Virus record (IMG/VR): IMGVR_UViG_3300030106_002968
Direction: 5' to 3' (one strand)
Source of the DNA: an uncultured virus (IMG/VR IMGVR_UViG_3300030106_002968)
Taxonomy: Duplodnaviria; Heunggongvirae; Uroviricota; Caudoviricetes
DNA: 20,000 nucleotides
In this document: positions 1 to 20,000 of the stretch, one piece after another
Position numbering within the stretch: position 1 is the stretch's first letter
Layout of the letters: each line of letters starts with the position of its first letter
Position numbers and translations under genes: made by a program
The notes under the pieces: model-generated
Told to the model about the DNA's origin: nothing
Databases searched by the model: none
What the model saw: only the letters and a program-made list of their open reading frames with translations

Positions 1-2121
1 ATTTGTATTCGTGAGTTGAATGGTAACTCAGTTGTATTTGGTTGTGGTGACTATGATTGTCCAGAAAATGTTAGATACATCAAGTGTGCTGAAGAAAAAG
101 ATTTATGTAAACAGTTTCTAAGATATTGGCAACAAGATTACCCTGATATTATTTCTGGCTGGAATACAAACTTCTTTGATATACCTTATATCATTAATCG
201 TTTTCGTATGTTGTTTGGTGAAGAGTATGCAAAGAAGCTTTCACCTTGGAATAATATATGGGAAAGAAAAGTTATTCTAAATGGTCGTGAGTTAATCTCA
301 TATCATTTATCGGGTATCAACTCACTAGACTATATTGAACTGTACAAATGGTATGCGCCAGGTGGTAAGTCTCAAGAATCATACAAGTTAGATGCAATCG
401 CAAACGTAGAACTTGGTGAAAGAAAGTTATCATATGATGAGTATGATAGTCTGCATAATCTTTATCAAGAGAACTACCAAAAGTTTATTGATTATAATAT
501 CAAAGACGTTGACTTGATAATCAAACTAGAAGATAAACTGAAGTTAATTGAAATGGCAATCACTCTAGCTTATGATACTAAGTCTAACTTTGAAGATGTG
601 TTTGCACAAACTAGAATGTGGGACTCTCTGATATATAATCATCTATTACCAAAAAAGATTATTGTGCCACCTAAGAAATTCAAAAAGAAGGTGGCAGCTT
701 TTGAAGGTGCTTATGTAAAAGAACCTCAAGTTGGTATGCACGACTGGGTTGCATCATTTGACTTGAACAGTTTGTATCCACATTTATTGATTATGTACAA
801 CATTAGTCCAGAAACAATTGTAAGTAGTGATGATTATACAAGAGATATGCAAGAAGTATTAATGCAAGAAATCAATGTAGAGTCATTGCTTGACCAAAAG
901 ATTGATACAAAGAAATTGAATGGTGTAACACTTACACCAAATGGCCAGTTTTTCAGAACTGATAAGCAAGGTTTCTTACCAAAAATGATGGAAGAAATGT
1001 ATGAAGATCGTAAGAAGTTTAAGAAGCAAATGATACAGGCACAAAAAGATTATGAAAAGAAACCAAGTAAAGATTTAGAAAAACTTATATCAAAACTAAA
1101 CAATCTACAACTTGCAAAGAAAGTATCACTAAACTCTGCTTATGGTGCATTAGGTTCACAATACTTTAGATTCTATGACCTACGACAGGCACTTGCAGTT
1201 ACTTTAGCTGGTCAATTATCTATTCGTTGGATAGAAAACAAACTAAACAAATATCTAAATGACTTACTTAAAACAGAGGAAGATTATGTTGTTGCTTCAG
1301 ATACAGATTCAATTTATCTCAGGCTTGGTGGTCTTGTTGATAAAGTTTTTGAGGGTAAACCATCAACTGACGAGGCAATCAAATTCATGGATAAAGTCTG
1401 TGATGGAAAAATTCAATCTTTTATTGATAAGAGTTATAAGGATCTTGCTGACTATATTCATGCGTATGACCAAAAGATGGTAATGAAACGTGAAGTATTG
1501 GCAGATAAAGGTCTATGGACTGCTAAGAAGAGATATGTTTTAAATGTGCATGATAGTGAGGGTGTCAGATATTCGACACCTAAACTAAAGATTATGGGTC
1601 TTGAGATGATTAAGTCCTCAACGCCTTATGCGATTCGTCAAAAGATGAAACAACTCACTAAGATTATTGTTACAAAAGGTGAAGATGAAGTTCAAGGGTT
1701 TATCGCACAGTTCAAAGAAGAGTTTAAGAATTTACCAGCAGAGGAGATATCTTTTCCTCGTGGTGTAAACGGCATGAAAACGTATTCAGACCCAGCTACA
1801 ATCTATAAGAAGGGTACACCAATTCATGTAAAAGGCGCCTTAATATATAATCATCATGTAAAAAGATTAGGTTTAGAGAAAAAACATCCTATGATACAAG
1901 ATGGTGAAAAACTAAAGTTTACATATCTTAAACAACCTAATCCCATGAAAGATAGTGTTATATCTTTCCCAACAAGAATACCAAAAGAATTTGAATTGCA
2001 AAAATATATTGATTATGATATACAATTTCAAAAAGGTTTTATAGAACCAATTAAGTTTATACTTGAATGTATTCGCTGGGAAATAGAAAAGAAAAATACA
2101 TTGGAGAGTTTCTTTGAGTGA
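1..2121 (+). CDS. 43: T4-like family B DNA polymerase gp43 (5'-truncated at window edge)
   Basis: Frame is open from base 1. Exo motifs SGWNTNFFDIPY and YNIKDV; polymerase motifs SFDLNSLYP, KKVSLNSAYG, ASDTDS, KKRY; C-terminal clamp-binding-type tail TLESFFE. Confidence 0.98.
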   Translation: MCIRELNGNSVVFGCGDYDCPENVRYIKCAEEKDLCKQFLRYWQQDYPDIISGWNTNFFDIPYIINRFRMLFGEEYAKKLSPWNNIWERKVILNGRELISYHLSGINSLDYIELYKWYAPGGKSQESYKLDAIANVELGERKLSYDEYDSLHNLYQENYQKFIDYNIKDVDLIIKLEDKLKLIEMAITLAYDTKSNFEDVFAQTRMWDSLIYNHLLPKKIIVPPKKFKKKVAAFEGAYVKEPQVGMHDWVASFDLNSLYPHLLIMYNISPETIVSSDDYTRDMQEVLMQEINVESLLDQKIDTKKLNGVTLTPNGQFFRTDKQGFLPKMMEEMYEDRKKFKKQMIQAQKDYEKKPSKDLEKLISKLNNLQLAKKVSLNSAYGALGSQYFRFYDLRQALAVTLAGQLSIRWIENKLNKYLNDLLKTEEDYVVASDTDSIYLRLGGLVDKVFEGKPSTDEAIKFMDKVCDGKIQSFIDKSYKDLADYIHAYDQKMVMKREVLADKGLWTAKKRYVLNVHDSEGVRYSTPKLKIMGLEMIKSSTPYAIRQKMKQLTKIIVTKGEDEVQGFIAQFKEEFKNLPAEEISFPRGVNGMKTYSDPATIYKKGTPIHVKGALIYNHHVKRLGLEKKHPMIQDGEKLKFTYLKQPNPMKDSVISFPTRIPKEFELQKYIDYDIQFQKGFIEPIKFILECIRWEIEKKNTLESFFE

Positions 2122-2740
2122 GATAGACTATACAATTATGCCTTTGTTTAGCACACCGCTTTATATAAAAAACTTTGTACCCCTATCTAATGATGAAGAG
2201 ATTATTTTAAAATCATCAAAGCTTGAAAGAATGCAATCTGATAATGGTTATTTTTCTCAAGATAAATATATTTTAGATAGTACCAAAGAACTAAAAAGAA
2301 GTATTGAATCATGTATAAATGAGTATGTTTTTGATGAGTTAAAAGTAAGTGGCCCAGTTAAATTTTATATCACAAACTCTTGGATTGTTAAGCATAAAAA
2401 AAATGACTGGGCTCACCAACACGCACACACTAACTGTATATTATCAGGCGTGTATTATTTTGATGTAGATGAAAATAGTGGTGTTCTAAGTTTTCACAAA
2501 GAGTCAAATCACTTTACGGTTTTTCCAATGCACCTAGATTTAGACGTATCTGAACATAACATAATTAATTCAAAGGCGTGGAGTTTTACACCTAAAAACC
2601 ACCAACTTTTTATTTTTCCGCCATGGTTAAAACATGGTGTGTCTGGTAATAATTCAGATAAAGATAGATATTCTCTTGCTTTTAATGTATATTTAAAAGG
2701 TAAGATAGGTAAAAAAGAATATGAATTGGAAATAAAATGA
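2114..2740 (+). CDS. Putative 2OG-Fe(II) oxygenase (TIGR02466-like phage family)
   Basis: PLFSTPLY N-terminus, SW..HQHAHTNCILSGVYY, FPPWLKHGV and RYSLAFN motifs. TTG start overlaps the gp43 stop, with GGAG at 2103-2106. Confidence 0.85.
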   Translation: MSEIDYTIMPLFSTPLYIKNFVPLSNDEEIILKSSKLERMQSDNGYFSQDKYILDSTKELKRSIESCINEYVFDELKVSGPVKFYITNSWIVKHKKNDWAHQHAHTNCILSGVYYFDVDENSGVLSFHKESNHFTVFPMHLDLDVSEHNIINSKAWSFTPKNHQLFIFPPWLKHGVSGNNSDKDRYSLAFNVYLKGKIGKKEYELEIK

Positions 2741-3561
2741 CACAAGCTATCTTACCTTTTCTCACAGCAATCGCCTTATCAGGCATTGCAGCTTATTATT
2801 CAGTTATAGGTTTAGCACAGATTTTTCCAGGTTCGTTTTGGCCAATAATTATAATGGGTACAGTATTAGAAATTGCTAAGTTGGTCACAGTTTCTTGGTT
2901 GTACAATAACTGGAAAGAAACAATTTTGGCTATGAAAATATATTTTGTAACAGCCATTATTTTGGTCATGTTAATTACCTCCATGGGAATATTTGGTTTT
3001 CTTTCAAGAGCTCATATTGAATCTAACATTATAGTTGGTGCAAATTCCGTGCAAGTTAAGCAGATTGAGCAAAGAGAAAATCTATTAAGAGAACGATTGA
3101 CCTATCTGTACAGACAGGCAGGTGATGACCCAGAAAAAGTCGCAAGAACTACCGATAGACAAATACGAGCCGCACAATTAGAACTTGTAGAACTCACACA
3201 ACAAAAATTACCATTACTCAAAGAAGAAAACATATTAAGGGCAGAAGTAGGGCCAATCATGTTTATCGCCGAGTTATTATACGATAAAGATGATACAAAG
3301 TTTATAGATAAGGCTGTGAGGGTTGTTATATTCATAATCATATTTGTATTTGACCCATTGGCAGTTTTACTATTAGTGGCCGCAAATCAATCATATAGAA
3401 AATATAGGGTAGATAAACCCAAACCACCAACACCAAAGAAGGCAAATCGTAGAAAAAAGCTTGACTTACCAGCCAGTCCTAGTTTAGAATCCTTCTTTAT
3501 AGACAAAGATAAAATGTTAGTACCTAAAAATCAAATTGCGAAAGTGAGAGGAATGAAATGA
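2737..3561 (+). CDS. Membrane protein: about 3 N-terminal TM helices, coiled-coil region, a further TM segment and a basic tail
   Basis: Hydrophobic runs (AILPFLTAIALSGIAAYYSVIGL; IYFVTAIILVMLITSMGIFGFL; VVIFIIIFVFDPLAVLLLVAA). ATGA overlaps at both ends. Confidence 0.8.
   Translation: MTQAILPFLTAIALSGIAAYYSVIGLAQIFPGSFWPIIIMGTVLEIAKLVTVSWLYNNWKETILAMKIYFVTAIILVMLITSMGIFGFLSRAHIESNIIVGANSVQVKQIEQRENLLRERLTYLYRQAGDDPEKVARTTDRQIRAAQLELVELTQQKLPLLKEENILRAEVGPIMFIAELLYDKDDTKFIDKAVRVVIFIIIFVFDPLAVLLLVAANQSYRKYRVDKPKPPTPKKANRRKKLDLPASPSLESFFIDKDKMLVPKNQIAKVRGMK
3461..3490 (+). promoter_or_regulatory. Candidate sigma70-type promoter upstream of uvsX
   Basis: TTGACT (3461-3466), 18 nt spacer, TAGAAT (3485-3490), preceded by an A-tract; about 70 nt upstream of the uvsX ATG. 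Confidence 0.45.
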
Positions 3562-4622
3562 GTTTATTAGATAGACTAAAGAAGAATACAACAATTAAAG
3601 ATTCGTCTATACTTGCCAAGTCAAAGTTTTTTAGTCAGAAAGATATGGTGCAAACTGATGTACCTATGATTAATGTTGCACTTTCTGGTTCACTTGATGG
3701 CGGTATAACACCAGGTCTTACCATGTTGGCAGGGCCCTCTAAACATTTTAAGAGTGCATTTGGCCTGCTCATGGCTTCTGCATACATGAAAAAGTATAAA
3801 GATGCAGTTGTGTTATTCTATGATTCAGAGTTTGGCACACCGCAGAAATACTTTGAGACATTTGAGATAGACATGGAACGTGTATTGCATACGCCAATTA
3901 CAAATGTAGAAGAACTAAAAATTGATATAATGAATCAGTTACAAGATATCACAAGTGAAGATAAGGTAATCATAATCATAGATTCGATTGGTAACCTCGC
4001 ATCTAAGAAAGAGGTTGATGATTCACTTGATGGTAAAACAGTTGCAGATATGACGAGAGCCAAGGGTATAAAGTCTTTGTTTCGCATGATAACACCTCAC
4101 CTCACTATCAAAGACATACCCTTGGTTGTAGTCAATCACACATACAAAGAAATCGGAATGTTTCCAAAAGATATTGTTGGCGGTGGTACAGGTTCTTATT
4201 ACTCTGCTGACACAATCTGGATTCTTGGTAGACAACAAGACAAAGACAAAGATGGTCTACAAGGTTATCACTTCATAATTAATGTAGAGAAATCTAGGTA
4301 CGTAAAAGAGAAGTCAAAGATACCTATTTCTGTATCATTTAATGGTGGTATGCAAAAGTATTCTGGTCTTTTAGACTTAGCAATGCAAGCTAACTTTGTA
4401 ACAAAGCCATCACCGGGTTGGTATGCAAAAGTTGATCGTGAAACAGGCGAAGTTGGTCCTAAGGTACGCTTAGATGCCACACAAACAAAGGAATTCTGGT
4501 ATCCTATATTAGAGGACAAACAGTTTAAAACCTTTGTTCAAGAAAAATATCAAATAGGTTATGGGAACATATTGAATGACGAGACTAGAACAGACGATAC
4601 TGAAGAACTTAGTATACAATGA
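3558..4622 (+). CDS. uvsX: UvsX RecA-like recombinase
   Basis: Walker A AGPSKHFKS, FYDSEFG, IIDSIGNLASKKE, VVNHTY, GGGTGSYYSAD, KSRYVKEK; lies between gp43 and gp41. Confidence 0.97.
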   Translation: MSLLDRLKKNTTIKDSSILAKSKFFSQKDMVQTDVPMINVALSGSLDGGITPGLTMLAGPSKHFKSAFGLLMASAYMKKYKDAVVLFYDSEFGTPQKYFETFEIDMERVLHTPITNVEELKIDIMNQLQDITSEDKVIIIIDSIGNLASKKEVDDSLDGKTVADMTRAKGIKSLFRMITPHLTIKDIPLVVVNHTYKEIGMFPKDIVGGGTGSYYSADTIWILGRQQDKDKDGLQGYHFIINVEKSRYVKEKSKIPISVSFNGGMQKYSGLLDLAMQANFVTKPSPGWYAKVDRETGEVGPKVRLDATQTKEFWYPILEDKQFKTFVQEKYQIGYGNILNDETRTDDTEELSIQ

Positions 4623-5976
4623 AGATTTTACACGAAAAGTTTTACCATTTATCCAAATAGAATACTTTTCAGATTCAATTGAAAGAAAAGTTTTTGCTGA
4701 GATAAAAGAATTTGTAAATCGTTATGAGCAAGTGCCTACACATGAGGCGCTTGTGATTAATTTTACAGAAAAGAAAGAACTTACAGAAGATGAAGTCTCA
4801 AAATCTATTGAGCTTCTGAATGAAATCAAAACAACATCTGATGAAAAAGTAGATCAATCTTGGCTCACAGAACAAACAGAAAAGTTTTGTCAAGATAAAG
4901 CAATCTACAATGCAATCATGGATTCGGTTGCAATACTTGATGACAAAAGCACACAAAAATCTAAAGGTGAAATACCAAAACTATTGAGTGATGCACTTGG
5001 TGTTTCGTTTGACACTCATATTGGCCATGATTTCATAGATGATTACAAAGAACGATATGACTTTTATCACAAGGTTGAAAAAAGAACTAAGTTTGACCTT
5101 GACCTGATGAACAAGATTACAAAAGGCGGTCTGCCAGATAAAACTTTGAATGTATTGATGGCGGGCACAGGTGTTGGTAAAAGTTTGTTTATGTGCCACA
5201 TGGCATCAGCCTGTTTATCTCAAGGTGATAATGTTTTGTATATCACTTTAGAAATGGCTGAAGAAAAGATTGCAGAAAGAATTGATGCTAACTTATTAAA
5301 CATTAGTTTGAATGAACTTAGGTCTGTATCAAGAGATGATTATGAAAATAAATTCAAAGTGCTAAGAGCTAAGACACAAGGTAAACTAATCATCAAAGAA
5401 TATCCGACTGCATCAGCATCTACATTACATTTTAGAGCCTTGTTAAGTGAACTGGCGATGAAGAAACAATTTAGACCTAATATTATATTTGTTGATTACA
5501 TAAACATTTGTGCATCATCAAGAATACGACCAGGTGGTAATGTGAACTCATATACATATATTAAGTCTATTGCAGAAGAACTACGAGGTCTTGCTGTTGA
5601 GTTTGAACTACCAATTGTATCTGCTACACAAACAACGAGGTCTGGTTTTACAAACTCAGATCCAGGTCTTGAAGATGTTTCAGAATCATTTGGTCTACCT
5701 GCAACAGCCGACTTTATGTTTGCAATCATATCAAATGAACAACTTGAAGAACTGAATCAGATTATGGTCAAACAACAAAAGAATCGTTACAATGATCCAA
5801 GTTATTATAAGAAGTTTATTCTTGGTGTTGATAGAGCCAAGATGAGATTGTATGATGTAGAACAAGGTGGTCAAGATGACTTGTTAGACTCAGGTCAAGA
5901 TAATGGGCCAGATGGGCCAGATAAACCAATTAACACATTTGGCACAAGAGAAAAGTTTGATGGATTTAAAGTATGA
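4576..5976 (+). CDS. 41: gp41 replicative DNA helicase (DnaB-like)
   Basis: Walker A MAGTGVGKS, YITLEMAEE, IIKEYPT, IFVDYINI, SATQTTRSG, SESFGLPATADF, KNRY. Overlaps the uvsX 3' end by 47 nt. Confidence 0.97.
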   Translation: MTRLEQTILKNLVYNEDFTRKVLPFIQIEYFSDSIERKVFAEIKEFVNRYEQVPTHEALVINFTEKKELTEDEVSKSIELLNEIKTTSDEKVDQSWLTEQTEKFCQDKAIYNAIMDSVAILDDKSTQKSKGEIPKLLSDALGVSFDTHIGHDFIDDYKERYDFYHKVEKRTKFDLDLMNKITKGGLPDKTLNVLMAGTGVGKSLFMCHMASACLSQGDNVLYITLEMAEEKIAERIDANLLNISLNELRSVSRDDYENKFKVLRAKTQGKLIIKEYPTASASTLHFRALLSELAMKKQFRPNIIFVDYINICASSRIRPGGNVNSYTYIKSIAEELRGLAVEFELPIVSATQTTRSGFTNSDPGLEDVSESFGLPATADFMFAIISNEQLEELNQIMVKQQKNRYNDPSYYKKFILGVDRAKMRLYDVEQGGQDDLLDSGQDNGPDGPDKPINTFGTREKFDGFKV

Positions 5977-7091
5977 AAATAACTAGAGAACAAGCTTTAT
6001 ATGGTGCAAAAGTTTTCTCCGATTACTTTGACCGTTTTGATGGCATTGCTGATTACATTCGTGAACAAAAACTAAATGCACTTTCAGATGTGCCTGTTGG
6101 TCTTCCAGGTATGGGGCCTGAAACAGATTTGTTTAATGATAGTGATATGCACCCAGAAGATATGAAGATTGAGGTCCATGAGATGCAACAAAATCTTTGG
6201 GATAATTATCTATCAATCATATCATCACATTCAAACATGACAAGTATACCAGGAAAACAATTGCGTTTAGGTGTATTAGAAAAGAATACAAACAAGTGGC
6301 TTGGTTTTATTCGTATTGGTTCTCCTGTAATTAACATGAAGCCAAGAAACCAATTACTGAATAGTATTTTTACAGAGAGTCCAGAAAAAGCAAAAGCATT
6401 TAACAATACTACAATTATGGGTTTTGCAATCGTGCCTACACAACCATTTGGTTTCAATGCACTTGGTGGTAAATTACTTGCAGGTATTTGTTGTTCTCAC
6501 CATGTTCGTGAGATGATGAATAAAAAGTATAAAGGCATGAATGTCTGTTTGTTTGAAACTACTAGTTTGTATGGATCATCAAAGTCTAGTTCACAGTATG
6601 ATGGTATGAAACCATATATCAGATTTAAAGGTCTTACAGACTCTAATTTTCTACCATTGATGCACGGAAAACCATATGATGATCTAAAAGAGTATATGGA
6701 AAATGCTGTTGGTGAACCGTTAGTGCCAGAGGACGCCTCATCAAGAAAACTTAAAATATCTACAAAAATACAGGCGCTCATCAAGGCTGCTTTAGATGAA
6801 AGTGATTTAGATAAGTTTAATCAAACAATCAACAAAGCCCTTAATTTGACTGAAAAGAAACGATATTACGCCTCCTCCTATGGTTTCTCCAACTTTGTTG
6901 ATGTGGTGACTGGTAAGACCGATAAGTTGGTTCCAGACAAGGATAACCACGATAAACACTATCTGAAGAACGTAATTAACTGGTGGAAAAAGAAAGCCTC
7001 AAACAGATATGTGTCTCTAAAAAGAGACAATCGAATCAGAAAAGAGTTAGAAGTATGGACAGGTGAAAAAGAGATTGACATTATTCGGTAA
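5973..7091 (+). CDS. DUF4338 / Druantia DruA-like domain protein
   Basis: Motifs IPGKQLR, VPTQPFGFNALGGKLLAGICCS and FETTSLYGSSKSSSQYDG recall the DUF4338 pattern (GGKL..TTSLYG..SQY). ATGA coupling to gp41. Confidence 0.6.
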   Translation: MKITREQALYGAKVFSDYFDRFDGIADYIREQKLNALSDVPVGLPGMGPETDLFNDSDMHPEDMKIEVHEMQQNLWDNYLSIISSHSNMTSIPGKQLRLGVLEKNTNKWLGFIRIGSPVINMKPRNQLLNSIFTESPEKAKAFNNTTIMGFAIVPTQPFGFNALGGKLLAGICCSHHVREMMNKKYKGMNVCLFETTSLYGSSKSSSQYDGMKPYIRFKGLTDSNFLPLMHGKPYDDLKEYMENAVGEPLVPEDASSRKLKISTKIQALIKAALDESDLDKFNQTINKALNLTEKKRYYASSYGFSNFVDVVTGKTDKLVPDKDNHDKHYLKNVINWWKKKASNRYVSLKRDNRIRKELEVWTGEKEIDIIR

Positions 7092-7108
7092 TCATGTTAG
7101 GATAAATA
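7075..7108 (+). promoter_or_regulatory. Sigma70 promoter (extended -10) overlapped by a T4 late-like box
   Basis: TTGACA (7075-7080), 17 nt spacer, TAGGAT (7098-7103), with TG at 7095-7096. GATAAATA (7101-7108) is a 7/8 match to the late consensus TATAAATA. Confidence 0.7.
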
Positions 7109-7110
7109 AC

Positions 7111-8213
7111 ATGATGGCATACACATTTTTTCCAAAAACAGCAACAGAAGTTGTTAAAAAATTAAACCCTAAAAATGCTGACCAAATAGCAAAGGTTGGT
7201 GAAATAAGTCAATTGTTAAATTATTTAAAAAGTGATAAAAAAACAAAAGACATTATAGATACACCAATAAACATAGATCCATTAAAAATATCTTCTGTTA
7301 ATGTATCAAGAAAATTAAAAGGTGTTATAACAGAATCAGCAATCAAAAAGGCGGTTAGTTTAAAGAAAATAAAAATTAGATTTGGAGATGGTTCAGCTGG
7401 CGGTAGAGGTGTTAATAATAAAGGTGGTAAATTTGAAAAAGATTTAGGACCAGCATTTGAAAACTGGTGGACTGGTAAAAAAATTCAAGACGCTGATTTA
7501 TTAACAGCTGTTGAGGAGGTCTATGACAAGACCATACTCAAAAATTGGGAAGACTTATTTGTTTTACAAGAGGGAGCTGCAAATACAAAGAGACCGTTAC
7601 AATTTACACCAGACATAACAATCATGGCACCACCTGATAATAATATTGGTAAAATGGTAACTGATATAACATTAAAAAATAATGGTAAATCGGTGTATCT
7701 AAGTTTAAAATCAACCACGACTGTTACATTTTTTAATGTTGGGGTCAAAANNNNNNNNNNACAATATTGACAACACCAGAAATCAAAAGCGGTAATATAA
7801 CAGATAAGAATGGTTTGAAGTTATTAAAATTAATTGGCATAGACCCAGCTTTATTTACCGAACCATTTAACGAAAATAGTTATCGAGGATTTGAACAAGA
7901 AATAAAATTATCAGCTTCTAAAAAATCTAAATTAGAAAAACTCATAGAAAGTGGTATAGGTTATGGTTATACAGTTGTACATCAACTTAAAAAAGGTGAC
8001 GTAAAAGTTTTCAATGTTACTAAAAAATATATGCAAGACGCTTCAACTGTAGTTGGCCCTCTTACTGTTTATTATGGTGGAAAAACTGGCACAGGCAAAA
8101 GAGTAGACGTAGAGGTGAAAACAAAAAAATATTTAATGAATTTTAATATAAGAGATACTCAAGGAGGTGACGGTTACCCAACAAGATTAATGTGTAACTT
8201 TAAATACCTATGA
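7111..8213 (+). CDS. PD-(D/E)XK-superfamily nuclease-like protein (one gene interrupted by scaffold gap 7751-7760)
   Basis: The ORF-track pieces 7063-7770 and 7767-8213 join at the N gap (..NVGVK / TILTTPEIK..). Motifs GGKFEKDL ... VTDITLKNNGKSVYLSLK fit the E...D..(S)xK nuclease pattern. The ATG at 7111 or 7114 follows the promoter. Confidence 0.55.
7751..7760. other. Scaffold gap (10 N)
   Basis: N run. Confidence 1.
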
Positions 8214-9434
8214 ACTTCACAGAATTTTTACAAGAAGCCAGACAAGACAAGAATCTTCACTTAGAACATTTAGAAGATAATGTCTTGAATCGTGGTGTTG
8301 CTGGCGCCAGAGAGTCAATCAACTTTTTACAATCGTTGAGAGATATGCTTGCAGGTAAGTCCGCATCTAAAGTAAATGTTACAACAAAATGGGATGGTGC
8401 ACCTGCCATTTTCGCTGGTATAAATCCTGCAAATGGTAAATTTTTTGTTGGCACTAAATCAGTATTTAATGTAACACCTAAACTTAATTATAGAGACAGA
8501 GATATAGATAAGAACCACCCGACAGGTGNNNNNNNNNNTTAAAATAGCTTTGGCCTTTTTACCAAAACTTGGTATCAAAGGTGTATTACAAGGTGATATG
8601 ATGTTTACAAAAGGAGACTTGAAGAGAGAAACGATTGAAGGTGAGAGATACATTACGTTTCAACCAAACACAATTGTCTATGCAGTACCAGAAAATTCTA
8701 TCTTAGCTAAAAAAATGCAGGCCGCTCAACTTGGTATTGTTTTTCATACCTCGTATTCAGGTAGAACACTCAGAACTATGAAGCCATCCTTTAACATAGA
8801 CATTGGTAGATTACAACCAACAAAGGACGTTTGGTTTCGTGATGCTTCTTTCACCGATGCCTCTGGTACTGCCACATTTACAGATGCAGAGACAAGACAG
8901 ATTACAAATATACTCTCACAGGCAGGCAGAACATTTAGAACAATCAACGCTCAGGTCTTAAATCGTTTATCAATCAATGACAAGATACTTACAGAAATAA
9001 AAACATTCAATAACAAGTCAGTTCGTGCAGGTGAAAAAATTAGAAACACAAGTGTGCATACAATAAACTTGATTCGATTTGTAGAACAAAAACTAAACAA
9101 AGAAATACTCAAGGCAAAAAGAGCTGAGACAAAAAGAAAAAGACAACAAGAAAAGAATGAAATGATGAGATTCTTTAGACAATCAGCAATGCAGTTAGTA
9201 CAAATATTTAATCTAATGAATCAGATTGTTGATGCTAAATTAATCATCATACGCAAGCTACAAGAGATGAGACAGATTACGGGCACGTTTGTAAGAACAG
9301 ATGATGGTTTTAAGATTACAAACCCAGAGGGTTTTGTTGCAGTTGACAAACTAACAGGTGGTGCCTTGAAACTTGTTGATCGTTTAGAATTTTCACATCA
9401 AAATTTCACAGTTAAAAAACAATGGGACAAATAA
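8210..9434 (+). CDS. Conserved T4-like protein with ligase/nucleotidyltransferase motifs (DUF6267-like); interrupted by gap 8529-8538
   Basis: HLEHLED; TTKWDGAP (motif I KxDG); LQGDMMF (III); PEGFVAVD (IV); LKLVDRLEF (V). The two ORF-track pieces flank the N gap. Confidence 0.65.
8529..8538. other. Scaffold gap (10 N)
   Basis: N run. Confidence 1.
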
Positions 9435-9728
9435 ATGGCTTACGATATAGATAAAATCATACATGAATATGGAGATATGGATTTCGGCTTCACAGCAGTT
9501 GATGAAACGGAATATGAGGCAGTACAAGAAGAGTTAAAGAAAGAGAGTTATCAGAAGGACATTACAGTTGAACAATATAAAGAAAGACTAAGTGAATTAG
9601 AAAAATTAATTATGCCTTTCCTAACTAACCTATATAAATCCAGAGAACAGGCTTATATTCATTGGCCTAATCGTGGTAATTTATTAGAAAAACAAATGCA
9701 GAGAGTGTTAAAACTTACGAGAGGATAA
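9435..9728 (+). CDS. Hypothetical protein, acidic N-terminus, YIHWPNR motif
   Basis: 97 aa ORF abutting the upstream stop; codon usage matches neighbouring genes. Confidence 0.75.
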   Translation: MAYDIDKIIHEYGDMDFGFTAVDETEYEAVQEELKKESYQKDITVEQYKERLSELEKLIMPFLTNLYKSREQAYIHWPNRGNLLEKQMQRVLKLTRG

Positions 9729-10813
9729 TGAGTAATAAAAGAATACCAAGAAAACCTGGACAACCAGCAGGTTCTAAAAAACATTCAGACTTATATACAG
9801 ATGAAAACCCTAAAGGCACCATACACGGCCTCAAATTCGCATCCAAGTCTGATGCACAAGCATCAGTACGAAAAATCAAAGCAAGTGGAAGATCCCACGC
9901 CCATAAGATTCAAGCAGCGATAGCTATGGAGCAAAGAGCTCGAGTGATGGGTAAATCAGAAGCGGCTGCTGTATATCGTTCATTCATCAATATGATGAAA
10001 AGAAAAACTAAAAAGATGAATGAAGCGGCTTATGCTGGCAATCTTGGATTTGAAGAGTTAGTTAAGTTTCACTCTAAGGCCACACCACAACAAAAGAAAG
10101 AATTGAACTCACATATTAAGAATAAGAAACACAAAGAGTTTAGAGATTTGATTCATAATGTTACTGGTGTTAAACTACATAAGAGTGTGAACGAAGATAG
10201 TTCACCATACAATGAATGGACATATGCCGAACCTGTTAAGTATTCAAAGCATCTAACCAAGACATTTGGTCAACCCGATGAACTTACTGGTGAGAGAGCA
10301 GTTTGGTATGGTAAAGATGGATTCAAAAGAATTGTGGTACTAGATGAACATATATTACATGGTTCTCCTGCGCCACATTACGACTTTGTTTATAGTTATA
10401 TTGATCTAAAAGTGCCACACGAATTTGCAGAAGACATGGTGAACAGTAGTGAATCAATACTTTTAGATTTTCTTAAAAACGAAGTTGGTGCAAGATGTGG
10501 CTCACTTACAGCAAATGCAGTAACACTTAATTATGTTTTAGATATAGTTGCAGGTCGAGTGAAGCCAAGTAAGAAAGAGTATGAGAAAAGAATCTTAGAG
10601 ATGAGAAAGATGTTTGAAACTGGCAAAACCTATACAAATGATTGGTGGCCAGATGAAACAAAAGATGCAGACCCTAAGAACCCATATTACAAAGAAGGTA
10701 CAGTAGAAGAAGAATATGGTGCAGGTGAAGAAGGCACAGATAAAGCTGTAAAAAAATATATGAATGATACACCATATTCAAGAATGAAAAAATTTAAAAA
10801 CTATATAAAATAA
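9728..10813 (+). CDS. Modular hypothetical protein (basic domain, small domain, His/Cys-containing domain)
   Basis: 361 aa; GAGG SD; TAATG overlap. Segments SDLYTDENPKGTIHGL, AAYAGNLGFEELVKF and FGQPDE..HGSPAPHYDF..ARCGS are separated by MNE, VNE and VEEE junctions. Confidence 0.75.
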   Translation: MSNKRIPRKPGQPAGSKKHSDLYTDENPKGTIHGLKFASKSDAQASVRKIKASGRSHAHKIQAAIAMEQRARVMGKSEAAAVYRSFINMMKRKTKKMNEAAYAGNLGFEELVKFHSKATPQQKKELNSHIKNKKHKEFRDLIHNVTGVKLHKSVNEDSSPYNEWTYAEPVKYSKHLTKTFGQPDELTGERAVWYGKDGFKRIVVLDEHILHGSPAPHYDFVYSYIDLKVPHEFAEDMVNSSESILLDFLKNEVGARCGSLTANAVTLNYVLDIVAGRVKPSKKEYEKRILEMRKMFETGKTYTNDWWPDETKDADPKNPYYKEGTVEEEYGAGEEGTDKAVKKYMNDTPYSRMKKFKNYIK

Positions 10814-10828
10814 AAACTGGAGTTTGTT

Positions 10829-11701
10829 ATGAGAAATTTGATTATTGGTTGTGCAAGCAACTATGATTGGTCTACTTTACAGTATTGGTGTAATTCAATC
10901 AACCAATCTGGATTTGATGGTGAAAAAGTTTTAGTCTTAATGAACTGTGATAAAACAACAGTTTTAAAAGTTCAAGAAGAAGGTTTTAAGATTATTGCTT
11001 TTAAAAAAGATGATGAAGGTAATCTCACACACGAATCAAATATGCCACCTCATGTCGAGAGGTTTTTGCATATGTATGAATATCTAAGAAAAGCAGAGCC
11101 CTACGATTGGGTAGTTACAACTGATGTAAAAGATGTAATCTTTCAGAGTGACCCATGTAAGTTTGTACAAGAGCAATGTACAGAGACATTTGAAAATGGT
11201 GAAGTGATGAATATAAAACATGACTTAGTATTCGCATCTGAAAGTATGTTGTATAAAGATGAACCATGGGGCAATCAAAACTTGCTTGATACTTACGGCC
11301 CATACATTCATGAAATTTTTAAAGAGAATGAAATCTATAATGTAGGTGTTTTAGGTGGCACAGGTGAAGCTATGAAATCTCTACTAATTAATATATTTTC
11401 ATCTTGTATGGGTAAACCAATACCAATTTGCGACCAATCAACTTTCAATTTCATGATCTCTCAACCACCATATACAAAGACATCTAGGTATTTAAAATCT
11501 GAAGATGGTTGGGCTTGTCAATTAGGTACAACGGTTGACCCGGCAAAGATAGAACAATTTAAACCTCTCTTACTAGAGGAATCGCCAATCATGGAGGGTG
11601 GCTTAATTAAAACTTCTAAAGGAAAACCCTTTACAATTGTTCATCAATATGATAGGGTACCAGCATGGCGACACATAATACAAATGAAATACACAAAATG
11701 A
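10829..11701 (+). CDS. Glycosyltransferase-like protein (GT-A type)
   Basis: VVTTDVKDVIFQSDP (DxxD), YNVGVLGG, CDQSTFN, IVHQYDR; GGAG SD upstream. Confidence 0.65.
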   Translation: MRNLIIGCASNYDWSTLQYWCNSINQSGFDGEKVLVLMNCDKTTVLKVQEEGFKIIAFKKDDEGNLTHESNMPPHVERFLHMYEYLRKAEPYDWVVTTDVKDVIFQSDPCKFVQEQCTETFENGEVMNIKHDLVFASESMLYKDEPWGNQNLLDTYGPYIHEIFKENEIYNVGVLGGTGEAMKSLLINIFSSCMGKPIPICDQSTFNFMISQPPYTKTSRYLKSEDGWACQLGTTVDPAKIEQFKPLLLEESPIMEGGLIKTSKGKPFTIVHQYDRVPAWRHIIQMKYTK

Positions 11702-12405
11702 AAATAGCACTTTGTATATCAGGGCAACCTAGAAGTTTTGAAAAAGGTTATGAATATCATTACAAAAACATTATAGAAAATAATGACGTTGATGTTTTTA
11801 TTCACACTTGGAAATCACCTAACTTAAATGAGTTGATTGACCTTTATAAGCCAAAAGGTAGTATGATTGAAGAGTCAATTAATCCAGACTTATCAAAGTA
11901 TACGAGAGTGCCACCACCTCAACCAAACTGGAAGGTGAAGAAACCTGCATTATCAACATATGCTCAGTTGTATGCAATTAAGAAATGCAATCAACTCAAG
12001 GTAAAAGAGGAGGTGAAGAATAAATTTGTGTATGATTGGGTCATACGATCAAGATTTGATTTTGCAATCAATGTTCGTATACCTTTTGAAGAGCTGAATA
12101 ATAACAAACTACACATACCAAATTGTAGAATGACACCTGCAAGGGATTTTGGTAATGACCAGTTTGCTTTTTCTGGTTCAAGAGTGATGAACGCCTACGC
12201 TAAAACATTTGATTATATTGATTATCATTATGATAAAGGCACACAAATGATGTGTGAAGATTTAATGAGTGCCAATTGGAAATATCATGACATGGTTGGT
12301 GAAAATTTAGTTTATTGTAATATTGACCACCCGTTTCCTCCTGGTCCACATAATGGTACTTGGCATTCTTTGATTAGAGAGGACTTTGAACAATGGGCAG
12401 TTTGA
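11698..12405 (+). CDS. Putative glycosyltransferase-like protein (KIALCISGQPR family)
   Basis: Likely start is ATG 11698 (ATGA overlap). Motifs MKIALCISGQPRS, DVFIHTW, YDWVIRSRFD, NDQFAF are typical of proteins in polysaccharide loci. Confidence 0.6.
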   Translation: MKIALCISGQPRSFEKGYEYHYKNIIENNDVDVFIHTWKSPNLNELIDLYKPKGSMIEESINPDLSKYTRVPPPQPNWKVKKPALSTYAQLYAIKKCNQLKVKEEVKNKFVYDWVIRSRFDFAINVRIPFEELNNNKLHIPNCRMTPARDFGNDQFAFSGSRVMNAYAKTFDYIDYHYDKGTQMMCEDLMSANWKYHDMVGENLVYCNIDHPFPPGPHNGTWHSLIREDFEQWAV

Positions 12406-13133
12406 TTATATGTATGGCTGGTTTAAACACCAGATTTCATGATGTTGGTTTTGATGTACCAAAATATTTATTACCATGGCGTGATACTTGTATTGTGGCC
12501 GCAATCGTTGCTGAGTTTCAAAAAGATTACAAGTTTGATGATGTACTACTACTTGCAAATAAAAGAGACCAATACTTTAAAAACGACTTAGTAAAAGAAA
12601 TAGAAAAGATAGGCCTATCAGAAAATAATATACATTACATTGGTGACACGAATGGTCAGGCACACACAGCATATATTGGTGCAACATTGGTCAAAGATGA
12701 ACATAAACCAATATACGTTCATAATGCAGATACATTTCTTACAAATAGAAACTTCAAGGAAATAGAAGAGAAGTTGATTGGTATAACTGGCGCAAGGGCT
12801 TATGTTGATATATTCGTTGCAAACAATCCTAATTATTCATATGTTAAAAAAGATGCAGAATATATTTTAGATATAGTTGAGAAAGATGTAATCTCACCGT
12901 TTGCAAGTTCTGGTTTGTACTGTTTTCATTCTGCATATGAATATAAAGGCACCTTTGAGAATATAAATAATTCTGGAGAAATATACATAGCAAATATTAT
13001 ATCTGCTATATTAAATAACAATAGTCCAGTTATGACGAATGAGTTAGTAAAAAATCAAGAGACAATTGTTCTTGGTTCACCTGAAGAATATAGTATGGAA
13101 TATACAAAATGGGCATTGAAAAAACGAAACTAA
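12393..13133 (+). CDS. Sugar/polyol-phosphate nucleotidyltransferase (NTP_transferase-like)
   Basis: IICMAGLNTRF..G..VPKYLL, TNGQAHT, HNAD, IVEK..IS..ASSGLYCF, GEIYIA, LGSPEEY. Confidence 0.8.
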   Translation: MGSLIICMAGLNTRFHDVGFDVPKYLLPWRDTCIVAAIVAEFQKDYKFDDVLLLANKRDQYFKNDLVKEIEKIGLSENNIHYIGDTNGQAHTAYIGATLVKDEHKPIYVHNADTFLTNRNFKEIEEKLIGITGARAYVDIFVANNPNYSYVKKDAEYILDIVEKDVISPFASSGLYCFHSAYEYKGTFENINNSGEIYIANIISAILNNNSPVMTNELVKNQETIVLGSPEEYSMEYTKWALKKRN

Positions 13134-14083
13134 AGGGTGGTTCATTGAGCTCAACCTATCTTATTAAAGAAGGTGATAAGAAGTTCATTAGAAAATGTGT
13201 ATCACTCACAAAAGACCGAGAGTATGGTTATGTGAGATGGTATTCTCAGCTTAAAAAATTACAAAGACTTGAATCAGATTTACCTGGTTTATTCCCTAAA
13301 GTTTTAAATGTGTCATATGATGATGATGAGGCGTATTTTGATTTAGAGTATCTTTCAAATCACAAAAATTTATTTGAAATACTAACTGATAAAAAATTAT
13401 CACTTAATGAAGTTGAGAAGATACATCATGCTTTTGTAACTGGTCTCAGAGCCATACATAAATTTTCATATAGGCCGAACTCAGGTGCACCGCTACTATA
13501 TTTTATAGAAGAAGTTGAGCAGAAAATAGAAGATGCCAGAAAAGATGATAAGTTCAATTCATTCTACGAAAGAGGTACTTATGAATTTAAAGGTGTAATT
13601 ACACATGGCCTTAATAACTACTTAGATGAACTAAAAAATTATTTTTCTGAATTAAAGTTAGAGAGTGAAGAACACATACATGGTAATCCAACTTTGGAAA
13701 ATACAATGTATTCTTTTAAAGATAAGTCAATTGTATTCATAGACCCATACGAAGAGAGTATAATTGATACAAAGTTTTTAGATTATGCAATGGTTCTTCA
13801 AAGTAGTCGTAGTCATTACGAACTCTATAACTCAGCTACTGTTTCATATAGAGAGCATACCGTTATGCCGTATATAAACATAAAACGGGTACCAGAACCT
13901 TTAGAATACTTTAATCAACTCTTTGAGTCTACCATAAAGAAAGAAGATAAAATGTTGATTGATGTTTTAGAGGCGACACAATTTATTCGTATGTTACCAT
14001 TTAAGTGTGCAGCTGGTCATGTGTCTCATGCTAAATACTTTTATATTCATGCTTGTCATTTATTAAGGAATTTATTTGAATAA
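13109..14083 (+). CDS. APH/choline-kinase-like phosphotransferase
   Basis: Gly-rich LKGGSLSSTY, FIRK, FDLEYL, Brenner-like HIHGNPTLEN, VFIDP, DYAMVLQS. Confidence 0.7.
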   Translation: MGIEKTKLKGGSLSSTYLIKEGDKKFIRKCVSLTKDREYGYVRWYSQLKKLQRLESDLPGLFPKVLNVSYDDDEAYFDLEYLSNHKNLFEILTDKKLSLNEVEKIHHAFVTGLRAIHKFSYRPNSGAPLLYFIEEVEQKIEDARKDDKFNSFYERGTYEFKGVITHGLNNYLDELKNYFSELKLESEEHIHGNPTLENTMYSFKDKSIVFIDPYEESIIDTKFLDYAMVLQSSRSHYELYNSATVSYREHTVMPYINIKRVPEPLEYFNQLFESTIKKEDKMLIDVLEATQFIRMLPFKCAAGHVSHAKYFYIHACHLLRNLFE

Positions 14084-15212
14084 TCTTTTGGGTAATTTTT
14101 ATCAATCAAAGCGAGCTTGGCAAATAGAATCATCTTTACCAGTTTCATTTACTGTGCATTATTCTAATAATATTTTTGATCCAAAAAATTATGATATGAT
14201 TAGTTATACAGAAGAAACTAGAAGCCTAGTCGTATGTGATGAAAATGTTTATAATTTATATTCTGGTGCTATTCATAATTACTTTGAAAGGATGAAACGA
14301 GATTTTAAAATCTTGAAAATCAAATGTTCTGAACCAGATAAAACGTGGGAGACAACTGATAAAATTTTATCATTCTTTGAAAAGAGTAAAGTAGCAAGAA
14401 GAGAACCAATCATTGCAATAGGTGGTGGTGTTTGTTTAGATATTGTTGGTTTTGCTTGTAGTATTTACAGACGAGGCATACCTTACATAAAAATACCGAC
14501 AACTCTTTTAGCTATTGTTGATGCTTCAGTTGGTGTAAAAGTTGCAACAAATTATTTTGATAGACGTAATAGACTTGGTGCATACTACCCACCAATTGCA
14601 ACTCTTATAGATAAAAAGTTTGTAAAGACACAAGAGTTAAGAGAGATCGTGAATGGCCTTGCAGAGATATTTAAACTTGCAGTAATCAAATCAAGTGAGT
14701 TATTTGATTTATTAGAAGAGAATAGTCATCAACTCTTAGAAGAGAAGTTTCAGTATGGTGCTGTGCCTGTTCGTGTAATTAATTTAGCCATATCAGAGAT
14801 GATAGAAGAGTTAGCACCTAATTTATGGGAAAAAGAATTAGATAGGTGTGTTGATTTTGGTCATACATTTAGTCCAATTATAGAAATGAAAAACAAAGAA
14901 TCATTATTACATGGTGAAGCAGTAACACTTGATTGCCTTTTTAGTTCTTGTATTGCATATTATAGAAATAAATTAGAACATGATGACTTGATGAGAATAT
15001 TTAACTTAGCAAGAAATTTAAGACTGCCTACAAAACACAAAGATTTTATGGATATTGACTTGATTAATAAAGCTTTATCTGATACCATGAAACATAGAAA
15101 CAATAAACAAAGAATACCAATACCGATAGATGTTGGTAATTATAATTTTATAAATGATCTAAGCTCTGATGAAATTAAAGATGTGATAAAAGTTTATAGG
15201 GAATTTTCATGA
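14076..15212 (+). CDS. Sedoheptulose 7-phosphate cyclase, 2-epi-5-epi-valiolone synthase (EEVS)-like
   Basis: DHQS-superfamily motifs AIGGGVCLDIVGFA, YRRGIPYIKIPTTLLAIVDASVGVK, NRLGAYYPP, GLAEIFK, LLHGEAV, plus the EEVS-type signature MIEELAPNLWE..LDRCVDFGHTFSP. TTG start with AAGGA SD. Confidence 0.85.
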   Translation: MNNLLGNFYQSKRAWQIESSLPVSFTVHYSNNIFDPKNYDMISYTEETRSLVVCDENVYNLYSGAIHNYFERMKRDFKILKIKCSEPDKTWETTDKILSFFEKSKVARREPIIAIGGGVCLDIVGFACSIYRRGIPYIKIPTTLLAIVDASVGVKVATNYFDRRNRLGAYYPPIATLIDKKFVKTQELREIVNGLAEIFKLAVIKSSELFDLLEENSHQLLEEKFQYGAVPVRVINLAISEMIEELAPNLWEKELDRCVDFGHTFSPIIEMKNKESLLHGEAVTLDCLFSSCIAYYRNKLEHDDLMRIFNLARNLRLPTKHKDFMDIDLINKALSDTMKHRNNKQRIPIPIDVGNYNFINDLSSDEIKDVIKVYREFS

Positions 15213-15907
15213 CCATGAAACCAAATATTTTTAAAAAAAGAGTCTTAATAACAGGCTCTACAAAGGGCATTGGTAGAGCTATAACAGATAGGTTTTTACT
15301 TGAAGACTATGAAGTACAGGGGTTAGCTAGAGGTGGCGCTAACATTATAAAGCATGAGAGTTATTTTCATTGGAATGCTGATGTTGCTGACCCATTTAGG
15401 CTTGAGGTGATAGCTAATAGATTAACTGATAAAAAAATTGATGTGTTAGTTAATAATGCAGCTTTATTTCAATACAAGTCCTTTTCTGATATGAATATGA
15501 ACGATATGTCGTACATGATTGATGTTAATTTAAAAGCCCCAATGTTCATAACTAGAACATTCTTACCTTTAATGAACTCAGGTTCTAAAATATTTTTTAT
15601 AAACTCAGTTGCAGGCCTAGAACAATTAGAAAATCAATCTGTTTATTGTGCTACAAAACACGGGCTCACAGGATTTGCTGGTGTTCTAGGTAAAGAGTTA
15701 AAAGAAAAGAATATCAAAGTAACAAGTATACATCCAGGTGGTGTAAATACACCAATGTGGAAAGATAATGTAGACTTTCATGATAAATTAGATAAACTAT
15801 TAAGACCAGAGGATGTAGCAGATATGGTTTATTTTATTACAGAACAACATTACAACGTAGAAACTAAAACAGTTAAAATGTATCCAGATATAGAATGGCA
15901 TCAATAA
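15209..15907 (+). CDS. Short-chain dehydrogenase/reductase (SDR)
   Basis: ITGSTKGIG, LVNNAA, INSVAG, catalytic YCATK, IHPGGVNT. Confidence 0.93.
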   Translation: MTMKPNIFKKRVLITGSTKGIGRAITDRFLLEDYEVQGLARGGANIIKHESYFHWNADVADPFRLEVIANRLTDKKIDVLVNNAALFQYKSFSDMNMNDMSYMIDVNLKAPMFITRTFLPLMNSGSKIFFINSVAGLEQLENQSVYCATKHGLTGFAGVLGKELKEKNIKVTSIHPGGVNTPMWKDNVDFHDKLDKLLRPEDVADMVYFITEQHYNVETKTVKMYPDIEWHQ

Positions 15908-16608
15908 TACCTGATAAAAATTTATTCATAGTTACTTCAGCGTTAGAGCCCAGAGTTGGTGTAATTACAAAAGAAGATAGATTCAAACAAACCATAGATA
16001 CACTTGAAAATTTAAAACAAAAAGCACCAAAGGCTATAATACTTTTTACAGATGGTTCACCAGTTTCATGTGATCCAGAACACATGAAGGAAATATCAAA
16101 GTATGTTCACGGCACAATGTATTGGTGTGAAGATGCACAGATAAAAGATTTTGGTATGTTTGGTAAAAAAAGTGAGGCTGAAATATTATTACTAATCAAA
16201 ACCCTTACACTATTAAAACAAAATTCAGACCTACAAAAAATTATGAGCTCTGTAAAAAGAATATTTAAATATTCAGCTAGGTCTTTATTACAAGATGAAT
16301 TTAATATTGGCATATATGATAATTCAAACCTTTACGGTAGATATGTTTTTAAAGAAAGAATACCAACTTGGATAAATGATAAGTCAATTACATCACACTT
16401 ATTAATCACGAGGTTATTTTCATTATGCCCATCTCTACTTGATGATTATATACAAACACTTATTAAGATTTTAAATTCATGTATGAGATATGGCATAGAT
16501 ACAGAGAACGCACATTTTAGAGAGATAGATAAGAAGCACCTAGTTGAATTAAGAAAATTATATTGTGAAGGTATTATGGCCGGAACAGGAAAGAAAGAGG
16601 TTTATTAA
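15895..16608 (+). CDS. Hypothetical protein, possibly glycosyltransferase-like
   Basis: LFIVTSAL..RFKQT..TL, LFTDGS, KSEAE, RIFKYSAR resemble FKxSGRY-type proteins of glycan loci. Confidence 0.5.
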   Translation: MASIIPDKNLFIVTSALEPRVGVITKEDRFKQTIDTLENLKQKAPKAIILFTDGSPVSCDPEHMKEISKYVHGTMYWCEDAQIKDFGMFGKKSEAEILLLIKTLTLLKQNSDLQKIMSSVKRIFKYSARSLLQDEFNIGIYDNSNLYGRYVFKERIPTWINDKSITSHLLITRLFSLCPSLLDDYIQTLIKILNSCMRYGIDTENAHFREIDKKHLVELRKLYCEGIMAGTGKKEVY

Positions 16609-16609
16609 T

Positions 16610-17333
16610 ATGAATTTGTGGAAATATTTTTTAGAAAATGATGGTAATAAAATTACAAGGTGGACACATTACTTTCCGATATATGAAAAACATTTTGAAA
16701 GATTTAGAAATAAGCCAGTAAAGATATTAGAAATTGGTGTCTTAAATGGTGGTTCTCTACCAATGTGGCAGAAATATTTTGGCCCACTTTCAAAGATAGT
16801 TGCGATTGACATAACACCATCTTGTAAAAACTATGAAATACCTGGCACCGATGTTCGCATTGGCGACCAATCAGATGAAAAATTTTTACAAGAATTAGTA
16901 GATGAATATGGTGAGTTTGATGTTATCATAGATGATGGTAGTCATCAGGTCGCCCATGTAAATAAAACATTTCAGTATTTGTACCCAAAGATGTCTAAAG
17001 ATGNNNNNNNNNNGTGTCTATCTAGTTGAAGATACACACGCAGCCTATTGGAAAGATAGTCATGGCGGTGGTTTAGATGAACCAGAATCAATCATAAATG
17101 TATCTAAAAACTTGATAGATAAACTCAATGCAGACCACACAAAAGGTCAAGTAGAACCAGATGATTTCACCAGATCCACACAATCAATTACATTTTATGA
17201 TAGTGTAATTGTATTTGAAAGAGGTGAGATACATTGGAAACAACCATTAGAGTTTGGTAAAAATGCACCTATGGATTATGCACCTAACCCAGAGTTACAG
17301 CAGGCTTCGGAGGATTTTGTTATAAGGACTTAA
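16610..17333 (+). CDS. Class I SAM-dependent (sugar O-)methyltransferase; interrupted by gap 17004-17013
   Basis: HYFPIYEKHF, ILEIGVLNGGSL, IDI, IGDQSD, FDVIIDDGSH, (G)VYLVED. Deleting the Ns fuses both pieces in frame. Confidence 0.88.
17004..17013. other. Scaffold gap (10 N)
   Basis: N run. Confidence 1.
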
Positions 17334-17337
17334 TTTG

Positions 17338-17345
17338 TATAAATA
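17338..17345 (+). promoter_or_regulatory. T4-type late promoter (gp55-dependent)
   Basis: Perfect TATAAATA in the intergenic gap, 33 nt before the ATG at 17379, with GAGG SD. Confidence 0.8.
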
Positions 17346-17378
17346 CTAGGAAATTTAACTTAACAGCTGCAGAGGCTT

Positions 17379-19212
17379 ATGAAATTCCTAGATTACATAC
17401 AGGAAAATAAAGACAACCATGCCGTGATGTCATTCGGTAGAATGAATCCGATTACAAAAGGTCATGAGAAACTTGTCAATAAGGTACAACAAGTCGCAAG
17501 ACAAGTTGGTGGTTCACACCATATAATATTATCACATAGTCAGGATAAGAATAAAAATCCACTTTCATCAGCTGATAAGTTAAAACACGCCAAGAAGGCA
17601 TTTCCACGTGCCAATCTATCTACCTCAGATAAAGAAAGCCCAAATTACCTATCACAGGCAGCTAAGTTGCACAAGAAAGGTGTATCACACCTGCACGTTG
17701 TCGCAGGTTCAGACCGTGTTTCAGAGTTTAAAAATACTCTCAGTAGATACAACGGCACACATTCAAAAGCATTATATAACTTCAAAAAGATAACTGTACA
17801 TTCATCTGGTGATAGAGACCCAGATAGTCATGGCACATCTGGTATGTCAGGCACAAAGATGAGAGGTCACGCAGCTTCTGGTAATTATAAGGCATTTAAG
17901 TCTGGTGCACCATCTGGTATGAGTGATAGCCATGTAAAGAGTATGTACAATGATACTCGCAGAGGTATGAAGATCGCAGAAGATGTTGCAGTATTTCTGA
18001 TTGGTGGTCCTGGATCTGGTAAAGATTTTATATTTAAGAGTGTGATGGAGGATTTTGGTCTTACAGAGATGAATACAGACAAGGCTTTTGAATATCTTAT
18101 CTCAGAGAGTTATGAAACACATAAGAGGGCAAACATTGTCATTAATGGTAATGCACATGAGATAAAAATATTAGAACAAATAAAAGAAAGATTAGAAGAA
18201 CAAGGTTATAAAACAGCGATGGTTCTAGTTTCTACAACTGATGAAGTATCAAAGCAGAGAAATGAAAGTAGAAAAAGAATGATGAATGAAGATTTAAGAT
18301 TTAAGAAATNNNNNNNNNNTGGTCAAGCCATATTTTGAAGATGTATTTAAAGACAATTACATTGAGTTTGATAATTCAGATAAAATATCTGATGATAACA
18401 TTATCGACCTCAAAGAATGGTTGGAGAGTAGAATGTCAAATGATATGCAAGATATTGATGATCTATTTGAGGAGTATTTTGATGAAGATTTAAGAAAATG
18501 GTTTTCAAAAGATCACCCACAAGGTGATTGGAAAAGAGTAGATTCAAAGGGTAATGTAGTAGGCCCTTGTGCAAGGAAACCAGGTGAGCCAAAGCCTAAA
18601 TGTATGTCTAAAGCAACAAGGGCTAAACTTTCTAAGAAAGAAAGGGCAGCTGCTGTTCGTGCAAAAAGAAGAGCAGACCCAGTTGCTGATAGAGCTGGTA
18701 AAGGTGGAAAGCCTGTGATGGTTTCAAGTTTCGGTAAAGGTAAAATTAAAAAGGAGGCAGTAGATGATAGGCAATATGATTCGCAAATTAGTGAAAGAAG
18801 AGTTAGTGAAGATGTTACTGGAAATATTTCCAGAAAAAAGAAAGGCAATATCAACAAAGATTTTAATGCTTGGTACACAGGATCCCAAGTTAGCCAATAC
18901 TATAAGCCAAACGAGCTCTCGGAGGAGACGATCAGCGAATACGGGCGGTCAACCGATTGGCGACCAGAGGAAGAAAAGACAGTATCGCAGAAGGTCACGA
19001 AAGAATCAATCGACAGGGGTATAGAAACGGGTATGGCGTTGAACTCATACTCTAAAGAATACAACAATCGGCGCAAGGGTGGCAAGGTGGTGCCGTTCAA
19101 AGAACTTACAGGCGACACCACTACAGCCTCTATTGGCGCTCAGAAAGAAGATGAATTAAAGAAAAAAGGCATTAGTTTAAGGACATTTAGAGCAAAGAGG
19201 CCAATTGGATGA
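17379..19212 (+). CDS. Multidomain protein: cytidyltransferase-like (HxGH) domain, P-loop kinase and basic Cys-containing module; interrupted by gap 18310-18319
   Basis: SFGRMNPITKGHEKL, VAGSDR, MSGTKMR; FLIGGPGSGKD. After the gap the frame of ORF 18421-19212 is already open from 18322 (VKPYFEDVFKDNYIEFDNS..), which completes the kinase domain. Then EDLRKWF..GPCAR..PKC. Confidence 0.72.
18310..18319. other. Scaffold gap (10 N)
   Basis: N run. Confidence 1.
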
Positions 19213-19517
19213 AAACATTTGCACAGTTTATAACAGAAGATAAAACACCTGCATGGCAAAGGTCTGCTGGTAAAAATCCAGAGGGTGGATTAAATCAAAA
19301 AGGTGTTGAGTCCTATCGCCGTGAAAATCCAGGTTCAAAATTACAAACGGCAGTTACAACAAAGCCAAGTAAATTGAAGAAAGGCTCAAAAGCTGCCAAG
19401 CGAAGATTATCATTCTGCCGGAGAATGAAAGGAATGAAAAAGAAATTAACGTCTGCTAAAACGGCCAGAGATCCAGATAGCAGAATCAATAAAGCTTTAA
19501 GAAAATGGAACTGCTGA
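19209..19517 (+). CDS. Small very basic protein (DUF6321-like)
   Basis: AWQR.AGKNPEGGLN.KG, RRLSFCRRMKGMKKKLTSAKTARDPDSRINKALRKWNC; ATGA coupling. Confidence 0.75.
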   Translation: MKTFAQFITEDKTPAWQRSAGKNPEGGLNQKGVESYRRENPGSKLQTAVTTKPSKLKKGSKAAKRRLSFCRRMKGMKKKLTSAKTARDPDSRINKALRKWNC

Positions 19518-19535
19518 TAAACCAAGGAGAAAGTA

Positions 19536-20000
19536 ATGCAACACGATAATAAAGTAACTAGAAACGTAGCTGAGGCGGCTCTCAAGATAATGATGGGAGA
19601 AGAGCCAGATAATCAGCAGTTTACAAAAGAAGTAGAAAAGGCAAAAACAAAAGCCTCTGAAAAGAAATCACCTGAAGATGAGGCAAGAGTGGCTGCAGCT
19701 GGCGTAACAGCCTCTGTTAATATGCCAGAGAGTGGCGTAAAAGTAACAGAAGAACTTAAAGGTGGTCAAAAGAATATTGACATGAACAAAAATAATAAAA
19801 TTGATGCAGAAGATTTTAAGATGCTTCGTGCAAAAAAGAAAACTGCAAAACGCACCGTGACCATAGATAAACCTGATCGCCTAGTCAGTATGAAAGTCTC
19901 TAAAGAAGAGGTTGAAGAGGTCGATGAAGGTGCTGTAGGCGCTACACTAGGTGCAATTGGTGGGGCTGCATTGACTGGTGGTCCAGTAGGTGCTGGGTTA
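19536..20000 (+). CDS. 3'-truncated protein with an EF-hand-like loop and a glycine-zipper segment (missing from the ORF track)
   Basis: AAGGAGA SD at 19524-19530, ATG at 19536, open to the window end: MQHDNKVTRNVAEAALK...DMNKNNKIDAEDFKML...EEVEEVDEGAVGATLGAIGGAALTGGPVGAGL. Confidence 0.8.
   Translation, partial: MQHDNKVTRNVAEAALKIMMGEEPDNQQFTKEVEKAKTKASEKKSPEDEARVAAAGVTASVNMPESGVKVTEELKGGQKNIDMNKNNKIDAEDFKMLRAKKKTAKRTVTIDKPDRLVSMKVSKEEVEEVDEGAVGATLGAIGGAALTGGPVGAGL

What the first reader, a model, noticed from the sequence alone, without database searches (positions are those of the whole stretch)
10829..17333. Phage-encoded C7-cyclitol (pseudosugar) synthesis, activation and transfer operon
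Seen: eight genes with overlapping or abutting stops and starts: GT-like, GT-like, nucleotidyltransferase, kinase, sugar-phosphate cyclase, SDR, GT-like/hypothetical, O-methyltransferase. Established: in validamycin and acarbose biosynthesis an EEVS (ValA/AcbC) cyclises sedoheptulose-7-P, and the cyclitol is then phosphorylated, redox-modified, converted to an NDP-cyclitol and coupled by glycosyltransferase-like enzymes. Inference: the island has the same enzymatic logic inside a T4-like phage. It could make an NDP-carbasugar and attach it to phage DNA (hypermodification resistant to restriction or glycosidases), to virion proteins, or to the host surface glycan. I know of no characterised phage pathway of this type.
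Basis: partly seen in the sequence, partly recalled or inferred. Interest (0 to 1): 0.9.

Follow-up and report, generated by a model that had tools for sequence, protein, structure and literature searches.

The report
Phage cassette for an activated carbasugar
An uncultured marine T4-like phage carries eight tightly packed genes that probably turn the common metabolite sedoheptulose 7-phosphate into a nucleotide-activated seven-carbon ring "pseudo-sugar" and pass it to phage transferases; no step has been tested at the bench.

Summary
Window 10829-17333 carries eight same-strand genes with overlapping or abutting ends. The ORF list shows nine, because a run of N splits the methyltransferase.

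Assignments:
- The cyclase is EEVS-type, not DHQS. It scores 283 bits to ValA, 233 to DDGS and 139 or less to DHQS. The residues that separate these enzymes match ValA.
- The others are an NTP-transferase, an APH-like kinase, an SDR, two GT-A-fold proteins, a third weakly GT-like protein, and a MycE/TylE-type sugar O-methyltransferase.

The set is co-conserved in related T4-like viral contigs: kinase 71 of 71, NTP-transferase 71 of 71, SDR 72 of 72, full set 34 of 39. A kinase-EEVS-SDR-NTP-transferase core also sits in bacterial and archaeal surface-polysaccharide loci.

Best reading (0.6): synthesis of an NDP-activated C7 cyclitol for a glycoconjugate. The acceptor is unknown. T4-style DNA sugar modification is disfavoured, since 0 of 5 long related phage records hold a ThyA-family hydroxymethylase.

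I found no paper on such a phage pathway. This scan reached the same reading before on other DNA. Nothing has been tested biochemically.

The parts
10829..11701 (+). 290-aa protein 'A1', probable nucleotide-sugar-type transferase (weak assignment)
   Evidence: No Pfam or NCBIfam hit. phrog_1579 glycosyltransferase E 6.5e-5. A homologue hits PLOD GT at E 0.015. Atlas look-alikes are viral hypotheticals, one cluster carrying PF03407 on 10% of members. An invariant D-V-K-D stretch is present. Found in 55 of 61 related viral loci with room for it.
11665..12405 (+). 'A2', GT-A-fold transferase of family DUF7796; the real start is probably the ATG at 11698
   Evidence: PF25072 E 1.2e-7. AlphaFold model pLDDT 82.5. 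Foldseek best matches are GT6 retaining glycosyltransferases (ABO transferases, BoGT6a), E 2e-7, TM about 0.5. Relatives are 234-237 aa and all unnamed. Found in 58 of 61 loci.
12393..13133 (+). sugar-phosphate-type nucleotidyltransferase
   Evidence: PF00483 E 5.8e-10. Family profile hits PDB 4evw, 'nucleoside-diphosphate-sugar pyrophosphorylase', at E 4.5e-41, then RmlA and GlmU at about 1e-10. Found in 71 of 71 loci.
13109..14083 (+). protein-kinase-like (APH/choline-kinase-like) small-molecule kinase
   Evidence: Weak Pkinase and fructosamine-kinase hits. The archaeal homologue hits Choline_kinase at 8.4e-5. Atlas look-alikes carry PF01636 APH. Conserved K-G-G-S loop, Lys29, H-G-N-x-T-L-E-N and I-D-P-Y-E-E motifs; the usual catalytic Asp is Asn in 35 of 36. 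Found in 71 of 71 loci.
14076..15212 (+). EEVS-type sedoheptulose-7-phosphate cyclase (TTG start)
   Evidence: PF01761 plus PF24621. The aroB model scores 215.7 bits, below its cut-off of 305. PDB scores: ValA 4p53 283 bits, DDGS 5tpr 233, best DHQS 139. Asp260, His340 and Asn249 follow ValA, and the metal ligands Glu197, His263 and His279 are kept.
15209..15907 (+). classical short-chain dehydrogenase/reductase
   Evidence: PF00106 E 3.9e-40. The start overlaps the cyclase stop by 4 nt. Found in 72 of 72 loci.
15895..16608 (+). 'A4', GT-A-fold transferase with no sequence family
   Evidence: No Pfam hit. Model pLDDT 93.6, pTM 0.91. Foldseek matches alpha-1,3-GalT and glycogenin at E 5e-7. VIA-align gives Z 13.2 to GnT-I and Z 11-13 to dozens of GT-A enzymes, including the PBCV-1 capsid glycosyltransferase 2p6w. 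Found in 61 of 70 loci.
16565..17333 (+). MycE/TylE-type SAM-dependent sugar O-methyltransferase, one gene interrupted in the window by a 10-N run (17004-17013)
   Evidence: One ORF in 47 of 47 related loci. Full-length profile hits PDB 3ssm at E 1.7e-36 and 8ia9, demethylmacrocin O-methyltransferase, at 2.9e-32. PF13578 matches 15 of 16 members. Present in 28 of the 34 complete sets.

Best explanation
The eight genes form a phage operon for a nucleotide-activated C7 cyclitol (carbasugar) and its use in a glycoconjugate.

Proposed route:
1. The EEVS-type cyclase converts sedoheptulose 7-phosphate to 2-epi-5-epi-valiolone. The family assignment is shown by sequence; the product is inferred.
2. 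The SDR reduces the ring ketone to a secondary alcohol (inferred).
3. The APH-like kinase phosphorylates that pseudo-anomeric hydroxyl (inferred; steps 2 and 3 could run in the other order).
4. The nucleotidyltransferase makes the NDP-cyclitol (inferred; the nucleotide is unknown).
5. The GT-A-fold proteins A2 and A4, and probably A1, transfer the cyclitol and/or ordinary sugars to an acceptor. The cyclitol could be linked pseudo-glycosidically or as a phospho-cyclitol.
6. The MycE/TylE-type enzyme O-methylates a hydroxyl.

The four-gene core lies in surface-polysaccharide loci of bacteria and an archaeon. The most likely acceptor is therefore a glycan: the infected host's envelope polysaccharide or a virion protein glycan.
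For: Cyclase identity: It is far closer to ValA than to DDGS or DHQS (283, 233 and 139 bits). It fails the aroB cut-off (215.7 against 305). At the positions where ValA, DDGS and DHQS differ in the printed alignments it carries Asp and His, as ValA does. These residues, Asn249 and the three metal ligands are kept in 138 of 138 EEVS-like sequences compared. The DHQS control has Asn, Val and Asp there.

Coupling in phages:
- kinase 71 of 71
- NTP-transferase 71 of 71
- SDR 72 of 72
- A2 58 of 61, A1 55 of 61, A4 61 of 70
- full set 34 of 39
The set stays together through a rearrangement: the methyltransferase lies either after A4 or between A1 and A2.

Cellular counterparts: A kinase-EEVS-SDR-NTP-transferase cassette at 35-48% identity occurs in 12 of 80 cellular EEVS loci.
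- In Polynucleobacter sp. 80A-SIGWE it sits between ManC, a GT2 and a Wzz-like gene on one side, and a GT9-like gene, GDP-mannose dehydratase, an RmlC-like gene and DegT on the other.
- In a Woesearchaeota MAG it sits between a Wzx-type flippase on one side and PMT_2, GtrA and GT2 genes on the other.

Phylogeny: Cassette-linked EEVS, viral plus cellular, group apart from the actinobacterial EEVS that lack these partners (SH-aLRT 91; viral clade 100).

Other parts: A2 and A4 have GT-A folds. The methyltransferase matches sugar O-methyltransferases.

Precedent: SDR reduction (AcbN), 1-phosphorylation (AcbU) and nucleotidylation (AcbR/VldB) of an EEVS-derived cyclitol are biochemically shown in acarbose biosynthesis (PMC9200736, passages read).

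Occurrence: The cluster recurs at 98.9% identity as one 5108-nt contig in a marine metagenome from a study other than the possible source.
Against: - No step is tested.
- The kinase has Asn where APH-type kinases have the catalytic Asp, in 35 of 36 family members. It may work differently or not be a kinase.
- Pfam found no epimerase or dehydratase family among the eight proteins. The product would then be a saturated cyclitol, and its NDP ester is a poor glycosyl-type donor. The known pseudoglycosyltransferases use unsaturated GDP-valienol (PMC9200736) and, as I recall, are GT-B.
- The NTP-transferase's closest solved relative (4evw) is uncharacterised. It could instead activate an ordinary sugar 1-phosphate.
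- A1 has no firm family. A1, A2 and A4 have no homologues in the cellular cassettes.
- The acceptor is unknown.
Confidence: 0.6

Rival explanations
1. The operon makes a free, diffusible cyclitol natural product that acts on host or competitor metabolism during infection. This could be a glycosidase or trehalase inhibitor of the validamycin/acarbose kind, or a signalling cyclitol. NDP-activation and the GT-like enzymes would build a small pseudo-oligosaccharide rather than decorate a polymer.
For: All characterised EEVS pathways read here give small molecules: acarbose, validamycin, kirkamide and gadusol (PMC12904256 and PMC9200736 passages). GDP-valienol is used there to build a small pseudo-oligosaccharide. 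The phage transferases have no homologues in the cellular polysaccharide loci.
Against: Pfam found no aminotransferase, epimerase or dehydratase family in the cluster. The cellular cassettes lie beside a Wzx flippase, a Wzz-like gene, GtrA and polysaccharide glycosyltransferases, not in natural-product clusters. Actinobacterial natural-product EEVS form a separate branch without the kinase and NTP-transferase partners.
Confidence: 0.12
2. The cyclitol is attached to phage DNA as a hypermodification that protects against restriction, by analogy with T4 glucosyl-hydroxymethylcytosine.
For: The phage is T4-like and the cluster lies next to replication and recombination genes. T4-like phages are known to glycosylate DNA with small soluble transferases (my own knowledge).
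Against: 0 of 5 long related phage records hold a ThyA-family (PF00303) hydroxymethylase. These include one complete 172-kb record with terminal repeats and one 95% complete record. The same search found the family in 10 of 14 control genomes. ThyX is present in 2 of 2. The same core cassette sits in cellular surface-glycan loci. The window's own genome is not held, so this rests on relatives, and other routes of DNA modification are not excluded.
Confidence: 0.06
3. The cluster makes a gadusol-like sunscreen or antioxidant, using EEVS plus an oxidoreductase plus an O-methyltransferase, to protect infected surface-ocean cells from UV.
For: An EEVS followed by a methyltransferase-oxidoreductase gives gadusol in vertebrates (PMC4426668, passages read). 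The cluster holds an EEVS, an SDR and an O-methyltransferase. Near-identical DNA occurs in marine plankton metagenomes.
Against: The methyltransferase is missing from 6 of the 34 complete sets, while the kinase and NTP-transferase, which gadusol synthesis does not need, are never missing. The methyltransferase is of the macrolide-sugar MycE/TylE type.
Confidence: 0.05
4. The cyclase is an ordinary 3-dehydroquinate synthase carried as an auxiliary gene for aromatic amino-acid synthesis. This is how most source annotations name its relatives.
For: Where a source names the relatives, all but one are called '3-dehydroquinate synthase/synthetase'.
Against: The protein scores below the aroB cut-off. 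It is far closer to ValA than to any DHQS. The residues that distinguish DHQS are changed. No other shikimate gene is in the window.
Confidence: 0.01

Closest known systems
GDP-valienol branch of acarbose and validamycin biosynthesis (AcbC/ValA EEVS; AcbM/ValC; AcbO; AcbL; AcbN; AcbU; AcbJ; AcbR/VldB; AcbS/VldE)
   Same: An EEVS-type cyclase starts from sedoheptulose 7-phosphate. The cluster holds an SDR (compare AcbN), a kinase that could play AcbU's 1-kinase role, an NTP-transferase (compare AcbR/VldB), and transferases that could use the NDP-cyclitol (PMC9200736, passages).
   Different: It is viral. Pfam found no ROK 7-kinase, epimerase, dehydratase, HAD phosphatase or aminotransferase family. 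The kinase is APH-like. The transferases are GT-A rather than the GT-B fold of the pseudoglycosyltransferases (recalled). The EEVS lies on a different branch from the actinobacterial enzymes. The cellular counterparts lie in polysaccharide loci.
[quoted passage not shown]
   Same: It is the best solved match (E 2.6e-83 over residues 10-371). It shares the metal ligands, and the Asp and His at the two positions where DDGS has Ala and Thr.
   Different: The relationship is only moderate. I could not check the full set of 14 fingerprint sites that PMC4426668 says Kean et al. 2014 defined, because that paper is not held.
Kinase plus nucleotidyltransferase activation pairs such as AmgK/MurU or LicA/LicC (recalled, not tested here)
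   Same: An APH/choline-kinase-fold kinase sits next to a PF00483-type nucleotidyltransferase, which together activate an alcohol or sugar as an NDP derivative for cell-surface decoration.
   Different: The substrate here would be a carbocyclic C7 polyol made on the spot by the neighbouring cyclase and SDR. No sequence comparison with these proteins was run.
Vertebrate gadusol pathway (EEVS plus MT-Ox)
   Same: An EEVS is followed by redox and O-methylation enzymes (PMC4426668).
   Different: Here the SDR and methyltransferase are separate and of other families. The methyltransferase is dispensable (absent from 6 of 34 sets), while the kinase and NTP-transferase are obligatory partners.
Virus-encoded glycosylation machinery of chloroviruses (PBCV-1 A64R, PDB 2p6w)
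   Same: A small soluble GT-A-fold transferase is encoded by a virus. A4 aligns to 2p6w with Z 12.2, rmsd 3.1 over 170 residues.
   Different: The fold match is no better than to many cellular GT-A enzymes. Chloroviruses are not known to me to make a cyclitol donor.

Membership tests
[quoted passage not shown] | DHQS-like two-domain architecture | tested here: met
   PF01761 E 1.5e-33 and PF24621 E 3.8e-21.
[quoted passage not shown] | Closer to a proven EEVS than to DDGS, EVS, DOIS or DHQS | tested here: met
   ValA 4p53 scores 283 bits, DDGS 5tpr 233, best DHQS 139, 6c5c 97 and DOIS 2d2x 93.
[quoted passage not shown] | Three metal ligands (Glu, His, His) | tested here: met
   Glu197, His263 and His279 align with ValA's. 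They are kept in 138 of 138 relatives.
[quoted passage not shown] | The two fingerprint sites that separate EEVS from DDGS (recalled as ValA Asp281 and His360; PMC4426668 says two such sites exist without naming them) | tested here: met
   The query has Asp260 and His340, as ValA does. DDGS 5tpr has Ala and Thr at those positions. The residues are kept in 138 of 138 relatives.
[quoted passage not shown] | All 14 active-site fingerprint residues of Kean et al. 2014 | not tested
   The paper that lists them is not held. Only a subset was compared.
[quoted passage not shown] | Product is 2-epi-5-epi-valiolone | not testable with these tools
   Needs an enzyme assay.
3-dehydroquinate synthase (AroB) | Score above the curated equivalog cut-off | tested here: not met
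   TIGR01357 scores 215.7 bits against a cut-off of 305.
[quoted passage not shown]
   The query has Asp and His where 5tpr has Ala and Thr.
Acarbose/validamycin-type GDP-valienol pathway | ROK-family cyclitol 7-kinase, epimerase, dehydratase and HAD phosphatase accompany the EEVS | tested here: not met
   Pfam found none of these families among the eight proteins. A1 remains unassigned. No direct comparison with the Acb or Val proteins was run.
Acarbose/validamycin-type GDP-valienol pathway | Cyclitol-1-phosphate nucleotidyltransferase of the PF00483 type | tested here: inconclusive
   The PF00483 family is present. Substrate and nucleotide are unknown.
GT-A glycosyltransferases | GT-A (nucleotide-diphospho-sugar transferase) fold | tested here: met
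   A2: Foldseek E 2e-7 to GT6 enzymes. A4: Z 13.2 and dozens of GT-A chains at Z 11-13. A1 was not folded.
GT-A glycosyltransferases | DxD-type metal/diphosphate-binding motif and transferase activity | tested here: inconclusive
   A1 has an invariant D-V-K-D stretch. A2 and A4 have invariant acidic and basic residues but no clear DxD. Activity is not testable here.
MycE/TylE-type sugar O-methyltransferases | Sequence-profile membership | tested here: met
   The full-length family profile hits 3ssm at E 1.7e-36 and 8ia9 at 2.9e-32, both over about 190 residues.
T4-type DNA sugar hypermodification | Pyrimidine hydroxymethylase of the ThyA family in the phage genome | tested here: not met
   0 of 5 long related records hold one; the controls rang in 10 of 14 genomes. 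The window's own genome is not held.

The most novel reading that the evidence does not exclude
Carbasugar-containing glycoconjugates exist in nature. A compact four-gene cassette (EEVS, SDR, APH-like kinase, nucleotidyltransferase) supplies an NDP-C7-cyclitol to glycan assembly in bacteria, archaea and a large group of aquatic T4-like phages. The phage GT-A enzymes act as a new, GT-A class of pseudoglycosyltransferase. They would install a non-hydrolysable pseudo-sugar on the host envelope or virion, which blocks glycan-degrading enzymes, receptors of competing phages, or both.
Probability: 0.3. Interest if true: 0.9.

Novelty: new variant of a known kind. Interest (0 to 1): 0.78.

Why it matters
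EEVS-derived C7 cyclitols are known as small-molecule natural products: acarbose, validamycin, kirkamide and gadusol. If this reading holds, three things follow.
- A short and different route to an NDP-activated carbasugar is widespread. The cyclase search gave 6276 proteins at E <= 1e-20 among the 8000 candidates scored, and the 120 best, at about 60% identity or more, lie on metagenome or viral contigs.
- The cassette is carried by many aquatic T4-like phages as an auxiliary pathway.
- In cells it feeds surface-polysaccharide assembly, which points to a class of glycan building block that I found described in no paper.

It would also give phage biology a new kind of envelope or virion modification. 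It would give enzymology new cyclitol kinases, nucleotidyltransferases and possibly GT-A pseudoglycosyltransferases. A cultured bacterium with the cassette, Polynucleobacter sp. 80A-SIGWE, makes the question directly testable.

Tried and rejected
- **DNA search against cultured phages:** blastn of the whole cluster against 50,697 phage records found nothing. tblastn of the cyclase found 15 records, all at 25-33% identity. Those with annotation call it aroB, and several are bacterial sequences filed as phage. So no record in that collection carries this cyclase type.
- **Sequence profiles against the PDB:** small profiles of A1, A2, the kinase and A4 gave only chance-level hits. A 36-member kinase profile gave only weak protein-kinase hits, E 0.0075 and above.
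- **Mutual similarity of A1, A2 and A4:** hhalign found none, with probability below 1% in each pair. They are not recent paralogues.
- **A2 relatives:** 988 proteins at E <= 0.001. The 120 listed are unnamed or 'hypothetical', and the only Pfam label is DUF7796.
- **Promoters and terminators:** the T4 late-promoter word TATAAATA occurs twice, against 2.9 expected. One copy lies in the gap after the cluster at 17338. Sigma-70-like sites number 41 against 46 expected. Terminator-like sites number 9 against 4.2 expected, and none of the 9 lies at an end of the cluster on the + strand. I draw no conclusion on timing of expression.
- **Transcription:** three seawater metatranscriptome runs from two studies hold short contigs at 99-100% identity on the kinase gene (13209-13473 and 13560-13831) and the cyclase gene (14151-14424). 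The tool warns that DNA can be present in such libraries and that contigs do not show transcription. This is a weak hint only, and the parts without cover say nothing.
- **The apparent split of the methyltransferase into two genes:** rejected as an artefact of an N run.
- **Papers not held:** Kean 2014, Asamizu 2012 and Osborn 2017 could not be read. Residue names for ValA, and the statement that the known pseudoglycosyltransferases are GT-B, are therefore recalled. No supplementary files were opened.
- **Window's own genome:** not held.

Full report
**1. What is in the window**

All long ORFs lie on the + strand. The left part encodes T4-type replication and recombination proteins: family-B DNA polymerase, UvsX and a DnaB-like helicase. 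The polymerase is only 52-55% identical to its best matches, the gp43 of Synechococcus and Prochlorococcus myoviruses. This is therefore an uncultured T4-like phage related to, but outside, the cultured cyanomyoviruses. Near-identical DNA for 12393-15907 is held in marine metagenomes. Fourteen rows hold at least half of the sampled words. Two of these may be the source sample. The other twelve come from at least five other studies. One 5108-nt contig from another study covers 11081-16188 with 58 differences.

**2. The observation**

From 10829 to 17333 there are eight genes whose called ORFs overlap by 4 to 44 nt. The ORF list shows nine, because a 10-N run at 17004-17013 breaks the last gene. 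In 47 of 47 related loci that hold both parts they form one ORF. The second gene probably starts at the ATG at 11698. Its relatives are 234-237 aa and align from that methionine.

**3. The cyclase**

- It has the two DHQS-type domains but fails the curated aroB model, scoring 215.7 bits against a cut-off of 305.
- Against all solved structures the best match is ValA, the EEVS of validamycin biosynthesis (4p53, E 2.6e-83, 283 bits). Next come the Anabaena DDGS (5tpr, 233 bits) and the best DHQS (139 bits).
- In the printed alignments the query shares ValA's Asp in V-D-F-G-H and His in K-H-R. DDGS has Ala and Thr at those positions, and DHQS has Asn at the first.
- From memory these are the ValA Asp281 and His360 fingerprint sites. 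PMC4426668 confirms that two such sites and a 14-residue fingerprint exist. The paper that defines them is not held.
- Across 138 distinct EEVS-like sequences from the fetched loci, these two residues, Asn249 and the three metal ligands are invariant. A Salmonella DHQS control differs at all three of these positions.

I conclude that the protein is an EEVS-type sedoheptulose-7-phosphate cyclase. The exact product is inferred.

**4. The partners**

- *Nucleotidyltransferase (12393-13133).* It is a PF00483 enzyme. Its family profile hits the uncharacterised 'nucleoside-diphosphate-sugar pyrophosphorylase' 4evw at E 4.5e-41, and RmlA and GlmU at about 1e-10.
- *Kinase (13109-14083).* It has only weak protein-kinase and fructosamine-kinase hits. 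Its archaeal homologue touches the choline-kinase family. Its language-model look-alikes carry the APH family. It keeps a glycine-rich loop, a lysine and the Mg-binding Asp. The catalytic loop reads H-G-N-x-T-L-E-N, with Asn in place of the usual Asp in 35 of 36 members.
- *SDR (15209-15907).* It is a classical SDR.
- *A2 (DUF7796).* It folds with pLDDT 82.5 and resembles GT6 retaining glycosyltransferases.
- *A4.* It has no sequence family. It folds with pLDDT 93.6 into a GT-A domain, with Z 13.2 to GnT-I and many GT-A chains at Z 11-13.
- *A1.* It has only weak glycosyltransferase hints and was not folded.
- *Methyltransferase.* Read at full length from relatives, it matches 3ssm (MycE, by my recollection of that entry) and the demethylmacrocin O-methyltransferase 8ia9 at E 1e-36 and 1e-32.

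**5. Co-conservation**

Two scans of viral contigs gave 7 and then 80 loci; the 80 were kept from 105 confirmed. Counts use the 78 loci L008-L085, and for each gene only those loci with enough flank to hold it:

| Gene | Present |
|---|---|
| Kinase | 71 of 71 |
| NTP-transferase | 71 of 71 |
| SDR | 72 of 72 |
| A2 | 58 of 61 |
| A1 | 55 of 61 |
| A4 | 61 of 70 |
| Seven genes without the methyltransferase | 34 of 39 |
| Methyltransferase, within those 34 | 28 |

Many loci are near-copies from different samples, so these are not independent lineages. The five exceptions (L032, L047, L060, L062, L085) keep the four-gene core and carry other companions. These include GT8-, GT29- and MptE-like genes, or a RuBisCO-like protein, a carbamoyltransferase and a radical-SAM enzyme. 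The methyltransferase lies either after A4, as in the window, or between A1 and A2. The set therefore stays together through rearrangement.

**6. Cellular counterparts**

Of the 80 cellular EEVS loci kept, from 97 confirmed, 12 also hold homologues of the kinase and the NTP-transferase, and 11 of them also the SDR.

- Nine have the order kinase-EEVS-SDR-NTP-transferase, at 36-48% identity. They come from Myxococcota, a Desulfobulbaceae MAG, a Fibrobacteria MAG, a Woesearchaeota MAG and the isolate Polynucleobacter sp. 80A-SIGWE.
- A tenth, an unclassified archaeal MAG (L088), holds the kinase directly upstream of the EEVS. Its only NTP-transferase match (26%) lies about 2.4 kb downstream, and no SDR was found.
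- In Polynucleobacter the neighbours are ManC, a GT2, a Wzz-like protein, a GT9-like protein, GDP-mannose 4,6-dehydratase, an RmlC-like epimerase and a DegT aminotransferase.
- In the archaeon (the Woesearchaeota MAG) they are UDP-glucose dehydrogenase, a Wzx-type flippase, a PMT_2 enzyme, GtrA and two GT2 genes.

These are surface-polysaccharide loci. The 65 distinct cellular sequences grouped as lacking the kinase and NTP-transferase are mostly actinobacterial.

*Tree.* I built it from 68 of the 139 distinct sequences. All small groups were kept, and 25 sequences each were drawn at random from the two large groups; the other 71 were left out. Rows with under 90% coverage or with stops had been dropped earlier. 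The viral sequences form a clade with SH-aLRT 100. The cassette-type cellular ones form another with 96. The two group together (91), apart from the actinobacterial enzymes.

*Two MAG contigs inside the viral clade.* L086 and L087 have the viral gene order. L087 is a genuine bacterial contig: it carries citrate synthase, a permease and a polyprenyl synthetase nearby. This points to exchange between phage and a gammaproteobacterium. The direction is open.

**7. Mechanism**

The minimal logic that fits four always-linked genes has four steps: ring closure (EEVS), ketone reduction (SDR), phosphorylation of the new hydroxyl (kinase) and nucleotidylation. The last three have proven precedents on EEVS-derived cyclitols in AcbN, AcbU and AcbR/VldB (PMC9200736, passages). 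The phage route would be shorter. Pfam found no ROK 7-kinase, epimerase, dehydratase or phosphatase family.

This creates a chemical difficulty. Without dehydration the cyclitol is saturated, and its NDP ester is a poor donor for a glycosyl-type transfer. Three outcomes remain possible:

- one of the enzymes also dehydrates the ring;
- the transfer is of a phospho-cyclitol;
- the GT-A enzymes use ordinary sugars and only one step handles the cyclitol.

I cannot tell which from sequence.

**8. Target**

- DNA is disfavoured. 0 of 5 long related phage records hold a ThyA-family hydroxymethylase; one is complete at 172 kb with terminal repeats and one is 95% complete. ThyX is present in 2 of 2.
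- A glycan is favoured by the cellular context.
- Nothing here separates host envelope from virion glycan.

**9. Novelty**

Full-text searches found no paper on a phage EEVS or cyclitol pathway, or on a cyclitol in a surface polysaccharide:

- '2-epi-5-epi-valiolone' with 'phage' gave 4 papers, none on a phage gene by their titles and abstract openings in the listing.
- '3-dehydroquinate synthase' with 'auxiliary metabolic gene' and 'phage' gave 1 paper, a gut-virome survey.
- 'cyclitol' with 'O-antigen' and 'sedoheptulose 7-phosphate' gave none.

A 2026 review of cyclitols does not contain the words phage, virus or viral. The library lacks most subscription papers. This scan has reached the same reading before on other DNA; those notes are not independent evidence. 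I class the finding as a new variant of a known kind. The chemistry family (EEVS-derived, NDP-activated cyclitol) is known. The compact cassette, its viral carriage and its link to polysaccharide loci are not.

Noticed in passing
window 7751-7760, 8529-8538, 17004-17013, 18310-18319: Four runs of exactly 10 N. Each coincides with an apparent gene split or truncation: 7063-7770 / 7767-8213; the DUF6267 protein as 8210-8542 / 8526-9434; the methyltransferase; and the end of 17379-18338. ORF counts from this window should allow for that.
   Followed up: partly
window 13109-14083 (residues 191-198): The cassette kinase family has H-G-N-x-T-L-E-N where APH-type kinases have H-x-D. The residue is Asn in 35 of 36 members and Asp only in one archaeal MAG. 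This is either an unusual catalytic arrangement or a different phosphoryl or nucleotidyl chemistry.
   Followed up: partly
L087:8305-11813 (genome contig of a gammaproteobacterial MAG): A genuine bacterial contig (citrate synthase, permease and polyprenyl synthetase nearby) carries the cassette in the viral gene order at 61% cyclase identity. It nests inside the viral clade of the tree, next to a GT2 and a 2204-aa protein with no family. This suggests phage-host gene exchange and hints at the host group.
   Followed up: partly
L085:1301-15883 and L060:3080-8262: Other viral lineages keep the four-gene core with different companions. L085 has a RuBisCO-like protein, a carbamoyltransferase, a radical-SAM enzyme, and DUF6071 and DUF6492 proteins. 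L060 has GT8-, GT29- (sialyltransferase-like) and MptE-like proteins and a Methyltransf_24 enzyme.
   Followed up: no
L011 and L012, 11787-13987: In these loci the best A4 match lies about 1.5 kb further downstream than usual. L012 holds two A4-like copies (11787-12497 and 13283-13987), so the transferase is duplicated.
   Followed up: no
window 5973-7091: A 372-aa phage protein matches the Druantia defence protein DruA family (PF14236, E 1.9e-9, residues 58-193). This is an anti-phage-defence-type domain inside a T4-like phage.
   Followed up: no
window 17379-18338: The gene after the cluster fuses a cytidylyltransferase-like domain with a P-loop (zeta-toxin/AAA-like) kinase domain (phrog_3041 E 2.5e-61). 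It follows the cluster, directly or after a few kb of other genes, in most related loci. It is preceded by the word TATAAATA at 17338. Whether it belongs to the pathway is open.
   Followed up: no
window 9728-10813 and 18421-19212: The two unknown proteins flanking the region both match phrog_727. The first is absent at that place from most of the more distant relatives.
   Followed up: no
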